Made by a program: the position numbers and the translations under genes
In this document: one piece after another, positions 1-64,000 of the stretch
Layout of the letters: each line of letters begins with the position of its first letter
Position numbering within the stretch: the first letter of the stretch is position 1
The notes under the pieces: model-generated
Databases searched by the model: none
Seen by the model: the letters and a program-made list of their open reading frames with translations, nothing else
What the model was told of the DNA's origin: nothing
From: a virus
Length of the DNA stretch: 64,000 bases
Direction: 5' to 3' (one strand)
Virus record (IMG/VR): IMGVR_UViG_3300017917_002938
Coordinates: 1-64,000 of that record

Positions 1-3305
<3,305 letters not shown>

Positions 3306-3308
3306 TTG

Positions 3309-6300
3309 TTATGCCTGGCTTTCTGTCCATGAGATACGACCGGTTACCTGTAGTGGGTTAGTAGAAGTTACTTGTGATGGATCTTCCACTAATCTAGCTG
3401 TTAGAGTTAGAACATCAGGTCCATCAGGGTATGCATTATCCCCACCTAAAATACTGTTACCTAGTGTCGCGATTTCTTCCAAACTTACCGTGGTAGATTG
3501 TTGTGTTCTTGCAGTGTTACCCGATGTACCTTGAGCACGGAAAGAATATACACGAACACCACCTGTGACTGAGTTAATAGCATCATGGTAAATCAGCTGA
3601 CTCAGACTTGGATTCTGCACGCGAACCCAGTTATTATTATCTATACGTGCATTCAAGTACAGGCTAACCTCCATAGAATGGGTAGTCAAAATACCTACCG
3701 TTTTTAATATCAATTGCATTCTATTTATAATTTCTCTCTCACCTAGAGCTCCAATAGTACCGGTATCGACTGATGGAGCCAGCCTTATTGAAAGCAACGG
3801 AATTTCATAAACTAAAGAATCTTGGCCTGCTGTGATAGTGTAAGTTGACGCTTGACCCGCGGTAGCATTGGCAGTAGGAGCACTATCAATAATCATTAGT
3901 GTTCTATTACCTACAAGAGTTCCAGTATTTTGTCTGATTGGAATACTTGGTTGATATGGCTGATACGGAACGATTCTATTTGATGTAGGTAGCGAGGTTC
4001 TTGCTGAGGCAGGAATATTATTACCTGAGATAGGTAATCCAGCAGAAACAGATGATAGTTGTGCGTTAGGAGAAGATAGGGTAACCGCGTAACCTACTGT
4101 TTGTAGTCCTGTGTTTGAAATATATGGTTGATTATTAGACTCGATATATCCCGTAAATGTAATAGTAGAGTTACCGGTTAGAGTTAGCTGGTTCGAACCA
4201 GCCGTAAACAAGTAAGCTTTATCATCATCAAACCTACCATCCATAATAACAGACGTACCCCAGTGGGCAAGAGCTGGAACATATGTTGGTGTGCCTGTAT
4301 TTACTATTTCATAACGGCAAGGCAAGTTACCTGATCTTAAATAAGCTTCGGTTTGATAATTATTATGGATGAATTCATGTACGTATTTTACTGTACCTGT
4401 TGAGTCTTTAAATCCAAATCTAACCTTACCCGCACCGTACCAGGCATAGTCAATGTACGCCATTTGGATCTTGTGAATATCAAGGTTATACCCTGTAGGA
4501 CCTGTTCCATCACAAGGATCAATAGACCAAGATGATTGTATAACTTTTGTATCAACAGTTTTAGTAACAATAGTTCTTGTAGATGATGTGCCTCTGTAAT
4601 AAGGCATAATATGCATCTGGGTGTCATTATCTATTTGAACTACCTTATAACTCTGACCCTTGATAACAATGTAGTCACCTACGCTTAGCTGGGTTTGAAA
4701 ACTAGTCTCCGTTCCCGTAATAGTACCACTTCTAAACGTTGTGGTTACGGTTCCAGATAACTGTGTGGTAGAACTTCTTCTACATGCATATAGATCATTT
4801 CCATTATACTCATAAAAGAGACCGTTCTGATCATCGAACAAACCTAGTCTTAGTGCACAGTTGTTCCATGAGTTTACTACAAAAGAAGGAGCACCTCTAG
4901 CTTTAGAGTCTACTGGTGTGCCTGATAGAGTAACTGTAAAGTTGTACGGATCAATAACTGATGCTACTGTAAGTGTATGATTCCAGAAATTATTACCGGA
5001 TGTAACAGTCGCCCCGGATGTGGTTATGCTAGTACCAACTGATATTCTATGAGGATATCTTGTATAGATTGTTCCTGTGGTTCCTACTCTTGTAAAACTG
5101 TCAATTACAGTAGAAGGAGAGAAGTTGATAGCCAATGACACTTGCATACCTTTACCTGATTGGTAACGGAAATATTTTCTTGTCTGACGTATCATTGAGC
5201 TATCAGGATTAGTGCTTGGAATTAACTCAACCCCTCCATCATATGGTCTGTGAAGAGCAAAACCATCAGCCCTGACGCTCAGAGAGGATTTAATGCTATA
5301 CAATAATGCATTAGCTGTAGTAGGAGGTGCATCATTAAATGACATACCAGTCTTAGAAAACACAGCATTTACTACAGATGTAAAAGTGTTACCGATAGAA
5401 TAAGTAAATGTGGCTCTGGTATTTGTTACTTGAATATTATCAATTGGTAATATATTAGAAGCGGTAGGGTTGATACTATCGAAATAAGTATCGTAAATTT
5501 TTACCATGTTAGTAGGTGTCGTTGTATTTGACACGTTCACATAGTAAATTTGATTGTTAACAGCCCCGGTAGCACCAGTCGATGTATTAGAGAATACAAC
5601 AGGGATACCGTCTGTTAGACTATGGGCAGATCCAAAAGTTATTTCTCTCGATGTTGTATTAACTGCTGATACGTTTAGAGAAGCAGTATTGGCTGGATAA
5701 TATATCTGTACAATACTTCCTTTTTTAAAGAATGCAGAGAAGTTGGAGTTATTACCTGTTATGGTTTTCTGACCTGCAACTACGTTTACAGTACCAAATC
5801 CGTATGGTTCTCCAAAGATGGTATTAGTAGTAAATGAATCAAGTCCATCACCTCCAGCAAAAATACCTACAATATTAGCCCCTTGCAGAGCTTCTGCTTT
5901 TGTAGGAGACAGTTTGATAAAGTCATTAGTTATTTTAACACAATAGTAGACCTCTCCAGGGGTAAGACCTGATATTCCTTGTCCTGATGTATTTTGATAC
6001 AATAACGCTGTTCCAGTTTTTATTCTATGATCAGGTAAGTTAATTGCGTTTTCTCTTAGATTAACTCTCTGTTTAGAAAAGAAAGTTATTTCACGCTGAT
6101 CTATGTCACGAGCTGTTGTTAGTTGAAAGCTAGTACTATTCGTTACTGCAGTAATATTGTAAACACCGTCGCTGGCGCCTACCGATTCACTTTGAAATAA
6201 ATGAGTACCAGTAGATGAAGAAGTTATGTCAATCATTTCACTTTGTATAAAATCTCCAGTTCCCGTTAGAGGAAACGCTGTAGATACTATATCAGCAGTA

Positions 6301-8294
6301 TTACCAGCCGTAGCGCCTGCTGCTGACCAATACAAAGTGAAAGTGTTACTAGTATCTGCTCTTACAAAATAATGTTGACCAGATCTTAAACCACCAATTG
6401 GATTGTTTGATGTATATCTAATACCCTTACCAGTAGAAAACCCATGGACGTTGCTTAAGAAAACACTAGTAGAAGAACCAACATTACATGTAGTAGTGTT
6501 TTGAGTTATGGTTTTTGTATTAGATGAATACCCATTAGAAGTCGTTGCAAGTTTAAAGTTATTAGTAGTAGATGCAAAAATATAGTATACGTTAGCATCT
6601 ATAAGACCTCCTAGACTTGTCCCTCCTGTTGTGTTTGACTGATTATAATAGTATACTGATGCACCGTCGTTAAAACCATGGTTAGCAAAAAATATTGATT
6701 CATTATCTGATCTTGTTAATCTGCTTGTGATTACTAGATTAGCATATCCAAGATCTGATAATTCTACGGTTAAACCAGAAACTGTAGATAGTAAAGAGAA
6801 TCTATTATCGGAATATTTTCTAACAACGTATCTTGTGTTTGGACCTATAGCGTTAGGAACAGTATTAGATGTACCCGTTCCTGTAGTTATAGTAATAATA
6901 TCATTATCTACTAGTCCGTGGTTTGCTTGGTATATGGTGTTTCTATCCCCAAGTGTGGTAATAGGAACTACAAAACCTCCTGTAATATTATTTGAGGTTA
7001 GGTCAGTTATTCCGCCGAGAGTAGAAGTAGAAAAATTAAATTTTGTGTTACTATATTTTGTTCTTGAGTAGTAAATTTTATATCTGTTAATTTCTCTACT
7101 ATTCTGTGATGGTGTAAATGAAGATACGTTACCTATAAAGACAACTGGATTATTTTGAAGACTGGTCCATGCATTTCCAAAAGTATTACCATCTGTGTTA
7201 TAGTCTACTACCGTAATAGCATCTTGTCCTACAGCTGTATTGACCGACTGTATTTTATATGCTTTGTGAAATGCATGAGGAGTATTCCCCACAGGCATTG
7301 AAGAGCTGTTAACAACTATGGTAGCATTATTAACACCATTGTATAGCTGAAAAGTAGATGAAGAATGTACTTGTATTCTATAAACTTGAAACGGGGTTAC
7401 ACCAGGTATAGGTGAATTAGGACCCGGATCATAAAGATAATATGAATCAGTTGTTATACCGGATGTAGTAACACCAGCAAAAATAATGTTAGAGGTATTA
7501 TTTGATATAGTAATATTACTTGCGGTAAATGTGAAAGTATTAGATCCTTTCCAGTCATGAACCTGTAAGTTAAAATCATCATAGTTGAAACCAGAACCGC
7601 CTGATATTAATCCATTAGAAATTACATTGAAACTTGAATCAGTATACCCGTTTGCAACCGCTAATTGTGCGTTTACGTAAGCTCTAGAAGTACCTAAACT
7701 GTTTAATAAAAAGAATGATGTATTGTTTGAAAAATTTACCGGGTGATCAGTAGTAACTGTAATAGTTGATCCGTTAGCTCCGTCAGTGACTACATCGACT
7801 ATATCGTCAGAATCGAATAGAGTACCTTGATATACTGAGCCTGGGTATATTTCTGTGTAGGTATCTTTAACTGAACCTGTAAAGTTTTGAGTGTTCTTAG
7901 CTCTGTATTGAAAGGTAAAATTTGATAGTACAGTAGATACTATGAATGTACCGTCGCAGGTAATGTTTTTCGAACCAATAACGATGATTGGAGAACCGGG
8001 ATTGAGGTTATGAGGTAATGAGGTAGTTACAGTAACAATATTTGATCCGTTGGTAGTAGTCATATCCCCGAACGGAAGAGTCTCTTCACCTTGTCTAGCA
8101 AAAAAAGTAGGTATATTATTTACTAACTCAATAGTTTCCCATTTGGTAGGTTGTAAGCCGTACTCGAAGTCGGTATCAATCAGAGTCTCAGGTAAACTGA
8201 CTCTAAACTTAGAGACCGGATCGTAGAGATTCTCTACGGGTTCTATTCTTACGTCACCACTGATAGCTGATGATTGAATTCCATCTAACGGCAT
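3309..8294 (-). CDS. Large virion structural protein (1661 aa) with repeated H-G-[FL]-x-x-G-x-x-[VI]-x-Y beta modules
   Basis: T/S/N/G-rich. Repeats include PHNLNPGSPI, NHGLVDNDII, NHGFNDGASVYY, VHGFSTGKGIRY, DHRIKTGTALLY and AHSLTDGIPVVF. Lies in the late structural block. Confidence 0.7.
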   Translation of the reverse strand: MPLDGIQSSAISGDVRIEPVENLYDPVSKFRVSLPETLIDTDFEYGLQPTKWETIELVNNIPTFFARQGEETLPFGDMTTTNGSNIVTVTTSLPHNLNPGSPIIVIGSKNITCDGTFIVSTVLSNFTFQYRAKNTQNFTGSVKDTYTEIYPGSVYQGTLFDSDDIVDVVTDGANGSTITVTTDHPVNFSNNTSFFLLNSLGTSRAYVNAQLAVANGYTDSSFNVISNGLISGGSGFNYDDFNLQVHDWKGSNTFTFTASNITISNNTSNIIFAGVTTSGITTDSYYLYDPGPNSPIPGVTPFQVYRIQVHSSSTFQLYNGVNNATIVVNSSSMPVGNTPHAFHKAYKIQSVNTAVGQDAITVVDYNTDGNTFGNAWTSLQNNPVVFIGNVSSFTPSQNSREINRYKIYYSRTKYSNTKFNFSTSTLGGITDLTSNNITGGFVVPITTLGDRNTIYQANHGLVDNDIITITTGTGTSNTVPNAIGPNTRYVVRKYSDNRFSLLSTVSGLTVELSDLGYANLVITSRLTRSDNESIFFANHGFNDGASVYYYNQSNTTGGTSLGGLIDANVYYIFASTTNNFKLATTSNGYSSNTKTITQNTTTCNVGSSTSVFLSNVHGFSTGKGIRYTSNNPIGGLRSGQHYFVRADTSNTFTLYWSAAGATAGNTADIVSTAFPLTGTGDFIQSEMIDITSSSTGTHLFQSESVGASDGVYNITAVTNSTSFQLTTARDIDQREITFFSKQRVNLRENAINLPDHRIKTGTALLYQNTSGQGISGLTPGEVYYCVKITNDFIKLSPTKAEALQGANIVGIFAGGDGLDSFTTNTIFGEPYGFGTVNVVAGQKTITGNNSNFSAFFKKGSIVQIYYPANTASLNVSAVNTTSREITFGSAHSLTDGIPVVFSNTSTGATGAVNNQIYYVNVSNTTTPTNMVKIYDTYFDSINPTASNILPIDNIQVTNTRATFTYSIGNTFTSVVNAVFSKTGMSFNDAPPTTANALLYSIKSSLSVRADGFALHRPYDGGVELIPSTNPDSSMIRQTRKYFRYQSGKGMQVSLAINFSPSTVIDSFTRVGTTGTIYTRYPHRISVGTSITTSGATVTSGNNFWNHTLTVASVIDPYNFTVTLSGTPVDSKARGAPSFVVNSWNNCALRLGLFDDQNGLFYEYNGNDLYACRRSSTTQLSGTVTTTFRSGTITGTETSFQTQLSVGDYIVIKGQSYKVVQIDNDTQMHIMPYYRGTSSTRTIVTKTVDTKVIQSSWSIDPCDGTGPTGYNLDIHKIQMAYIDYAWYGAGKVRFGFKDSTGTVKYVHEFIHNNYQTEAYLRSGNLPCRYEIVNTGTPTYVPALAHWGTSVIMDGRFDDDKAYLFTAGSNQLTLTGNSTITFTGYIESNNQPYISNTGLQTVGYAVTLSSPNAQLSSVSAGLPISGNNIPASARTSLPTSNRIVPYQPYQPSIPIRQNTGTLVGNRTLMIIDSAPTANATAGQASTYTITAGQDSLVYEIPLLSIRLAPSVDTGTIGALGEREIINRMQLILKTVGILTTHSMEVSLYLNARIDNNNWVRVQNPSLSQLIYHDAINSVTGGVRVYSFRAQGTSGNTARTQQSTTVSLEEIATLGNSILGGDNAYPDGPDVLTLTARLVEDPSQVTSTNPLQVTGRISWTESQA

Positions 8295-8296
8295 TA

Positions 8297-10990
<2,694 letters not shown>

Positions 10991-11020
10991 ATGGCTCCTG
11001 GGTTAAGCTCTATATAGAGC

Positions 11021-12991
11021 CTAGTAATTCACATCGCCAGGTTTTCTAGCAGTCCAAATTACTAAACTATATTTTGTTCCTTTTGTTACTGGTTTACCTT
11101 CGTGTCCGTGGGTAACTTGCCCAGGCCACAATAACATAGTTCCTTTAGGTATATTTATGTTGCTAAATTTCTGACGATAGAAGTAAGTTTCTCCTCCTTC
11201 ATACTCATCATTTAAGCGAATAATACCAGAAACTAAAGAAGCATCGTGATGGCAATGCAGTCTATCTTGTGTTCCAGGGCTGTATTTTATAACAAATGCA
11301 TCTCTTAACTCATACATTAGAAGCGGAAACCAGTATTTTTCTATCTGTGGATTAATAACTTCTTTGAAATGATTTTCTAAAGCGTTCCAGAAATCCATAG
11401 AGAATGATCGTATTCTAACCTCTTGTCCGGGAAACTTATCTCCGTACATAGATTCCCATTTACCTTTTGTTTCTGCTTCATTTACCAACCATTTACACAT
11501 CTCTGACGTCATAAAAGGGATAGTTAAAAATTCTTGTCCTAGATCAGTAACTTTAGCGCTACGAATAAAATATCCTTTGTCTTCAGGTGCTAGACGTTCG
11601 TATATACTTTTTAATATATCCTTCATGCGGTCACCGCCATTACCATGAAGAACGCACGGGCAACAATTAGTTTCTTTGTTAATTAGTTGACCGTTGTTTT
11701 TTATACCTATACTATCTACACTACCATTCAAGCACTGAAAAATATAGTTTTCAGTGTCTAACTTTATCTTGGCGTATGAAGGTTCGGTAAGGCTTTCAAG
11801 AAACCGATTAGTAAAATATTCTTGATCGTCTTGTCGATCATGAATTTCCATCCTCAAAATATGTTTAAGCGAACCTACTCTGCCGATATAAAGACCTGAG
11901 TTTAAAAATCTATATCTTGTCTCAGTCGCAGGGTACTTTTCTGCTAACGAATCTTTTGGCCAGCAAAAAGGCTCGGCAGCAAATAATACATCACAATCAA
12001 ACTCAAAAAATCTACCTATGATATTATTAATATGGTCGTTTACAATAACATCATATCCGTCAGCAAAAAAAACGATATCATCGTTGGGCAAAGAATTAAT
12101 TTCTTTTTTAACAAGGTTAATTTTTTGCCCGCCGCCTGGAGTAATCATATCACCACCATTCCAGGTCATATTTAAACCTAAGTTTTTAAAAGAGTAACCA
12201 AACCGATCAGCGGACTTTTGTAAAAGTTCAGTCTTTGACTCGTCAGTACCTACTGTTAAAAGATGTAATTTAGTTTCGTTATCCATAATAGATTTTCCCA
12301 TTTCAATATCAGATCCAAACTTATCTCTGGAATGTTGTTTAAAAATGCTTTGTTTGTATGCAGCTGCTTTGACTGGTAGAACACTTGAGAAACGTTTTTG
12401 TAAGTCGTTTAACAATTCTCTTGTATGACCAGATAAGCTATGATTAAAATAATCTACTCCTAGAACGCAGGGTAAAAACTCATCCACAGGAATAATACTG
12501 CGATTATAACCCGATTTAATTAAGCGTTTTGCTAGCGCAGGCGTTAAGGCGTATGAGGTTGTAAGGTATGGGTAATAAGGTTTTACCAGCTCGGAGTTAA
12601 TTTGCTGCTCCTGCTCTGGAACCATTTCCTTATGATGAAGATAAACTAAGTCATATGACTCAAGATTTTTTTCTATTGATTCTAAATCTAGATTGGAGGA
12701 TAGATACGCATCATCTTCTACTATCAGAATATTTTGTTCTATTTGAGCACATATCTCCCATAACTTAAAATGAGATACTGCGCAAGCTACTTCTGTTAGT
12801 GTGAGAGGTCTTTTAAGAAGAGGGTCACGCCATTCTTTCAAAGGAAAAAAATCTTCCTCTTCAAATTCAGCAACAGTTAGTTCAGTACCATCAACAGCAG
12901 AAAATCTTTCCCATTTATAATTTTTTAGCTCTGCTGTAATAGAACGTAATCTATCTTGCCTTTTATCCAGGTTGATTACGAAGATTTTCAT
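11021..12991 (-). CDS. Putative trifunctional collagen-modifying enzyme: GT25 (COLGALT-like) + PLOD/LH3-like GT-A + lysyl hydroxylase (2OG-Fe(II))
   Basis: N-terminal INLDKRQDRL, RFSAVDG, RDPLLKRPLT.TEVAC.VSH, VEDDA, IPVDEFLP. Middle LGLNMTWNGGD, GGGQKINL, DGYD, AEPFCWP, RFLNSGLYIG, DDQ, IFQCLNG, HGNG. C-terminal HHDAS, YEGG, WPGQVTHGHEG.PVT.GTKY. Confidence 0.85.
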   Translation of the reverse strand: MKIFVINLDKRQDRLRSITAELKNYKWERFSAVDGTELTVAEFEEEDFFPLKEWRDPLLKRPLTLTEVACAVSHFKLWEICAQIEQNILIVEDDAYLSSNLDLESIEKNLESYDLVYLHHKEMVPEQEQQINSELVKPYYPYLTTSYALTPALAKRLIKSGYNRSIIPVDEFLPCVLGVDYFNHSLSGHTRELLNDLQKRFSSVLPVKAAAYKQSIFKQHSRDKFGSDIEMGKSIMDNETKLHLLTVGTDESKTELLQKSADRFGYSFKNLGLNMTWNGGDMITPGGGQKINLVKKEINSLPNDDIVFFADGYDVIVNDHINNIIGRFFEFDCDVLFAAEPFCWPKDSLAEKYPATETRYRFLNSGLYIGRVGSLKHILRMEIHDRQDDQEYFTNRFLESLTEPSYAKIKLDTENYIFQCLNGSVDSIGIKNNGQLINKETNCCPCVLHGNGGDRMKDILKSIYERLAPEDKGYFIRSAKVTDLGQEFLTIPFMTSEMCKWLVNEAETKGKWESMYGDKFPGQEVRIRSFSMDFWNALENHFKEVINPQIEKYWFPLLMYELRDAFVIKYSPGTQDRLHCHHDASLVSGIIRLNDEYEGGETYFYRQKFSNINIPKGTMLLWPGQVTHGHEGKPVTKGTKYSLVIWTARKPGDVNY

Positions 12992-13397
12992 TTACGGCTG
13001 GCTCGGCTTGTGGTACATATTTTTGAATGCTCTCTGCGTATTCTCTAAAATGATTTGCAGCTTTTTCTGCCTGCTCGGTTCTTGCAGTTAAATCATTAAT
13101 ATCGTCCGTACTCTTTATTTTAAGAGCATTCAACTCTGTGATCAACTCTTCATTAGTTTTGTGGTATTGTTTTAGTCTATTTTTTAAATCTTCTCTTTTC
13201 TCTTCGGATTTAAGTAGATTTTCTTTGACTAAGCTCAACTCGCGCTCATGGTGCGCTTTTTGATCGCTAAGATTTTTTAGTTCACCTTCTAAAACCGATA
13301 TCCTAGTATCAGCTATAAGAAGACGGGCCTGAAGATCGTTTATCAGGCCCGTTTGTTTTTGTATAAAAGTGTTTAAAAATGCGTCATTCATTTCCAT
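12963..13397 (-). CDS. Coiled-coil hypothetical protein
   Basis: Heptad-rich E/K/L sequence. SD-like AGGA upstream. Its 3' end overlaps the start of the hydroxylase/GT gene. Confidence 0.7.
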   Translation of the reverse strand: MEMNDAFLNTFIQKQTGLINDLQARLLIADTRISVLEGELKNLSDQKAHHERELSLVKENLLKSEEKREDLKNRLKQYHKTNEELITELNALKIKSTDDINDLTARTEQAEKAANHFREYAESIQKYVPQAEPAVNENLRNQPG

Positions 13398-13413
13398 AAT
13401 AATTCCTACATGA

Positions 13414-14049
13414 TTAAGTTAGAACATGAAGTGCATGTTCGTAGTGTTTAATTCTATCCTCAAGACCAATAAATCCACCATTAATTTTTCTTGTCATGGT
13501 TTTAATATCGCCTGCGTCTGCTTCTTTATTTAGGTTGTTAGTTTCCCAGAACCAGCAACCTGATTGTACTGCTCCTTCAAACGTCATCAGGAACTCCGGT
13601 ATCTGTTCGATAGGTGTTTCAATTGAATCAGCAAATGCTTGGTAGTTGTTTCTACCGGTTAATTGAATTAAACCTCTTCCGCAAAATTTAAACCCGTCGC
13701 CGGTTTCTTCTGGTCCATTACCCATTCTACCACCATAAACCTTATTAGCAATAGCTTCTTGTTTGTTGGGTAAAGACGCGTACTGTCTTGCTATGTCAAT
13801 GGTTGGAAAATATTTTGGAAATATTTTAAGTAGGGTTTCAGCCTTATAGTTTAAATTTTCCTTAAGGGTTCTGAAACCACCCGATTCATGCGCGCATTGA
13901 GCAATAAAAGCTGCTACTCTCATCGGAGTGTTTATCTCATAATCGGGTAACAATAAACTTAATGCACCGTGCCAGTTTGAAACATACTTGTTACCTGGTA
14001 GTAGTTGAGATAATTTTGCTTGTGAAAAATCAAATGTAAAACCTGACAT
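13414..14049 (-). CDS. GH19 (chitinase-like) endolysin
   Basis: AAFIAQCAHESGGF..LKENLNY, ANKVYGGRMGNG, FCGRGLIQLTGRNNY, TRKINGGFIGLEDR. Confidence 0.92.
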   Translation of the reverse strand: MSGFTFDFSQAKLSQLLPGNKYVSNWHGALSLLLPDYEINTPMRVAAFIAQCAHESGGFRTLKENLNYKAETLLKIFPKYFPTIDIARQYASLPNKQEAIANKVYGGRMGNGPEETGDGFKFCGRGLIQLTGRNNYQAFADSIETPIEQIPEFLMTFEGAVQSGCWFWETNNLNKEADAGDIKTMTRKINGGFIGLEDRIKHYEHALHVLT

Positions 14050-14058
14050 TATGTCTCC

Positions 14059-15567
14059 TTAAAATCCGCCGCCGTCTAAGTCGTCATAGACAAGCGTTGT
14101 TCCGTTTGATTGAAGTACTTTTCCTACTGCCCCAACCGCAAGCGTTTGTATACCGGAAGTAGAGTTACCTACTAAAATATCACCCAGACTATATGTCTTG
14201 TATCCAGTACCACCGGAGTTAGAATATAGTGCGGTATCTAAAAGAAGAGTGTTGGCTGTAATATCAACACTAATAGTTGAATTAGCAACAATTGATACGG
14301 TAGTTGAGTTAGATGTAAATGCTCCAGACTCAAGGTACGATACCAAGGTGGCAATGCTGAATGTAGCGTTAGAAGTATCTACCGTAGTAGTAGGATTAGG
14401 AGTTAGTCCTTTGAATAACTTCCACTTACCGTCTGTAGCATCTCTGAAGAGACCAGTATGCTCATGAAGTCCAACTCCATCACTATAACTTCCGTACAAG
14501 CCAATGTCTAAAATATCGGATGATTCGTTGTTAGATGCTAACTGTAGTAACGAATCAGTAACAGAAATTGTTGATACGTTTAAGGATGTTAGCGCTCCGG
14601 TGACGTTTAAATTACCAGTAACATTAACATCGCCGTTAAACGTAGCTCCATTTGAACCGGTTATATGTCCGGTGTAAATGTGGTTCCAGTATAGATTAGT
14701 AGAACCTAGATTGTAAGTTGTGTTAGCTTGAGGTGTAAAGTCAGAGCCGACTCTAGAATCAAATACAACTATGTCAGCTGTTGCATTATTACCAATATAA
14801 GTGTTACCTTTAACATCTAAAATACCAGTAATAGTTGCGTTACCAGACGCACTTATAACGTCGACATAAATTGTATTAGTTGTTACTGACTGGTTGGTAA
14901 TATTTGAGAAAACAGTTGAGTTACCTACCAACACAGCTGTGGAGTTGATTGTTACTCCATTAGCTACTATAATCGATGTGTTAACATTGAGAGTATTAGA
15001 TAACCCTATTACTACATCATGATTATTAAAAGATACATTGATCCCGTCTAGTGTACCACCTATGGAATGATTTTCCCAAGTGTTGGCAGCCTGATCGTAG
15101 ACTAAAATCTGATTGTTAGTTGCCGATGTAAGTGTTACATCTGTAAGTTCATCAAGTGTAGAGGCAGCATAGTTATCTACGTAGTCTTTTATTACCCATG
15201 CTGGAGCAATCTGGTTATTTGTAGCACCAGATAGAGTAGAATCGAGAATAATACTGGTAATGTATCTCTGAGTGTTACCTGTGGCGCCAATAACTAGATT
15301 AGCAGTTCTTATTTCATTTATAGAACTGTTGCCATCAGCAATCACAACAGCGTTGGCAGTTAGTGTGCCTGGTGCTGAAGTGTTACTTTGATGTAACCAC
15401 TGGTATTTACCACCAGCAATTCTTGTAACGGTGTTGCTATCACCGGGCATCCCGATGAATAGCGAGTTAGAAGTACTATTACCCGAGTAAGCTAGTTCAC
15501 CGTTGGCTAATGATGTAGGAGTAGCTGTCGTCGCACTTCTTTTTATTTGTAGTACTGTGTTCGACAT
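14059..15567 (-). CDS. Tail fibre/virion protein (502 aa)
   Basis: N-terminus LQIKRSATTATPTSLANGELAYS, a GNLNVTG motif, HTGLFRDATDGKWKLF and a C-terminal DLDGGGF. Confidence 0.75.
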   Translation of the reverse strand: MSNTVLQIKRSATTATPTSLANGELAYSGNSTSNSLFIGMPGDSNTVTRIAGGKYQWLHQSNTSAPGTLTANAVVIADGNSSINEIRTANLVIGATGNTQRYITSIILDSTLSGATNNQIAPAWVIKDYVDNYAASTLDELTDVTLTSATNNQILVYDQAANTWENHSIGGTLDGINVSFNNHDVVIGLSNTLNVNTSIIVANGVTINSTAVLVGNSTVFSNITNQSVTTNTIYVDVISASGNATITGILDVKGNTYIGNNATADIVVFDSRVGSDFTPQANTTYNLGSTNLYWNHIYTGHITGSNGATFNGDVNVTGNLNVTGALTSLNVSTISVTDSLLQLASNNESSDILDIGLYGSYSDGVGLHEHTGLFRDATDGKWKLFKGLTPNPTTTVDTSNATFSIATLVSYLESGAFTSNSTTVSIVANSTISVDITANTLLLDTALYSNSGGTGYKTYSLGDILVGNSTSGIQTLAVGAVGKVLQSNGTTLVYDDLDGGGF

Positions 15568-15842
15568 TAGAATGAGCCCCCATCGAAATCACCAACTAGA
15601 CTGCTAGCTGATAACCTCTGTAGTATGTATTTATCCGTTGCAAGATCGTATACTAGAGTCATTCCTGTATCTGGTGAGTTGCCCTCGGTGACATCTAATA
15701 ACTGATCTAATCTATTGTATTCAGTTGTTGAAGTAGATAGTGTAATTGGTTCGTTCGTAACTATAGTTTGACCGGTCAGATTTACCTGTGCTTGCTGCAC
15801 CGGAGTCTGATTAGTTTCTACGATAACTTGAATAGATTCCAT
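15567..15842 (-). CDS. Small virion/fibre-associated protein
   Basis: RLDQLLDV..TLVYD motif and C-terminal DGGSF, similar to the neighbouring fibre's end. Translationally coupled to the next gene. Confidence 0.65.
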   Translation of the reverse strand: MESIQVIVETNQTPVQQAQVNLTGQTIVTNEPITLSTSTTEYNRLDQLLDVTEGNSPDTGMTLVYDLATDKYILQRLSASSLVGDFDGGSF

Positions 15843-15847
15843 GATTG

Positions 15848-16177
15848 TTATCTTGTTACGTTAGGAAATACCGTTACAATTCCTTCAAGCACCCTGGATA
15901 CAACACCCGTAGAATCGGTTAACTCAACGTCGTACAGATATCTACCCGCAACTATATTTGCAGTTGAGTTAGCCGTGAGAGCAAGACGAACGGTACCTGC
16001 AGTGTTGCCTAGTGATACAGAGAAGTTAACAGCATTTGAAGATGTGAAGTGCTTTCTCATTTGAGACGCACCTGTATAACCAGTTAAATCAACCACGTTG
16101 TTTTCTTTATCGGTCAGAGTGATAGTGGTCTGAAACGTAGCACCCTGATCTATTATTAAATTTGCTTTTTGTGCCAT
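15848..16177 (-). CDS. Ig-like virion/fibre adaptor protein (BppU-N-like)
   Basis: ANLIIDQGATF...DLTGYTGASQMRK...GRYLYDVEL...RVLEGIVTV.P.VTR pattern common in T4-like phages. Confidence 0.75.
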   Translation of the reverse strand: MAQKANLIIDQGATFQTTITLTDKENNVVDLTGYTGASQMRKHFTSSNAVNFSVSLGNTAGTVRLALTANSTANIVAGRYLYDVELTDSTGVVSRVLEGIVTVFPNVTR

Positions 16178-16179
16178 AG

Positions 16180-19100
16180 TTAGAATCCAGTAGTAATAGG
16201 AGTTGCTATAACTCTGTAAATTCTACCCGCTACAAGACCGGTTATTTGTAGACCCGAGCCTGTCACTGTAAGCTGACTACCCATAGGAACACCGGCACCT
16301 ACAGCTGTCTGACCTCCACCACCACTATAAACTATTGATGATCTTCCAGAACCTAGACTTGTGTTTCCACCGATAAAGTTAGGAGTACCATTTGCGGCTG
16401 CTCCATAATCAATTACTCTCACATCATATAGAGCCAGTGGAAGATAATAGTTCCATGCTCTTGCAGTAGTATTAGAAAGATTAGTAGCACTTAGAGCAGC
16501 AGCGGAAGTCCCTGTATGCTTGAACATACCGGAGTCAAACACAAGTCCAACAGGAGTAGGTCTGAACTGACTTACATGTTTGTTTGGTCCACCAATAAAC
16601 AACTCACCTAAGACTGTACCATAACCATAACTAACATCAGATGACGAGTTAGTAGGTCTTATATAATAACCTTTATAAGATGATTGAGCACCGAGACTTG
16701 CGGGTCTTTGATCGGTAGAATAGTAGTAATACGGCGTAGAAGAACCGTAACCCATACTGAACAGCTGTTTAGAATAAATGCCCCAATGATTTCTTAATTC
16801 ATTATATAAATAATTATAATTGTAGTTATCGGTAGCTCTTGCTGCTGTTGCAATAACCTCAGGTCTGTAAGTAAGTCTTACAAAATTTGTACTACTTGCC
16901 GCGCTATCATGTGCAATATCTATAGCAGTTCCTAAAGAGAACTGGAACTGGTTAGCAGTACCATTAAAGGCTGTAGTATTAGTAAATGCAGTATTTGTAA
17001 AGGAAGTATAGATTGCTATTGCTGAATAATACCCTGTAGCATTTGTATACGGTGCAAATCTTGTATTAGCCGGATCGGTAACGTTAGCACACCACCCAGC
17101 TGGAACTGTTAGACCTAATTGAGAAGGTATATCGTAAATGAACTGATAATCTCTTACGTAAGTATACTTGTCACGTCCTGTACTTACAAACGCTCTCTCC
17201 ATATTACCTGCAGTACTGAAAGGAGCAGCCGTTCCATATATTCTGTTTCCTGGACGGATATTTTTCATCAGTCTACGAGTTTCAATCGTATCTTCCAAAT
17301 ACACTACTCCATTTGCAACCATACCCTTAGCAGTAAAGGCATTGGTAGCAGATGCAGCTGTCAAAGGTCCGAAAGCTACACCAAGACTAGCTGCTGTGTT
17401 ACTTACAACAGCGGTTACATCTAAAACTTCATTAACGGCATTGGCTGTAGATTGGAAACCTAACGGGTTCCAAATTGTCATCGATGACAATTTGGTAAGT
17501 GTAATAGTTCCGGTTGCACTGGTACCCGTAGCTGTTACTGTAACTGGTGAACCTGTACCGTCAGTAAAGTAACTTAGTAACTCTACAGAATTGTACTTGT
17601 TATTATTTGTTGACAAGTAAACCATAGTATTACCAGGAATAGAACCGGAAACTGAGCTGGTAATGGTATAGTAACCGTTAGTGAAAGTGCTGATACTATA
17701 ATTATTACTTAATGCATCAGCTGCTGAATTTACAACATATACCACAGAACAGCCTGATACAACGTTACCTATAAATGTTATGTTAGGCACGGCGTCTGTA
17801 TCAACATCATAAACTATCGAACCTCTTGGAATTACGTTATCTTGAGAAGTAACAAACATTCCTATAGCTGCTCCATAGAATCCCATGGTAGCAGAAGCAG
17901 CGGGGTTTTCTGCTCTGAATACCTTCATAAAGATAGCATTACCTGTAAGCTCACCAGTAACTCCCACTGATGTTGCGGCAAGATGAGTATAAACAACATT
18001 ATTACAGAAAGCGTCGTTGTATACGTGGTTGGATGCGCCAGATATAATTACATTATCAAATTGTTTGCTTGGTGTTCTTTTTACTATATCTATTGGTAAA
18101 ATTTCTACAGAACAGAAACCAATAAATCCTTGGTTTGCATCTGTAGTAGCAGCCAGTACACTTGATTTACCTATCCACACTCCATTGTAAGGAGGAGGAG
18201 CTATAATAGCAGCTGCATCTTCATATACCAAGACGTCATTGTAAACAACCGATAGTTTATTTCCGTCTACATAAGGGTTGTAAGATATTACTAATGTATT
18301 ATCTATTCCTAATTGATTATCATCACTATTAGGATCAAGTTGACTATAATTTCTATGTTCAGCAAGATCAGCAATGGTAGGTATGACCACAGTATAAGCT
18401 GGCGTGGTTGTAGTGTTAGTAAATATTCTTACCTGTATAGTTCTATCAGCTAATAATCTAACCGATATACCCCCGCCATTCCAGCTTTGGTTTGCATCGC
18501 ATATACCCATATTAAATATATTATGGGCTGCTTCTTTTTGATAGTCAGATAAGGTGAAGTTAACTTTAACTGTCCAGGGACGTATAGAGCCCCCACCAAC
18601 ATCCGTACCACCTAGGTAAGATGTTTGTGCTTCATGATGGAACGCTCCAGCGTAGGTAGAGGTAAGATATACTCCTCCTTGAGAGCTTGTTCCTCCATTT
18701 ATACCGTTTTTTCCGTAGTATTGATTGGATCTTATGCTACTAGCATAGCTATATCGCACCATGTCAGTTCCGGTAACTGCTCCATCTAGTAATATAGGTA
18801 GGTATTGACTATAAGCATTGTAATAACCAGCTGTAACGCCGGCTTGCTGGTTAGCTGACAGATAGCTGAGGGTGTCGTGTACTAACCAATGATTATTGTA
18901 ATTAGAGAGACTTCCGCTACTTTCGTATCCTAGTACATCTGGAGTATAGTAGTTTAGTTCACCACCCGATACAAAATTTGTATCGGTAGCAATTGTGTAA
19001 TGTCCGGTGCCAGACAATACAAAGTATGCGCCACCTTCTCTTTGAGTAGATACTATCCATGGAGCAGCTAGAGTTCCGCTACCGGTCACAGTCGCTCTAT

Positions 19101-22100
19101 GAGCAGCGTATGGTACCCAGGTAGATGTCGCATCGGTTACTGTTACAGTATTACTTACTAAGTGAATAGACGCAGCAACCCCTGGCTTTATTCTAATTAC
19201 GGTACGCCCACTCAGCCCTCGTGCAATTGAAGGACCCGAGTTTGCAGAACTATACCCTCCAACAAAATTATATGGTCTAAACTTATTATTTAAATAATCA
19301 TAATTTACTTTATGAATTATATAACCAATAAAATCGTTTGAATACTGTCCATCATTAACAACATATCCGTTACTTGCTAGAGTAGCAGACATTTTTATTG
19401 CAGAGTTAGTAGACACATATATTTGCGCAGTAGACATCATATTTAAGTCTGTTTCTGCAGTGGCTACTTCATTTGTTGCACTTTGAATAAAAGTTGGTGT
19501 GAACGTAATTGCGTTAGTGCCAGTAGCTGTACCAGCTCCAGTTAGAATACCTGGACGGATACCTTGAGTACGTCCGTAACCAACAATAAAATCATAATGC
19601 CCGGAACTAGAAACATCAGGAGTACCGGAGTTGTTACTGTATATGTAAGTATTACTATTTGTAGACTGATAAGTGTAAGCAATTGTTTCATCTAACGATC
19701 TATTACCATTCAGTGCTATACTACGTTGAGGATATAAAAGTTTGATGTTATTATAAGAGTAAGAGGATCTATATCCAATTTTTGCACTAGCAGGATCACC
19801 GATAATTTGGAACTGATTGGTTGCTGCTATAGCAGCTCCTACCCCACTTACAAGAGACCATTTTGTATCTGTAGTGCTTACTGCTGTACCGTCGCTCTTT
19901 GTAAAGAAAATGTTAGTTATTTTATCTGTTGTATGCTGGCTTGAGGTCCAGGTGTTTCCAGATTTTCTATGAATAAATTCTATAATATACGCACCAGGAT
20001 CTAAATTACCAGATACTACGGTTTGAGATACCGAGCTAGCTCCGATAAAGTTCTTACTAACAAGCACCGCATTAATAGTGTCTATAGTGTTTTGTCCTCC
20101 AACACTATACAATCCATAACCAAAGTTAGTATAAGGTTGGAAAGTAGTAAGTCTATCCGTTATTGCAAAAGCGGTACTCTCATAATCATTAAATTTGTGA
20201 TCAGGATTATAGGTAGTCGGCGTATAATCTATTAATGGTTCATCTTGAGTTAAATTTGGTAAGTATTGACTATTGGCAAAGGCTAGAGCGTAGTATTTTT
20301 TATACCAAAACATTCCTGTTTTATCTAAAGGAATGGTAGTGTTAGCCATAAAGCCATCGGCTAGAATACCAGGGTTATCGCCCATAGGGGCTATGTAACC
20401 ACCCGCCCAATATCTTCTCTTACCTATAGCGCTTCTAGCATAGGTATTACCAGCTGGGACTCCGTAAAGCTGATCTACCAACCATGAAGATTTATAAGAT
20501 GGCTCTACATTACCGTAACCTGAATTCCAGTATGTGTAGTTATCTGATGCAATAGATAATCTAGCACCACCTCCTCCATTCTCACCTTTTTGACCCGTTT
20601 GCCCAGTAAAACCTGTAGAACCTTGAGCACCTTGAGCACCCTTTTGTCCTTTGACCCCTGTAACAACAAAAGAGGATCCGTCCGAATTATTAAATCTTAT
20701 AGTGTTGTTTGCATCTGTATATGTTGCGTTGCTAACTAATTCACCTTTTTGACCTTTAGAGCCAACCTCTCCTTTATCACCCTTATCACCTTTGTCGCCC
20801 TTTTGACCTTTTTCACCAACATCACCTTTAGTACCGGCACCGGTGGCAGATATAACAACCTGGGCACCTTCTTCAAATGGTCCAGTAAAGTTAGTTGCAA
20901 TATTAGTTACATTAAGTTTAAAGTTGGTTGATTGTGAACCAGTAACTACGTTCGCAATTGAAAATTGTGCTGTCTGGGCTGTATTCGCGTAATTTACTAC
21001 TGTTAAAATACCTTTAACAGTAGAGTTACCTATAGAATTGAACGCGCTGAAATAATTAAAGTTATTTACGCCACCAGCATCCAGATTACGAATTACAATT
21101 GCATTGACGCTTGCAATTGTAGAGTTACTAAACAACAGCTGAGCAATTCCAGGATTACTTGCTGATTCAGAAGTATCGGCGTCGAATGTATATGTGATAC
21201 CACTGATCTCACCCTTTTGGCCTTTTTGTCCTTTTACTCCAGTAACGTATACGTTAGCAGAAGCATCAGAAGAAGAAAACTCAAGAGTATTATTAGCATC
21301 GGTGAAAAGTGCGTTACTAAATCTTTCGCCTTTTTCTCCTTTGAAACCAATTTCACCCTTTTCGCCTTTTTGTCCTACTTCACCTTTATCGCCTTTGTCT
21401 CCCTTGTCACCTATTTCGCCCTTGTCACCTTTTTGGCCTACTTCGCCCTTTTCACCTTTTTGTCCCTTATCACCGGTGCGTAAAAACTCCACATACACCA
21501 ATTCGTTAGCATCAAATAGCGTTGTACCGTTAACATAATTAACTGTTAATCTTAATACTCCTGTAGTGGCAGTAGAAATAGAAGTAAGAGAATAGATAGC
21601 AAACTTAGTATGAGATTTTGCTGAACGTAAAGTAACATATCCAAGAGTAGATGAGTTAGAATCATCCCATGAATTGATAAATGTACTTACGGAAGATCCT
21701 CCGTATTCTTTTGGATCTATGCCTATTTCAGTTACTAAAGATAAATCACTATTATTTAATCTAAATGTACCATCCGTTACATCTGCAACAGTATTAGTAT
21801 TAGCGCTGAATTGATATGTTAAACCAGTGAATGCTTGGAATGGGAAGACTAATGTACCATCATTAGAAAACTTCCACGCATTATCAGTCTCATCGTAAAA
21901 CAACGAAACGTTAGCAGCAGAGCCACGATTAACTATAATAGATGAGTCGGTGACTGGTTCTGGATCACCGCCAGTTAACTGGCTGTTTAGAACAATTTCG
22001 TTAGTACCAACTTGGAGTGTTTGAGTTCCCTGGAACGAAGTTACACCTGTAACGGTTAAGTTACCAGAGATTACGAGATCTTTGTCAACGGTTAAGCTAC

Positions 22101-22323
22101 CGTTGGAAATTGCAACGTTACCTTTAGAGACAACTAAGCCACCATTAGCAACCGTTAATGTATTTGCTACATTAATCTTTGCATTGGCCTCAATATTGCC
22201 TTCGACGTTGAGATTCTTACCTCCGGTGATATTAACGTTGCCGGAGATAGTGGTGGTATTACCAACAGACAATGTGTTGGCAATTACTGCACCGTGCTTA
22301 ATTCTAAAATCTTGTGTAGACAT
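16180..22323 (-). CDS. Giant tail fibre (2047 aa) with interrupted collagen segments
   Basis: N-terminus [16 protein letters not shown] runs at about 21325-21475, 20735-20835 and 20575-20655. Long beta-rich distal region. Confidence 0.8.
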   Translation of the reverse strand: MSTQDFRIKHGAVIANTLSVGNTTTISGNVNITGGKNLNVEGNIEANAKINVANTLTVANGGLVVSKGNVAISNGSLTVDKDLVISGNLTVTGVTSFQGTQTLQVGTNEIVLNSQLTGGDPEPVTDSSIIVNRGSAANVSLFYDETDNAWKFSNDGTLVFPFQAFTGLTYQFSANTNTVADVTDGTFRLNNSDLSLVTEIGIDPKEYGGSSVSTFINSWDDSNSSTLGYVTLRSAKSHTKFAIYSLTSISTATTGVLRLTVNYVNGTTLFDANELVYVEFLRTGDKGQKGEKGEVGQKGDKGEIGDKGDKGDKGEVGQKGEKGEIGFKGEKGERFSNALFTDANNTLEFSSSDASANVYVTGVKGQKGQKGEISGITYTFDADTSESASNPGIAQLLFSNSTIASVNAIVIRNLDAGGVNNFNYFSAFNSIGNSTVKGILTVVNYANTAQTAQFSIANVVTGSQSTNFKLNVTNIATNFTGPFEEGAQVVISATGAGTKGDVGEKGQKGDKGDKGDKGEVGSKGQKGELVSNATYTDANNTIRFNNSDGSSFVVTGVKGQKGAQGAQGSTGFTGQTGQKGENGGGGARLSIASDNYTYWNSGYGNVEPSYKSSWLVDQLYGVPAGNTYARSAIGKRRYWAGGYIAPMGDNPGILADGFMANTTIPLDKTGMFWYKKYYALAFANSQYLPNLTQDEPLIDYTPTTYNPDHKFNDYESTAFAITDRLTTFQPYTNFGYGLYSVGGQNTIDTINAVLVSKNFIGASSVSQTVVSGNLDPGAYIIEFIHRKSGNTWTSSQHTTDKITNIFFTKSDGTAVSTTDTKWSLVSGVGAAIAATNQFQIIGDPASAKIGYRSSYSYNNIKLLYPQRSIALNGNRSLDETIAYTYQSTNSNTYIYSNNSGTPDVSSSGHYDFIVGYGRTQGIRPGILTGAGTATGTNAITFTPTFIQSATNEVATAETDLNMMSTAQIYVSTNSAIKMSATLASNGYVVNDGQYSNDFIGYIIHKVNYDYLNNKFRPYNFVGGYSSANSGPSIARGLSGRTVIRIKPGVAASIHLVSNTVTVTDATSTWVPYAAHRATVTGSGTLAAPWIVSTQREGGAYFVLSGTGHYTIATDTNFVSGGELNYYTPDVLGYESSGSLSNYNNHWLVHDTLSYLSANQQAGVTAGYYNAYSQYLPILLDGAVTGTDMVRYSYASSIRSNQYYGKNGINGGTSSQGGVYLTSTYAGAFHHEAQTSYLGGTDVGGGSIRPWTVKVNFTLSDYQKEAAHNIFNMGICDANQSWNGGGISVRLLADRTIQVRIFTNTTTTPAYTVVIPTIADLAEHRNYSQLDPNSDDNQLGIDNTLVISYNPYVDGNKLSVVYNDVLVYEDAAAIIAPPPYNGVWIGKSSVLAATTDANQGFIGFCSVEILPIDIVKRTPSKQFDNVIISGASNHVYNDAFCNNVVYTHLAATSVGVTGELTGNAIFMKVFRAENPAASATMGFYGAAIGMFVTSQDNVIPRGSIVYDVDTDAVPNITFIGNVVSGCSVVYVVNSAADALSNNYSISTFTNGYYTITSSVSGSIPGNTMVYLSTNNNKYNSVELLSYFTDGTGSPVTVTATGTSATGTITLTKLSSMTIWNPLGFQSTANAVNEVLDVTAVVSNTAASLGVAFGPLTAASATNAFTAKGMVANGVVYLEDTIETRRLMKNIRPGNRIYGTAAPFSTAGNMERAFVSTGRDKYTYVRDYQFIYDIPSQLGLTVPAGWCANVTDPANTRFAPYTNATGYYSAIAIYTSFTNTAFTNTTAFNGTANQFQFSLGTAIDIAHDSAASSTNFVRLTYRPEVIATAARATDNYNYNYLYNELRNHWGIYSKQLFSMGYGSSTPYYYYSTDQRPASLGAQSSYKGYYIRPTNSSSDVSYGYGTVLGELFIGGPNKHVSQFRPTPVGLVFDSGMFKHTGTSAAALSATNLSNTTARAWNYYLPLALYDVRVIDYGAAANGTPNFIGGNTSLGSGRSSIVYSGGGGQTAVGAGVPMGSQLTVTGSGLQITGLVAGRIYRVIATPITTGF

Positions 22324-22348
22324 TAGTTTCCCTTTCCACTAACTCTAC

Positions 22349-22356
22349 TATTTATA
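22349..22356 (-). promoter_or_regulatory. T4-type late promoter TATAAATA
   Basis: Exact TATAAATA in the short intergenic gap, 26 nt upstream of the ATG at 22323. Confidence 0.8.
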
Positions 22357-22363
22357 TGACGCT

Positions 22364-23305
22364 TTATTCTAGGGTTGTTCGAATCAACTTATATGTTATG
22401 TTGTTTGCAAACGTGTAGTCTAAAGGTGCACCGTATAGTCGAGCGTGGGTTGTATTGGAGTTAGCAGTAAAACTGACAAACTGATTATTTGAATATATTG
22501 TACCATATTCAGTAGTATAAACATTACTAAATCCATATGCGAGAGAAATCTCAGTCATCATCACTTCGTTCGCAACAGCGTCTTGAACTTGTATAGTATA
22601 TTTAGCCGATTGATTGACAGTAATGTCAATAGCATCAACTATTTGTGGGTTATTATTAGTATAGACATTTGTAACAGAATTAGATACTAATGATCCTGTT
22701 GAGGTAAATTTAATGGTATTTGCTGACAAATTACCTACTACAGCAGCTGTACCAGTAATAGTTAATGTACCTGTAACCTCTGCATTTCCAGTAAAATCTA
22801 AAAGGTTAGAGGTTATATTAATATTAGCAACGTTTGCAACTAGATCCTGCTGGGATGAATTTCCAGTAAAAGAAATAGCATTAAAAGTGGTATTTACAGC
22901 AAATGTAACGTTACCAGTTAATTTAGTATTGGCAACGTTGATAGCGAAGTTAGTCGCTGAAAGAGTAGTGTTAGTAGTAGCTATTAATACATTATTAGAT
23001 GTTACATTAGTAAAACCACCTACAACAGTAACGTTACTTGAAACTGTTGAGTTAGAAAACCCTATTTGTAAATTACCGTATGCCTGTGTATTACCTGTAG
23101 TACCACCACGCAGTATAACCGCAATAAGATCAGTAGCCATGAAGGACCCATTAACAGATCCGTTACCAGTTGATATAGCACCGGCTGTGGTAGGGCTTAC
23201 AGTAACCACTTCATTAGTCATAGCGTCAGCTAGTGTATTTACACGCTCAATGACTGTTTGAAATGTATCTGTTGCGATGACTACATTAGCAACTGATTTT
23301 GACAT
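22364..23305 (-). CDS. Virion structural protein (313 aa)
   Basis: N-terminal ATDTFQTVIERVN and C-terminal SAKYTIQV...TEYGTIYSN motifs. N/T/S-rich, in the structural block. Confidence 0.7.
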   Translation of the reverse strand: MSKSVANVVIATDTFQTVIERVNTLADAMTNEVVTVSPTTAGAISTGNGSVNGSFMATDLIAVILRGGTTGNTQAYGNLQIGFSNSTVSSNVTVVGGFTNVTSNNVLIATTNTTLSATNFAINVANTKLTGNVTFAVNTTFNAISFTGNSSQQDLVANVANINITSNLLDFTGNAEVTGTLTITGTAAVVGNLSANTIKFTSTGSLVSNSVTNVYTNNNPQIVDAIDITVNQSAKYTIQVQDAVANEVMMTEISLAYGFSNVYTTEYGTIYSNNQFVSFTANSNTTHARLYGAPLDYTFANNITYKLIRTTLE

Positions 23306-23310
23306 ATACG

Positions 23311-23511
23311 TTATTTCCTAGTATTAATAAGTTTAGCCAGCAAGTGTTTTATCTCACCTAGATCACTTCGTAGATCTTGCACTTCATTAGCTAATTTGTG
23401 CTGTTCGGCGAGTCTTGCGCGCTCAAATTTATATGTTTTAAGAGCATTATCATCCACGCATATAACTGCGTTAGAATGTTTATCTCTAATAAAACCTTTG
23501 GCTTCTTTCAT
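23311..23511 (-). CDS. Conserved small T4-like protein
   Basis: GFIRDKHSNAVI followed by a coiled coil (LRSDLGEIKHLL). Tightly packed in the operon. Confidence 0.7.
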   Translation of the reverse strand: MKEAKGFIRDKHSNAVICVDDNALKTYKFERARLAEQHKLANEVQDLRSDLGEIKHLLAKLINTRK

Positions 23512-23512
23512 A

Positions 23513-25630
23513 TTACACCGTTACCGCCACCGCTCTTACATCATTCATTAATGGATACCAAACACCGTTATTAGTTAATAAAACATTCTTCAATGCAAAT
23601 ATTCTATATGTATCGTAGGCAGAACCGGCGGTGTTGTAATATCTAATGATACCACCGTTCATATAATTTTTAAATGCTGAGTTCGGTCTTTCGCAAACTT
23701 GAACTATTTTACCAGTACCTATAAACGATCTATGGTAGGTGTTTGAAGAATCAAGAGTTTGCTCTACAGTAAATGACACTGTATTGGAAGAAGTAACCAC
23801 AGCAACATAACTATTATCAGGAGCTGCAGCGTCAAAAATTCTTACTACGTTACCAGCAACAATATGAGTATTAACTGACACAGTAGAATCGTCGCGATTA
23901 AAGACTGCAGAACCATTTGTTCCTTGGAACGTAGTTACAACGTTAGCTCCCGCTTGCATATTCTCAAAATCACTTACAGGGAACCAAGGCAAAGAAAATT
24001 GCAAGTCTACAAAATCGCGTTTATTTTTAGGATTGCTTAGTAAGTTAGGAGGTGCTAAAGATTCAAGCTCTGTCCAATTCTTTCCTTCAAACCCTTCTGG
24101 GTCAAGAGGATTATAAAACTTAATGTAAGTTTTTATATCAGTTCCAACAGGGCGATGAGCAGTAACGTATACCTTTACGTCTTCTGAATCTTGACCTTCT
24201 GCTAAAGTAACGCGTTTTGAAATATATTTAGATTGAGCATTACCTTGATTAGGTAGATGCTCGTTAGTGGTACTAAAGTTAGCAATCCATCTCCATGCAT
24301 CAAATTTTAGTTTTTCTTCATCAATTATCGGTGACACATACTCGTTAGTAGTAGTTAATGTTAGATCCATGTTTACAGATTTGCCGTTCTCTAGAAACGC
24401 AGCATTTTGAACCTCATTAGATCTTGATGCTATCCACGCTTCAAATTCTTCAAATCCGCTACGCTCATTAAATCGTAAGTCCTCATCTAATGCTTGAGTA
24501 TCATAATTAATATCTGCAAATCGAGCTACTCCTTCTACAGCTGTACCTGAAGGTTTAAAAAACAAAAAGTCTGGCTGGTAAGAGTTAAGTCTAAAATTCC
24601 ATACTTTGTTAATAGTAACTGAAGCACCTGACTGAGTGCCATAAACAATAGTGTTATTAGCAAAATATGAGGTATCGTTAGCAGTAGATGAAACTAATGC
24701 AAGTATGTTAGCTTGTGGGTAATGGTCGAATACTCTTGCTACAGTAGTGTCTTGATAGGTAGCAGTAGCATTAGTAAAACCAGGCTCATCATTCAATTCT
24801 ATTAATGTATTGGTAGGACGAGAAACGATTCGTCGTACACTAAATGTATTACCTGATCTTAATACAATTAAATCATCATCAGCAAAAGTAGATAAAAATG
24901 CTGTATTGGTTCCAGTTATGTAAAGAGAGTTAGTACTCGTAGATATTGTTTGACCGGCAGGATCACCCGCATTAATAACTACGTACTCACCTCCTATGAA
25001 ATTGCCATTCAGTTGAGTACCATCATAACCAAGAATCTCATAGTTACGATTTACTAATCTGTAAGATCTAGACGTTTCGGTAAACTTAGCAATATTTACT
25101 CTAAACATTAAGTCAGAGTCATTCAATGGTGTGCTAATGTTACCGTTTGTTAAAACAAACAATTTACCTGCCATAGCACCAGCTGATACTGCTGATGATT
25201 GAGTAGAGTTAAATGATTCGTTGGCTTTGTTTCTGAATAGTTGAAAGCCTGTATCGGAACCATCAAATTTAACTATAATAGCATAATATCTATTCGTACG
25301 AATAGGTACTGGAGACTGGAAAGTAAACTTAGTTCCAGCTGCACTAATATTATTACCCGGATTACTAGAAAGAATAACGTTATCATACTCTACACGCGCG
25401 CGACCATACTTAAGATAATCGTTTAAGTTAGGTTGTTGTGCAGCGTTTTCGTCATTTGTTTCGCAGAGATAAACCGTAACACCGGGTTTAGGTAATCCAG
25501 AAGATGTTGACCCAGGTGAAGGTTTTCCTCTAAAAAATAAAGTCACACTAGTAACATAAGCATAGTCAGACTGTTTTACTGTCTGAGAGTCAATTATAAT
25601 GGTTTGAGCTAGATCTGCAATAATCGCCAT
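23513..25630 (-). CDS. Virion protein resembling the C-terminal part of DUF4815/VrlC-like proteins
   Basis: DLAQTIII..VTSVTLFF, TKFTFQSPV, DLMFRVNIAKF, SKYISKRVTL...SEDVKVYVTAHRP, DVRAVAV. Confidence 0.7.
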   Translation of the reverse strand: MAIIADLAQTIIIDSQTVKQSDYAYVTSVTLFFRGKPSPGSTSSGLPKPGVTVYLCETNDENAAQQPNLNDYLKYGRARVEYDNVILSSNPGNNISAAGTKFTFQSPVPIRTNRYYAIIVKFDGSDTGFQLFRNKANESFNSTQSSAVSAGAMAGKLFVLTNGNISTPLNDSDLMFRVNIAKFTETSRSYRLVNRNYEILGYDGTQLNGNFIGGEYVVINAGDPAGQTISTSTNSLYITGTNTAFLSTFADDDLIVLRSGNTFSVRRIVSRPTNTLIELNDEPGFTNATATYQDTTVARVFDHYPQANILALVSSTANDTSYFANNTIVYGTQSGASVTINKVWNFRLNSYQPDFLFFKPSGTAVEGVARFADINYDTQALDEDLRFNERSGFEEFEAWIASRSNEVQNAAFLENGKSVNMDLTLTTTNEYVSPIIDEEKLKFDAWRWIANFSTTNEHLPNQGNAQSKYISKRVTLAEGQDSEDVKVYVTAHRPVGTDIKTYIKFYNPLDPEGFEGKNWTELESLAPPNLLSNPKNKRDFVDLQFSLPWFPVSDFENMQAGANVVTTFQGTNGSAVFNRDDSTVSVNTHIVAGNVVRIFDAAAPDNSYVAVVTSSNTVSFTVEQTLDSSNTYHRSFIGTGKIVQVCERPNSAFKNYMNGGIIRYYNTAGSAYDTYRIFALKNVLLTNNGVWYPLMNDVRAVAVTV

Positions 25631-25633
25631 AGC

Positions 25634-26179
25634 TTACGATCCTAAAATGATTTGTGTAGATTGTTCTGATCCATTCTGCCAGTAAGCTGGAGCATTAAAC
25701 TCTCTAGTCTGTAGAATACTTGTTGATGCAAGCGCAGATTCAGTGTAGTCAGAGTAGTTAATTTCTTTAACAGTTGCAACATAAGATACTTTTATTGGAA
25801 CTTCTGCAAAACATCTTGCTAGTTCCCTATAGTTAGTTGGCAATTGTGAGTATACTGCTGCGGATACGCTAGCAGCATCTACTATAGTAATTAACTTGAC
25901 ACCCTGGTTAGACTGAGCAAATCTAAAAAGTGATTCTTCATCTGTAAAATTAACATAACTAACAGGGTCTTGATAATAGTAATTAAGATATAGAACACCA
26001 AATCTATCAGTAACAATATCAATACTATCATTCCATCTTGTTAGAACGCCAGCAGCAGGAGTAACCTCTGCTCCTTCGAAGAATACTCTCATACGAGAAT
26101 TAACGTTCAAACCCCTTACGGTAATTTGAAACATTTGTTTCTGCGCTTCTTGTAAAAAAACTTTTTTCTGTGTAGGCAT
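25634..26179 (-). CDS. Virion protein resembling a middle segment of DUF4815/VrlC-like proteins
   Basis: GLNVNSRMRVFFEG...IVTDRFG motif. Sandwiched between the other two pieces. Confidence 0.55.
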   Translation of the reverse strand: MPTQKKVFLQEAQKQMFQITVRGLNVNSRMRVFFEGAEVTPAAGVLTRWNDSIDIVTDRFGVLYLNYYYQDPVSYVNFTDEESLFRFAQSNQGVKLITIVDAASVSAAVYSQLPTNYRELARCFAEVPIKVSYVATVKEINYSDYTESALASTSILQTREFNAPAYWQNGSEQSTQIILGS

Positions 26180-26190
26180 GTTATGACCTG

Positions 26191-29100
26191 TTATTTTCTA
26201 AAAAGTGTTTTGGCTTTTTTATATGCCTTTTCAATAAACTGAGCTGTAACAGATGTTGCTAGCAACACTGTACAGATACCCCAAACTGCATAACCACGAA
26301 GTTTAGAGCTCTTTTCAACAGGCTTAAATCCAAGTCTACCAACCATCCAGCTTATCGGTAAACCAACACTCATTATAATCTTACCTGCAAGACTGCTTTC
26401 TTCTCGTACTCCCATTCTATAGGCCATCTCTTCAGCCCATGGGCGTGCAAGTTTATAAACATACTTAGTAGTTAAATAAGACGATACTTTATCGTGCTGC
26501 TCTTGAGTTAAGAATGGAATAACTCTTGGACCTAGTCCTTTACCGTCCATCCAATCCACAACTGTCTGTGCCCATGCTAGGTATCCGTTGTAAATATGCG
26601 GATGCTCTTCGCGTAATTTCTGGCCAAACAACTGATCAGCTGCATTAATGTCGTCTTCGAAGAATCCCATCTCATTAAGCTTAGCGCAGATGATCTTACA
26701 GTCGCCACCGCCGCCACCGCCACCACCACTAGGAGGAGGTGGAGGAGGTGGTTCAGGGGTGTTACGAACCTCAAGAGTTAGTCTCATTCTAAACTCTTCT
26801 GGTTTAATCTCGTAATCACCTGCATATTTAACATCGTAACCAGCACCAGAAATAGCAGAAGTAAATTTATCTTGTCTAATAACTTCCACTTCTTGATATG
26901 GAAGCATTAAGGTAGCTTCTTCATTATTAATAATACCTGGCTCACTCAACTCACCTGATACTTTAATAATATCAGAAATAACATTAGGATCAGTATAATC
27001 TAAACGAGATTGGAAATTATAAGTTGCACCCTCAGGTTCAGCCCATCCGGAAACGTAATCTACGTGTACTCTATACTCACTGGAAGAAGTATCACTACCC
27101 TCGTAACCGTTAAAGGTATCAATATAGAATCCATTCTTATGTCTATTTAGATAAGGATCTACAGAGCTAGGAATAAACAGCTCATTAGTCTTTGCTTCAA
27201 GTTGACTTAAGCTTGTATAGAATTCAATTTGTTCAATACGGCGTTCAAGTTGTCCAATATCCTTCATGGTATAACGTCTTGGTTGGAAGAACGATGTTAC
27301 ACGTTTTACGTTCTCAGGTGAGAATTGGAAGTCACGAATTCTCTTCAACGAAGGCTTATCAGTAAATACATTACGAGACATGAATTCAATATTAGTATTG
27401 GATGCTTGTTGCGCAATAGTCGGGAACGGAGGAACTATAACTGTAGTAACAGTAATGGCGCCGCTGTTAACTCCGTTTACTCCTGTAGGCAGAGGAGGTG
27501 GTATTAATGCTCCATCCGTAGAGGCAATACCTTCAACGTTAGTTATGACGCCGTTAGTATCAACTATAACTCTATCCATTCTTGGCAGATAGCGCTCGTA
27601 ATTAAACTCAAACTCAGAATCAGGTAGAGGGAAAAGTTTATCACTTGCAGAGAATGATAGCGTGTTAGATGGATTGACTGATGCATCTGCTATAGTGCTA
27701 GTAATATTAGCAGTAGCTACAGCGTAAGGTCTAAAGTCAATCGCATCTGAAAGTAAATACAGTTGTCCGGAAGTGTCTTGATAGTCAGGAATCTCTAATG
27801 GATTAATAGCGGTATTGCCGAGAGAAGCTCTTGTACCAGTATTAGAAAGAGTATAAGAACCAGCAGAGTAATAACCAGCTGTAGATGTAGTAAAGCAATC
27901 TAGATCAACCAACAACCAGTTTGTATTTGAGACTGCTACTCCTGCATTGTCTTTCTTTATTAAATGAGCAATATCATAGTAATCATCTTTTTGACCAGAT
28001 AGACCATAAAAATATCTAGTTACATTGGTGCTGGACGTATTAACGGAAGAGTTAGTTCCTAAATAAACACCATTTATTCTAAACACATCAGGTATGCCTA
28101 GACTCCAAGGACCATCTGCTCCTGCGCTGTTGTTAGAAAGATTAAGCTTAACCAGCACTCCGCGTTTTATTTGTTTGGATACTGGAGCCGCTGATGGTCT
28201 CTTAACATCAAATGTAACATAGGTAGTACTATTGGCAGCAATACTTACACTATTAGCTATCTTAATAGTCATCGATGTACCATCTCCGCTTGTATTGGCA
28301 GATACAGCAGGAGAAATCATCGGTATAGGGAAGTTAGCAGGGTAATGTTTTACAGCATATGCACCAGAAGTAGTATCATGTGGCCATACAGTATTCAATC
28401 CTACTCTGGTTGTACCTGTTCTACTTACCACAGTTCCATAAAGCTCATTATCTAAACCAGCATTGTTTTGAGATGTAATCTTTACATGATCACCTATTTC
28501 AAAATAAGAAGTAGCACCAGTGCCTACAAATTCAGAAGAACCAGTAGACACTTGAACAGCTACACCTACCGTGTGTTCAGCGTTAGCCAAAGGAACAACG
28601 ATCAGTTCTTGGCGTTGTGTTGGAGATAAAGTAGTAGAAGAGCCATATTTAATTACATCTCCTCCACCTACTGTAACAGTGATTTCACCATTGCTCGTTA
28701 ATAGTGCATTTGTCTGTGTTGTTCTGTATACCAAGTCAACACTACTTGTTGATTTGATTGCTTTAGCGCCTGTTCTAAAAATTAATCTACTGTTAGAAGT
28801 ATTTTTAAGAATAGCACCGTTAGCACCTGTAGATGGTTCCAGTTCTGTAATAATATCAGCAGAGCCTTTTATAGTCGATGTACTACTAATGTTACGAACT
28901 TGTTTAAAGTTCTTAGCAGCATTCATTCTAATATCATACAAATACATTCTATATGTTGCATTTGCAAGACCCGGAACACCACTATCAAATACTAATGATC
29001 TAACGCGAGCTGTACCTATTTGGTTACCCGGGGTATTGCTTAAAGGTATACCAACTAAAGGTGAGAAAGAACTAGAGGTAGGTCTTGGTTCAAGGGTTGC

Positions 29101-32100
29101 TTGTGAAGGAATAGTTATGGATACCTTAGCACCCGTACCTGCAAGAACTGGTACTTGACCAACTCTTGCTGCATCAGCCGTAGTAAACTTACCTACTGCG
29201 CTGGTTACTAGTGCTCCTTGACCTCCGACAGAAGTTACGGTAACGCTTGGTGGCACTACGTACCCATAACCTTTATTTGTAATGCTAATACCCGTTATGG
29301 TGCCCCCGACGCCAATAGACGACACGTTCGCAGCAGCAGCTGCACCTCTGCCGTCCTGTGGAGTAAATACCAACGGGTCACCTACATTATAATTAGAACC
29401 CCCTGATAGAATTGATACACTTAATAACTGTGATCCAACCTCGACTAACGGTTTACCATAGTAATGACCCGTTCTCCAAACTGGATCAAATGTTATAGCA
29501 TTGGTTGCAAATTTGCCGGTGCCGTCGGTAACTACTACAGCATTAGCGTGGGAGTTAGCTACGGATAACACAGAAGCATTGGCGGTTTTTGTCTGGTTTC
29601 GAATCTGAGTATCGCCGCTTGCATTAGAAGTAATGAATGGACCGGTACAGTTAACTAATAATATAGCATTAGCAGAAGTACATGCATAGGATCCTATTAC
29701 ACCATAAACTATGTTTGCTCCGGTTCGTTGTGATACTACGTCGTTAGCTGCCCAGGCTGAGCCGTTGGCGATGCTGGTGGTCGTTACGTAGAAAGAATTT
29801 GGTACGTTGTTCCCGGTAAAATAAACAACACCACCATTAGATGATGCTGAGTTTGAATACCCAATAGTATTAATATTACACTCTACCTTTGATAGGGGAC
29901 TGGTAACTACTATATTTAATGGAGTAGAAGTAGAGTTTTGAACGTATCCATTACCACCAGCTACAACTAAGCCTTGAGTTAATATACCTGAAGCACCAAC
30001 GTTAGCTACGATTAACGCCGTATTACCAGTGCTATAGCCGTTAATGGTAGTAGGATCGTTAAGAATAGCGATAGAGAAAGCATTTACATAACCAGTACCA
30101 GGCGCGCCCACTCTTGGTGAAGTTACATTACCGGTAGCTCGAATGGTAGGAGAAGAGGTATATAATCCAGGGTTAGTTATATCTACTTTTAAAATCTTAC
30201 CTGTAGAATCAACCGCCCCAATCTTTCCAGACGCGCTTGCGTCAGCAACAGCAGTAACGTTAGCAAAAGTGCTAAAGGCGTTTGAGTAAGATATGGATAG
30301 GTCAGCATTAGTACTGGTTACTTCAAAGGTACCTACGACTTGTCTAACAACCATTACTGTTGTATTAACAATATTCTGTACGATACCAGATGCAAATACG
30401 TTTGCTGTATTACCTTGTAAAACAATACCACCCTCGAAGAAACCTATAGCGGTGTTATCAACAGTAAGCGTTGACGTTGAAGTAAGCTGAGCTCCTCCGG
30501 TAAAGTCTAATATTTGACCTGCAGTGTATCCTGCGCCTCCATCTGCTACCACTACATCGGTTATGCCGTAGGAGACATAAGATTGAGCGGAGGTAGAGTA
30601 GTTCGTACCTGGACTGGAAAGCGCTACAGAATTAATAGTACCATTTGAATTTGTAAATATTCTAGCTGAAGCACCTGTTCCAGTTGCATCTGTAATTACA
30701 ACTGCTGCTGCATTAGTATATCCTCTACCACCATCTGTAATATCAAAACTATAAATTCCTCCTACTAGTGCAGCAGGATAGGTAGTTAAGAAGTTACGTG
30801 GGCGATCATATAAAGAAACATTTGCACCAGTTCTGATATTAAAGTAACCTGACACTTCATCTACGTAAACAAAGTTACCGTAGTTAAGAGAAATAGTCTG
30901 ATTGTTAACTACCGCAACATCCGTACCGCGACGAATATCAAGAACTGTGTTACGATTAGTTTCTAGTCTCTTACCATCGATATAAGCTTTACCAGGATCG
31001 ACCACAAGCTCGGCATGGGTTACGTTGGCTGTTCGTTTATCTTTTGTAGAAACTAAAAACTCGTCAATTACGAAATCACCAGCAGTCTCGCTGGTTCTTC
31101 TTTCAAACTCTTTTGCAAGAGTTCCGTATACTGTTGCTTGTTGTTGTCTAAACGGAAATCCATCTCTGAATTCCACGATAGGGAAAAATCTATTATTAGC
31201 GGCGGCTGAAGAAGTGTTAGTAACAATTAATGTAGGTGTTACTTTTAATCTGTTTGCACCAGGTGCTGACTCGTTTGGAGTTCCGAGCGAATTGTCTAAT
31301 AGCGAAGAATCAACGCTGCTGTTCACAATTGACTCAGCTGAGTCAAAGCCAATAACTGCATTATTTACATAAGATGAATAAGCATTAACAATGATAGTTT
31401 GAGGGTCAACTCTTAGGAATAATCCTTTTTGATAGATGATACCTTCCGTTACGCTGAACGCATATGCATTACCGACAGGCACAGTGTTACCAGCAACAAA
31501 AGTGCTATCAAGAACGGTAACTTGAGCCTTAAAGTTTCTTGGATCTAGGTTAAGATTAGTCAGTACACCAGTTGCTGTACGCACAGTCACATAAGGCTCA
31601 AAGACATATCCAGCACCATTGGTGATCATAGAGATGTCGTTAATAGTACCTTGGCTGTCAGTAGTCAGAGTAGCTGATACACCAGAACCAAGAATAGCAA
31701 CTACGTTAGCAGTATTGGATACACCTTGTAAGACATTGTACCCTCTTAGTATATTCCATTTCGAATTCGTTAATGAGGTGTTTGATAAGTCGCTGTTGAT
31801 AGGCTTAACACGAAGTATCTTATAGTCTGCATCCGTGTAGGTATCAAGAATAGGATCACCATTAGCATTTACGCTGCTAAGTGTGATAGTTCCAAAAGTA
31901 GAGTTGACAGACAGAACTTCTAGGTTAGCAGTAGAAGATTCTATAGTCTGAGAAATTAAGTTGCCTGCACCTATAGTACCAACATTAAAAGATACCAGAA
32001 GCTGACTGACAAATTGTACAGAGTCAGAATTTGAAAACCCTGTACCTCCGTTATCTACGTCTACACCGAAAATAATATCGGCATCACTATAAACTGTCAG

Positions 32101-32541
32101 AACATCAGTATTACTGAATGACGAAAGATTTCCTGTGTTACCAGAGTTTAGATAGCGAAGATAAAGGTAGTTGGTATCTGGGTCACGAGAAGAGAATCCG
32201 GTTTTGTAATTAATTACCCTTGCAACAAGATTAGCAGCATTTCGTACATTGAGATCTAGATATCCAGGCAGGTCTACTGGCTGGTTATCTAGCTGAACGT
32301 CTTGTAGTTTTACATAGTCATATTTTTCAATAAATTGAAAATTACAACCGCTGATGATCGTACCGCTTTTGAATACATGATCACCAAAGCGCTCTATCTG
32401 GTTTTGGAGGATAGTCTGTAATTGAGTTAACTCACGAGTTTGTACAGACACGCCAGGACGAAAAAGAACTTTATAATAGTTTTTATCCTGGTCAAAATCG
32501 TCATGATATGGTGTAATGTTTAAATTTGTCTCTATAGGCAT
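26191..32541 (-). CDS. DUF4815/VrlC-like large virion protein (2116 aa)
   Basis: TNLNITPYHDDFDQDKNYYKVLFRPGVSVQTRELTQLQTILQNQIERFG, APGANRLK, RRYTMKDIGQLERRIEQIEFYTSL, KNGFYIDTF. Confidence 0.85.
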   Translation of the reverse strand: MPIETNLNITPYHDDFDQDKNYYKVLFRPGVSVQTRELTQLQTILQNQIERFGDHVFKSGTIISGCNFQFIEKYDYVKLQDVQLDNQPVDLPGYLDLNVRNAANLVARVINYKTGFSSRDPDTNYLYLRYLNSGNTGNLSSFSNTDVLTVYSDADIIFGVDVDNGGTGFSNSDSVQFVSQLLVSFNVGTIGAGNLISQTIESSTANLEVLSVNSTFGTITLSSVNANGDPILDTYTDADYKILRVKPINSDLSNTSLTNSKWNILRGYNVLQGVSNTANVVAILGSGVSATLTTDSQGTINDISMITNGAGYVFEPYVTVRTATGVLTNLNLDPRNFKAQVTVLDSTFVAGNTVPVGNAYAFSVTEGIIYQKGLFLRVDPQTIIVNAYSSYVNNAVIGFDSAESIVNSSVDSSLLDNSLGTPNESAPGANRLKVTPTLIVTNTSSAAANNRFFPIVEFRDGFPFRQQQATVYGTLAKEFERRTSETAGDFVIDEFLVSTKDKRTANVTHAELVVDPGKAYIDGKRLETNRNTVLDIRRGTDVAVVNNQTISLNYGNFVYVDEVSGYFNIRTGANVSLYDRPRNFLTTYPAALVGGIYSFDITDGGRGYTNAAAVVITDATGTGASARIFTNSNGTINSVALSSPGTNYSTSAQSYVSYGITDVVVADGGAGYTAGQILDFTGGAQLTSTSTLTVDNTAIGFFEGGIVLQGNTANVFASGIVQNIVNTTVMVVRQVVGTFEVTSTNADLSISYSNAFSTFANVTAVADASASGKIGAVDSTGKILKVDITNPGLYTSSPTIRATGNVTSPRVGAPGTGYVNAFSIAILNDPTTINGYSTGNTALIVANVGASGILTQGLVVAGGNGYVQNSTSTPLNIVVTSPLSKVECNINTIGYSNSASSNGGVVYFTGNNVPNSFYVTTTSIANGSAWAANDVVSQRTGANIVYGVIGSYACTSANAILLVNCTGPFITSNASGDTQIRNQTKTANASVLSVANSHANAVVVTDGTGKFATNAITFDPVWRTGHYYGKPLVEVGSQLLSVSILSGGSNYNVGDPLVFTPQDGRGAAAAANVSSIGVGGTITGISITNKGYGYVVPPSVTVTSVGGQGALVTSAVGKFTTADAARVGQVPVLAGTGAKVSITIPSQATLEPRPTSSSFSPLVGIPLSNTPGNQIGTARVRSLVFDSGVPGLANATYRMYLYDIRMNAAKNFKQVRNISSTSTIKGSADIITELEPSTGANGAILKNTSNSRLIFRTGAKAIKSTSSVDLVYRTTQTNALLTSNGEITVTVGGGDVIKYGSSTTLSPTQRQELIVVPLANAEHTVGVAVQVSTGSSEFVGTGATSYFEIGDHVKITSQNNAGLDNELYGTVVSRTGTTRVGLNTVWPHDTTSGAYAVKHYPANFPIPMISPAVSANTSGDGTSMTIKIANSVSIAANSTTYVTFDVKRPSAAPVSKQIKRGVLVKLNLSNNSAGADGPWSLGIPDVFRINGVYLGTNSSVNTSSTNVTRYFYGLSGQKDDYYDIAHLIKKDNAGVAVSNTNWLLVDLDCFTTSTAGYYSAGSYTLSNTGTRASLGNTAINPLEIPDYQDTSGQLYLLSDAIDFRPYAVATANITSTIADASVNPSNTLSFSASDKLFPLPDSEFEFNYERYLPRMDRVIVDTNGVITNVEGIASTDGALIPPPLPTGVNGVNSGAITVTTVIVPPFPTIAQQASNTNIEFMSRNVFTDKPSLKRIRDFQFSPENVKRVTSFFQPRRYTMKDIGQLERRIEQIEFYTSLSQLEAKTNELFIPSSVDPYLNRHKNGFYIDTFNGYEGSDTSSSEYRVHVDYVSGWAEPEGATYNFQSRLDYTDPNVISDIIKVSGELSEPGIINNEEATLMLPYQEVEVIRQDKFTSAISGAGYDVKYAGDYEIKPEEFRMRLTLEVRNTPEPPPPPPPSGGGGGGGGDCKIICAKLNEMGFFEDDINAADQLFGQKLREEHPHIYNGYLAWAQTVVDWMDGKGLGPRVIPFLTQEQHDKVSSYLTTKYVYKLARPWAEEMAYRMGVREESSLAGKIIMSVGLPISWMVGRLGFKPVEKSSKLRGYAVWGICTVLLATSVTAQFIEKAYKKAKTLFRK

Positions 32542-32550
32542 TGTAACCTC

Positions 32551-34557
32551 TTAAAACTCCAAAACTAGTCTGATAGTTTCTGATTGACTTCCGTTTCTGG
32601 TAATGGGATCGCCGTGCTCCGCGTACAGCAAGTCTCCTGTACCGGTAACTATATCTGAAGTATATGATGATAAGATATTTGCTGTAGCACCGCTATCTTG
32701 TCCTGTAAGTGTATATATCGAGCCAGAATTGAAAGTTCCGTTAACTTGTGTCAAGCATACCAATGTACTATTAGCAGAATGCATAAAGCCGTTTGCATTT
32801 GTAGTAGATTGATATATTGGCTCATCATTAGCGAAAGTTCCAGACAGGTTTGAAATATAAATTCTTGTTCTATTATCGAACGTATTCCAGTTATTATAGG
32901 ATTTAGTAGGTTCACCTACATTTATGGCTGTTATTAATCCAGTAGCACCCGTTTCTTCACCGATGATTAGTTCACCAGTAGTAAATTTAGGTGTGGCATC
33001 AGTTACGTAAAGAACACCGCCTGAATAACCTGTTCTAACTGCTTGTGCAGTAATCGTGGCTAATGCAAATTTAGCATTAGTACAAGCAAATCCTACGTTT
33101 GAAGATATTTGTATGACTGAAGAATTAACAAAACTTACTTGTTTTATTCTTTGAACATTATTTGTAGTATCATATATGTAGATGTAATCACCAACTCTAA
33201 CGCTATTAGAAAAATCGGTACTTACACCTGCTGAATTAGAAAACGAGTTAGATGATGTTGTAACTGATACTTCACCGTGTAATCTGCTATATTTAAATTG
33301 GTAAATAATCTCGTCGCTTGCGGTGGAACCTTTTTCGTCTGTAAGAGAAATTTGTACATTATCAAATAAAGGATCTTTCAGTATTTGTATTTTTCTGTAA
33401 TCATTTACTACAGGTAAATAACCTGACTCATCTGTGTTATATTTTACACTTAAACCTATTCTCTTACAACCAAGTTCTTTTGCTGGATTAGTTCCATGTC
33501 CCCCTGATGGAGATATGAAAGGTATTAGTACTGCAGCATTAGAAGCAGCGTTTACTGAGCCCGTATTACCCGCAACAACCGCAGTAGCATAGGAATAATT
33601 ACTTCCTACATTCACCATTACTACGCTATTGATAGGGTAAAGAGTTCCTGATGCTGTATTAACAGTAGCATAAGCTAGTGCACCAGTTCCGTCTCCAGTA
33701 ATAACAACTTTTGGTCTAATAATATATTGAGTTGTAGCGTCAGGGGTAACTGTAAACGCACTATCAATTACCGCAATTCGATCTGTAGTATAATCTACTA
33801 ATGTTCTATATTGACCTGCCCCGGTTCCAGCCACGGTAATTATAACGCTACCAGTATAAAAATCTGCGTTTGAAGATCCTTGAGAGGATAATCTGTAGGT
33901 TGTATTGTTTGATACTCTTATGTCTGCACTACTAAAAGTACCATCAAGGCTTGAAATATAATTAGAACCGTTGGATGTTATTCCTACTACGGTGATAGCA
34001 CCATCTACCGCAGCCGCAGATACTGCCGTATTAGTGTACACCGGCATGTGATTAGAAGTAGCAAACTTCTCAAACGTTGCTTCTGGTACTTGATATAAAA
34101 ACTTCCACTTATATCCATCAACAGTAATAAAACTATCCGCAGAGGTATCAGTGTCGGTAGGTGCTGCGGTTGAAGTGCCGCCAAAATTATTATCTAAACA
34201 TTTATATACATTATAGACAGCACCATTTTTATGCACTACATAATACTGCTTTGTAAGAAGATCAGTATCGGTATGATTGTATCTTGCGTATACGGTGTTA
34301 GACGTCCAGGTGTATCTGTCAATCATATACGCAACATCATTAGACGTTATTTTTTTACCAAATATAATTTCTTGATAGGGATCAATCTCCACGTCTTTAA
34401 CGCTCTCGGTAGGACTGGGTACCTGGTCGTCTCCCCCGTCGTACTCTGTAGATCTTGATGCAACAAGATAGTACACGTTGTTGGCCGGCTCTGTAATAGA
34501 TTCAACCAATTGATCTACAACGTGTCTTCTAAAGTTTCTTAATACTATTTTTCCCAT
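32551..34557 (-). CDS. gp8: Baseplate wedge subunit gp8-like
   Basis: RYTWTSNTVYARY, YNVYKCLDNN, DGYKWKFLY, GGHGTNPAKELG, NDYRKIQILKDP, PITRNGSQSETIRLVLEF. Confidence 0.88.
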   Translation of the reverse strand: MGKIVLRNFRRHVVDQLVESITEPANNVYYLVASRSTEYDGGDDQVPSPTESVKDVEIDPYQEIIFGKKITSNDVAYMIDRYTWTSNTVYARYNHTDTDLLTKQYYVVHKNGAVYNVYKCLDNNFGGTSTAAPTDTDTSADSFITVDGYKWKFLYQVPEATFEKFATSNHMPVYTNTAVSAAAVDGAITVVGITSNGSNYISSLDGTFSSADIRVSNNTTYRLSSQGSSNADFYTGSVIITVAGTGAGQYRTLVDYTTDRIAVIDSAFTVTPDATTQYIIRPKVVITGDGTGALAYATVNTASGTLYPINSVVMVNVGSNYSYATAVVAGNTGSVNAASNAAVLIPFISPSGGHGTNPAKELGCKRIGLSVKYNTDESGYLPVVNDYRKIQILKDPLFDNVQISLTDEKGSTASDEIIYQFKYSRLHGEVSVTTSSNSFSNSAGVSTDFSNSVRVGDYIYIYDTTNNVQRIKQVSFVNSSVIQISSNVGFACTNAKFALATITAQAVRTGYSGGVLYVTDATPKFTTGELIIGEETGATGLITAINVGEPTKSYNNWNTFDNRTRIYISNLSGTFANDEPIYQSTTNANGFMHSANSTLVCLTQVNGTFNSGSIYTLTGQDSGATANILSSYTSDIVTGTGDLLYAEHGDPITRNGSQSETIRLVLEF

Positions 34558-34575
34558 ATCTTCATCCGAAAATAT

Positions 34576-34583
34576 TATTTATT
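34576..34583 (-). promoter_or_regulatory. Late promoter-like AATAAATA
   Basis: In the 30-nt gap upstream of the gp8 ATG. One mismatch to TATAAATA. Confidence 0.6.
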
Positions 34584-34587
34584 ATGC

Positions 34588-37500
34588 TTAGCTAACAGTG
34601 ATGCTTGAGTTTGATGGATTTTCTACTGTTATATCTATTGTCTCAACGCTTGTCTTCAGCACACCACCAAAATATTGAGTTCCAGCTACATGAAGAACTT
34701 CTCTTAAGACATCTCTATATGTTTCTATAGGGATTGCACTTTGCACTTCATAAGAGTATTCTTGGTAATAACTACCATCAAACAATTTTTTTGTATCGCT
34801 TAAAAAACCGTCAGTAGAAAGATACCTACCTTCGCCTACACCCTGATTAAGAATGTTCGTTTTAGCGGTAGCAGAGAATCCTTGACGGTTAGTAAATGAA
34901 ACAGTTTCATCTTGAATGTAGCCTAAACCAGAATCAATAATCTCTACATTAGTTACTGCTCCATTGGCTGAAATAACTCTGGCATCAATGAATGCATTTT
35001 CACCCATAGCCTGTGAACCTGCCTCAACGGTAACACTTTGGGCATTAGCTACAGTGCCGGTTACTGAACCTATTAATTCTTTACCTACAACAAAATCTTT
35101 AAATAGAGACTGTCTTCTAACTAATAACCATCCTCTTGGATTAGTGTTACTTATTGGTGTCGGAGTAGCAGATTTTATAAACCCTCTTACAGACGTTGTA
35201 AGTGATATATTGGTTACTGATCCGTTAGCCAATTGTTTACTTGTAATAGTTCTGAAAGCACCATTTGAAAACACACCGCTAATTGGATCAATCAAAACAG
35301 TATAGGTGTTAAGATCTACATCATAAGAAGCTGCATTCACTACACCATATACAGATGTATTAGTTAATGAGTAAACATACTCACCAGGAATAGGAAGTGA
35401 GGGCATCGTGTTTGACGTAAATACAGCGTCTGTATATACGGTTAGATCCTCACCTATTCCTTTAAGAGTTACAGCAATATTAGCACTGCTTCCAGAACCG
35501 GTTACTGTTACTGACGGGGTAGATGTATAATAGTTTCCTGTATTCGACAGAGCAACGCTAGTAATAGTGCCGTTAGCAGCCGTTGTAACGGTACCGTTTG
35601 CGTTTATGCCGCCACCGCCACTGAACGCTAATACATCACCATTAGTATAACCGGTACCTCCATTGTTAATAACAACGTTCGAACTTAATATACGACTCAC
35701 TGTATAGGAAGGTATTGTAGTGTATCCTGAGCCATTGGCTGATATGGTAACTGCAGTAATAGTTCCATTAGCATTAGTAGTGATGTATGCGTTAGCCCCT
35801 GAGCCTGTTCCGGTAAATACTACAAGCTCATTATTAGTATAACTGGCTCCACCGTTCTCTATTCTTACTGCTCTTATTTTATTTGTATCTGCGGCGTCAC
35901 CTTTAATTACAACCGAGGCTGCATTTGTAATACCTACTCCCCTGTTATTATATACTAAACTTGTGATGGTTCCGTTAGAGTTAGTAACAACCGAAACGTT
36001 CGCTTTAGCTATACTACCTGTTATAGTACTAGTAAACGCAGCATTAATGAAGAAGAGACCCGTTCCATAAACTGTATTACGGAATTGATGACTTGTATTG
36101 AGTGCTGTTCCATTAGTGTATCCCCAGCCTCCGTCACTTATAGTTATAGTATTTAATTGATTATTTCCATAATAATTACCTCCGTTGGAAGTTATAGGGA
36201 GTGCATTAGTAGTTAAACTGTATCTAGTACCTGTAGTCGATTGTATAACGGCTTCACCTCGTCTGAATAGACCGGGAGTACCATCATACTCTATGTACAC
36301 ATCCTGTTTATTATACGACGCTACTAAAGGTTCATAGGGGTACACGAACGGATCAATGTTGTAATTTTCACCCGGGTTAATACTAGTAAGAGAAGCAATA
36401 GAACCTATCGAGATATTACGGGAGTCTAACAAATCATTAAGAAGAGTTTTTAAGTGTCCTGTTTGATTTCCTGCAAACCCGTATGGGAATAAAGCTATTA
36501 CGTTAGCACCAGAGCCGCCGGATAAAGTTATTGTTGGATCAGATGAATATCCTTCTCCAGTATCAACTGGCACTATTACTTCAATAGTGCCTGAGTTATT
36601 AGTTACAATTTGTAAATTAGCGACAGATGATGGAGATCCTCCTGTGGTAGATGTGTATCCGTTTGTATACCCTGTACCACCATTAGCTACCAATACATCT
36701 AAAATATTACCAAATGTAGCATTCGCACCGGTTAATTTTACACTCATGAAAGGAACCGATAAAGTACCTAGACCGTCATTATTACCAGCCAATCTATCAG
36801 AAGTAACTGTAACAGTTTCAGCATTCTCAATAAAACCAATCTGGGCATTAGCAGTTTGTCCACTATAGATATTAGTTATTTCTACTTCTATGTCTGATTC
36901 ATCACCCTTCAATCTACTACCTACTCCGTAATAAAAAGTATTGCTTATGTCTATTAACCCTAGATGGCCACCACCAAACCCATATTGGCCTGCTGTCCAA
37001 CTAGTATGAACGTTAGAGCCCATCACATTACCTGATGCTGTTACGCTAGAATAGGAATTAATGTATCCACCAATATTAGAAGATGCTTTTATAGTACCAC
37101 TCACAAATCCAGATGTACTAATTATAGTATTAGATTCATTAAAAGAATTGCCGCTAGTGTTTGTTATTCTTAATCGTTTAGTGCTGGTAATGAAAGTGGG
37201 ATTGGCATTTCCAAGATAGAAGGTAACGTTTGCAACGTTAGAAAAAGCTGATATACCGGACAAGTTGCTAAATGTTCCTTGAACATTTGCAAGTACCACA
37301 TAGCTTACATTTGACTGATTAAAATTAGATTTCCAAGGCACACCTACAATATATCCGTTAGCAGTCGACCCTTGTCTTACAAACTGACCAGGAGCAAAAC
37401 CACCGGCTATAGATCCAGTATCTAATTCTACTACTACAGTATCTGTGACACTTTCAATTATACCAGTGGTAACGTTAGCAGAACCATTACTCTGTACAAC

Positions 37501-38871
37501 ACTCTCACCACTTATGAAGGTGTTAGATGTATTGACATTTACATCTACGTAATGAATTTCTGGGAAATACAGATACGTATTAGCCAGCATGTCCCCAGTA
37601 GTAGTATTAAAAATAATATTAGCTGTATTACTAGTGCTTCCAACGGTAGAAAATACCATAGAATTACCGGATAAATTAGCTGTGTATAATCTTCCTGTAT
37701 TAGGAAATGGTCCAATAACTGTATGTACTTGAGCGCTTGTTAGATTTTGAGTTACTTTTTCAAATCTTAAAAATGTGTTTGAGGTCGAACTCAACTTTGA
37801 TATCTGCATCACTTTATCAGATATAATTATTTGTGCTGAGTTAGAATATCCAGACCCTCCCCCCGGTGTAACTATAGGTTCACCTAATACTCTACCTCGC
37901 GTAACCCATTTAAAAAAACTTGAACTTGTTGAAATAGTATTGTACAGTATGTTATATAAACCTACCGTAGTTCCATCACCGTATAAAAATACATTGCTGG
38001 TGGGTTGGAATGTAGGGGGAACTAACCTGTAAGTTGAAGCAAGATCCGAAACAATATCCGTTATGGCAAAGTCAACTACTCCTGTTGTACTCTCTATACC
38101 AGTAATCCTTGCTTTACCTCTTATACCAAAATCAGAAACTATATCAACTATTTCACCCTCTTCAAACCCTCTTCCTCCTGTTGTTATATTCATGGAGGTT
38201 AACGACCCGGTTATTCTTGGAGCATTTGCTACTAACCCGTTTTCGGTAATAATATCACCGTATTGAAAATTTCCTCTGACATTACTTAAATAAAGAACAT
38301 CAATCATTCTACCGTTTACTACTCGAGTAATAATTTGTTCTATGAAAGCCTTAGCGCCAGACTTACTACCAGTTATTTCTTTGTTTAACAGCGAAGGAGT
38401 TCTACTAGAGCGCGTAACCTCTAGATATTTTGGCAGATACCATTTTCCTGACGATGCTCTTAAAATATCTCTACTAGGAAGATATACTTGTACAGTCTCT
38501 CCATACAACAATCTAAAAATTAAATCAAGAGATCTTTCACTACCTTTACTTCTGTAAAGGTCTTGAGCTGCTTTGAGTAGAAACTTTTTATTTGTTTGCG
38601 TTACGAACTGAATATTTTTAAGATATTTTTGATAGAAATATACTAAAAATTCATCTAGAGTCTTGTCAATGTCTCTGTTGTCAAGTAAATTTCTTGAGTA
38701 CGCCATGACGTACCCTCCATCCTTGACGGTACCATTATCAGTATACGTACGAGTTTCTAGCCACTTGTAGTACTCTTCTGCAAATAGAAGAAATAAAGGT
38801 CCTTCCTCTTTATAAAAAGATGGAAATTGTCCCTGTACTAAAGGGGAAATATATTCTTCTATTGGTCTCAT
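34588..38871 (-). CDS. gp7: Baseplate wedge initiator gp7-like
   Basis: QFPSFY..EEYYKWLE, DIDKTLDEF, LYRSKGSERS..FRLLYGE, SYYQEYSYEV...LHVAG. Located between gp6 and gp8. Confidence 0.8.
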   Translation of the reverse strand: MRPIEEYISPLVQGQFPSFYKEEGPLFLLFAEEYYKWLETRTYTDNGTVKDGGYVMAYSRNLLDNRDIDKTLDEFLVYFYQKYLKNIQFVTQTNKKFLLKAAQDLYRSKGSERSLDLIFRLLYGETVQVYLPSRDILRASSGKWYLPKYLEVTRSSRTPSLLNKEITGSKSGAKAFIEQIITRVVNGRMIDVLYLSNVRGNFQYGDIITENGLVANAPRITGSLTSMNITTGGRGFEEGEIVDIVSDFGIRGKARITGIESTTGVVDFAITDIVSDLASTYRLVPPTFQPTSNVFLYGDGTTVGLYNILYNTISTSSSFFKWVTRGRVLGEPIVTPGGGSGYSNSAQIIISDKVMQISKLSSTSNTFLRFEKVTQNLTSAQVHTVIGPFPNTGRLYTANLSGNSMVFSTVGSTSNTANIIFNTTTGDMLANTYLYFPEIHYVDVNVNTSNTFISGESVVQSNGSANVTTGIIESVTDTVVVELDTGSIAGGFAPGQFVRQGSTANGYIVGVPWKSNFNQSNVSYVVLANVQGTFSNLSGISAFSNVANVTFYLGNANPTFITSTKRLRITNTSGNSFNESNTIISTSGFVSGTIKASSNIGGYINSYSSVTASGNVMGSNVHTSWTAGQYGFGGGHLGLIDISNTFYYGVGSRLKGDESDIEVEITNIYSGQTANAQIGFIENAETVTVTSDRLAGNNDGLGTLSVPFMSVKLTGANATFGNILDVLVANGGTGYTNGYTSTTGGSPSSVANLQIVTNNSGTIEVIVPVDTGEGYSSDPTITLSGGSGANVIALFPYGFAGNQTGHLKTLLNDLLDSRNISIGSIASLTSINPGENYNIDPFVYPYEPLVASYNKQDVYIEYDGTPGLFRRGEAVIQSTTGTRYSLTTNALPITSNGGNYYGNNQLNTITISDGGWGYTNGTALNTSHQFRNTVYGTGLFFINAAFTSTITGSIAKANVSVVTNSNGTITSLVYNNRGVGITNAASVVIKGDAADTNKIRAVRIENGGASYTNNELVVFTGTGSGANAYITTNANGTITAVTISANGSGYTTIPSYTVSRILSSNVVINNGGTGYTNGDVLAFSGGGGINANGTVTTAANGTITSVALSNTGNYYTSTPSVTVTGSGSSANIAVTLKGIGEDLTVYTDAVFTSNTMPSLPIPGEYVYSLTNTSVYGVVNAASYDVDLNTYTVLIDPISGVFSNGAFRTITSKQLANGSVTNISLTTSVRGFIKSATPTPISNTNPRGWLLVRRQSLFKDFVVGKELIGSVTGTVANAQSVTVEAGSQAMGENAFIDARVISANGAVTNVEIIDSGLGYIQDETVSFTNRQGFSATAKTNILNQGVGEGRYLSTDGFLSDTKKLFDGSYYQEYSYEVQSAIPIETYRDVLREVLHVAGTQYFGGVLKTSVETIDITVENPSNSSITVS

Positions 38872-40664
38872 TATACTCTAATAGCCTCTACGTCTACTCT
38901 AATATCAATGTCTCTGATTTCCAGAATTACATTCTTGCTAGAAAAAATATCTTTTGTTACAGTATCAACAAATATTTTAATACCCTCACCATCGTAAGAT
39001 TGGATATTAAAATTATTAAGAATAATAGTACCTGTTCTATAATCTACAGTTCCAACAGTAGAAAGAACTTGATGGTTGTTTCCAACGGTAGTTACAATAT
39101 TAATATTACCCAACCCATCATCATTAAAATGACATGATCTATTATCGAAAGTAAAGCTAGTAGATGTAATAGAAGCTCTTTCGTTTTCTAAATTGAAAGG
39201 AGTAAGGTTATTGAAGGCGGATAATTCAAAACCAAAATTAACAACTATGTTATTAACTCTTCCTAACAAAGGGGTAATAATTTTAAAAGGTCTTATGAAG
39301 GTATCGTTACTGATAATACTAAAATGTGACTCATCAATATAGTTAGTAAGTCTACTATAACGAAGCGTCTTCTTAAAGTCAGATATATTGTCAGTGTTAT
39401 ATTGACTTATAGCAGACACAACCAACGTTTTAATATCATTGATCCTTAGATTTGTTTGTGTGACGTTATATCTTACCTTTGAATAAACATCAAGATATAA
39501 AAAGTCAGGATCTACGAATACTGGGTCTATAGAGAGAGGAGATCTTGGTTTGATAAAGTTATAAAATTCATCTACTAAACCTTGAGGTGTACCATCAGCG
39601 TTAGCAATATCAACGGAAATATAAACCTTACCGTATTGAGGGGGATCTAACTCTTCTCCACCAAAAGCTGCAATAGCATCTATTACAGGGAAGTTAGCTT
39701 TAAGTAAGTTTTCATAATCAGACGTGGTAATTGCTCTGTCTTGATTTTGGTAATAGCGAGGTGCGTTAAATTTTATAGATTCAATCGCTTCAGTAACAGC
39801 TCCGGAGCTAGCTGCTCGCACAGTACTGATTGCTGATATATTAGCTTGTCCTTGAATAGGTCCATCAATATCAAATACGTCGGTGCCATTAGGTAACTCT
39901 CCGTTACACACTCTGTACTCAACTAGAATAGTGGATCCATTTCGCGGTCTACGAGCAATAACATCATCACCAAATAGTAATTCAAATTGAGTATTTTCTG
40001 CACCCTGTAAAAAGTAAACTGTAGAGTTAGAATTTAAACCTAGAAAGCTCGTAGCGCGTGTGTATGGTACAACATTAGCACCATTATTTTCAATAATACT
40101 GACAACTATACTTCGTGTATCAACCGTTGGATTAGATAGTACAAATCGTTGGGTGTTGTTACTTGAGACGTATACAAAAGTTTCATATACGTAAGTACCT
40201 TCGTAAATTGTAAGGGAGTTAGCTTCGAAGTATCCATTACTGTTGAGACTTAACACTACGTTTTCTTCTGTAGAGAAGGTGTAAGAGTTAGATCCTACTC
40301 TAGTAGTAAAAGAGGTGCCGCGTGGAACTATCAATTGAGATATAGCGCTTGAAGGAGTAATGTTAAAGGATACTTGCGCTTCCGATGAGCGATAAGAGCG
40401 CGGTACGTAGTTTAATTCTTTAACGTGCGATAAAACACTGTCTCTTGTTTGAGCGGTATCCAAGAACATTTCTCTTGAAACCATATTAAGGTAAAACGAG
40501 TTGAGATAAGTGTTATACGCAAGAACGTCCAAGAGGACGTTCATGTTCGATCCTTCGTAGTCGTAATCCTTGAAAGGAGAATTAGAACGTTTTAAATATT
40601 CTTTTAAATTACTCTTGATCTCATCAAAATCAAGACTGGTTAGTGCGACGGATGTGTTAGCCAT
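38871..40664 (-). CDS. gp6: Baseplate wedge subunit gp6
   Basis: LDFDEIKSNLKEYL..FKDYDYEGS..LLDVLAYNT, ESIKFNAPRYYQNQDRAITTSDY, PPQYGKVYIS. Confidence 0.93.
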   Translation of the reverse strand: MANTSVALTSLDFDEIKSNLKEYLKRSNSPFKDYDYEGSNMNVLLDVLAYNTYLNSFYLNMVSREMFLDTAQTRDSVLSHVKELNYVPRSYRSSEAQVSFNITPSSAISQLIVPRGTSFTTRVGSNSYTFSTEENVVLSLNSNGYFEANSLTIYEGTYVYETFVYVSSNNTQRFVLSNPTVDTRSIVVSIIENNGANVVPYTRATSFLGLNSNSTVYFLQGAENTQFELLFGDDVIARRPRNGSTILVEYRVCNGELPNGTDVFDIDGPIQGQANISAISTVRAASSGAVTEAIESIKFNAPRYYQNQDRAITTSDYENLLKANFPVIDAIAAFGGEELDPPQYGKVYISVDIANADGTPQGLVDEFYNFIKPRSPLSIDPVFVDPDFLYLDVYSKVRYNVTQTNLRINDIKTLVVSAISQYNTDNISDFKKTLRYSRLTNYIDESHFSIISNDTFIRPFKIITPLLGRVNNIVVNFGFELSAFNNLTPFNLENERASITSTSFTFDNRSCHFNDDGLGNINIVTTVGNNHQVLSTVGTVDYRTGTIILNNFNIQSYDGEGIKIFVDTVTKDIFSSKNVILEIRDIDIRVDVEAIRV

Positions 40665-41092
40665 TAACGTACCCTAGATAGTAATAGTTCCAGTACTACT
40701 GGATCTGTTCTGTTTACAACGCCAAAAACAATAGTTACAGAGTATGTATTCATCTCTGGAATAGCTGTTACGATGACCTCTATTAGATCAGCTCTTGGCT
40801 CATAGTTCTTTATAGTTGTTTCAACATAGGTACGAATCAAGCTTTCCGTTTCAGCACTTATGTTTTCAAATAATGTTCTGTTAATATCACTTCCCAGATC
40901 TGGTTGAAACAGTCTTTCACCAGGGTTGGTAAATAGTAGATTCTTTATAGACTGGGATACAGCATCCTCGTTACCAAAACCGTCAACATCTTTTAAATTA
41001 GGATGACGGTCAAAACTATTCCTCATATCAAAATACAATACATCTGCTTTTGATCTAGGTGAGTAGTAGGACGCTTTAGTTATGATTGCCAT
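40664..41092 (-). CDS. gp25: Baseplate wedge subunit gp25
   Basis: AVSQSIKNLLFTNPGERLFQPDLGS...NYEPRA. Confidence 0.92.
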   Translation of the reverse strand: MAIITKASYYSPRSKADVLYFDMRNSFDRHPNLKDVDGFGNEDAVSQSIKNLLFTNPGERLFQPDLGSDINRTLFENISAETESLIRTYVETTIKNYEPRADLIEVIVTAIPEMNTYSVTIVFGVVNRTDPVVLELLLSRVR

Positions 41093-41093
41093 T

Positions 41094-42140
41094 TTATGCT
41101 CTAGCTTTTGCTGTTGGGGTATTTGTTATCACGCAAAATCTTATCGGTAATACAATTGCTAACCATTCAAGAGTGATACCAAGAAAGTTTAATAGGTTGA
41201 CTATGAATTCAAGAAACTTCTTAAGTATGTTTACTAAGAAGTTATTTAACCATGTTTTTATATCTGTAATTAACTTTACAAAATCAATGTTAGGAGCTAT
41301 AAGAGAGGGATTAATAGGTAGTTTCCAATCTATCGGGCGCCCAAATATTGGAAGACTTAAGAGTTTAATAGCTTCTACTAAATTGTGATATAACAGGCCT
41401 GCTTCTCCATATAACCTGTATGCTAGTTCTTTAACAGCACTTATTATTTGCTGTACGGTTAGACCACCAGTAGCTAGAATCTCAAGAACATAGCTAATTA
41501 CAGCATTAACAGCAGCATCCCATAACGCCTTTAAATCGAAACGCTTTGTTGCGGCAGCCCAGGCACCAATTAAAGTTTGTATTAAATCTATTATTTGTTT
41601 GATCTTTCTAATTATAGCTGATACTAACGAATCACATATTGCTTTTGTAAGATACCAAACTTCTTTACCCGCATCAATAATGTTGTCGAAAAATTTACGA
41701 GGTATACCTAAAAAATCTAGTATGCTGTTGAGAGCGGCTTTTCCGCTCTCAAATAATTCTTTTATTCTTTGAGCTAAAATTTTAATAAAGTCATATCTGA
41801 ATACATCTGATACTTTTAATTCTAGTACTGGCAGCGTTAAGTCAAGAAAACTACCACCAATAGCTTTCAACAGTGCAAGAAGTTTTTCAAATACTGCTTT
41901 CAATACATCTATTAAATTAATATTGAATAGTCTAGTAACTGCTTCTTTTATTTCTTCTAATGGATTTATAGTTCCATCTCTTCTACACTCCCATCCAATC
42001 AACGGAATATCAATTCCAATCACAGTAGTACCTGGCTGGTTAGGAGCCTTGGAAGCGATAACTTCATACAATGTTTGCATGCTTACTGCTTTAGTAGCAT
42101 CTAAAGTTATATCGCTAGTGACGTGTTGGACTTCAAGCAT
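41094..42140 (-). CDS. Hypothetical amphipathic-helix protein between gp5 and gp25
   Basis: 348-aa I/L/K/F-rich ORF, tightly coupled to both neighbours. Confidence 0.7.
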   Translation of the reverse strand: MLEVQHVTSDITLDATKAVSMQTLYEVIASKAPNQPGTTVIGIDIPLIGWECRRDGTINPLEEIKEAVTRLFNINLIDVLKAVFEKLLALLKAIGGSFLDLTLPVLELKVSDVFRYDFIKILAQRIKELFESGKAALNSILDFLGIPRKFFDNIIDAGKEVWYLTKAICDSLVSAIIRKIKQIIDLIQTLIGAWAAATKRFDLKALWDAAVNAVISYVLEILATGGLTVQQIISAVKELAYRLYGEAGLLYHNLVEAIKLLSLPIFGRPIDWKLPINPSLIAPNIDFVKLITDIKTWLNNFLVNILKKFLEFIVNLLNFLGITLEWLAIVLPIRFCVITNTPTAKARA

Positions 42141-42825
42141 TTGGGTTAAGTAGTATTGTTCCTGCAGCCTGAATGGTTATATTACCCTCAGACTCTATTC
42201 TGACATCGCCTTTGACAAATACTGTTTTTGATCCTACAACCACCTCAATATCATCGTCAGCGACTTTTGTAACCATTCGGCCATCATTATTAATTTCTAC
42301 GTACGTCCCTGACTTATGATAAACGTGTATTCTTTCTTTATCGGGAGTATCATCAATTTCTATTACGTGTCCGCCTTCTGTTCGCATTACTTTATTGTAA
42401 GGATATTTAGCACCAAAAGCGGAACCTGGTTCAGGTCCTTCAAGCCTTTTGTCTATCTTGTTTATTCCTAACGCTTCGTAAGGTAGATCATTATGTTCGT
42501 CATTATTCTTACTATCTGAATTACCAGGTAAGGTCCCAATCACTACAGGGTAGTTACCGTTTTCTGCGTCCATAAAAAACCCAAAAACTATAGTTCCAAC
42601 AACCGCTCCTGTAGCAAATCCACCAGTTTTCTTTGACGCTGCATTTGTAATAGGTAAAAGAGGTACAGCCCAAGGTAAATTGTCTGTCGATACCTTGGTC
42701 TTTTCTATAGGATGCACATTATAAATGCGAACACGCATCCTTCCTAACTTAAGAGGGTCTTCTCTATCTTCTACCTCACCAATAAACCATCTGAACCCTT
42801 CACTGCCAGCGTATAATGCATGCAT
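42133..42825 (-). CDS. gp5: Baseplate hub/spike gp5 (OB fold + short beta-helix, no lysozyme domain)
   Basis: WFIGEVEDREDPLKLGRMRVR, LPWA, VFGFFMD, YPYNKV.RTEGGHVIEIDDTP..ERIHVYHKSGT. Confidence 0.9.
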   Translation of the reverse strand: MHALYAGSEGFRWFIGEVEDREDPLKLGRMRVRIYNVHPIEKTKVSTDNLPWAVPLLPITNAASKKTGGFATGAVVGTIVFGFFMDAENGNYPVVIGTLPGNSDSKNNDEHNDLPYEALGINKIDKRLEGPEPGSAFGAKYPYNKVMRTEGGHVIEIDDTPDKERIHVYHKSGTYVEINNDGRMVTKVADDDIEVVVGSKTVFVKGDVRIESEGNITIQAAGTILLNPNA

Positions 42826-44072
42826 TATTTTAGTCCTAACTTATTACAATCGAATGTTATTGAATGCTTGAACTTGCGTTCCTCAAGATATACGATGTGT
42901 CTTAATCTTGTTATTAAGTAATTACCTGAATGTAAAGGATCGCTTTTTTCTGTCTGCTCAACTCCTGACGCATCAGGCAATTCTAGCTTTACCATCATAC
43001 CGGCGGCGAGTTGTGAATCTCCGTGCACCTCCACTCTCACCATACTCTCATTAAACAGAGAGAAAAAAGCTGTCCTATAACCTAACATGTCGCCTACAAA
43101 ATCATTAGGTCTACTGCTATCAGTAGCAATAAAATATCTCTGACCTCCACTTTCATTTTCAGAAATAAACTGATCAGAATTGTTTATTGAGGATTTAGTT
43201 GACGCGTAAGGTATTTTACTTTTTTGTTGTGATAGTTTGAACTCAACATCGTTGTATTTTTTAGTTTTTAAATCAAATACTTTTACCTTGTTACTTAAAG
43301 TACCAGATTGAGTTTTACGGTACGTATCAAACGAAGTCAAGTGTTGGAAATTTATTATATTTCTAAACTGAAAATTTCTTGATTCTTTATTAGTATTGAC
43401 CCCTGGTAGTGCTCTAAATATTCTGTTTTCAGAAACTGTTTTCTCTTCTTCTATAAGTTGTTCTATACTTTTGAACTGAAACCCATATTGGTTTTCAAAA
43501 AATACGTACACACCACCTGTAGGTGCTTTACTAACAGCTCTCATTTTTAAAAAATCAATAGCTTGAAGCCCTTGCATTTTAGGTATAATAAGATTAACAA
43601 TACCTTTTGTGTCTTCTATAGCTACCGTCTTTTTTGATTTGATTTTATTTTTTAAAATATCTATTACGATATTAGATATAGAATCTTTATATCCATTTTC
43701 AACTACCACGTTTGCACTACTAAAGTGCTCAGCAGAAACTGCCCTGATAACGTAAGCTGCACTCGTACCAGTGGTATTAATAACTTTATTGTTTACGCTA
43801 AAGACCTTAAGCTTGTAAATTGTCTCTTTATCTCGGAAAGGAGATGTAAACTTTACTGTAATTTCTTCTTCACCTACAATAGGAAGCTTACCTATTAAAT
43901 TAATAGAGTCCTGAACTACAAACTCAGCATACACAGTAGGTTCATAAATGTCTTCATAAATTGAAAATGTTATAACTTGTCCTCTGATATCAATATCATT
44001 ACCTCCGAGAACAGATTTTATTCTCAGACTAACAAGATTGATATCTCCTAATTCGTAATTACTAGTTCTCAT
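42825..44072 (-). CDS. Baseplate hub protein (gp27-like position)
   Basis: FSIYEDIY..DSINLIGKLPIVGEE, YVFFENQYGFQF, HGDS.L.AG, SGNYLITRLRH. Located between gp53 and gp5. Confidence 0.75.
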   Translation of the reverse strand: MRTSNYELGDINLVSLRIKSVLGGNDIDIRGQVITFSIYEDIYEPTVYAEFVVQDSINLIGKLPIVGEEEITVKFTSPFRDKETIYKLKVFSVNNKVINTTGTSAAYVIRAVSAEHFSSANVVVENGYKDSISNIVIDILKNKIKSKKTVAIEDTKGIVNLIIPKMQGLQAIDFLKMRAVSKAPTGGVYVFFENQYGFQFKSIEQLIEEEKTVSENRIFRALPGVNTNKESRNFQFRNIINFQHLTSFDTYRKTQSGTLSNKVKVFDLKTKKYNDVEFKLSQQKSKIPYASTKSSINNSDQFISENESGGQRYFIATDSSRPNDFVGDMLGYRTAFFSLFNESMVRVEVHGDSQLAAGMMVKLELPDASGVEQTEKSDPLHSGNYLITRLRHIVYLEERKFKHSITFDCNKLGLK

Positions 44073-44956
44073 GCTGGGGTCAGTACTTGCTGTAGTTCTT
44101 CTTCTATCTGTCCAATGAAGGCTTTATCAATAAGTCGAATATGCTTTTTATCTTCATTAAGCTCAGTTTCATAATCATACGCATTAATTAATTCCCAGTA
44201 AATACTTTCTGTTTCAGAAATATCGGTAGAAAGTACAGTAGCATTATTAATAATAGAGGAGCTTGATGTGTTAACTACAATAGCAGTTTTGTCCGATCTC
44301 GTAACAATGCTGCCGGAAGTACTTACAAACGTACCTGAGATGTATTGCAATACTATATTGTTACCGTAAATGTTTTTAATATATCCACTTCCTACTTCTG
44401 TACCGCCGTTAGATTGAGTTAACTTCTCACCTAGTATATACCCAGGTACCGTGTTACTGTAAGTTAATTGTATTGTCTTATTGGTCTCTACTGCAATATC
44501 AATTTGCTTTCTTGAATAGCTTACAATATTCTGGTTATATCCAACTGTAGGATTCCAGTATTTTTTTCGTGCAGCTGGTAGTGCTTGGTATTGTACAGGA
44601 GTAATTATTGAGTCGTCACCGTACCAGTTAACTCTATAAAACATAGGAGTGCTTAAAGCAGCTTCCATCGACCCATATTTTTTATTAATAAAGTTTTTAA
44701 AATCTTTATCAAACAAAGGCCATTCATAGTAAGGGTCTACTATTTCATTAGCAAGATATATTACCCAGGAATACCTAGGATCGCCGTAGTAAAAATTAGC
44801 TATAGTATCCGGGCGCTGACCTTCTGTAACCGTGTATGGGTAAAATATATTAATTGTTTTTCTTGTAAGCTCGTTAAATTTAACGCTAGCAAGAATGTTT
44901 AACGCAGGGTTGTTGAGGTAGTCTATTATCGGAAATTTTTCAAAATAATTGTACAT
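44069..44956 (-). CDS. gp53: Baseplate wedge protein gp53
   Basis: YFEKFPIIDY, GQRPDTIANFYYGDPRYSWVIYLANEIVDPYYEWP, YDYETELNEDKKHIRLI. Confidence 0.9.
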   Translation of the reverse strand: MYNYFEKFPIIDYLNNPALNILASVKFNELTRKTINIFYPYTVTEGQRPDTIANFYYGDPRYSWVIYLANEIVDPYYEWPLFDKDFKNFINKKYGSMEAALSTPMFYRVNWYGDDSIITPVQYQALPAARKKYWNPTVGYNQNIVSYSRKQIDIAVETNKTIQLTYSNTVPGYILGEKLTQSNGGTEVGSGYIKNIYGNNIVLQYISGTFVSTSGSIVTRSDKTAIVVNTSSSSIINNATVLSTDISETESIYWELINAYDYETELNEDKKHIRLIDKAFIGQIEEELQQVLTPA

Positions 44957-44970
44957 GCTAGGTCTCCGAT

Positions 44971-46068
44971 TTAACCAACGTTGTTAATGTCTCTAGGTTC
45001 AGTAGTTGCTGAACCGTATCTCTGAGATGATTCACCAGTAGATACTTTTCCACCAGACTCACTGAACGCTGCAAAATTATCAATAACGTCCTTTCTTACC
45101 CATGGCTCAATTTCACCGAAATTAAGTGATAATTCTATTTCTACTGGTTCCCTTGTACCTGCAAAAAAAGCTGGAGTACCCTGAGGTGCAAAATTAACTG
45201 ACATAGATTTTAAATGACACTTCTTAATAAAGTATAAGTTGTCAATAGCTGGCCCAAACGATATGTCGCAAACATCAGGAAATGTGTAAGTTAGTCTGTG
45301 AGTTCCTTCGTCGGGGTGCATTCTTACTTTAAATTCTTTAATAATTCTTCTTAGCTCTCTACTTTCATCTGGAGAGTTTGGAGAAAATTTATATGAGAAG
45401 GAATGCTCTCTTAAATTAATACCCTGAAATTGGAGTGCTTGGAAAGGATTCAAAACCGTACCGGTATATCTTTCGAAAGCAGTTCCTGCCGTATCACTGA
45501 TACTACCGACTACGGTTCTAGCTGCGTAAGTCATAGCCTCACTGCTAGAAACTGTTTGACCTAGATTTTTAAAGATCTCTCTTACTTGTTTATCAGAAAC
45601 ATTTTTACCTTTGAAAGCATCATCTAGCCCTTTTATAAGACCTGTATCTTTCAAAACTCCAAAAAGTCCAATCTGCTTATCTGCATAACTCATATTGTGA
45701 GCGTCTATTAGATTGGAAGGAATAGGAAGTTTGATTACCGATTTAATTTTTTCAGTAGTTGATTGTGTCGGGTTAGTTCGAGAAAGCGTATGAAATTTAA
45801 ATTGAACGTAATAGTCTTTGAGGGTGGATGGATATTGGTAATTGCCTCCCTCTTTGTATTTTTCTGCTGCTTTAGTTGGACTAGAGCTATCAAAAAAAGC
45901 AGGTGGCATCGCGTCAGCCGGTGTAAGCTGACCTGTTTTAACGTTCAAAGAACTACCTCCAGCAGAACCTCCTGGCACATTTTTTGTTTGTGAGCTTGCT
46001 TTAAGTACTTGGGAAAGTGCTGCAACCGCGGTTGCTGCTGTTAATAACTTGGTTATGACCGTTGCCAT
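44971..46068 (-). CDS. gp48: Baseplate tail-tube cap gp48-like
   Basis: LPIPSNL, NPFQALQFQGINLREHSFSYKFSPNSPDES, C.LKSMSVNFAP, PVEIELSLNFGEIE. Confidence 0.8.
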   Translation of the reverse strand: MATVITKLLTAATAVAALSQVLKASSQTKNVPGGSAGGSSLNVKTGQLTPADAMPPAFFDSSSPTKAAEKYKEGGNYQYPSTLKDYYVQFKFHTLSRTNPTQSTTEKIKSVIKLPIPSNLIDAHNMSYADKQIGLFGVLKDTGLIKGLDDAFKGKNVSDKQVREIFKNLGQTVSSSEAMTYAARTVVGSISDTAGTAFERYTGTVLNPFQALQFQGINLREHSFSYKFSPNSPDESRELRRIIKEFKVRMHPDEGTHRLTYTFPDVCDISFGPAIDNLYFIKKCHLKSMSVNFAPQGTPAFFAGTREPVEIELSLNFGEIEPWVRKDVIDNFAAFSESGGKVSTGESSQRYGSATTEPRDINNVG

Positions 46069-46073
46069 AAATA
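46066..46073 (+). promoter_or_regulatory. Late promoter-like CATAAATA for the gp4 operon
   Basis: 6 nt upstream of the gp4 ATG (46080), overlapping the gp48 start codon on the opposite strand. Confidence 0.6.
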
Positions 46074-46079
46074 CTCTCT

Positions 46080-46520
46080 ATGAGTTATAAGGGATTTTTT
46101 AAGCCTAGGAATCCATCTAAATATAGAGGAGATCCTACAAAAATTATTTATCGTAGTTCTTGGGAACTACGATTGATGTCGTATTTAGATAGCCATCCAG
46201 ACGTAGTTGAATGGGCTAGCGAAGAGTTCTGTATTCCTTATCGCTCCCCTATAGATGGCAAGATTCACAGGTATTTTCCTGATTTCTACATTAAAAAGAA
46301 AAGTGCTTCTACAGGTTTGATAGAATCTATAGTCGTAGAAGTAAAACCTATGTCGCAATCGATGCCACCTACTGTTAAGAAAAAACCAACAAAAAGGTAT
46401 CTAAAAGAAGTTATGACTTGGGGTGTGAACGAAGCAAAATGGAAAGCAGCTAAAGCTTTTTGCGAGGATAGAAAATGGAAGTTTCAAGTAATGACCGAAC
46501 GAGAATTAGGAATTAAATAA
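46080..46520 (+). CDS. gp4: Head completion nuclease gp4
   Basis: YKGFFKPRNPSKYRGDPTKIIYRSSWE, HRYFPDF, EVKP, VNEAKWKAA. Confidence 0.93.
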   Translation: MSYKGFFKPRNPSKYRGDPTKIIYRSSWELRLMSYLDSHPDVVEWASEEFCIPYRSPIDGKIHRYFPDFYIKKKSASTGLIESIVVEVKPMSQSMPPTVKKKPTKRYLKEVMTWGVNEAKWKAAKAFCEDRKWKFQVMTERELGIK

Positions 46521-47116
46521 TGGCCGATTATTTTTCAAATCTGTTGAAAACCAGTACTTACAAACAAAGCATGCCTGCTAAAACCGCAGAGGCTGTTACG
46601 TGGTATAGAAAAAAAGCATCGGGCGTACCCACATTGAAGCCTGAAACTTCAATTAAAAAGCTTACCAATCAAGCTGTAAATACAGTAAGACCAGGTAGAC
46701 TTTATCTATACGGATATGATCCAAAACTTAAAAATGTTTTACCTTACTATGATATGTTTCCTATAGTATTTCCATTTGCAAAAACTCCTAACGGGTTTAT
46801 GGGTATAAACATGCACTATTTACCTCTTGTACTGAGAGCCAAGTTGATGGATAACCTTACAACATTAATCAATAATGACAAAGAAGATGAAACTACCAAA
46901 CTAAGACTATCTTATGATATTCTTAATAGCGCGGCTAGATTTAAATACTTTAAACCTTGTGTAAAACAGTATCTAAATAGTCATGTAAGAACACGTCTAA
47001 TTGAAATAACCCCCGCTCAATGGGAAACAGCTATTTTTCTACCTCTACAACGTTTTGCAAAAGCTAGTAACGAAAAGGTTTGGAAAGACAGTAGAGCAAT
47101 TATAAACAGGAATTAA
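46520..47116 (+). CDS. gp2: DNA end protector gp2
   Basis: YDPKLKNVLPYYDMFP, GINMHYLP, PCVKQYL..HV, FLPLQRF..VWKDS. Confidence 0.92.
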   Translation: MADYFSNLLKTSTYKQSMPAKTAEAVTWYRKKASGVPTLKPETSIKKLTNQAVNTVRPGRLYLYGYDPKLKNVLPYYDMFPIVFPFAKTPNGFMGINMHYLPLVLRAKLMDNLTTLINNDKEDETTKLRLSYDILNSAARFKYFKPCVKQYLNSHVRTRLIEITPAQWETAIFLPLQRFAKASNEKVWKDSRAIINRN

Positions 47117-47117
47117 A

Positions 47118-48014
47118 ATGGCTTTATCGGACTCTATAGGAAGAGCACTATCACAAACTAATCAGGTTGCTGGAGTAGTTAGCGGCCTTTCTCCTCTCCT
47201 ACCTCAATCAGTAAGAGATAGTTTAGGAGAACTATTCGGATTCAAGAAGAAACCAGCCTCGCCTAGAGGATTGAATCTGATGCTATCGAGATTAAACAAG
47301 CTCAACGGAGTATCTCGTCCTAGCTTGTTTTATGTTAAAATTAACCCGCCTCCTTTCTTAGCTCAGGTAGGAAAAGTAACTGAAGATCTTCAGTTCTTAA
47401 CCGAATCTTGCGCGTTGCCTGGCATATCGCTAGCTACTACAGATATAAGAAGATTCGGATATGGTCCAACGGAGAAGAAGCCGTACGCACCTATATTCAC
47501 AGATCAGACGATGACATTTTTAGGAGATGGTAGGGGAACAGTACACAAATTTTTTTACCAATGGCTTAACGGCATGGTAAAGTTCACTGGACCTACATCT
47601 GATACTTACTATTCAGGACCACCAGGTTTACCTACGTTTGAAGTAGAATACAAAACAAACTATCGAACCGATATTGAAATAGTTACGTATGATGAGCTGC
47701 ATAGACAGATTATTATTGTAAAGATGTACGAAGCATATCCTATCTTTATGGGTGATGTTGCTTTAAATTGGAATGATACAGATTCTATCATGAGAATACC
47801 TATTACCTTCTCGTACTTTAACTGGGAAAGAACTAACATCAGTATTGATTATACTGCAGGAGAAAAACCTACCGATAATAGTCTATCGCTGTTACAAAAA
47901 TTAAACAAAGTAGGAAATGCTATTCAAACACTTTCTACCATTCGTAAACCTCGTAATGTTGCTGATGTTATAAATGCTGTTAACAACAGTCAGATTGCTG
48001 TGGGTAAATTTTAA
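47118..48014 (+). CDS. gp54: Baseplate tail-tube initiator gp54 (gp19 fold)
   Basis: SRPSLFYV, ESCALPG, FFYQW, YEAYPI..VALNW, ITFSY..W. Synteny gp2-gp54-gp26. Confidence 0.75.
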   Translation: MALSDSIGRALSQTNQVAGVVSGLSPLLPQSVRDSLGELFGFKKKPASPRGLNLMLSRLNKLNGVSRPSLFYVKINPPPFLAQVGKVTEDLQFLTESCALPGISLATTDIRRFGYGPTEKKPYAPIFTDQTMTFLGDGRGTVHKFFYQWLNGMVKFTGPTSDTYYSGPPGLPTFEVEYKTNYRTDIEIVTYDELHRQIIIVKMYEAYPIFMGDVALNWNDTDSIMRIPITFSYFNWERTNISIDYTAGEKPTDNSLSLLQKLNKVGNAIQTLSTIRKPRNVADVINAVNNSQIAVGKF

Positions 48015-48028
48015 ATTAAGGAGTTATA

Positions 48029-48739
48029 ATGGCTTTACCAAAAATTGAATATCCAACCTTTGAATTGACACTTCCTTCGTCAAAACGAAAAATAAACTAT
48101 AGACCATTTCTAGTAAAAGAAGAAAAACTTTTACTGATGGCTCAATCCAGTGAAGACTCAAAAGAAATAGTAAACTCTATTCGACAAGTACTTAATAATT
48201 GTATTTTGACTGAAGGTATAGAAGTTGACTCTTTAACTACATTTGATCTGGAATATTTGTTTGTTAAAATTAGAGCTAAGTCAGTAAATAACATGATTAG
48301 TCTTACATACAGAGACATGGAAGATGATCAGCGATATACGGTTGAGGTTGATTTAGATCAGATTGAGATTATAGAAGATCCTGAACACAATAATGATATT
48401 AAGATAAACGAAACCACAGGTATCATTCTTAGACATCCAAAAGCAGATTTAAGTAACTTGTTAAAAGACACTCAGAATGAAATGGATGTATTCTTTGATA
48501 TTCTCAAATATTGTATTGAGACTGTATATCAAGGTAGTGAAAGATTTGACTTTCAAGATAATACTGAAGAAGAAAAGGATGAGTTTATTAGCTCATTAAA
48601 TGTAGAGTCATTTAAGCAAATACAAAAATATTTTTCTACCATGCCAAAACTTCACTATGAAGTGAAGTATACTAATAGTCAAGGAACTGAAAGAATAATT
48701 ACGCTGACCACTCTTAACGATTTTTTTTCGTTGGGCTGA
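48029..48739 (+). CDS. gp26: Baseplate hub assembly protein gp26
   Basis: MALPKIEYPTFELTLPS..I.YRPFLVKEEKLLLMA, FDLEYLFVKIRAKSV, TMPKL, C-terminal DFF. Confidence 0.92.
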   Translation: MALPKIEYPTFELTLPSSKRKINYRPFLVKEEKLLLMAQSSEDSKEIVNSIRQVLNNCILTEGIEVDSLTTFDLEYLFVKIRAKSVNNMISLTYRDMEDDQRYTVEVDLDQIEIIEDPEHNNDIKINETTGIILRHPKADLSNLLKDTQNEMDVFFDILKYCIETVYQGSERFDFQDNTEEEKDEFISSLNVESFKQIQKYFSTMPKLHYEVKYTNSQGTERIITLTTLNDFFSLG

Positions 48740-48918
48740 GCCATAACTCATTAGCAAATTATTACACGCTAGTGTTCAGCTTGGCCCAGCACCACAAGTG
48801 GTCAGTAACCGAGATTGAAAACATGATACCCTTTGAGCGCGATTTGTACGTTGATATGTTAAGGGATTACCTAGAACGAGAAGAAGAACGTATAAAGAAT
48901 AAGCAACGAAATGGGTAA
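48721..48918 (+). CDS. gp51: gp51-like hub assembly catalyst in the -1 frame of gp26, with no N-terminal ATG (absent from the ORF track)
   Basis: The frame reads FFFVGLSHNSLANYYTLVFSLAQHHKWSVTEIENMIPFERDLYVDMLRDYLEREEERIKNKQRNG*, containing the gp51 signature YY..F.L.QHH..S..E.ENM.P.ER..Y. Confidence 0.85.
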   Translation, partial: FFFVGLSHNSLANYYTLVFSLAQHHKWSVTEIENMIPFERDLYVDMLRDYLEREEERIKNKQRNG

Positions 48919-50287
48919 AGCAAGTAGAAAGAAAAAAGAAGCTAGAGCCTCTAAAGCCTTAGCCAAAGCTAGTCCTGAAGTACAAGCGGCAGCAGAAGAA
49001 GCTGCCGAAGCTGCTTCCGGGGCTATCGATATGGGTGGTGGTCTATCAACCCAAGAAGGAAAAGTTGCTGATCAATTAAACGGATATTCACTTGAAATAA
49101 AAGCTACTCTTACTTCTATGGAAGAGACGCTAAACATTATAAGAGAATACTCCCGTCCAACAATAACAGAAGAAGTTGTGCCAGAACAAAAATCTCTGTA
49201 TTCACAAATAGGTGAAACAACCGGCAATGTTAAAAAAGCAGGATTAGATGTTGCTAAATTTGCTTTACTTTTTCCTTTACTAGTATCAGAAGAAGTAAGA
49301 AAAAAAGTATTAGCTATGTGGGAAGGTTTTCTAGAAGGATTAGGTCTAGGAAAAGAAAAAATAGAACTGTTTACAAAAATAATTAAAGTAGTAGGTGGTT
49401 TGCTAGTTTTATATTGGGGCGCTAAAACTATTAAGCGAGTATTCGATGCTTTTAATAGTATGTACAAGTTAGCACAACTTATGACTGTAGCTGCATTAAT
49501 TACTGATTCAAAAGAAGTAAAAATTGAAAAAGAAAGACAATCGGCAGAAAAAGGTAAAAAAGATCTAAGAAGACAACGAGCAAAGGTTAGATTAGAAAAA
49601 AGAAAAGCTGGTAGACTGAAAGGTCTTAAAAGACTAGCCAAAGTTATAGCTGGAATAGGTCCTTTAATTGGTAAACGTGTCATAGCTGCAATACCGTTTA
49701 TAGGTACAGTGGCCTCAGTAGCGTTTTTAGTAGCCGAACTTGGTGAAGAAGCTTTCAGTGCTATGGATGAGGCAGAAGAGGAAGAAATAACAAAACTTGT
49801 TCCTTTATCTGCTGAAGAAAAGCAACTTCTAAAAGATGAAGGCTATACGGACGAACAGATTAAAGAAATGGAAGACGAGGTAGCTGCTAATAGAGCAAGA
49901 TATGATAAAGATCTAGCTACTTTGAGAAGAAACAAAGAAGAATATGAGGAAAGATTACGAAACGGTCTAGTATCACCCGATGAAATGATGGGTGGTAGTA
50001 ATTATGATGTACAGATAGAAGTTTTAGAAAGCAGGTTGAGAGAGGCTGATAAACGTGCCGCAGAGGCTAGCTTTAATCCTACTTTCGAACTAGAAAGCCC
50101 TGACACGGACAGAGCAATAGTACCAGAACCTGTCTCTGGGGTATCTATTGAATCGGTACCATCGGCTGATAGTAGTTCAGTTAGAGAAAAGAGTGAGTTG
50201 TCGGTAGCAGATAGAAGAGATGTAGCGCTTGGTGATACTAATATTCTAAACGTATTTAACAATAACACTATTTTAGTGGCAGAATAA
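48911..50287 (+). CDS. Tape-measure-like helical protein 1 (gp29 position)
   Basis: Helical and charged with hydrophobic segments (AIPFIGTVASVAFLV). Directly follows gp26/gp51. Confidence 0.6.
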   Translation: MGKASRKKKEARASKALAKASPEVQAAAEEAAEAASGAIDMGGGLSTQEGKVADQLNGYSLEIKATLTSMEETLNIIREYSRPTITEEVVPEQKSLYSQIGETTGNVKKAGLDVAKFALLFPLLVSEEVRKKVLAMWEGFLEGLGLGKEKIELFTKIIKVVGGLLVLYWGAKTIKRVFDAFNSMYKLAQLMTVAALITDSKEVKIEKERQSAEKGKKDLRRQRAKVRLEKRKAGRLKGLKRLAKVIAGIGPLIGKRVIAAIPFIGTVASVAFLVAELGEEAFSAMDEAEEEEITKLVPLSAEEKQLLKDEGYTDEQIKEMEDEVAANRARYDKDLATLRRNKEEYEERLRNGLVSPDEMMGGSNYDVQIEVLESRLREADKRAAEASFNPTFELESPDTDRAIVPEPVSGVSIESVPSADSSSVREKSELSVADRRDVALGDTNILNVFNNNTILVAE

Positions 50288-50288
50288 A

Positions 50289-52004
50289 ATGATAGTAGAA
50301 AACGTTAACGTAAAAAGAGAAGACGCTCCTGCGTACGTAAAGCAGTTGTCAGAAGCTACTGCCTTGAAACAGATTAAAATGTTTCTTCCTAAGTTTGTTC
50401 AAAGCTCAGAAGATAGAATAAAAAAACTAGAAAATGCAACTAATAAGACGGCTTTAAGTAAAAAAGGAGTTGAATCGCTAGCTAGTATTTCTAGTACAAT
50501 GAGTGAGATTTCTCAAACTCTTAAATCAATGTCGGGTGTGATAGGTAATGTTGCTAACGAACTTAAACCAGATATAAAAGAAAAGTACGACGTAGAAGAA
50601 GCTAAGCTGGAAGAAAAAGCAGGTATATCAACAACAGCCACAACAAAAGAAGGTGAAAGAGAAGTAGGATTTTTTGATGCGTTAAAATCTCTATTCACTA
50701 ATCCCGCTGTACTAGCGGCGGTAGCGGGTATCGTGTATGCTATTCTTCCAAAGAGTATACAAGATAAAATTAAAGCAGCGTTAGGTGGGTTCATAGAAGG
50801 TATCGAAATGAACACCGGTCCGCTGAGTGAAATGTCTACTGGATTAAAAATTGCAGGTGCTGCTATTGCAACATATTTTGCCGCTTCAATAGTTCAAAAA
50901 GTAGCTGATGCAGTCATAATGATGATTAACGTTGTTAAGGCGATGAAATCTGGTATTGGTAGACTTAAAAAGCTACCAGGTGTAGCTAAGTTTGCTTTAG
51001 GAGTAGCTGCGGGCGTGGGTACTGCTCTTGTGTTGAAAGATCTTTTAGATGAAGAGCCTGAAGAAGAAAAACCTAGTGCAGAGCCGGAAGCACCGAGACC
51101 TTCTAGAGATGGAAAGCCTGAAAGCAAACCTCAAGATAAAGCTTTACCTCCTGCAGGTGAATCAAAACGAGAAAAAGATAGTAAGTCGTCCTCTACTAAA
51201 AAAGGTTCAGTAAATGAAGTTATAGTAGAGAAGAGAGACGGTACTAGTAAGAAGTCTAGATCAGAAGGACCTCCTGGCTCCCTTGCTGCTATCAGAGAAA
51301 TGATTGCAGATGCTGAGAGCGGCGGAGACTATAATATAATGGTGGGTGATAGACCAGGAGGTAAACGTCTTCCATTAACAGATATGACTATAGCTGAAAT
51401 TCTTGCCTTACAAAGTAGAATGATAGCTAGTGGACGTGAATCTACCGCTGTAGGTAAGTATCAAATTATAAGAGGAACTTTAAAAGAACTAGTTGCAAAA
51501 ATGGGTATAGACTTAAATACTAAGTTTAATGAGTCAACCCAAGATACATTAGCTAATCATCTTATTAAAGGAAATGGATACGAGGATTACAAGTCCGGTA
51601 AAATTCCTGCAGAAAAATTTCTAAGAAGACTTGCGCAAACGTTTGCAGGTATTCCTACAAGTAAAGCAGGACTAAGCGCTCACCAGGGTAAAGGTTCTAA
51701 TAAAGCAACTATAACTTACGAAAGAGCTATGTCCGCTCTACGAGTTGCGCAGCTAGAATTAAATGATTCACCTTCAGTTGCAAGCGGTGCGAGTTCCGGT
51801 TCTACTATACTTGCATCTTCAGAGCGCGTAAATACTCCACAACAGAGTAGTAGCAAAGTTAATGTAACCAGCGCGACAACTAATAATGCTGACACCTTTA
51901 AGACGAAAAAAACGGAGAAGGTATCGATACCTTCTCCGTTAGCTGATAGAGGCTCTCTATATGCTGGATCAAAATTTAATCCAGTAGTAGATATGCCTGT
52001 TTAA
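50289..52004 (+). CDS. Tape-measure-like protein 2 with a lysozyme-like (lytic) domain
   Basis: Hydrophobic helices, then IADAESGGDYN..TDMTIAEI..STAVGKYQIIRGTL..FNESTQD, a phage muramidase-like motif. Confidence 0.7.
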   Translation: MIVENVNVKREDAPAYVKQLSEATALKQIKMFLPKFVQSSEDRIKKLENATNKTALSKKGVESLASISSTMSEISQTLKSMSGVIGNVANELKPDIKEKYDVEEAKLEEKAGISTTATTKEGEREVGFFDALKSLFTNPAVLAAVAGIVYAILPKSIQDKIKAALGGFIEGIEMNTGPLSEMSTGLKIAGAAIATYFAASIVQKVADAVIMMINVVKAMKSGIGRLKKLPGVAKFALGVAAGVGTALVLKDLLDEEPEEEKPSAEPEAPRPSRDGKPESKPQDKALPPAGESKREKDSKSSSTKKGSVNEVIVEKRDGTSKKSRSEGPPGSLAAIREMIADAESGGDYNIMVGDRPGGKRLPLTDMTIAEILALQSRMIASGRESTAVGKYQIIRGTLKELVAKMGIDLNTKFNESTQDTLANHLIKGNGYEDYKSGKIPAEKFLRRLAQTFAGIPTSKAGLSAHQGKGSNKATITYERAMSALRVAQLELNDSPSVASGASSGSTILASSERVNTPQQSSSKVNVTSATTNNADTFKTKKTEKVSIPSPLADRGSLYAGSKFNPVVDMPV

Positions 52005-52927
52005 TCTTCTTTAGCTAAGTTCTTAAAGTAATTAAGAACATCGTCTGATTCCTCTCCATCCCCATCAACGGTTACCGGTGCAGGTTTTGCCTGCAAAGTC
52101 CTTTGAGGTTTAGAATCTTGTCTAGGCAACTCATCATCCTCGTCACTATCAATAGCACGAGTCTGAGGACGGTTAGTTTGACCACCGAGCCCTAAAACCT
52201 TGTTAAGCTTGGTCTTAAGCTCGTCATAAGACTTAAAGTTAGATGGTTCGAGGAATGTTTGAAGCTTATGCTCGGACTTCCAAACTTTTTCAAGTTTTTC
52301 GTCATCATCAAACAATGGACCTGCTTTATCAAACTCTGACTTATCGTAATTGCGATAACCTTCATAATTACGAATCTTTAGTTTGAAGTCTGCGCCTTCC
52401 CAAAGGTCAAACGGGTTCATAGGTTGCTCGTCTTCGAACTCTGGGTTCATTGCTGCATTCAGCTTCTCAAAGATCTTCTTACCATATTTGAATAAGAGTA
52501 CTTTACCTTCGTTCTCTGGATGCGCAGTATCTTTTACTACGTAGATATTAGAGATGAATGAGAGGCGACGTTTTTGCTTACGAACAATCTCCTTGTTTGC
52601 CTCGATACCAGAATCCCATAACTGCTTATTATACTCAGATACTGGGTCGTCTTGGCCAAGAGTGGTCAAAGACTTTTCAATATACCATCCACCAGGTCCT
52701 TGGAATCCATGATCCCAAATACGAATGAACGGAGTATCTTCCCCTGCAGGTGCGGGAAGGAAGCGAATAACAGCATAGCCGTTACCTGCTTTATCTACTT
52801 CCGGTTTCCAGAAGCGATCATCATCCGATTGACCTTGTTGTGGGGATTGAAGTTTGGTGACTTCGGTGGCGAGCTTTTCAAGCTGCGATTGACGGGATTT
52901 CTTAAGAGCTGCGAAATCGATTGACAT
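52001..52927 (-). CDS. gp32: Single-stranded DNA-binding protein gp32
   Basis: DDRFWKPEVDKAGNGYAVIRFLPAP, HGFQGPGGWYIE, FKYGKKIF, GADFKLKI, NYDKSEF, acidic tail. Confidence 0.97.
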   Translation of the reverse strand: MSIDFAALKKSRQSQLEKLATEVTKLQSPQQGQSDDDRFWKPEVDKAGNGYAVIRFLPAPAGEDTPFIRIWDHGFQGPGGWYIEKSLTTLGQDDPVSEYNKQLWDSGIEANKEIVRKQKRRLSFISNIYVVKDTAHPENEGKVLLFKYGKKIFEKLNAAMNPEFEDEQPMNPFDLWEGADFKLKIRNYEGYRNYDKSEFDKAGPLFDDDEKLEKVWKSEHKLQTFLEPSNFKSYDELKTKLNKVLGLGGQTNRPQTRAIDSDEDDELPRQDSKPQRTLQAKPAPVTVDGDGEESDDVLNYFKNLAKED

Positions 52928-53007
52928 ATTTTTTCTCCTTGTATATGCGATGTATTAACGTATGCGATTTATCCACTTTATCATGATATATGATTATTTA
53001 TTATAAC

Positions 53008-53721
53008 TTAAACCCCATGATTAATCAACTGTTCGTGATTAATAATTGATCTCTCAACCATGTCACGTACATATGGTTCTCTTAAGTCAAAATAAACCAT
53101 CAGCGTCGATCTTACTTCATTACTTCTATTGTAAACGTTGTGATGATCGAACGAATTGAAGTAGTAAGCTTTCCCTGCAGGTAACTTACCACACTTCAAA
53201 CTTTTAAACCAATTTGGTTTGTAAAATCTCTTGTACCACTTAAACTCATTACTATCAATGACACAATAATCAAATTCTTCTGGCATGTAGATAGGAATCT
53301 GAACAGTAATAATGTATGGAGGTTGACCGTGTTCAATTACATGACTATGCCATAACAAAGAACGTTTTGGATCAATTCTCATGTACCTTACACGTGTACG
53401 AACTTCACCACCGTTCATCTCACGCATCAGTGACATAGTGTACGGGCATAACTTAGCTGCTTCAGTAGGTTTAAATTGTTCTATTGTACGAACAATATCA
53501 CCTTCGTGTAGATCTGTATATAATCCCCCATCGGTACTGATAAGACCAATACCTGACCAACTTTTAGAATAATAATTTCGTACTAATTTATATTTGGTTT
53601 CATAACGATGAAATTCATATGCAGCAGATACAGCGTCGTATTCCTTACGCAAGAGGTCGATATCAATATGATGGTCTAACTCAAGCCACGGTAGCTCTCT
53701 CAGCTTCTCTATTACATCCAT
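53008..53721 (-). CDS. Aspartyl/asparaginyl beta-hydroxylase-like double-stranded beta-helix oxygenase
   Basis: RVRYMRIDPKRSLLWHSH...QIPI...GKAYYFNSFDHHNVYNRSNEVRSTL. The metal motif is HxH rather than HxD. Confidence 0.65.
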   Translation of the reverse strand: MDVIEKLRELPWLELDHHIDIDLLRKEYDAVSAAYEFHRYETKYKLVRNYYSKSWSGIGLISTDGGLYTDLHEGDIVRTIEQFKPTEAAKLCPYTMSLMREMNGGEVRTRVRYMRIDPKRSLLWHSHVIEHGQPPYIITVQIPIYMPEEFDYCVIDSNEFKWYKRFYKPNWFKSLKCGKLPAGKAYYFNSFDHHNVYNRSNEVRSTLMVYFDLREPYVRDMVERSIINHEQLINHGV

Positions 53722-53726
53722 TCCTA

Positions 53727-54320
53727 TTACTCATTATCACTGAACTTGTTAAGAACAATTTGTTTCATCTTCTGCCTATCATACTGAAAGAATGGTCGGT
53801 ACTTCTTACATTTAAGATGTACTTGTGGCCAGATGATAGGCTCTTCTATTCTACGCGACCATACTTTAAAAAATCCAGCCAAGTCATCTAGTATGATAAG
53901 TGTTTCAATCCTTATTTCATTACGAAGATACTTTCGTAGAGCAGGCGGATGTTGACCGTCAGTTACAATAAAATTACTATTAAAATCCGAATCTAGATTG
54001 TTAAGGTCTTCTGTAAAGATATAGGAGAGGGACTCCCTTACCTTCATCATCTCACGATAACGTTTATCTGCTTCTTGATTATTAACTAAATTTCCTACCC
54101 AGTCATCTCCACTGTATACGAAATTAGCAACTAGGTAGTCCAATACAGATTTTTGTTTTGAAAGTTTATGGAAAAAGTATTTGTCGGTTCTTTTTTCAAA
54201 TGTACTTTTACTTGCACGTACTGCTCCATTATACTTGAAGTAGTCATAATATTTTGTATAAAAGTGGCTCTTGAGAGCACAGTACATTTTATACGCGTCA
54301 AATGCGTCCATTTTTACCAA
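53727..54320 (-). CDS. gp59: Helicase loader gp59 (start may be the ATG at 54311)
   Basis: Y.ALKSHF..YDYFKYNG..FEKRTDKYFFHKL, GQHP, ETLIILD, KYRPF. Confidence 0.9.
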   Translation of the reverse strand: MVKMDAFDAYKMYCALKSHFYTKYYDYFKYNGAVRASKSTFEKRTDKYFFHKLSKQKSVLDYLVANFVYSGDDWVGNLVNNQEADKRYREMMKVRESLSYIFTEDLNNLDSDFNSNFIVTDGQHPPALRKYLRNEIRIETLIILDDLAGFFKVWSRRIEEPIIWPQVHLKCKKYRPFFQYDRQKMKQIVLNKFSDNE

Positions 54321-54925
54321 AGCTTATATGTCACCTGAAATGAGGAATTTCTTCCGTACGTTTTGATACTCTTGTTAGTATAATCAATGAAGCCATGTTT
54401 AGCAAACAACTTGTCCCACCATGGTTTCTCTTCTAATGTATGATGATAGCCTTCGTCTTGAAAGGTAGCAATGGATGCAAGAAATAATCCTCCAGGTTTA
54501 AGATTAGATTTAATACCTTCTATAACCTTATCAAGATCTTCTGCTTTGATATGTTCCATAACATCATAAGCTGATATTACATCAAATTGAAATTTAGATC
54601 CACTCTCGTCTTCAAAATACCAAGGTTTTGTAACATCAGCAGTAAAAAGATTATCAGGAATAGTAGCCCACTCTGCACGTTTGTTCTTTAGAGGATGGTC
54701 ACTGCCCTCTACCCCTACTGCAATTTGACCTTGTTCAAGAAACTGAGCTACAAAACCTCCTCCGGAGCATCCGATATCACAATAGGACACTTTACCATTG
54801 AACAATTCAATAACTTCCTTGACGTATGTTTCATTTTTTGTATTGTCGTTAGCAGCACCTTTTGGTTCTATATGGTCCTGACTTTCATATGCAACGGGAT
54901 GATTAGTAACAATGTTTAACCTCAA
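54314..54925 (-). CDS. Class I SAM-dependent methyltransferase
   Basis: DIGCSGGGFV, FDVISAYDVMEHI, LKPGGLF. Confidence 0.88.
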   Translation of the reverse strand: MRLNIVTNHPVAYESQDHIEPKGAANDNTKNETYVKEVIELFNGKVSYCDIGCSGGGFVAQFLEQGQIAVGVEGSDHPLKNKRAEWATIPDNLFTADVTKPWYFEDESGSKFQFDVISAYDVMEHIKAEDLDKVIEGIKSNLKPGGLFLASIATFQDEGYHHTLEEKPWWDKLFAKHGFIDYTNKSIKTYGRNSSFQVTYKLW

Positions 54926-54934
54926 TTTTATCTC

Positions 54935-55171
54935 CTAGATTGGTAGCTTACGTGACTTTGGAAGGTAGTTATTTTCCTCAGCCTCGTTTTGTATTTTCGC
55001 TTTCATTTTTGCGCTTCCTTTGATCAAGGAAGCTGCGGTTTCAATTTCAATATCGTTTTGTTGACAGTACATTATTACTGCGTCGATGTACTCCATTTTC
55101 TTCTCAGCAACCAGCTTCTCTATCTCTTGCATAAACGTGGTTGGGGATCTTTCAAAATTAACTACGTCCAT
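54935..55171 (-). CDS. gp33: Late transcription coactivator gp33
   Basis: EIEKLV..MEYIDAVIMYC..NDIEIE..KI..EA..NYL..KLPI. Confidence 0.88.
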   Translation of the reverse strand: MDVVNFERSPTTFMQEIEKLVAEKKMEYIDAVIMYCQQNDIEIETAASLIKGSAKMKAKIQNEAEENNYLPKSRKLPI

Positions 55172-55509
55172 TATTTAAACACAATCATAGCAAGAAGTAT
55201 AGCATGAGTGATGAACCCTCCGCCAATCGTAACGATGTTAAGGATGTCTTTGTTGATCAGAGCTTTGATGAAGAACAAGAACAACCCTCCCCATAAGAAG
55301 AAAACAACATCCAATGACGGCATGTTATCGCTATACCCTACTAACAATGCCAGGACGGAAGGAATGGTAGCGCAGTGTAGCATGACATACCCTAACCATT
55401 CTACAAACTTAGCTGATAAATGGCTTAGACTATAATTTATAACACGGGACGCCCATTCTACAAAGCTTTCCATCTTAGCAGCGAGCGGTGTAATGTTTTC
55501 AAGTGCCAT
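55171..55509 (-). CDS. Small integral membrane protein (about 3 TM)
   Basis: Three hydrophobic segments. Coupled to the cell-wall hydrolase gene. Confidence 0.75.
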   Translation of the reverse strand: MALENITPLAAKMESFVEWASRVINYSLSHLSAKFVEWLGYVMLHCATIPSVLALLVGYSDNMPSLDVVFFLWGGLFLFFIKALINKDILNIVTIGGGFITHAILLAMIVFK

Positions 55510-56083
55510 CGTTTCTACCCTTATAAAAAATATGTGTTCCTATCTTACCAATCTTTTCTAGATTCCATTTCGGATTTACATAATCAGCATGATAGTACAA
55601 CGCTTCTTTTAAACCGTCAATGCGGAAGTTTTCCAATAAAACTTTTTTAGCTACTTCCTGACTCTCGTTATACAGGACAGGGTGGACAATTTTCTTTTTA
55701 TGACTCTGCTCACAGAACCAAGAAAATTGACATACTACCTTGTCATATATTACATTTTTTTGATATACTACAGCACAAACATTGCTAGGGAACTTGCCTG
55801 AGTTAACTCTATTCAAAGTAACTTGAGCTACCGCAACCTTGCCTTCGAATGGCTCTGTTGCTGCCTCCCAATAAATGTTCTTGGTTAGACAGTCTAGTTG
55901 CTTTGTTGTCTCGCTAGCAGTAACACCAATAGGCATTCTAGCTGTATTGTAGTAAGATTGAACCTTAGTATCGTACGCATACTTAATTACCTTCAATGCA
56001 AAAAAGGCTCCTAGTATGATCGCTATCGATAGTAAAATGTTAGAGATTGTTCTATGTTTGAACAATACTATACCCTTAAACAT
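55499..56083 (-). CDS. SleB-like cell wall hydrolase (Hydrolase_2) with N-terminal TM anchor
   Basis: CLTKNIYWEA..EP..GKVAVAQVTLNRV..FP..VC.VVYQ..CQFSW, ALYYHADYVNPKW..IGTHIFY. Confidence 0.92.
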   Translation of the reverse strand: MFKGIVLFKHRTISNILLSIAIILGAFFALKVIKYAYDTKVQSYYNTARMPIGVTASETTKQLDCLTKNIYWEAATEPFEGKVAVAQVTLNRVNSGKFPSNVCAVVYQKNVIYDKVVCQFSWFCEQSHKKKIVHPVLYNESQEVAKKVLLENFRIDGLKEALYYHADYVNPKWNLEKIGKIGTHIFYKGRNDGT

Positions 56084-56130
56084 AAGTCCTCCTTATATGG
56101 GTAAATTATAACTACTTTGTGTTATTAAAT

Positions 56131-56229
56131 CTAGCGGTACGTTGGTAGATTTGACAAGTAGTTAATCATCATAGGAGCGGCGAAGTGTGCCATTAGCATC
56201 CAGATGACGATAAAAGCGAAGGGATCCAT
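56131..56229 (-). CDS. 32-aa hydrophobic peptide (below the ORF-track cutoff)
   Basis: AGGAGGA SD, then MDPFAFIVIWMLMAHFAAPMMINYLSNLPTYR*. Confidence 0.55.
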   Translation of the reverse strand: MDPFAFIVIWMLMAHFAAPMMINYLSNLPTYR

Positions 56230-56303
56230 AGTCCTCCTGTTAATGTCGTGCGACATGGTAGAAGTATATATGGATCCCGAGAAGAGGAGTTAACCTCTAT
56301 TGA

Positions 56304-56756
56304 TTAAAATGCAAATTTGACACCAGCATTTACTGAGCTACCATCAAAGCTGTCGATGCGAGATTGTCCTAGTTGATAGCGATAATCTGCTGTTAAAGCT
56401 ACTGATTTAGTAATTGAATAGCTTGCGCCAGCACCTACTAGCCAAGCATACCCATCAGAGCCTGTGCGGTTATTAATAAAACCTGCACCTCCCTTTGCGG
56501 TAAGTACGATAGGTCCTACTTTGGTAATATCTACAGTACCTAGAACGGAATATCGTTCTTGTTCGATACCACTGTTGCGAAATTGATCGTAAGCGAGCTC
56601 GAACCCAGTATCACCACTTTTCTTTCCGAGGGTAATACCAACAGATGATCTATCGGTTCCTGCGAAACGTTCTCCTCCGTTAATTCCTAGCTCGAATGCT
56701 GAAGCGGCCGTAGCGCTCAAAAACAAAATAGAAAAAATAGCCGTTTTAAACTTCAT
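56304..56756 (-). CDS. Outer-membrane beta-barrel protein (OmpA-TM/Ail/Lom-like, about 8 strands)
   Basis: Signal peptide MKFKTAIFSILFLSATAASA, alternating strands VGAGASYSIT..VALTADYRY, and terminal GVKFAF. The track's longer start overlaps the tmRNA. Confidence 0.85.
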   Translation of the reverse strand: MKFKTAIFSILFLSATAASAFELGINGGERFAGTDRSSVGITLGKKSGDTGFELAYDQFRNSGIEQERYSVLGTVDITKVGPIVLTAKGGAGFINNRTGSDGYAWLVGAGASYSITKSVALTADYRYQLGQSRIDSFDGSSVNAGVKFAF

Positions 56757-56779
56757 GAATAGCCTTTCAATGTTATGAT

Positions 56780-56822
56780 AAAAAGAGAAGTTTTTATTCT
56801 GTTGCCAAGTCAAAAACCTCTC
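56780..56822 (-). terminator. Hairpin + U-tract ending the tmRNA coding piece
   Basis: GAGAGGTTTTT..GCAA..AAAAACTTCTC followed by TTTTT. Confidence 0.55.
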
Positions 56823-57095
56823 CACAAAAAACTCCGGTCAGCGGTTAGGCTGCCAGTGCAAATCTTTCATCGTTTGCGTTTACTTTTTTTGCTTGATTTA
56901 CGGTCATCGCCTACCGTGTTGCCGTCTCTACTATCTACCCCTGTCGAAACCATGACTGGCCCATTAGAAAGAACTCTTTAGTATAGTCTGTAGCACTTGT
57001 CTGTCTCTATACAGGATGAAGAATTCTTTCTGGTGGACCAGGCGGGAGTCGAACCCGCGTCCAGAAGTCCTTCGCTTTGAAGGGATCACAACAAT
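56780..57095 (-). ncRNA. ssrA: Circularly permuted two-piece tmRNA
   Basis: Acceptor piece about 57095-57031 (GCGGGTTCGACTCCCGC CTGGTCC ACCA), spacer 57030-56963, coding piece from 56962 (GGGCCAGTCATGGTTTCGAC). G3-U70 and A73 present. Tag ANDERFALAA* at 56877-56845. Outer ends approximate. Confidence 0.92.
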
Positions 57096-57098
57096 TCT

Positions 57099-57308
57099 TT
57101 ACTTAGGTGCGCCGGTTGGCTCGGCCTTCTTGTGTGTTTTGATCTTCTTACACTCTTGAACTTTTTTCCCGTCCTTGCCTACGACAGGCTTACCATCTTT
57201 ACCTACTTTATCATGACATACTTCTTTAACTACTGCTTCTGCATGCACTGGTGCAATAGAAGTAACTAAAAATAGTGATAATGCAATGGTTGACAATTGT
57301 TTTAACAT
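57099..57308 (-). CDS. Small secreted Lys-rich protein with two Cys
   Basis: SD AGGAG, signal peptide ending VHA, repeated VGKDGK between two Cys. Confidence 0.75.
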   Translation of the reverse strand: MLKQLSTIALSLFLVTSIAPVHAEAVVKEVCHDKVGKDGKPVVGKDGKKVQECKKIKTHKKAEPTGAPK

Positions 57309-57345
57309 GTTATCTCCTGTTTAATACCGTTCTATACGGTAAGCT

Positions 57346-57353
57346 TATTTATC
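57346..57353 (-). promoter_or_regulatory. Late promoter-like GATAAATA upstream of the 69-aa gene and tmRNA
   Basis: ATAAATA core immediately after the DUF932 hairpin. Confidence 0.5.
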
Positions 57354-57357
57354 AGCA

Positions 57358-57384
57358 AGAGAACCGAGTCTCCCCGGTTCTCTC
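57358..57384 (-). terminator. Hairpin after the DUF932 gene
   Basis: AGAGAACCG...CGGTTCTCT inverted repeat just after the stop codon. Confidence 0.6.
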
Positions 57385-57391
57385 TAAGCTA

Positions 57392-58327
57392 TCAGGCTGC
57401 TTCAGCGTATTCTACTGCCTTCTCAAGTGCCTTTACCTTCAATGTCTTGTTAGGACCGTACCAGGCAGATGTCAGACGAGTGTCTGCTGAACGTCCTACC
57501 AGATGGTCAGTCAGAAACGTTACTGCATTGAACGGCTGCCACCAAGTTCCTTCGGCGTACTTAGCCCCAGGCTGTCTTTCAATCAAGTCCAATGCCTTGA
57601 TAGCATTACGAGAAAGTTCTTTGTTCTCTTTACCTGACAATGATGGGAATACTTCCATGAAATACTCTTTCACTTTGTCTTGCTTAAAGCGCTTCGATCC
57701 AAGGAATTGAGCCATCTCTTTGTACTTGGCTAGCTTATGTGTAGCGATGCCAAGCTGTTCCTTTACTTTAGTAGCATCAAAGGCAGTACGGTGAGATACC
57801 TTAACCATATTGTCATTCTTTGACGCAAGACTCAAAGTAAGCGTATTGTTGCAAACAACTCGAACTGGAGTAAAGCGAACATCGATAGATTGACCAAACT
57901 TATGAGGATTAGTAAAAAGTAGATATGAGTCCACTTGATCACCCTTGAACAGTTCAAATGAGTCTTTGACCTTAGCAAGAGCCCACACAATCTGACCACC
58001 CTTAAGCGAACCAGCTGTATGCATTTCAAGATCACCTGTACGGCAATATTCATCGAAGAATTCGAATGCTTCAGCGTTTTGAACTGGGTTCCAGTCACTG
58101 GAGACAACGTCAAGGATTTTGTCATCAGAGTCTCGAACTAGTGCAGACCAACCTACGTTAACACTTCGTCCTGCCACCTCTGCGAACGCTGGTGCTTTGG
58201 TAACTTGCCAGTCCAGCTTGGCTTTTCGTAACATCTGTTCTGGAGATAGATCTGCGGGTACTTTTTCACCCAGACCGTGCCAAGGTACTTCTCCTGCGTA
58301 AGCCATCGTTTCGATTAAATGAGCCAT
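57392..58327 (-). CDS. DUF932 family protein
   Basis: MAYAGEVPWHGLG, PVQNAEAFEFF, TAGSLKGG..VWALA, TPVRVVCNNTL, WWQPFNAVT..DH. Confidence 0.9.
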   Translation of the reverse strand: MAHLIETMAYAGEVPWHGLGEKVPADLSPEQMLRKAKLDWQVTKAPAFAEVAGRSVNVGWSALVRDSDDKILDVVSSDWNPVQNAEAFEFFDEYCRTGDLEMHTAGSLKGGQIVWALAKVKDSFELFKGDQVDSYLLFTNPHKFGQSIDVRFTPVRVVCNNTLTLSLASKNDNMVKVSHRTAFDATKVKEQLGIATHKLAKYKEMAQFLGSKRFKQDKVKEYFMEVFPSLSGKENKELSRNAIKALDLIERQPGAKYAEGTWWQPFNAVTFLTDHLVGRSADTRLTSAWYGPNKTLKVKALEKAVEYAEAA

Positions 58328-58358
58328 TTTAACTTCCTTTCACGTTGAACATATTTAT

Positions 58359-58387
58359 ATTGTATTCGCGGGACGAAAATAAATCAA
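58359..58387 (-). promoter_or_regulatory. Sigma70-like early promoter TTGATT-N17-TACAAT, with TATAAATA at 58352-58359
   Basis: Read directly upstream of the DUF932 gene. Confidence 0.75.
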
Positions 58388-58468
58388 GCGTTTTGTATGA
58401 ATGTCAAAAGCTGACTTAGTAGGTGTGGTTTATACACAAACGTAGCTATGACGAAGCCTGCGATAAAG

Positions 58469-58900
58469 TTAATCATTATAAGCCTCCTCTTCCTCTTCGT
58501 AGTCATATTCTGGATCAGTCTCGATCAAGAGATGACCAATACGAATGATACCGTCCCAGTCACGATTTAACTCTGCTCTTCCTCCAGACGTAGAGAATGG
58601 ATGTTCAAACTCAACTATAGTGCCACCGTCAAGGAAGTTACTTGGGCATGTCTGATCAATATCTTCAAGACGAATACAACCTATCAAGCCTGCATCTACG
58701 CTGTAGCGGTTACCTTTCTGGTCTCGGTATTCACCATCACCCCATTTAGTACCGAAGGTAGCAAAACGGCGACCGTCTTTCAAATTGAACTCACCATCTA
58801 GACATTGGTGTCCTTTAATCGTAAGGTCGCAGAACTCATCCCATTCATTATGCATGACGTAACACAGATCTCCGACATAGTACTTACCTGCAGGCATCAT
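58469..58900 (-). CDS. Conserved phage hypothetical protein
   Basis: SD AAGGAG before the ATG at 58900. YYVGDLCYV..TKWGDGEY..VDAGLIGCI motif. Confidence 0.8.
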   Translation of the reverse strand: MMPAGKYYVGDLCYVMHNEWDEFCDLTIKGHQCLDGEFNLKDGRRFATFGTKWGDGEYRDQKGNRYSVDAGLIGCIRLEDIDQTCPSNFLDGGTIVEFEHPFSTSGGRAELNRDWDGIIRIGHLLIETDPEYDYEEEEEAYND

Positions 58901-58932
58901 ATCAAATCTCCTTTTCAACAATTGATATATTA

Positions 58933-58961
58933 ATTATAGCGCGCTCGCGTAATTAAATCAA
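58933..58961 (-). promoter_or_regulatory. Sigma70-like early promoter TTGATT-N17-TATAAT
   Basis: Read directly. 17-nt spacer. Confidence 0.8.
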
Positions 58962-58986
58962 CTGTTTTAGAAGTAACTATTTTTAG

Positions 58987-59598
58987 TTAAACCACGAATT
59001 CTGTGGTGTCGTTCTCACATGCCCATAGAGTGGCTATAATTTTAGTGCCTTTTATGACTTTTTCACCTGCATGAATAGTCATGTCATTTACTACTTGAAA
59101 AGGATAGTTATATTTGAAGACAAGCATGTCGCCTTTGGAAGGGAGAACTGCAAATTTTAGTTTACTGAATGACGTGGCCCCGCCTTCGTCGGGGGTGCGT
59201 AAGTAAACAATTGCAGTAGCTATACGCTGACCTTCTTTCTTGATGTTGGGGTTTTTTTCAATCACAGATTGATCGTAGAAGTCATAATGATTTTTGTACT
59301 CTTGACCTTCTTCGTATTTTGTGAGAGTAACCCTTTGCATGGTTTTTGTAGGTCTTCCTATAATCTTGGAAAACTTTCTATGCATGTAGTGAGAAATAAA
59401 ATCATTACGGTACATAAAAAAAGAGGAACTAGTTCTCCATGAAGGATCTAATTCACTTTCAGATGTATAGACATTAACTACTTTAGATTGTTTGAAGTAT
59501 TTGTCATACTTCCAGCAAACGAAGTCACAAAAAAAGCCGGAGAACGCTCCCTCGTAGAGCGTTACTTCCGGCATATCGTTCAGTATTTCTTTTTTCAT
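58987..59598 (-). CDS. Prolyl 4-hydroxylase-like 2OG-Fe(II) oxygenase
   Basis: YEEGQEYKNHYDF, GQRIATAIVYL..PDEGGATSF, PSKGDMLVF, HAGEKVIKGTKIIATLW. The track's start lies within a tRNA, so the ATG at 59598 is preferred. Confidence 0.88.
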   Translation of the reverse strand: MKKEILNDMPEVTLYEGAFSGFFCDFVCWKYDKYFKQSKVVNVYTSESELDPSWRTSSSFFMYRNDFISHYMHRKFSKIIGRPTKTMQRVTLTKYEEGQEYKNHYDFYDQSVIEKNPNIKKEGQRIATAIVYLRTPDEGGATSFSKLKFAVLPSKGDMLVFKYNYPFQVVNDMTIHAGEKVIKGTKIIATLWACENDTTEFVV

Positions 59599-59603
59599 GT
59601 TAG

Positions 59604-59678
59604 TGGTGGGCTGACTAGGAATTGAACCTAGACTCAATCGATTATGAGTCGACTGCTTTACCATTAAGCTATCAGCCC
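59604..59678 (-). tRNA. tRNA with CAT anticodon, probably Ile2 (lysidine type)
   Basis: GGGCTGA/TCAGCCC-A-CCA acceptor. The GTCGA-CTCATAA-TCGAT arm resembles Ile2, and initiator features are absent. Confidence 0.88.
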
Positions 59679-60337
59679 GTATTATTTAAAAGTTGATCGG
59701 TAAATTCTAATAGTAATTTATGTTGCCTGCCTTCATGATACAACCCTCTCATCCAGCTATGAATGGTGTACCAGTAACGTTGACTTTCTGGATGACAACC
59801 TATAAGGCCGATGTTGTTTTGAATTGCTGCCATAACATCACCATTCTTATACCTGGCAACAGTTTTAAACATGCTTTCGTTTCCTACTATAGCACAACCG
59901 TCAAAAAAGAACATCCTTTCTTTGTTACCGTTCCATTCAACTTCTATATTTTTTGCATGAGGGCGTCTTGTATCAGTTCCTGGTCTCCGTATATATTGAA
60001 CAGTATCGGCTTCTTTTAGTATATTAAAATAGTGCTTACCGGCCCAATATGCTCCCATACAAATGCCAAGGTACTTGCCTCCTCCGTTTACAAATTTCAT
60101 TACGTGATCGTGATTTTCTCTCATCAAGTAATCAAACGAATCGGAGGATCCTTCCCCTCCAGGAAAAATCACTACATCAACGTCATCAAAAAAATCATCC
60201 TCAACTTGATGTCGAGTAAATATTTTAAATTTGTAGTGTGGTGTAAGTGATTCTATTGTTCCGTTAACGCATTGTATGGAACACTTTGGATGATGTAAAA
60301 ATATTGCTGCCGTTGTGTGCTTGTATGTCAAAGACAT
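59672..60337 (-). CDS. Class I glutamine amidotransferase-like (BPL_N-type) protein
   Basis: [19 protein letters not shown] (nucleophile elbow), GCHPE. Confidence 0.82.
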
Positions 60338-60350
60338 AACCTCGTGTTGT

Positions 60351-60433
60351 TGGTACCCGAGACGGGATTCGAACCCGTACGCTTTTGGCGGGGGATTTTA
60401 AGTCCCCTGTGTCTACCGTTCCACCACCCGGGC
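60351..60433 (-). tRNA. tRNA-Leu(TAA)
   Basis: GGGGA-CTTAAAA-TCCCC arm, long variable arm, encoded CCA. Confidence 0.93.
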
Positions 60434-60438
60434 GACTA

Positions 60439-60657
60439 TTAATTGTTATTTTTCTTTACAAAATCTACAATCTTTTGAGCTTCTGTTAACACTGCCTCTA
60501 CAGTTGGTGGCTCTTCTTGGAAATCGGGACTAATCATTCCTGTCTGAGGGTTGCGAGTGCGTTCCATTTTGGAATAAAAAGACTGGTTTACTTGATCACG
60601 TGCAAGTTCTACCGCACGCACTACAAAATTAGACTCATTAGATTGATTGATAATCAT
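60439..60657 (-). CDS. Hypothetical protein
   Basis: SD AGGAG. C-terminal PTVEAVLTEAQKIVDFV motif. Confidence 0.75.
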   Translation of the reverse strand: MIINQSNESNFVVRAVELARDQVNQSFYSKMERTRNPQTGMISPDFQEEPPTVEAVLTEAQKIVDFVKKNNN

Positions 60658-60668
60658 TATAACTCCTA

Positions 60669-61325
60669 TTAACGAATTGTATATTGTCCGACAACTGCAC
60701 CAGGTTTTTGTAGTGTAGCATCGCGACGCTTCTTGTATTCCTCGTTGTCCACTTCAAGCAATTCAATTACACCATCAGAAGCACGAGACTGTTTATCTAG
60801 CTCTTTAAATTTCTTCTCTCTCAGCTCATTTCTAGAATTATTGTCAACGAGACGGCGGCTTTCATCGAGGGGGAGAGATAGGAGTACAAAAGCTCTATAA
60901 CCGTCTTTTTCTTTCGTTAGGAAAAGCTTTTCGCGTTTATACATTGAGAGTGATTGCTTAGTAACAATTTTAGAAACACGATCTACTTCCCTATCAATAC
61001 TTTTCATATCAGCAGTACCCTGTTCGTTTACTGACTCACGAATCATAGATTCTACTACTACGTTAACGCGATTGGCTAGTTCGACCCTGGCATTCATCAT
61101 TGCTTTGTCGATAGCAAATTGCATGTGTTTAGATACATCGGTTGCACTAACGTAGATCATTTTATCCGTAGTTAACGAGTCGTTGGTGTACCAATCAGGT
61201 ACCTCTCCTTTGAACTCAGCTACCGCTACCGTTTTTACTCCATCGGTAGTATTAGTTTTAAACGCTGAACATCCAGTCTCAAGAATACCAGCTGCGCACA
61301 GCAATAAAATTGTTAACATTCTCAT
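60669..61325 (-). CDS. Lipoprotein (LPP20-like)
   Basis: Signal peptide with lipobox-like TGC, VPDWY, AIDKAMMNARVELA. Confidence 0.75.
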   Translation of the reverse strand: MRMLTILLLCAAGILETGCSAFKTNTTDGVKTVAVAEFKGEVPDWYTNDSLTTDKMIYVSATDVSKHMQFAIDKAMMNARVELANRVNVVVESMIRESVNEQGTADMKSIDREVDRVSKIVTKQSLSMYKREKLFLTKEKDGYRAFVLLSLPLDESRRLVDNNSRNELREKKFKELDKQSRASDGVIELLEVDNEEYKKRRDATLQKPGAVVGQYTIR

Positions 61326-61334
61326 TTCACATCC

Positions 61335-62054
61335 TCATAGTCTAAAAATAGAATAATCCTTATAAACAACTCTTCGAGAGTACACCGGTAGAGTTTTAAT
61401 AAGCTCGTCCAAATGCTTCTTACTGATGTTATCGTAGTCGAAATTAAGCTTGGTCGACGTAAAAATAAACACCAATGTCTCTTTAGAGAAGTTAACGCCG
61501 TCTTTTAGTTTTGCTTCAATATGAATCGAGTTCAATTTATAAAAGTCGGAAGGAAAAATAAACTTACCGTTCACTACTCTATCCATATTATATTGAAGCG
61601 GATGAATTAAATCAACCCCATCTTTATAAACAGCAAAGACGTACATATGAACGGGTTGACGAGCATTAACGGTATACTCTACTATGTCACCGTTTTTAAA
61701 TTCACTCTTACCGTTTACTGTTACGTAGATTGATGCTGGATTATTTACTAAAACTTTCACTTCAGAATGACATATACCATTCCGTATGATTGTCTTTGAG
61801 GAAATTACTTTATTAATTTGACCCGCAGCATATGTCTCTGATTCTTTTTGATACTGACATGATGGGTCTTTGTTTTTAGTGTCTGCACAAACGTACGTTT
61901 CCACAGATTCAATAAGCATTCCGTTAGCTTGTTTAAGAGCGTGTTCAAATGCTTTTGACTCTGCAATTGCACAATTGTTATGTTCTCCCTTACCGTCATA
62001 TACCTGAGCGGTTACGACAGAAGGGAGAAGCAATGCTAGAAGTAATTTTTTCAT
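61335..62054 (-). CDS. Secreted protein, probable C-terminal DUF4384-like domain
   Basis: Signal peptide MKKLLLALLLPSVVTA. Contains GDIVEYTV..HMYVF..LIHP. Confidence 0.65.
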   Translation of the reverse strand: MKKLLLALLLPSVVTAQVYDGKGEHNNCAIAESKAFEHALKQANGMLIESVETYVCADTKNKDPSCQYQKESETYAAGQINKVISSKTIIRNGICHSEVKVLVNNPASIYVTVNGKSEFKNGDIVEYTVNARQPVHMYVFAVYKDGVDLIHPLQYNMDRVVNGKFIFPSDFYKLNSIHIEAKLKDGVNFSKETLVFIFTSTKLNFDYDNISKKHLDELIKTLPVYSRRVVYKDYSIFRL

Positions 62055-62060
62055 ACTAGT

Positions 62061-62089
62061 ATTGTAACGAAAATGAAAAAATAAAGCAA
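62061..62089 (-). promoter_or_regulatory. Sigma70-like promoter TTGCTT-N17-TACAAT (probably leaderless transcript)
   Basis: The -10 element ends 6 nt before the ATG at 62054. No SD. Confidence 0.7.
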
Positions 62090-62101
62090 CTAGTTTATGT
62101 C

Positions 62102-62176
62102 TGGCCCGGCGTGAGGGAATCGAACCCCCATTCGCACTTTAGAAGAATGCTGTCCTATCCATTGAACGAACGCCAG
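62102..62176 (-). tRNA. tRNA-Arg(TCT)
   Basis: GCATT-CTTCTAA-AGTGC arm, GGTTCGATTCC, CCA. Confidence 0.92.
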
Positions 62177-62185
62177 GTATTGTTA

Positions 62186-62656
62186 TTATGCTGCTTTCAG
62201 AGATTTAAATCTATCGGCTGCATATGAGGCTGCGAAAGCTTCTGGTTTAACCAAAGGTACAACATTACATGTACCACGAATGTATCCAATAGCTTCATTC
62301 ACCACGCATGATGATCCGTGCATTTCGTTAGGGTTGATGTCAAGATGAACTTGAACATCTCTGCCTTCTAGTACATCAGCAAGCTTCAAATACAATTCAC
62401 TAACCTTATACACCTCATTCATTAGACGGTAACGTGGGCGATTAAACTTTTGATCGTAGTCACGTTCTTTTTGAATTTCACCAAATAGTTTACAACCGTT
62501 ATTACCGTTGATGTGAACGACAATAGCTAGAATGTAATCCGCCCACCATTCCTTACCAACTTTATATCTCTCAGAGTCACAACCAATATAGATTTTTGTT
62601 TCTGGAGATTGCGCCTGAATGAATTCTTTTACTTCTTCTAGATCAAGCTTACGCAT
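62186..62656 (-). CDS. RNase H-like YkuK (DUF458) family protein
   Basis: IYIGCDS, RLMNEV, VHLDIN, KPEAFAASYAADR. Confidence 0.88.
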   Translation of the reverse strand: MRKLDLEEVKEFIQAQSPETKIYIGCDSERYKVGKEWWADYILAIVVHINGNNGCKLFGEIQKERDYDQKFNRPRYRLMNEVYKVSELYLKLADVLEGRDVQVHLDINPNEMHGSSCVVNEAIGYIRGTCNVVPLVKPEAFAASYAADRFKSLKAA

Positions 62657-62671
62657 AGTACTACCTTTCTA

Positions 62672-62745
62672 TGGCACCCCGAGAGGGATTCGAACCCCCA
62701 CCAACGGTTTTGGAGACCGCAATGCTGCCGTTACACCATCGAGAT
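62672..62745 (-). tRNA. tRNA-Trp(CCA)
   Basis: GCGGT-CTCCAAA-ACCGT arm, G73, CCA. Confidence 0.92.
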
Positions 62746-62762
62746 ACGTTTTTTATTTAGGG

Positions 62763-63016
62763 TGAGGATATGAGTTTGATCCGGCAACGAAGCCGCTTAG
62801 CAATATGCAATTAGCAATATGCAATAAGCAGACCACAAAGCATAGGATTCCGTTTATCAACAAGCAGCGACTTTCGTCTTGTATGGAACGGAGCAACAAG
62901 CATGGGTTGGTCGGGATTGATCGGATTCGGGTTAACAAGGCCCAAACCTAGCTAGTAAGACATTTCAAGTGTCAACTAGATTGCAACAACGCCCCCTTCA
63001 CTCCCCCATACCCTCA
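62763..63016 (-). ncRNA. Candidate structured ncRNA (about 250 nt)
   Basis: A 12-bp closing helix TGAGGGTATGGG/CTCATATCCTCA (with G-U pairs on the minus strand), several internal hairpins including GAC-GAAA-GTC, and repeated (G)CTTGTT/ATTGC motifs. Confidence 0.65.
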
Positions 63017-63021
63017 AAACT

Positions 63022-63603
63022 TTATAGAATACCTTCCGCTTTAAGAGTCTGAACGGTTAGTTCAGACAATGTAATCAAGGTATTGACATTGAGTTGTAAG
63101 AGTTTATCTTGCAGCTCTTGACGATCACGCTTGAGGTTTCTAACTGCATTTTTTGCAGCGTCAATATCTGATTGCAACACTACGCTGGTTTCAACGTTGT
63201 TAAAACGGTCACCGTAAATGGATGCACGCGCAGAATCGGAAGGTTGTTCTTTGAACTTTTGAATTCGTGCACTGATTTCAATCTGACTCTTACGAGGTTT
63301 GAGACCTGCAATCACACTATGTACGGCCATAGAAGCGTCTGTAGCTTCTACTTCTGCTAAGATAGTGTTAATGTCAGCATCAGCATTAGCCTTACCTACG
63401 CGTTTACGAATGTCGTACATTGCGTTGATAAGTGATAGTTTACGAGTAACTGTATCGTTTAACTCTGCACGGTTTTTGGTAAGAGTATCTTCTACCCCAT
63501 CTGTAAACTCAGATACCTGAGTCTCAGATTCAAATTTTATTCCGTTAATAGTTTTACGAATCTCGGCTTGAATTGCATTAGCTTTACGTAGATTAACTTG
63601 CAT
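63022..63603 (-). CDS. Long coiled-coil protein (tentatively DIP1984/DUF6847-like)
   Basis: SD GAAAGGA before the ATG at 63603. MQVNLRKANAIQAEI...LQDKLLQLNVNTLITL. Confidence 0.75.
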   Translation of the reverse strand: MQVNLRKANAIQAEIRKTINGIKFESETQVSEFTDGVEDTLTKNRAELNDTVTRKLSLINAMYDIRKRVGKANADADINTILAEVEATDASMAVHSVIAGLKPRKSQIEISARIQKFKEQPSDSARASIYGDRFNNVETSVVLQSDIDAAKNAVRNLKRDRQELQDKLLQLNVNTLITLSELTVQTLKAEGIL

Positions 63604-63628
63604 GTTATTTCCTTTCAATCAATAATGT

Positions 63629-63657
63629 ATTCTATATGAATTTTTTAATAAGATCAA
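63629..63657 (-). promoter_or_regulatory. Sigma70-like early promoter TTGATC-N17-TAGAAT
   Basis: Read directly. Same architecture as three others in the region. Confidence 0.7.
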
Positions 63658-63659
63658 CT

Positions 63660-63735
63660 TGGTGCTGCCTCGTGGGATCGAACCACGTTCCTCGGTTCTT
63701 CAGACCGGTGCTATGACCACATCAGCTAAAGCAGC
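63660..63735 (-). tRNA. tRNA-Phe(GAA)
   Basis: Loop CTGAAGA, acceptor GCTGCTT/AGGCAGC-A-CCA. Confidence 0.9.
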
Positions 63736-63742
63736 ATTAAAT

Positions 63743-63817
63743 TGGTACCTGGTCACGGTTTCGAACCGCGGACCCTCTCCTTGTAAGGGAGACGCTCTAC
63801 CCCTGAGCTAACCAGGC
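63743..63817 (-). tRNA. tRNA-Val(TAC)
   Basis: TCTCC-CTTACAA-GGAGA arm, CCA. Confidence 0.93.
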
Positions 63818-63828
63818 ATAATTCTCTT

Positions 63829-63904
63829 TGGGGTACTATAAGAGGATCGAACTCTTACTATCTCGGTCACAGCGAGAGGTGCAGACCACTACACTAATAG
63901 TACC
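63829..63904 (-). tRNA. tRNA-His(GTG)
   Basis: TCTCG-CTGTGAC-CGAGA arm, G-1:C73 pair, CCA. Confidence 0.92.
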
Positions 63905-63914
63905 CCAAAAAGAA

Positions 63915-64000
63915 CTAAGTTATTTGTTTCTGTACTCTACCTATACGACTATTTTTACTCCAATCATATTTGGTTCCATCTGGACATTTTCCATCTTTGA
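63915..64000 (-). CDS. 3' end of a hypothetical protein entering the window
   Basis: The frame reads ..KDGKCPDGTKYDWSKNSRIGRVQKQIT* with TAG at 63915-63917. Confidence 0.5.
   Translation of the reverse strand, partial: KDGKCPDGTKYDWSKNSRIGRVQKQIT

What the first reader, a model, noticed from the sequence alone, without database searches (positions are those of the whole stretch)
56780..57095. Phage-borne circularly permuted (two-piece) tmRNA with a betaproteobacterial-type tag
Seen: the T-arm/CCA half lies upstream of the 5' half. The 68-nt spacer is closed by a 12-bp helix (GAAAGAATTCTT/AAGAGTTCTTTC). The Ala identity elements G3-U70/A73 and the tag ANDERFALAA are intact, and the RNA ends about 65 nt after the tag, so most pseudoknots are lost. 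Established: permuted tmRNAs are known from alphaproteobacteria, some cyanobacteria and a few betaproteobacteria, and ANDER(F/Y)ALAA-type tags are typical of Burkholderiales. Inference: the host is betaproteobacterial, and the phage supplies its own compact, possibly nuclease-resistant ribosome-rescue RNA. It may represent an independent permutation lineage. No smpB gene is present in this window.
Basis: partly seen in the sequence, partly recalled or inferred. Interest (0 to 1): 0.75.

Follow-up and report, generated by a model that had tools for sequence, protein, structure and literature searches.

The report
Phage two-piece tmRNA, beta type
An uncultured T4-like phage carries a real, intact, circularly permuted ribosome-rescue RNA (tmRNA); this kind of phage gene is already published, but this copy belongs to a large phage-carried branch of the "betaproteobacterial" type, so it does not by itself name the host.

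Summary
On the minus strand, about 57093-56780, lies a permuted tmRNA gene. It has an acceptor piece ending in an encoded CCA, a 68-nt intervening segment closed by a 12-bp helix, and a coding piece with G3·U70, A73 and the tag ANDERFALAA, followed by a terminator about 65 nt after the stop codon. ARAGORN and Rfam both call it (beta_tmRNA 154.6 bits; alpha 51, cyano 37, standard 37).

The record is a 163.5-kb T4-like phage with 29 tRNA genes, no smpB and no integrase.

Across 86 related viral genes every helix covaries, including the inter-piece helix, the spacer stem and pseudoknot 1.

- It is not an independent permutation. Phage and bacterial beta-type genes form one clade against standard tmRNAs (100/100).
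- It is not a recent host capture. The gene sits in a phage clade (97% identity to a viral relative, 73.5% to the best bacterial gene).
- Host inference is weak. Cultured Pseudomonas and Xanthomonas phages carry the same type.

Phage two-piece tmRNAs were published in 2022, and this scan had already flagged look-alikes in many other phage genomes. Verdict: a new member of a known kind.

The parts
57031..57093 (-). Acceptor piece. It holds the 5' strand of the inter-piece helix P2 (UGUUG 57093-57089 ... ACUUCUG 57068-57062), the T-arm (57058-57042), the acceptor 3' strand CUGGUCC (57041-57035), discriminator A73 (57034) and an encoded CCA (57033-57031). The true 5' end is not determined.
   Evidence: Rfam alignments. 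Landmarks located. T-arm and P2 covariation across 86 genes.
56963..57030 (-). Intervening segment of 68 nt, removed on maturation. A 12-bp closure helix (57030-57019 with 56978-56967) is followed by the 4-nt leader UAAU (56966-56963) directly before G1.
   Evidence: length, sequence. Family-wide, the helix starts 0-2 nt after the CCA and ends 4-6 nt before G1. All 12 pairs covary and 83.8% of cells are paired. The leader is UGAU in 87 and UAAU in 17 of 112 viral genes.
56780..56962 (-). Coding piece. It holds the acceptor 5' strand GGGCCAG (56962-56956), the UGGUUUCGAC D-loop analogue, the P2 3' strand (CAGGGGU 56943-56937 ... GGCAACA 56923-56917), pseudoknot PK1 (about 56916-56891), the tag frame, a helix-5-like hairpin and the terminator.
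56845..56877 (-). Tag reading frame GCA AAC GAU GAA AGA UUU GCA CUG GCA GCC UAA, encoding ANDERFALAA plus a stop. The resume codon GCA is preceded by GUAAAC (U at -5, A at -4).
   Evidence: ARAGORN. Translation.
56834..56856 (-). Helix-5-like hairpin (8 bp with one bulge) that presents the UAA stop codon in its loop.
   Evidence: Minimum-free-energy fold.
56780..56823 (-). Terminal hairpin (13 bp, 56823-56784) followed by a U-run (56783-56780), probably an intrinsic terminator. Its loop carries a motif (…GGCAACAGAAU) conserved in the viral family.
   Evidence: Fold: -31.5 kcal/mol, z = -3.2. Conserved columns in alignment A1.
59604..63903 (-). The first 7 of 29 phage tRNA genes. The array runs to 68299 in the full record. 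It is on the same strand as the tmRNA and about 2.5 kb upstream of it in the direction of transcription.
57099..57308 (-). Upstream 69-codon ORF with a signal-peptide-like N-terminus. Its stop codon lies about 6 nt before the acceptor piece, so the tmRNA has no room for a promoter of its own there.
   Evidence: No Pfam hit.
56304..56759 (-). Downstream gene for a small outer-membrane beta-barrel-like protein. The real start is the ATG at 56759-56757, which opens a signal peptide. The longer GTG-started ORF that overlaps the tmRNA tail is an artefact of mechanical ORF listing.
   Evidence: Pfam YfaZ/porin/OmpA-like matches; only YfaZ (26.1 bits) passes its curated cut-off.

Best explanation
This is a functional two-piece (circularly permuted) tmRNA gene of a T4-like phage.

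Proposed mechanism:
- It is transcribed as one precursor, probably together with the upstream genes on the same strand.
- The intervening hairpin is cut out: by host RNase P at G1, after the 4-nt leader, and by host 3'-end processing back to the encoded CCA.
- The two pieces stay together through the acceptor stem and helix P2.
- Host alanyl-tRNA synthetase charges the RNA (G3·U70, A73), and host SmpB and EF-Tu deliver it to ribosomes stalled on broken mRNAs.
- Translation resumes on GCA and adds ANDERFALAA, a degradation tag that ends in the ClpXP-type LAA.

The likely benefit is to keep ribosomes free during infection. At that time host transcription, and so host tmRNA supply, is shut down and mRNA cleavage is heavy. 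This parallels the phage's own set of 29 tRNAs.

Shown here: the gene's anatomy, family membership, purifying selection on every helix and on the tag's ends, its phage context, and its descent within a phage-carried clade.

Inferred: transcription, cutting into two pieces, charging, use of host SmpB, tagging activity and the fitness benefit.
For: - Detection by two independent programs.
- Exact anatomy.
- Across 86 unique viral homologues, 95.4% of 4294 structure cells pair (slid controls 41-51%). 31 of 50 pairs show changes on both sides, and 0 of 500 shuffles reach the observed values.
- G3·U70 and A73 are invariant, while acceptor positions 4-6 and the T-stem covary.
- The inter-piece helix P2 covaries: CAUUCUG/CAGGGUG versus ACUUCUG/CAGGGGU.
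- Both stems of PK1 covary.
- 75 different tags nearly all start with A and end in xAA.
- U-A at -5/-4 before the resume codon matches the frame-setting position known from E. coli tmRNA (established knowledge).
- The stop codon sits in the loop of a helix-5-like hairpin, and a strong terminator follows.
- Phage context: T4-type gp6, gp48 and gp32, 29 tRNAs, and conserved neighbours in 33-59 of 145 related loci.
- No smpB, so the RNA must depend on the host protein.
- Published precedent: phage-encoded two-piece tmRNAs, PMC9004378.
Against: - There is no expression or processing data.
- No convincing promoter lies directly upstream.
- The helix abutting the CCA could hinder exonucleolytic 3' trimming, so the route to the mature 3' end is unclear.
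- The host, and therefore the match between this tag and the host's proteases and adaptors, is unknown.
Confidence: 0.8

Rival explanations
1. The gene is a recently captured host ssrA, or host DNA mis-assembled into the phage contig, so it reports the host's own tmRNA.
For: The tag ANDERFALAA is identical to that of 20 bacterial beta-type genes and of one one-piece tmRNA (L069). tmRNA genes are common prophage integration sites (PMC4383910, listed).
Against: - The mature parts are 97% identical to viral relatives but only 73.5% identical to the best bacterial gene.
- The gene sits deep inside the viral side of a 100%-supported split.
- It has all the phage-type traits: encoded CCA, long spacer, AGAUA core.
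- The flanking genes are shared with many related phage loci.
- There is no integrase.
- The phage-type core occurs in 2 of 185,579 species genomes. Both hits are small MAG contigs whose MAGs have their own standard tmRNA elsewhere.
Confidence: 0.03
2. The phage RNA is an independently permuted tmRNA lineage.
For: The viral clade differs from bacterial beta genes in several traits: an encoded CCA, a spacer 3-10 times longer, a distinct P2 core, and half the family score.
Against: - The full-length match to the beta model is 154.6 bits, against 51.2 for alpha and 36.7 for cyano.
- Both groups share the same spacer geometry, a hairpin straight after ACC(A) and a 4-nt leader before G1.
- Viral and bacterial permuted genes form one clade against 27 standard tmRNAs, 100/100 support, branch length 0.56.
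Confidence: 0.03
3. The RNA mainly acts as a decoy that soaks up host SmpB or blocks host trans-translation, as proposed for the tRNA-like-domain-only gene of mycobacteriophage DS6A, and does not act as a working rescue RNA.
For: The phage has no smpB. A domain-only phage tmRNA that inhibits the host system has been reported (PMC4131195; PMC11915505).
Against: A decoy would not need the tag frame, the resume-codon context, PK1 or the helix-5 hairpin, yet all are conserved or covary across the family. Tags keep their degradation-signal ends.
Confidence: 0.07
4. [quoted passage not shown] General ribosome rescue would then be secondary.
For: Buchholz et al. suggested this for phage Melnitz. Tags in the family are unusually diverse, including conserved 22-33-residue tags, which hints at selection on the peptide beyond a minimal degradation signal.
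Against: The window's own tag is an ordinary 10-residue proteobacterial-type tag. tmRNA acts only on stalled ribosomes, so it cannot pick out host proteins by itself.
Confidence: 0.1

Closest known systems
Bacterial betaproteobacterial two-piece tmRNA (Rfam RF01850; Sharkady and Williams 2004, cited in PMC11915505)
   Same: Same gene order: acceptor piece, spacer hairpin, 4-nt leader, coding piece. Same helices (acceptor, T-arm, P2, PK1, helix 5, terminal hairpin) and same loss of PK2-4. The tag is identical to a common bacterial one. The two form one clade against standard tmRNAs.
   Different: - Score: 154.6 bits against 273-317 for bacterial members.
- 3' end: the CCA is fully encoded, whereas bacterial genes end ACC(C/U) in 64 of 65.
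- Spacer: 68 nt against a median of 25.
- P2 core: GUAGAUAGUAGAGAC in place of CGGGCAAAGGUG.
- Acceptor stem: it varies and covaries in phages and is nearly invariant in bacteria.
- Promoter: there is none directly in front.
Phage-encoded two-piece tmRNAs already reported (Buchholz et al. 2022, PMC9004378: Melnitz, pelagimyophages, phiCbK-like, cyanophages and others; 53 permuted forms among 18,146 phage genomes)
   Same: A permuted tmRNA in a large lytic phage, often T4-like and aquatic, without smpB. The same functional proposals apply.
   Different: Melnitz carries an alpha-type gene under a glutamine riboswitch. This gene is beta type, and Rfam found no riboswitch next to it. The paper did not describe the breadth of the viral beta-type clade (more than 120 viral contigs) or its separation from bacterial genes, as far as I could read.
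Unannotated permuted tmRNAs of cultured phages Pseudomonas PA_L9, Xanthomonas XacN1 and JGB6
   Same: Beta type by Rfam (95-108 bits). They have an encoded CCA, a long spacer closed by a stem that starts right after the CCA, a UGAU leader, and tags that end in AA. XacN1 also has the AGAUAGUGGAGA core.
   Different: They are more divergent: only the acceptor piece is found by blastn, at 77-87% identity. Tags have 12-14 residues. The phages are of different types (Samunavirus; a 385-kb jumbo phage).
Standard one-piece tmRNA (Rfam RF00023, e.g. E. coli SsrA)
   Same: The same tRNA-like domain, alanine identity, resume-codon context, PK1 and an ANDxxxALAA-type tag.
   Different: The gene is circularly permuted and PK2-4 are missing. 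The standard model scores only 36.8 bits, below its cut-off.

Membership tests
tmRNA (any form) | tRNA-like domain: a 7-bp acceptor stem with G3·U70, discriminator A73, a CCA end and a T-arm | tested here: met
   GGGCCAG/CUGGUCC pairs 7/7, with G3·U70, A73 and an encoded CCA. T-arm is GCGGG-UUCGACU-CCCGC. These elements are invariant or covarying in 86 homologues.
tmRNA (any form) | Internal tag reading frame that starts at an alanine resume codon, ends in a stop codon and encodes a degradation tag | tested here: met
   GCA...UAA encodes ANDERFALAA. Family tags nearly all start with A and end in xAA.
tmRNA (any form) | Pseudoknot PK1 upstream of the resume codon | tested here: met
   S1 (CGGU/ACCG) and the crossing S2 covary. 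All 8 pairs show changes on both sides, with 92-100% of cells paired.
tmRNA (any form) | Works with SmpB; charged by AlaRS; adds the tag to stalled peptides | not testable with these tools
   There is no smpB in the 163.5-kb record, so host SmpB would be needed. No biochemical data exist.
Permuted (two-piece) tmRNA, Rfam RF04321 | The acceptor (3') piece is encoded upstream of the coding (5') piece, with an intervening segment; the score is above the cut-off | tested here: met
   146.1 bits against a cut-off of 47. ARAGORN marks the gene as permuted. The spacer is 68 nt.
Permuted (two-piece) tmRNA, Rfam RF04321 | The mature RNA consists of two separate pieces held together by base pairing | not testable with these tools
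   Pairing between the pieces (acceptor stem, P2) is supported by covariation. The cleavage itself could not be observed.
Rfam RF01850 beta_tmRNA | Full-length match above the gathering score, and better than the alpha and cyano models | tested here: met
   Beta 154.6 bits (cut-off 84), alpha 51.2, cyano 36.7, standard 36.8.
Bacterial subclade of the beta type (chromosomal ssrA of high-GC Betaproteobacteria) | Groups with chromosomal genes; core CGGGCAAAGGUG; 3' end ACC(C/U); spacer of about 25 nt | tested here: not met
   The window's gene falls on the viral side of a 100%-supported split. It is 73.5% identical to the best bacterial gene, and all three traits differ.
Rfam RF01849 alpha_tmRNA | The best-scoring permuted model is alpha | tested here: not met
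   51.2 bits, barely over the cut-off of 50 and a third of the beta score.
Rfam RF01851 cyano_tmRNA | Score above the gathering cut-off | tested here: not met
   36.7 bits against a cut-off of 70, and only the T-arm region matches.

The most novel reading that the evidence does not exclude
The so-called betaproteobacterial two-piece tmRNA is at root a phage gene family. Under this reading, a diverse permuted tmRNA lineage is carried and exchanged by large phages of many Proteobacteria, and the rare chromosomal beta-type ssrA (594 of 183,138 Pseudomonadota genomes) arose when such a phage gene replaced a host's standard ssrA.

The same phage lineage would also explain the stray 'beta-permuted' tmRNAs reported in archaeal, Bacteroidota, Bacillota and Patescibacteria MAGs.

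In the outgroup-rooted tree the bacterial clade is nested inside viral diversity. The data do not reject the opposite arrangement (AU p = 0.47).
Probability: 0.22. Interest if true: 0.7.

Novelty: new member of a known kind. Interest (0 to 1): 0.38.

Why it matters
For this window, the result is a clean annotation of a working-looking ribosome-rescue RNA in a phage that also carries 29 tRNAs. It adds to the picture of large phages bringing their own translation-maintenance RNAs.

It also carries a practical warning: the type of a phage's tmRNA, or its tag, should not be used alone to predict the host.

At the family level three points may be useful to specialists:
- Phage beta-type genes form their own clade with recognisable traits: an encoded CCA, a long spacer closed by a stem, a U(G/A)AU leader and an AGAUA core.
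- Cultured Pseudomonas and Xanthomonas phages carry unannotated members, so the function can be tested by ordinary genetics.
- Mis-binned phage contigs are a likely source of the odd permuted tmRNAs seen in MAGs of unrelated phyla.

Tried and rejected
- Bacterial beta-type genes by sampling genomes: RF01850 on 151 class-level genomes and a P2 pattern on 401 found only the MAG's own phage contig. The form is too rare for sampling (0.3% of Pseudomonadota genomes). A metagenome pattern scan solved this.
- The founding paper on the beta lineage (PMC516066) is not held, so its description of pseudoknots and taxa could not be checked.
- A literature search for the exact tag found no paper.
The only leads are indirect: earlier notes call this a freshwater-lake phage with pqqA, and Baikal T4-like pqqA phages were predicted to infect Methylophilaceae (PMC7678222). 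I do not rest any claim on this.
- Integration-site remnant: rejected, because the gene is complete and there is no integrase.
- Promoter: the consensus scan gave only weak sites, one inside the upstream ORF and one inside the spacer, at about chance level.
- Direction of transfer between phages and bacteria: the AU test does not reject viral monophyly (p = 0.466), so this stays open.
- A possible alternative pairing of the conserved terminal-loop motif with the acceptor piece was considered by eye and not pursued.

Full report
**1. What is in the sequence**

The finding lies on the minus strand. ARAGORN reports a permuted tmRNA at 56754-57123 with the tag ANDERFALAA. Rfam's covariance models report beta_tmRNA (RF01850) at 154.6 bits over the whole model (cut-off 84) and the general permuted model (RF04321) at 146.1 bits.

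Reading the strand gives this order:
- the 5' strand of helix P2, starting UGUUG at 57093;
- the T-arm (57058-57042);
- the acceptor 3' strand CUGGUCC, A73, and an encoded CCA ending at 57031;
- G1 at 56962 (GGGCCAG, giving G3·U70), then the UGGUUUCGAC element and the P2 3' strand;
- a small pseudoknot;
- the tag frame 56877-56845;
- a hairpin holding the UAA stop codon in its loop;
- a 13-bp terminal hairpin with a U-run ending near 56780.

**2. Is it phage DNA?**

The window is the first 64 kb of a 163,543-bp virus record rated 93% complete. Window proteins match T4-type families:
- baseplate wedge gp6 (E = 9e-156);
- tail-tube cap gp48;
- single-strand-binding protein gp32 (E = 8e-121).

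The nearest cultured phages by gp6 are only about 40% identical (Caulobacter Cr30, Sinorhizobium phiM12 group). The record has 29 tRNA genes in one array on the same strand, 2.5 kb upstream of the tmRNA. It has no SmpB and no tyrosine integrase. The gene is tightly packed between two small secreted-protein genes. It is therefore a gene of a lytic-type T4-like phage, not a prophage edge.

**3. Relatives and selection**

A 34-nt stretch of the coding piece occurs exactly in 51 viral contigs. From these I recovered 112 complete genes, 97 of them unique.

In all complete genes the two pieces form a perfect 7-bp acceptor stem. G1-C72, G2-C71, G3·U70 and A73 are fixed, and the remaining positions covary.

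On an alignment of 86 unique genes (A1) I wrote out an explicit structure and counted pairs:
- 95.4% of cells pair, against 41-51% when the partners are slid.
- 31 of 50 pairs show changes on both sides.
- The covariation score is 0.375, against 0.072 or less in the slid controls.
- No shuffle out of 500 reaches the observed values.

Support holds for each helix separately: both parts of the inter-piece helix P2, the T-arm, the acceptor stem, both stems of PK1, and the spacer's closure helix. That last helix has no conserved sequence, yet all 12 of its pairs covary.

The closure helix starts 0-2 nt after the CCA and ends 4-6 nt before G1 in nearly every gene, although the spacer ranges from 56 to 256 nt. 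The 4-nt leader is UGAU or UAAU in 104 of 112 genes. This geometry looks like a processing signal. That reading is an inference.

Two caveats apply. The structure was derived from one of the aligned sequences, and the sequences are related. The slid controls and the many pair types argue that the signal is real.

**4. Is it a separate permutation, or a captured host gene?**

It is neither.

The other models score far lower on this gene: alpha 51.2, cyano 36.7, standard 36.8 bits.

To obtain real bacterial beta-type genes I scanned metagenome contigs with the Rfam-consensus version of P2. Sixty-five of the parsed contigs have 51-70% GC. Some are 160-690 kb long, and one is flanked by metH and argC.

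| Trait | Bacterial beta-type genes | Viral genes |
|---|---|---|
| RF01850 score | 273-317 bits | 131-165 bits (cultured-phage copies 95-108) |
| Acceptor stem | nearly invariant | 10 variants |
| 3' end | ACC(C/U) in 64 of 65; final A not encoded | CCA encoded in 115 of 123 |
| Spacer | median 25 nt | median 82 nt |
| P2 core | CGGGCAAAGGUG | AGAUA…GAGA motif |

The bacterial spacer still forms a small hairpin directly after ACC and leaves a 4-nt leader. This is the same architecture as in the phages, only smaller.

A maximum-likelihood tree of the mature parts splits the 41 bacterial genes (plus one IMG/VR contig, L100, which scores like the bacterial genes) from 108 viral or low-GC genes with 100% SH-aLRT support. 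The window's gene is nested in the viral side. It is 97% identical to L051 and only 73.5% identical to the best bacterial gene.

When 27 standard tmRNAs are added, with their segments put in the same order, all permuted genes form one clade with 100/100 support. The phage genes and the bacterial beta genes therefore share one permutation event.

One of the 27 outgroup rows (L087) comes from genome G143, which is flagged as unpublished. The result does not depend on that row. No other claim rests on G143 or G041.

**5. Host**

The exact tag ANDERFALAA is encoded by 20 of the bacterial beta-type genes and by one high-GC one-piece tmRNA (L069).

The tag cannot carry a host call, for four reasons:
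- The window's closest relatives by tRNA-like domain have quite different, long tags.
- The family has 75 different tags.
- Cultured phages of Pseudomonas aeruginosa (PA_L9) and Xanthomonas (XacN1, JGB6) carry beta-type permuted tmRNAs with the same phage-type traits, although those hosts use standard one-piece tmRNA (established knowledge).
- The phage-type core is found in only 2 of 185,579 species genomes. Both hits are small MAG contigs ('Bifidobacterium', 'Alteromonadales') whose MAGs have their own standard tmRNA elsewhere, and one of the two (L053) also carries homologues of this phage's genes.

Low GC (38%) does not exclude a high-GC host either. From my own knowledge, Caulobacter phage Cr30, the nearest cultured phage by gp6, is also far below its host in GC content.

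Indirect leads point to freshwater Methylophilaceae. I did not test them.

**6. Mechanism**

The best-supported reading is an ordinary trans-translation RNA supplied by the phage and run by host factors: RNase P, 3'-end processing enzymes, AlaRS, SmpB, EF-Tu and ClpXP-type proteases. Selection on the tag frame, the resume-codon context, PK1 and helix 5 argues against a pure SmpB decoy. The benefit, keeping ribosomes free when host RNA synthesis is shut off and mRNAs are being cut, is inferred by analogy with the phage's tRNA set and with published proposals.

**7. Novelty**

Phage-encoded two-piece tmRNAs are published. Buchholz et al. 2022 counted 53 among 18,146 phage genomes and discussed one in a T4-like methylophage. 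This scan had also flagged look-alikes in 112 windows of 73 genomes. The finding is therefore a new member of a known kind.

I did not find the following stated in the papers I could read:
- the separation of a phage-carried beta-type clade from the chromosomal one;
- its defining traits;
- its presence, unannotated, in cultured Pseudomonas and Xanthomonas phages;
- its likely role in the sporadic 'beta-permuted' tmRNAs of archaeal and other MAGs, which the 2025 tmRNA database paper put down to mis-binned bacterial contigs.

In the outgroup-rooted tree the bacterial clade sits inside a grade of viral genes. The AU test does not reject viral monophyly (p = 0.466), so the direction of transfer stays open.

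Noticed in passing
L006, L011, L014, L020, L030, L031, L032, L034, L036, L049-L051 and others (viral loci): Many phage permuted tmRNAs encode long tags of 22-33 residues with a conserved pattern (for example ANADTFDFSAMSFTGNTV…RFALAA, ANASTFEYFTVEGFTADNGLVAA). These are two to three times the usual length. They still start AN/AK and end in xAA.
   Followed up: partly
L014:2853-2926, L020:8175-8248, L027:8093-8168, L032:8167-8240, L040:8151-8224, L053:2944-3018: Several long-tag loci carry a tRNA with anticodon CUA (an amber suppressor, listed by ARAGORN as tRNA-Pyl) within a few kb of the tmRNA. This could mean those phages read TAG as a sense codon.
   Followed up: no
window 56796-56811 (loop of the terminal hairpin); same position in alignment A1; L182 (PA_L9): The loop of the terminal hairpin carries a motif (C-Y-U-N-G-N-A-A-C-A-G-A-A-U; GGCAACAGAAU in the window) that is conserved in much of the viral family and recognisable in Pseudomonas phage PA_L9. 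Bacterial beta genes have a plain UCGG-type terminator instead. It repeats the GGCAACA of the P2 strand, and its function is unknown.
   Followed up: no
L182 (PP869205.1 80285-80720), L183 (AP018399.1 37177-37620), L184 (OQ436456.1 52670-53085), approximate: The permuted tmRNA genes of the cultured phages PA_L9, XacN1 and JGB6 are not annotated at these places. The records show hypothetical proteins or nothing under them.
   Followed up: partly
L053 (CAZCDW010000126.1) and L054 (CALMJT010000228.1): Contigs binned into a 'Bifidobacterium' MAG and an 'Alteromonadales' MAG carry phage-type permuted tmRNAs. L053 also has homologues of this phage's genes. Both MAGs have their own standard tmRNA on another contig, so these look like mis-binned phage contigs.
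   Followed up: yes
window 56304-56759 (-) and 57099-57308 (-): The tmRNA is flanked by two small genes with signal peptides: a 151-residue outer-membrane beta-barrel-like protein (YfaZ/porin/OmpA-like matches, only YfaZ above its curated cut-off) and a 69-residue protein of no known family. The barrel gene recurs next to the tmRNA in 12 related loci.
   Followed up: partly
L021, L022, L111, L126, L170 and others, intervening segments (alignment A1 columns 67-100): Some intervening segments contain a ribosome-binding-site-like AGGAG followed by ATG and a short open frame. The window's own spacer has no ATG.
   Followed up: no
window 58987-59664 (-), 59672-60337 (-), 62186-62656 (-): Protein genes sit between the tRNA genes: a 2OG-Fe(II) oxygenase, a glutamine-amidotransferase-like protein and an RNase H-like protein.
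   Followed up: no

Follow-up and report, generated by a model that had tools for sequence, protein, structure and literature searches.

The question raised by this locus is what occupies the 276 nt between the gene of a helical protein and a tRNA gene in a viral genome, and whether it works together with that protein. The window, meaning the whole 64,000-nt stretch of DNA that was analysed, is part of a virus record of 163.5 kb in total, which is estimated to be 93% complete. The source phage is T4-like and comes from a lake. The same record carries T4-type baseplate wedge genes, and its tRNA cluster includes a permuted tmRNA (ARAGORN, Rfam). A preliminary description, made from the letters of the window, had placed an early promoter, a 193-aa all-helical protein and a structured RNA here, the RNA beginning 5 nt after the stop codon and ending 17 nt before tRNA-Trp. 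Both spacings are correct, and the protein gene, the RNA and tRNA-Trp are all located on the minus strand. The RNA and the protein gene are each present as a single copy in the 163.5-kb genome. The features of the locus are given below in the direction of transcription.

63629..63657, minus strand: promoter-like site TTGATC-17-TAGAAT, 5' of the protein gene; consensus scan with 9/12 matches, a lead only
63022..63603, minus strand: gene of the 193-aa all-helical protein, from the open reading frame list; weak match to phrog_25230; constant neighbour of the RNA
62746..63021, minus strand: stretch of 276 nt without an open reading frame, between the coding sequence and tRNA-Trp
62754..63021, minus strand: full match to covariance model R1 (heptad-rail RNA), 176 bits, E 5e-45
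62763-63016, minus strand: RNA core from P1 to P1', about 255 nt long
63005..63016, minus strand: 5' strand of the closing helix P1, purine-rich UGAGGGUAUGGG; 11/11 model pairs changed on both sides, 97.8% of cells paired
62995..63006, minus strand: purine-rich conserved junction behind P1, consensus GGAUAAGAGAG or GGUAGACGAG (alignments A2 and A5)
62952..62979, minus strand: P3 hairpin CUAGU..GACA-CUUGAAA-UGUC..ACUAG, variable in sequence, its structure kept in the family
62924..62948, minus strand: P4 hairpin with a GGTTTGGG/CCCGAATC stem; four of four pairs covary, 96% of cells paired
62909..62912 with 62831-62834, minus strand: long-range helix P5, GACC with GGUC, supported by covariation
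62850..62891, minus strand: P6 helix CCGUU/AACGG, enclosing P7; 5/5 pairs covary, 98.7% of cells paired
62869-62878, minus strand: P7 hairpin GAC-GAAA-GUC, 96.8% paired
62858-62868, minus strand: near-invariant strand GCUGCUUGUUG inside P6, from invariant alignment columns
62794..62839, minus strand: heptad rail, six UG dinucleotides each 7 nt apart, between P5 and P8, from a periodicity count
62782..62795, minus strand: P8 hairpin CGGC-UUCGUU-GCCG (consensus GCGA-CUAU-UCGC), 81-97% of cells paired
62773-62781, minus strand: 3' junction opposite the purine-rich one, consensus GAAUUGA, here GGAUCAAAC (alignments A2 and A5)
62763..62774, minus strand: 3' strand of P1, CUCAUAUCCUCA, with covariation on both alignments
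62672..62745, minus strand: tRNA-Trp(CCA), starting 17 nt past P1 (ARAGORN and Rfam)

The folding of the RNA as a lone sequence is unexceptional (z = -1.27), and the case for an RNA therefore rests on comparison with relatives. A total of 109 loci were fetched around homologues of the protein. In about 50 of 71 unique loci, the coding sequence is followed by a gap of 250-290 nt without an open reading frame and then by a tRNA, usually within 10-30 nt of the RNA. The tRNA varies among relatives (Gly, Trp, Met, Leu, or Val), whereas the length of the gap stays at 250-290 nt, and alignment showed that the gap sequences are homologous. The check proposed in the preliminary description, a covarying RNA downstream of homologues of the protein, gave a positive answer. 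The covariance model R1, built in this analysis with 274 positions and 32 pairs, matches 69 loci at E <= 0.003 beside homologues of the helical protein. These loci belong to freshwater and marine T4-like or large phages, together with Caulobacter phage CcrPW. With filters off, R1 also gives full-length matches in the gap after CcrColossus gp272 (E 0.001) and in the gap after the homologue of Brevundimonas phage Kabachok (E 0.0055). Gaps of 273-311 nt with a like layout are found in CcrPW, Kikimora and Vibrio phage 2.275.O. The Caulobacter, Brevundimonas and Vibrio phage loci have the RNA without a tRNA behind it, and the Vibrio phage copy finishes with a terminator hairpin.

An Rfam 15 cmscan of positions 55000-64000 at E <= 1 gave no match within 62746-63021, whether to tmRNA, 6S, RNase P, Y RNA, ROOL, GOLLD, skipping-rope RF02924 or RAGATH-27 RF03100; over the scanned interval it returned tmRNA, tRNAs and one sub-threshold chance match. 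A nucleotide search against GenBank phages matched the tRNA and nothing else. Positions 62763-63016 of the window are thus a conserved structured RNA outside any named family, as had been supposed. No paper describing the RNA or the protein was found, but the RNA might be among the roughly 10,000 candidate motifs of a 2023 survey of phage RNAs (PMC10690425). The literature on DUF6847, DIP1984, T5.085 and phage structured RNAs likewise yielded no description of the module. The gene-RNA pair is uncatalogued and absent from the family databases searched.

In the model alignment, standard pairs fill 96.1% of the pair cells versus 76.6% in shuffled alignments, and 381 cells are altered on both sides versus 89, a count reached by 0 of 500 shuffles, although shuffle controls overstate significance because the aligned sequences are kin. 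Controls in which the partners are slid by 1-3 columns are free of that weakness, and in these the pairing falls to 43-47%. An alignment made by MAFFT, which is blind to structure, gave 93.8% paired cells versus 77.9% shuffled and 183 both-side changes versus 54. RNAalifold alone recovered P1, P4 and P5. Covariation is strong in the five helices P1, P4, P5, P6 and P7 and weak in P8. G-U pairs are common, and they occur on the sense strand alone, as fits an RNA rather than a DNA cruciform. The structured RNA that had been proposed after the coiled-coil gene is thus confirmed at 62763-63016 by covariation on two alignments, along with the 7-nt periodicity of UG described below.

Most of the helices named in the preliminary description were recovered, some of them in altered form. 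The long-range closing helix (63016-63005 with 62774-62763) is present as P1, with 12 bp in the window, 2 of them G-U. The short P2 stacks on P1 over a conserved internal loop (5' GGAUAAGAG, 3' GAAUUGA), and one of its pairs covaries (G-C 42, A-U 10, U-A 8). The CTAGT/ACTAG helix with GACA/TGTC corresponds to hairpin P3 at 62979-62952; among 58 non-redundant relatives, this segment out-folds its shuffles in 91% of cases, with a median z of -2.2. The GGTTTGGG/CCCGAATC helix is hairpin P4 at 62948-62924. Its loop is conserved in alignments A2 and A5, with a 7-nt family consensus, C(U/C)UGAAA, mostly on a 5-bp stem, and reads CCUUGUUAA in the window. The P4 loop and stem look like an anticodon arm, which is a resemblance only. 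In P5, the middle pair is C-G in 19 sequences, G-C in 15, U-A in 13, U-G in 7 and A-U in 3. The proposed TCCGTT/AACGGA helix with a GAAA loop was right in its CCGTT/AACGG part, which forms P6, whereas the GAAA caps the inner P7 (GAC-GAAA-GTC) and not P6. Only the outer two pairs of the proposed GCTTA/TAAGC helix are kept in relatives, and this helix was dropped. P8 is the weakest helix, and its changes are mostly one-sided. A covariation screen of all columns revealed no convincing pseudoknot or long-range pairs besides P1-P8, a screen in which conserved junctions cannot covary. A small open reading frame or ribosome-binding site in the 5' strand of the RNA (GAGG...AUG in some clades) was also considered and discarded, as it is not conserved.

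The rail is the second distinguishing element of the RNA. In the window its units are UUUG, UCUG and four AUUG, running into GCG (UUUG-UGGUCUG-CUUAUUG-CAUAUUG-CUAAUUG-CAUAUUG-CUAAGCG). The 14-nt tandem duplication reported at 62797-62824 sits inside the rail and is made of two heptads, repeated twice. The recurring UUG motifs of the preliminary description are also real and are phased every 7 nt: in 56 non-redundant arrays, 208 UG pairs were observed at lag 7 where shuffles give 21.7 +/- 4.7, and harmonics follow at lags 14, 21 and 28. Of 72 non-redundant RNAs, 52 contain six UGs in phase, and shuffles mostly contain two. The 7-nt period is kept across clades despite differing spacer bases. 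Most clades have UUGC or UUGU as the constant motif, Kikimora has UGUG, and in some clades a hairpin is inserted between the third and fourth units. Within the close clade, rail columns hold 0.54 bits versus 0.45 for other unpaired columns, the spacers are not hypervariable, and the fourth heptad is almost invariant among close relatives. As the UUG motifs are repeated at a fixed phase, the RNA is multivalent.

The protein encoded at 63603..63022 is all-helical, as had been stated; its AF2 model has a pLDDT of 95 and only two 3-residue strands. The protein family is large, viral and uncharacterised: a word-indexed search gave 313 relatives, an exhaustive one gave 1443 clusters at 50% identity, and no relative was found in the bacterial genomes searched. 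The 193-aa protein matches phrog_25230 weakly (E 3e-6) and has no Pfam match. Searches of Pfam, PHROGs, PDB by sequence, Foldseek PDB, VIA-wide and the ESM Atlas assigned it to no characterised family or fold. The best structural match is PDB 3kdq from C. diphtheriae (Z 10.7, rmsd 6.8 over 141 residues), which is in the noise range of helical bundles. The other bundle matches (BAR, syntaxin, EncB) likewise lie at the level of noise. DUF6847 (PF20935) gave no match among the listed Pfam families in 89 family members, and one ESM Atlas cluster having DUF6847 matches the protein model with a TM of 0.63. Among the viral proteins closest to it in structure are CcrColossus K4K6G4, which corresponds to gp272 by position, and others from Erwinia and Vibrio phages. 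The family is near neutral (median pI 6.3), with 12 basic positions kept, and Arg6, Gln12, Arg66 and Asn172 are invariant. A scaffolding role, raised by a 'major capsid protein' annotated 1.5 kb downstream in Kabachok, was rejected, since the region is otherwise non-structural and the gene lies elsewhere in tRNA clusters.

The linkage between gene and RNA connects these two elements. The usual distance from the stop codon to the start of the RNA is 5-9 nt, and the orientation of the RNA relative to the protein gene is the same in all loci. In four loci (L033, L034, L036 and L039), an open reading frame of about 140 aa is inserted, and the RNA is placed behind it. Two others (L032 and L043) have the order swapped, with the RNA about 270 nt ahead of the protein gene. 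When IMG/VR was scanned with a pattern of the RNA alone, 76 matches came back, of which 17 were true RNAs by nhmmer. All 17 have the helical-protein gene directly upstream, 5-9 nt away, and the other 59 are chance matches with neither the RNA nor the protein gene. The pairing holds in phages of hosts as unlike as Vibrio, Caulobacter and those of the freshwater phages. Because the linkage survives both the insertion of an open reading frame and a swap of order, it favours a cognate protein-RNA pair. That the constant motif of the rail differs between branches is easier to reconcile with co-evolution with a cognate protein than with a universal host factor.

The structure, conservation and periodicity of the RNA and its genetic linkage to the protein are established. 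The reading that we favour, with about even confidence, is a dedicated ribonucleoprotein in which copies of the neighbouring protein line the heptad rail. A non-coding RNA of about 255 nt would be co-transcribed with the 193-aa protein gene directly 5' of it, because no terminator-like site was found between the coding sequence, the RNA and the tRNA. The early promoter claimed for the gene is a consensus match and a lead only, as promoter-like matches around it are not more numerous than in shuffles. The 3' end of the RNA would probably be released by an RNase P cut at the next tRNA. The folded transcript would then present a single-stranded rail of six UGs beside P1, the purine-rich internal loop and P2-P8. 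Several copies of the protein may bind it, roughly one for each heptad, with the folded core serving as a nucleation or handle domain. The resulting stable ribonucleoprotein would act in trans during infection. Its task may lie in the takeover of RNA or translation, a guess made because the gene-RNA pair sits within a tRNA cluster. What speaks against a ribonucleoprotein is that the protein, close to neutral overall, shows no recognised RNA-binding fold, and that adjacency could stem from co-transcription in a dense operon alone.

The same observations bear on other readings of the locus, of which the sponge and the cis-acting role are the main rivals. The RNA could be a decoy or sponge whose phased UGs and conserved loops titrate a host RNA-binding protein, or another one of the phage, independently of its neighbour, and the linkage would then mirror nothing more than joint transcription. 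Many copies of a short single-stranded motif are what known sponges carry, and a near-neutral neighbour without a known RNA-binding fold agrees with this reading. We nevertheless consider a sponge unlikely, as the linkage outlasts changed gene order and the insertion of an open reading frame, spans Vibrio, Caulobacter and freshwater-phage hosts, and is accompanied by a constant motif that varies by clade, a variation that one would not expect if a single conserved host factor were the target. It is less likely still that the RNA is a cis-acting part of the transcript, either a 3' UTR operator for autoregulation or a scaffold that stabilises or processes the tRNA precursor. Such a role would suit an RNA that begins 5 nt past a stop codon, usually has a tRNA within 10-30 nt and showed neither a promoter nor a terminator of its own in the scan. 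In L032 and L043, however, the RNA precedes the gene by about 270 nt, and no tRNA stands behind it in the Caulobacter, Brevundimonas and Vibrio phages. Moreover, a length of about 255 nt, at least seven helices and near-invariant junctions exceed the needs of known 3' stabilisers.

A guide-like function, as in the vrRNA of VIPR, would have protomers hold the UGs while the variable bases of each heptad specify a nucleic-acid target. The short-period repeat with fixed and variable positions beside a phage protein recalls VIPR (bioRxiv 10.64898/2026.04.26.720920). This reading is very improbable given that the variable positions are not hypervariable, the fourth heptad hardly changes, only six units exist, and the protein is all-helical rather than of a RAMP/RRM fold. 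Finally, it is hardly credible that the element is not an RNA and represents a DNA element (an origin, packaging or recombination site), a short coding region or chance. A 61-aa open reading frame in the list does overlap the gap between the coding sequence and the tRNA, and the repeats could in principle be protein-binding DNA iterons. Against this stand five helices with compensatory changes, strand-specific G-U pairs, indels among relatives that are not limited to whole codons, and an orientation to the gene that is fixed in all loci.

It is rare for a large structured RNA to have a dedicated protein partner, and such cases have repeatedly opened new biology, as tmRNA, CRISPR and VIPR did. 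The present pair is abundant, with a protein family of more than 1400 clusters at 50% identity. It is carried by CcrColossus and CcrPW, cultured phages of Caulobacter crescentus, so that transcript, partner and function are directly testable. The strict 7-nt phasing of the rail yields a concrete and falsifiable binding model.

Periodic reading of single-stranded RNA has precedents in TRAP on the Bacillus trp leader and HutP on hut mRNA, where an oligomeric protein reads a motif at fixed spacing. Both are beta-rich ring proteins that act on cis-regulatory leaders with triplets 2-4 nt apart. They share with the present system the reading of a periodic motif alone, whereas the RNA described here is free-standing and structured, measures 255 nt, and has a helical neighbour and a 7-nt period. 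T4 rnaC and rnaD (species 1 and 2) are similar in being stable RNAs other than tRNAs that lie in a T4-type tRNA cluster and are processed with the tRNAs. In contrast, they have no heptads and no neighbour gene directly upstream, and rnaC ends in a tRNA-like T-arm. They were rejected as homologues, because R1 with filters off gives noise only over the T4 tRNA region. ROOL and GOLLD are also large conserved structured RNAs of phages near tRNA genes, but they are two to three times larger and form RNA-only multimers without a constant protein neighbour or a heptad rail (PMC12286853). The type III antitoxin-like logic suggested in the preliminary description is not supported. The RNA lacks the tandem units of about 34-36 nt found in ToxIN-like systems, having only the 14-nt heptad duplication, and among Pfam toxin and nuclease families none matches the protein. 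A period-7 cluster (bioRxiv 10.64898/2026.10.21.760802) was set aside as another element, an inverted two-array one from Patescibacteria.

VIPR is the nearest published logic, and its defining features are absent here. It consists of the Vipr protein and the vrRNA, with protomers polymerising along the repeats (bioRxiv 10.64898/2026.04.26.720920, 10.64898/2026.04.26.720927). In both systems, a small phage-borne protein gene lies beside an RNA that joins a structured handle to short-period repeats. Vipr is a RAMP/RRM protein with an RRM core, G-loop and thumb, whereas the present protein is all-helical, and structure searches with its model gave no RRM or Cas-like match. The repeats of VIPR have a 5-nt period with fixed GGY/NN (YNNGG units) in 9-16 units, compared with a 7-nt period, fixed UG (UUGC) and about six units here. 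The NN positions of VIPR are hypervariable, in contrast to the rail spacers, and no target is evident for the heptad-rail RNA.

A closer likeness is seen with the T5.085/phrog_1491 module, where the gene of a helical protein, about 200 aa long, directly precedes an end-paired RNA bearing a tract of 7-nt period, often in tRNA clusters. An end-paired RNA of this kind directly after the gene is common to the T5.085 locus and the window. The RNA at the T5 locus is likewise closed by a helix, but its heptads carry AAAG and number about 12 over about 350 nt, so that the fixed motif and unit number differ from the UG and six units of the window. Both RNAs carry a GUAGACGA-like junction directly after P1. 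In hhalign, the two protein families are colinear over 166 columns with an E of 0.0026 but a probability of only 11.5%. The seven best BFVD matches of the T5.085 model occupy ranks 10-18 for the window protein, right behind its own family. R1 with filters off found no match at the T5.085-associated RNA, and phrog_1491 found none in the window virus genome. These findings suggest that the helical-protein/RNA pair is a sister branch of the T5.085 module, the relationship being remote. It is a long shot that the T4-like, Caulobacter/Brevundimonas/Vibrio, T5-like and perhaps giant-virus branches form one ancient virus-wide class of ribonucleoproteins. In such a class, a helical non-RAMP protein would polymerise on a 7-nt rail, and the exposed spacers or the anticodon-arm-like P4 loop would recognise a nucleic-acid or translation-machinery target. 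If this is true, repeat-coded recognition guided by RNA would have been invented a second time, independently of VIPR and CRISPR.

In Caulobacter phages CcrColossus and CcrPW, a hairpin lies between the stop codon of the all-helical protein and P1, the closing helix of the heptad-rail RNA (the folded RNA of about 255 nt with six UG motifs).

L111 (CcrColossus) 3095-3134: GC-rich hairpin
L112 (CcrPW) 3107-3152: GC-rich hairpin

Both hairpins, located 5' of P1, are strong and lack a U-tail, and they could represent a processing site or attenuator. 3' of the RNA, after P1, the two loci L016 and L026 carry an identical extension of approximately 60 nt (…CUCAGGAACUCCCGUACACCUGAGUUAAAAUAACAAAAAAACGGGGCCAU), which is followed by tRNA-Gly. 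This extension stretches the gap between the protein stop codon and the tRNA to 331-340 nt.

In the window, protein genes are also found within the tRNA cluster, and a phage-borne tmRNA is encoded.

62186-62656, minus strand: RNaseH_like protein, 156 aa (PF04308, E 1.6e-17; phrog_11311)
59672-60337, minus strand: protein, 221 aa (matches: BPL_N; class-I glutamine amidotransferase-like)
56754-57145, minus strand: circularly permuted (two-piece) tmRNA, matched by Rfam models

The RNaseH_like gene is flanked by tRNA-Trp and tRNA-Arg, immediately 3' of the RNA-tRNA unit. The 221-aa gene is enclosed by the cluster, and its ORF end (59672) overlaps tRNA-Met (59604-59678). The tmRNA scored 154.6 bits with beta_tmRNA and 146.1 bits with tmRNA_permuted, and its tag is ANDERFALAA.

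Brevundimonas phage Kabachok has an ORF annotated as a structural gene 1.5 kb downstream of the module (protein gene plus heptad-rail RNA).

L110 14084-15094: 336-aa ORF annotated 'major capsid protein'

The surrounding region is otherwise non-structural and includes genes for seryl-tRNA synthetase and a CCA-adding enzyme.

Phage T4 encodes stable RNAs 3' of tRNA-Arg.

L191 (phage T4) 2409-2672: rnaD and rnaC, back to back

No similarity was found between rnaD/rnaC and the heptad-rail RNA; their joint span of 264 nt is near that of the heptad-rail RNA in size.
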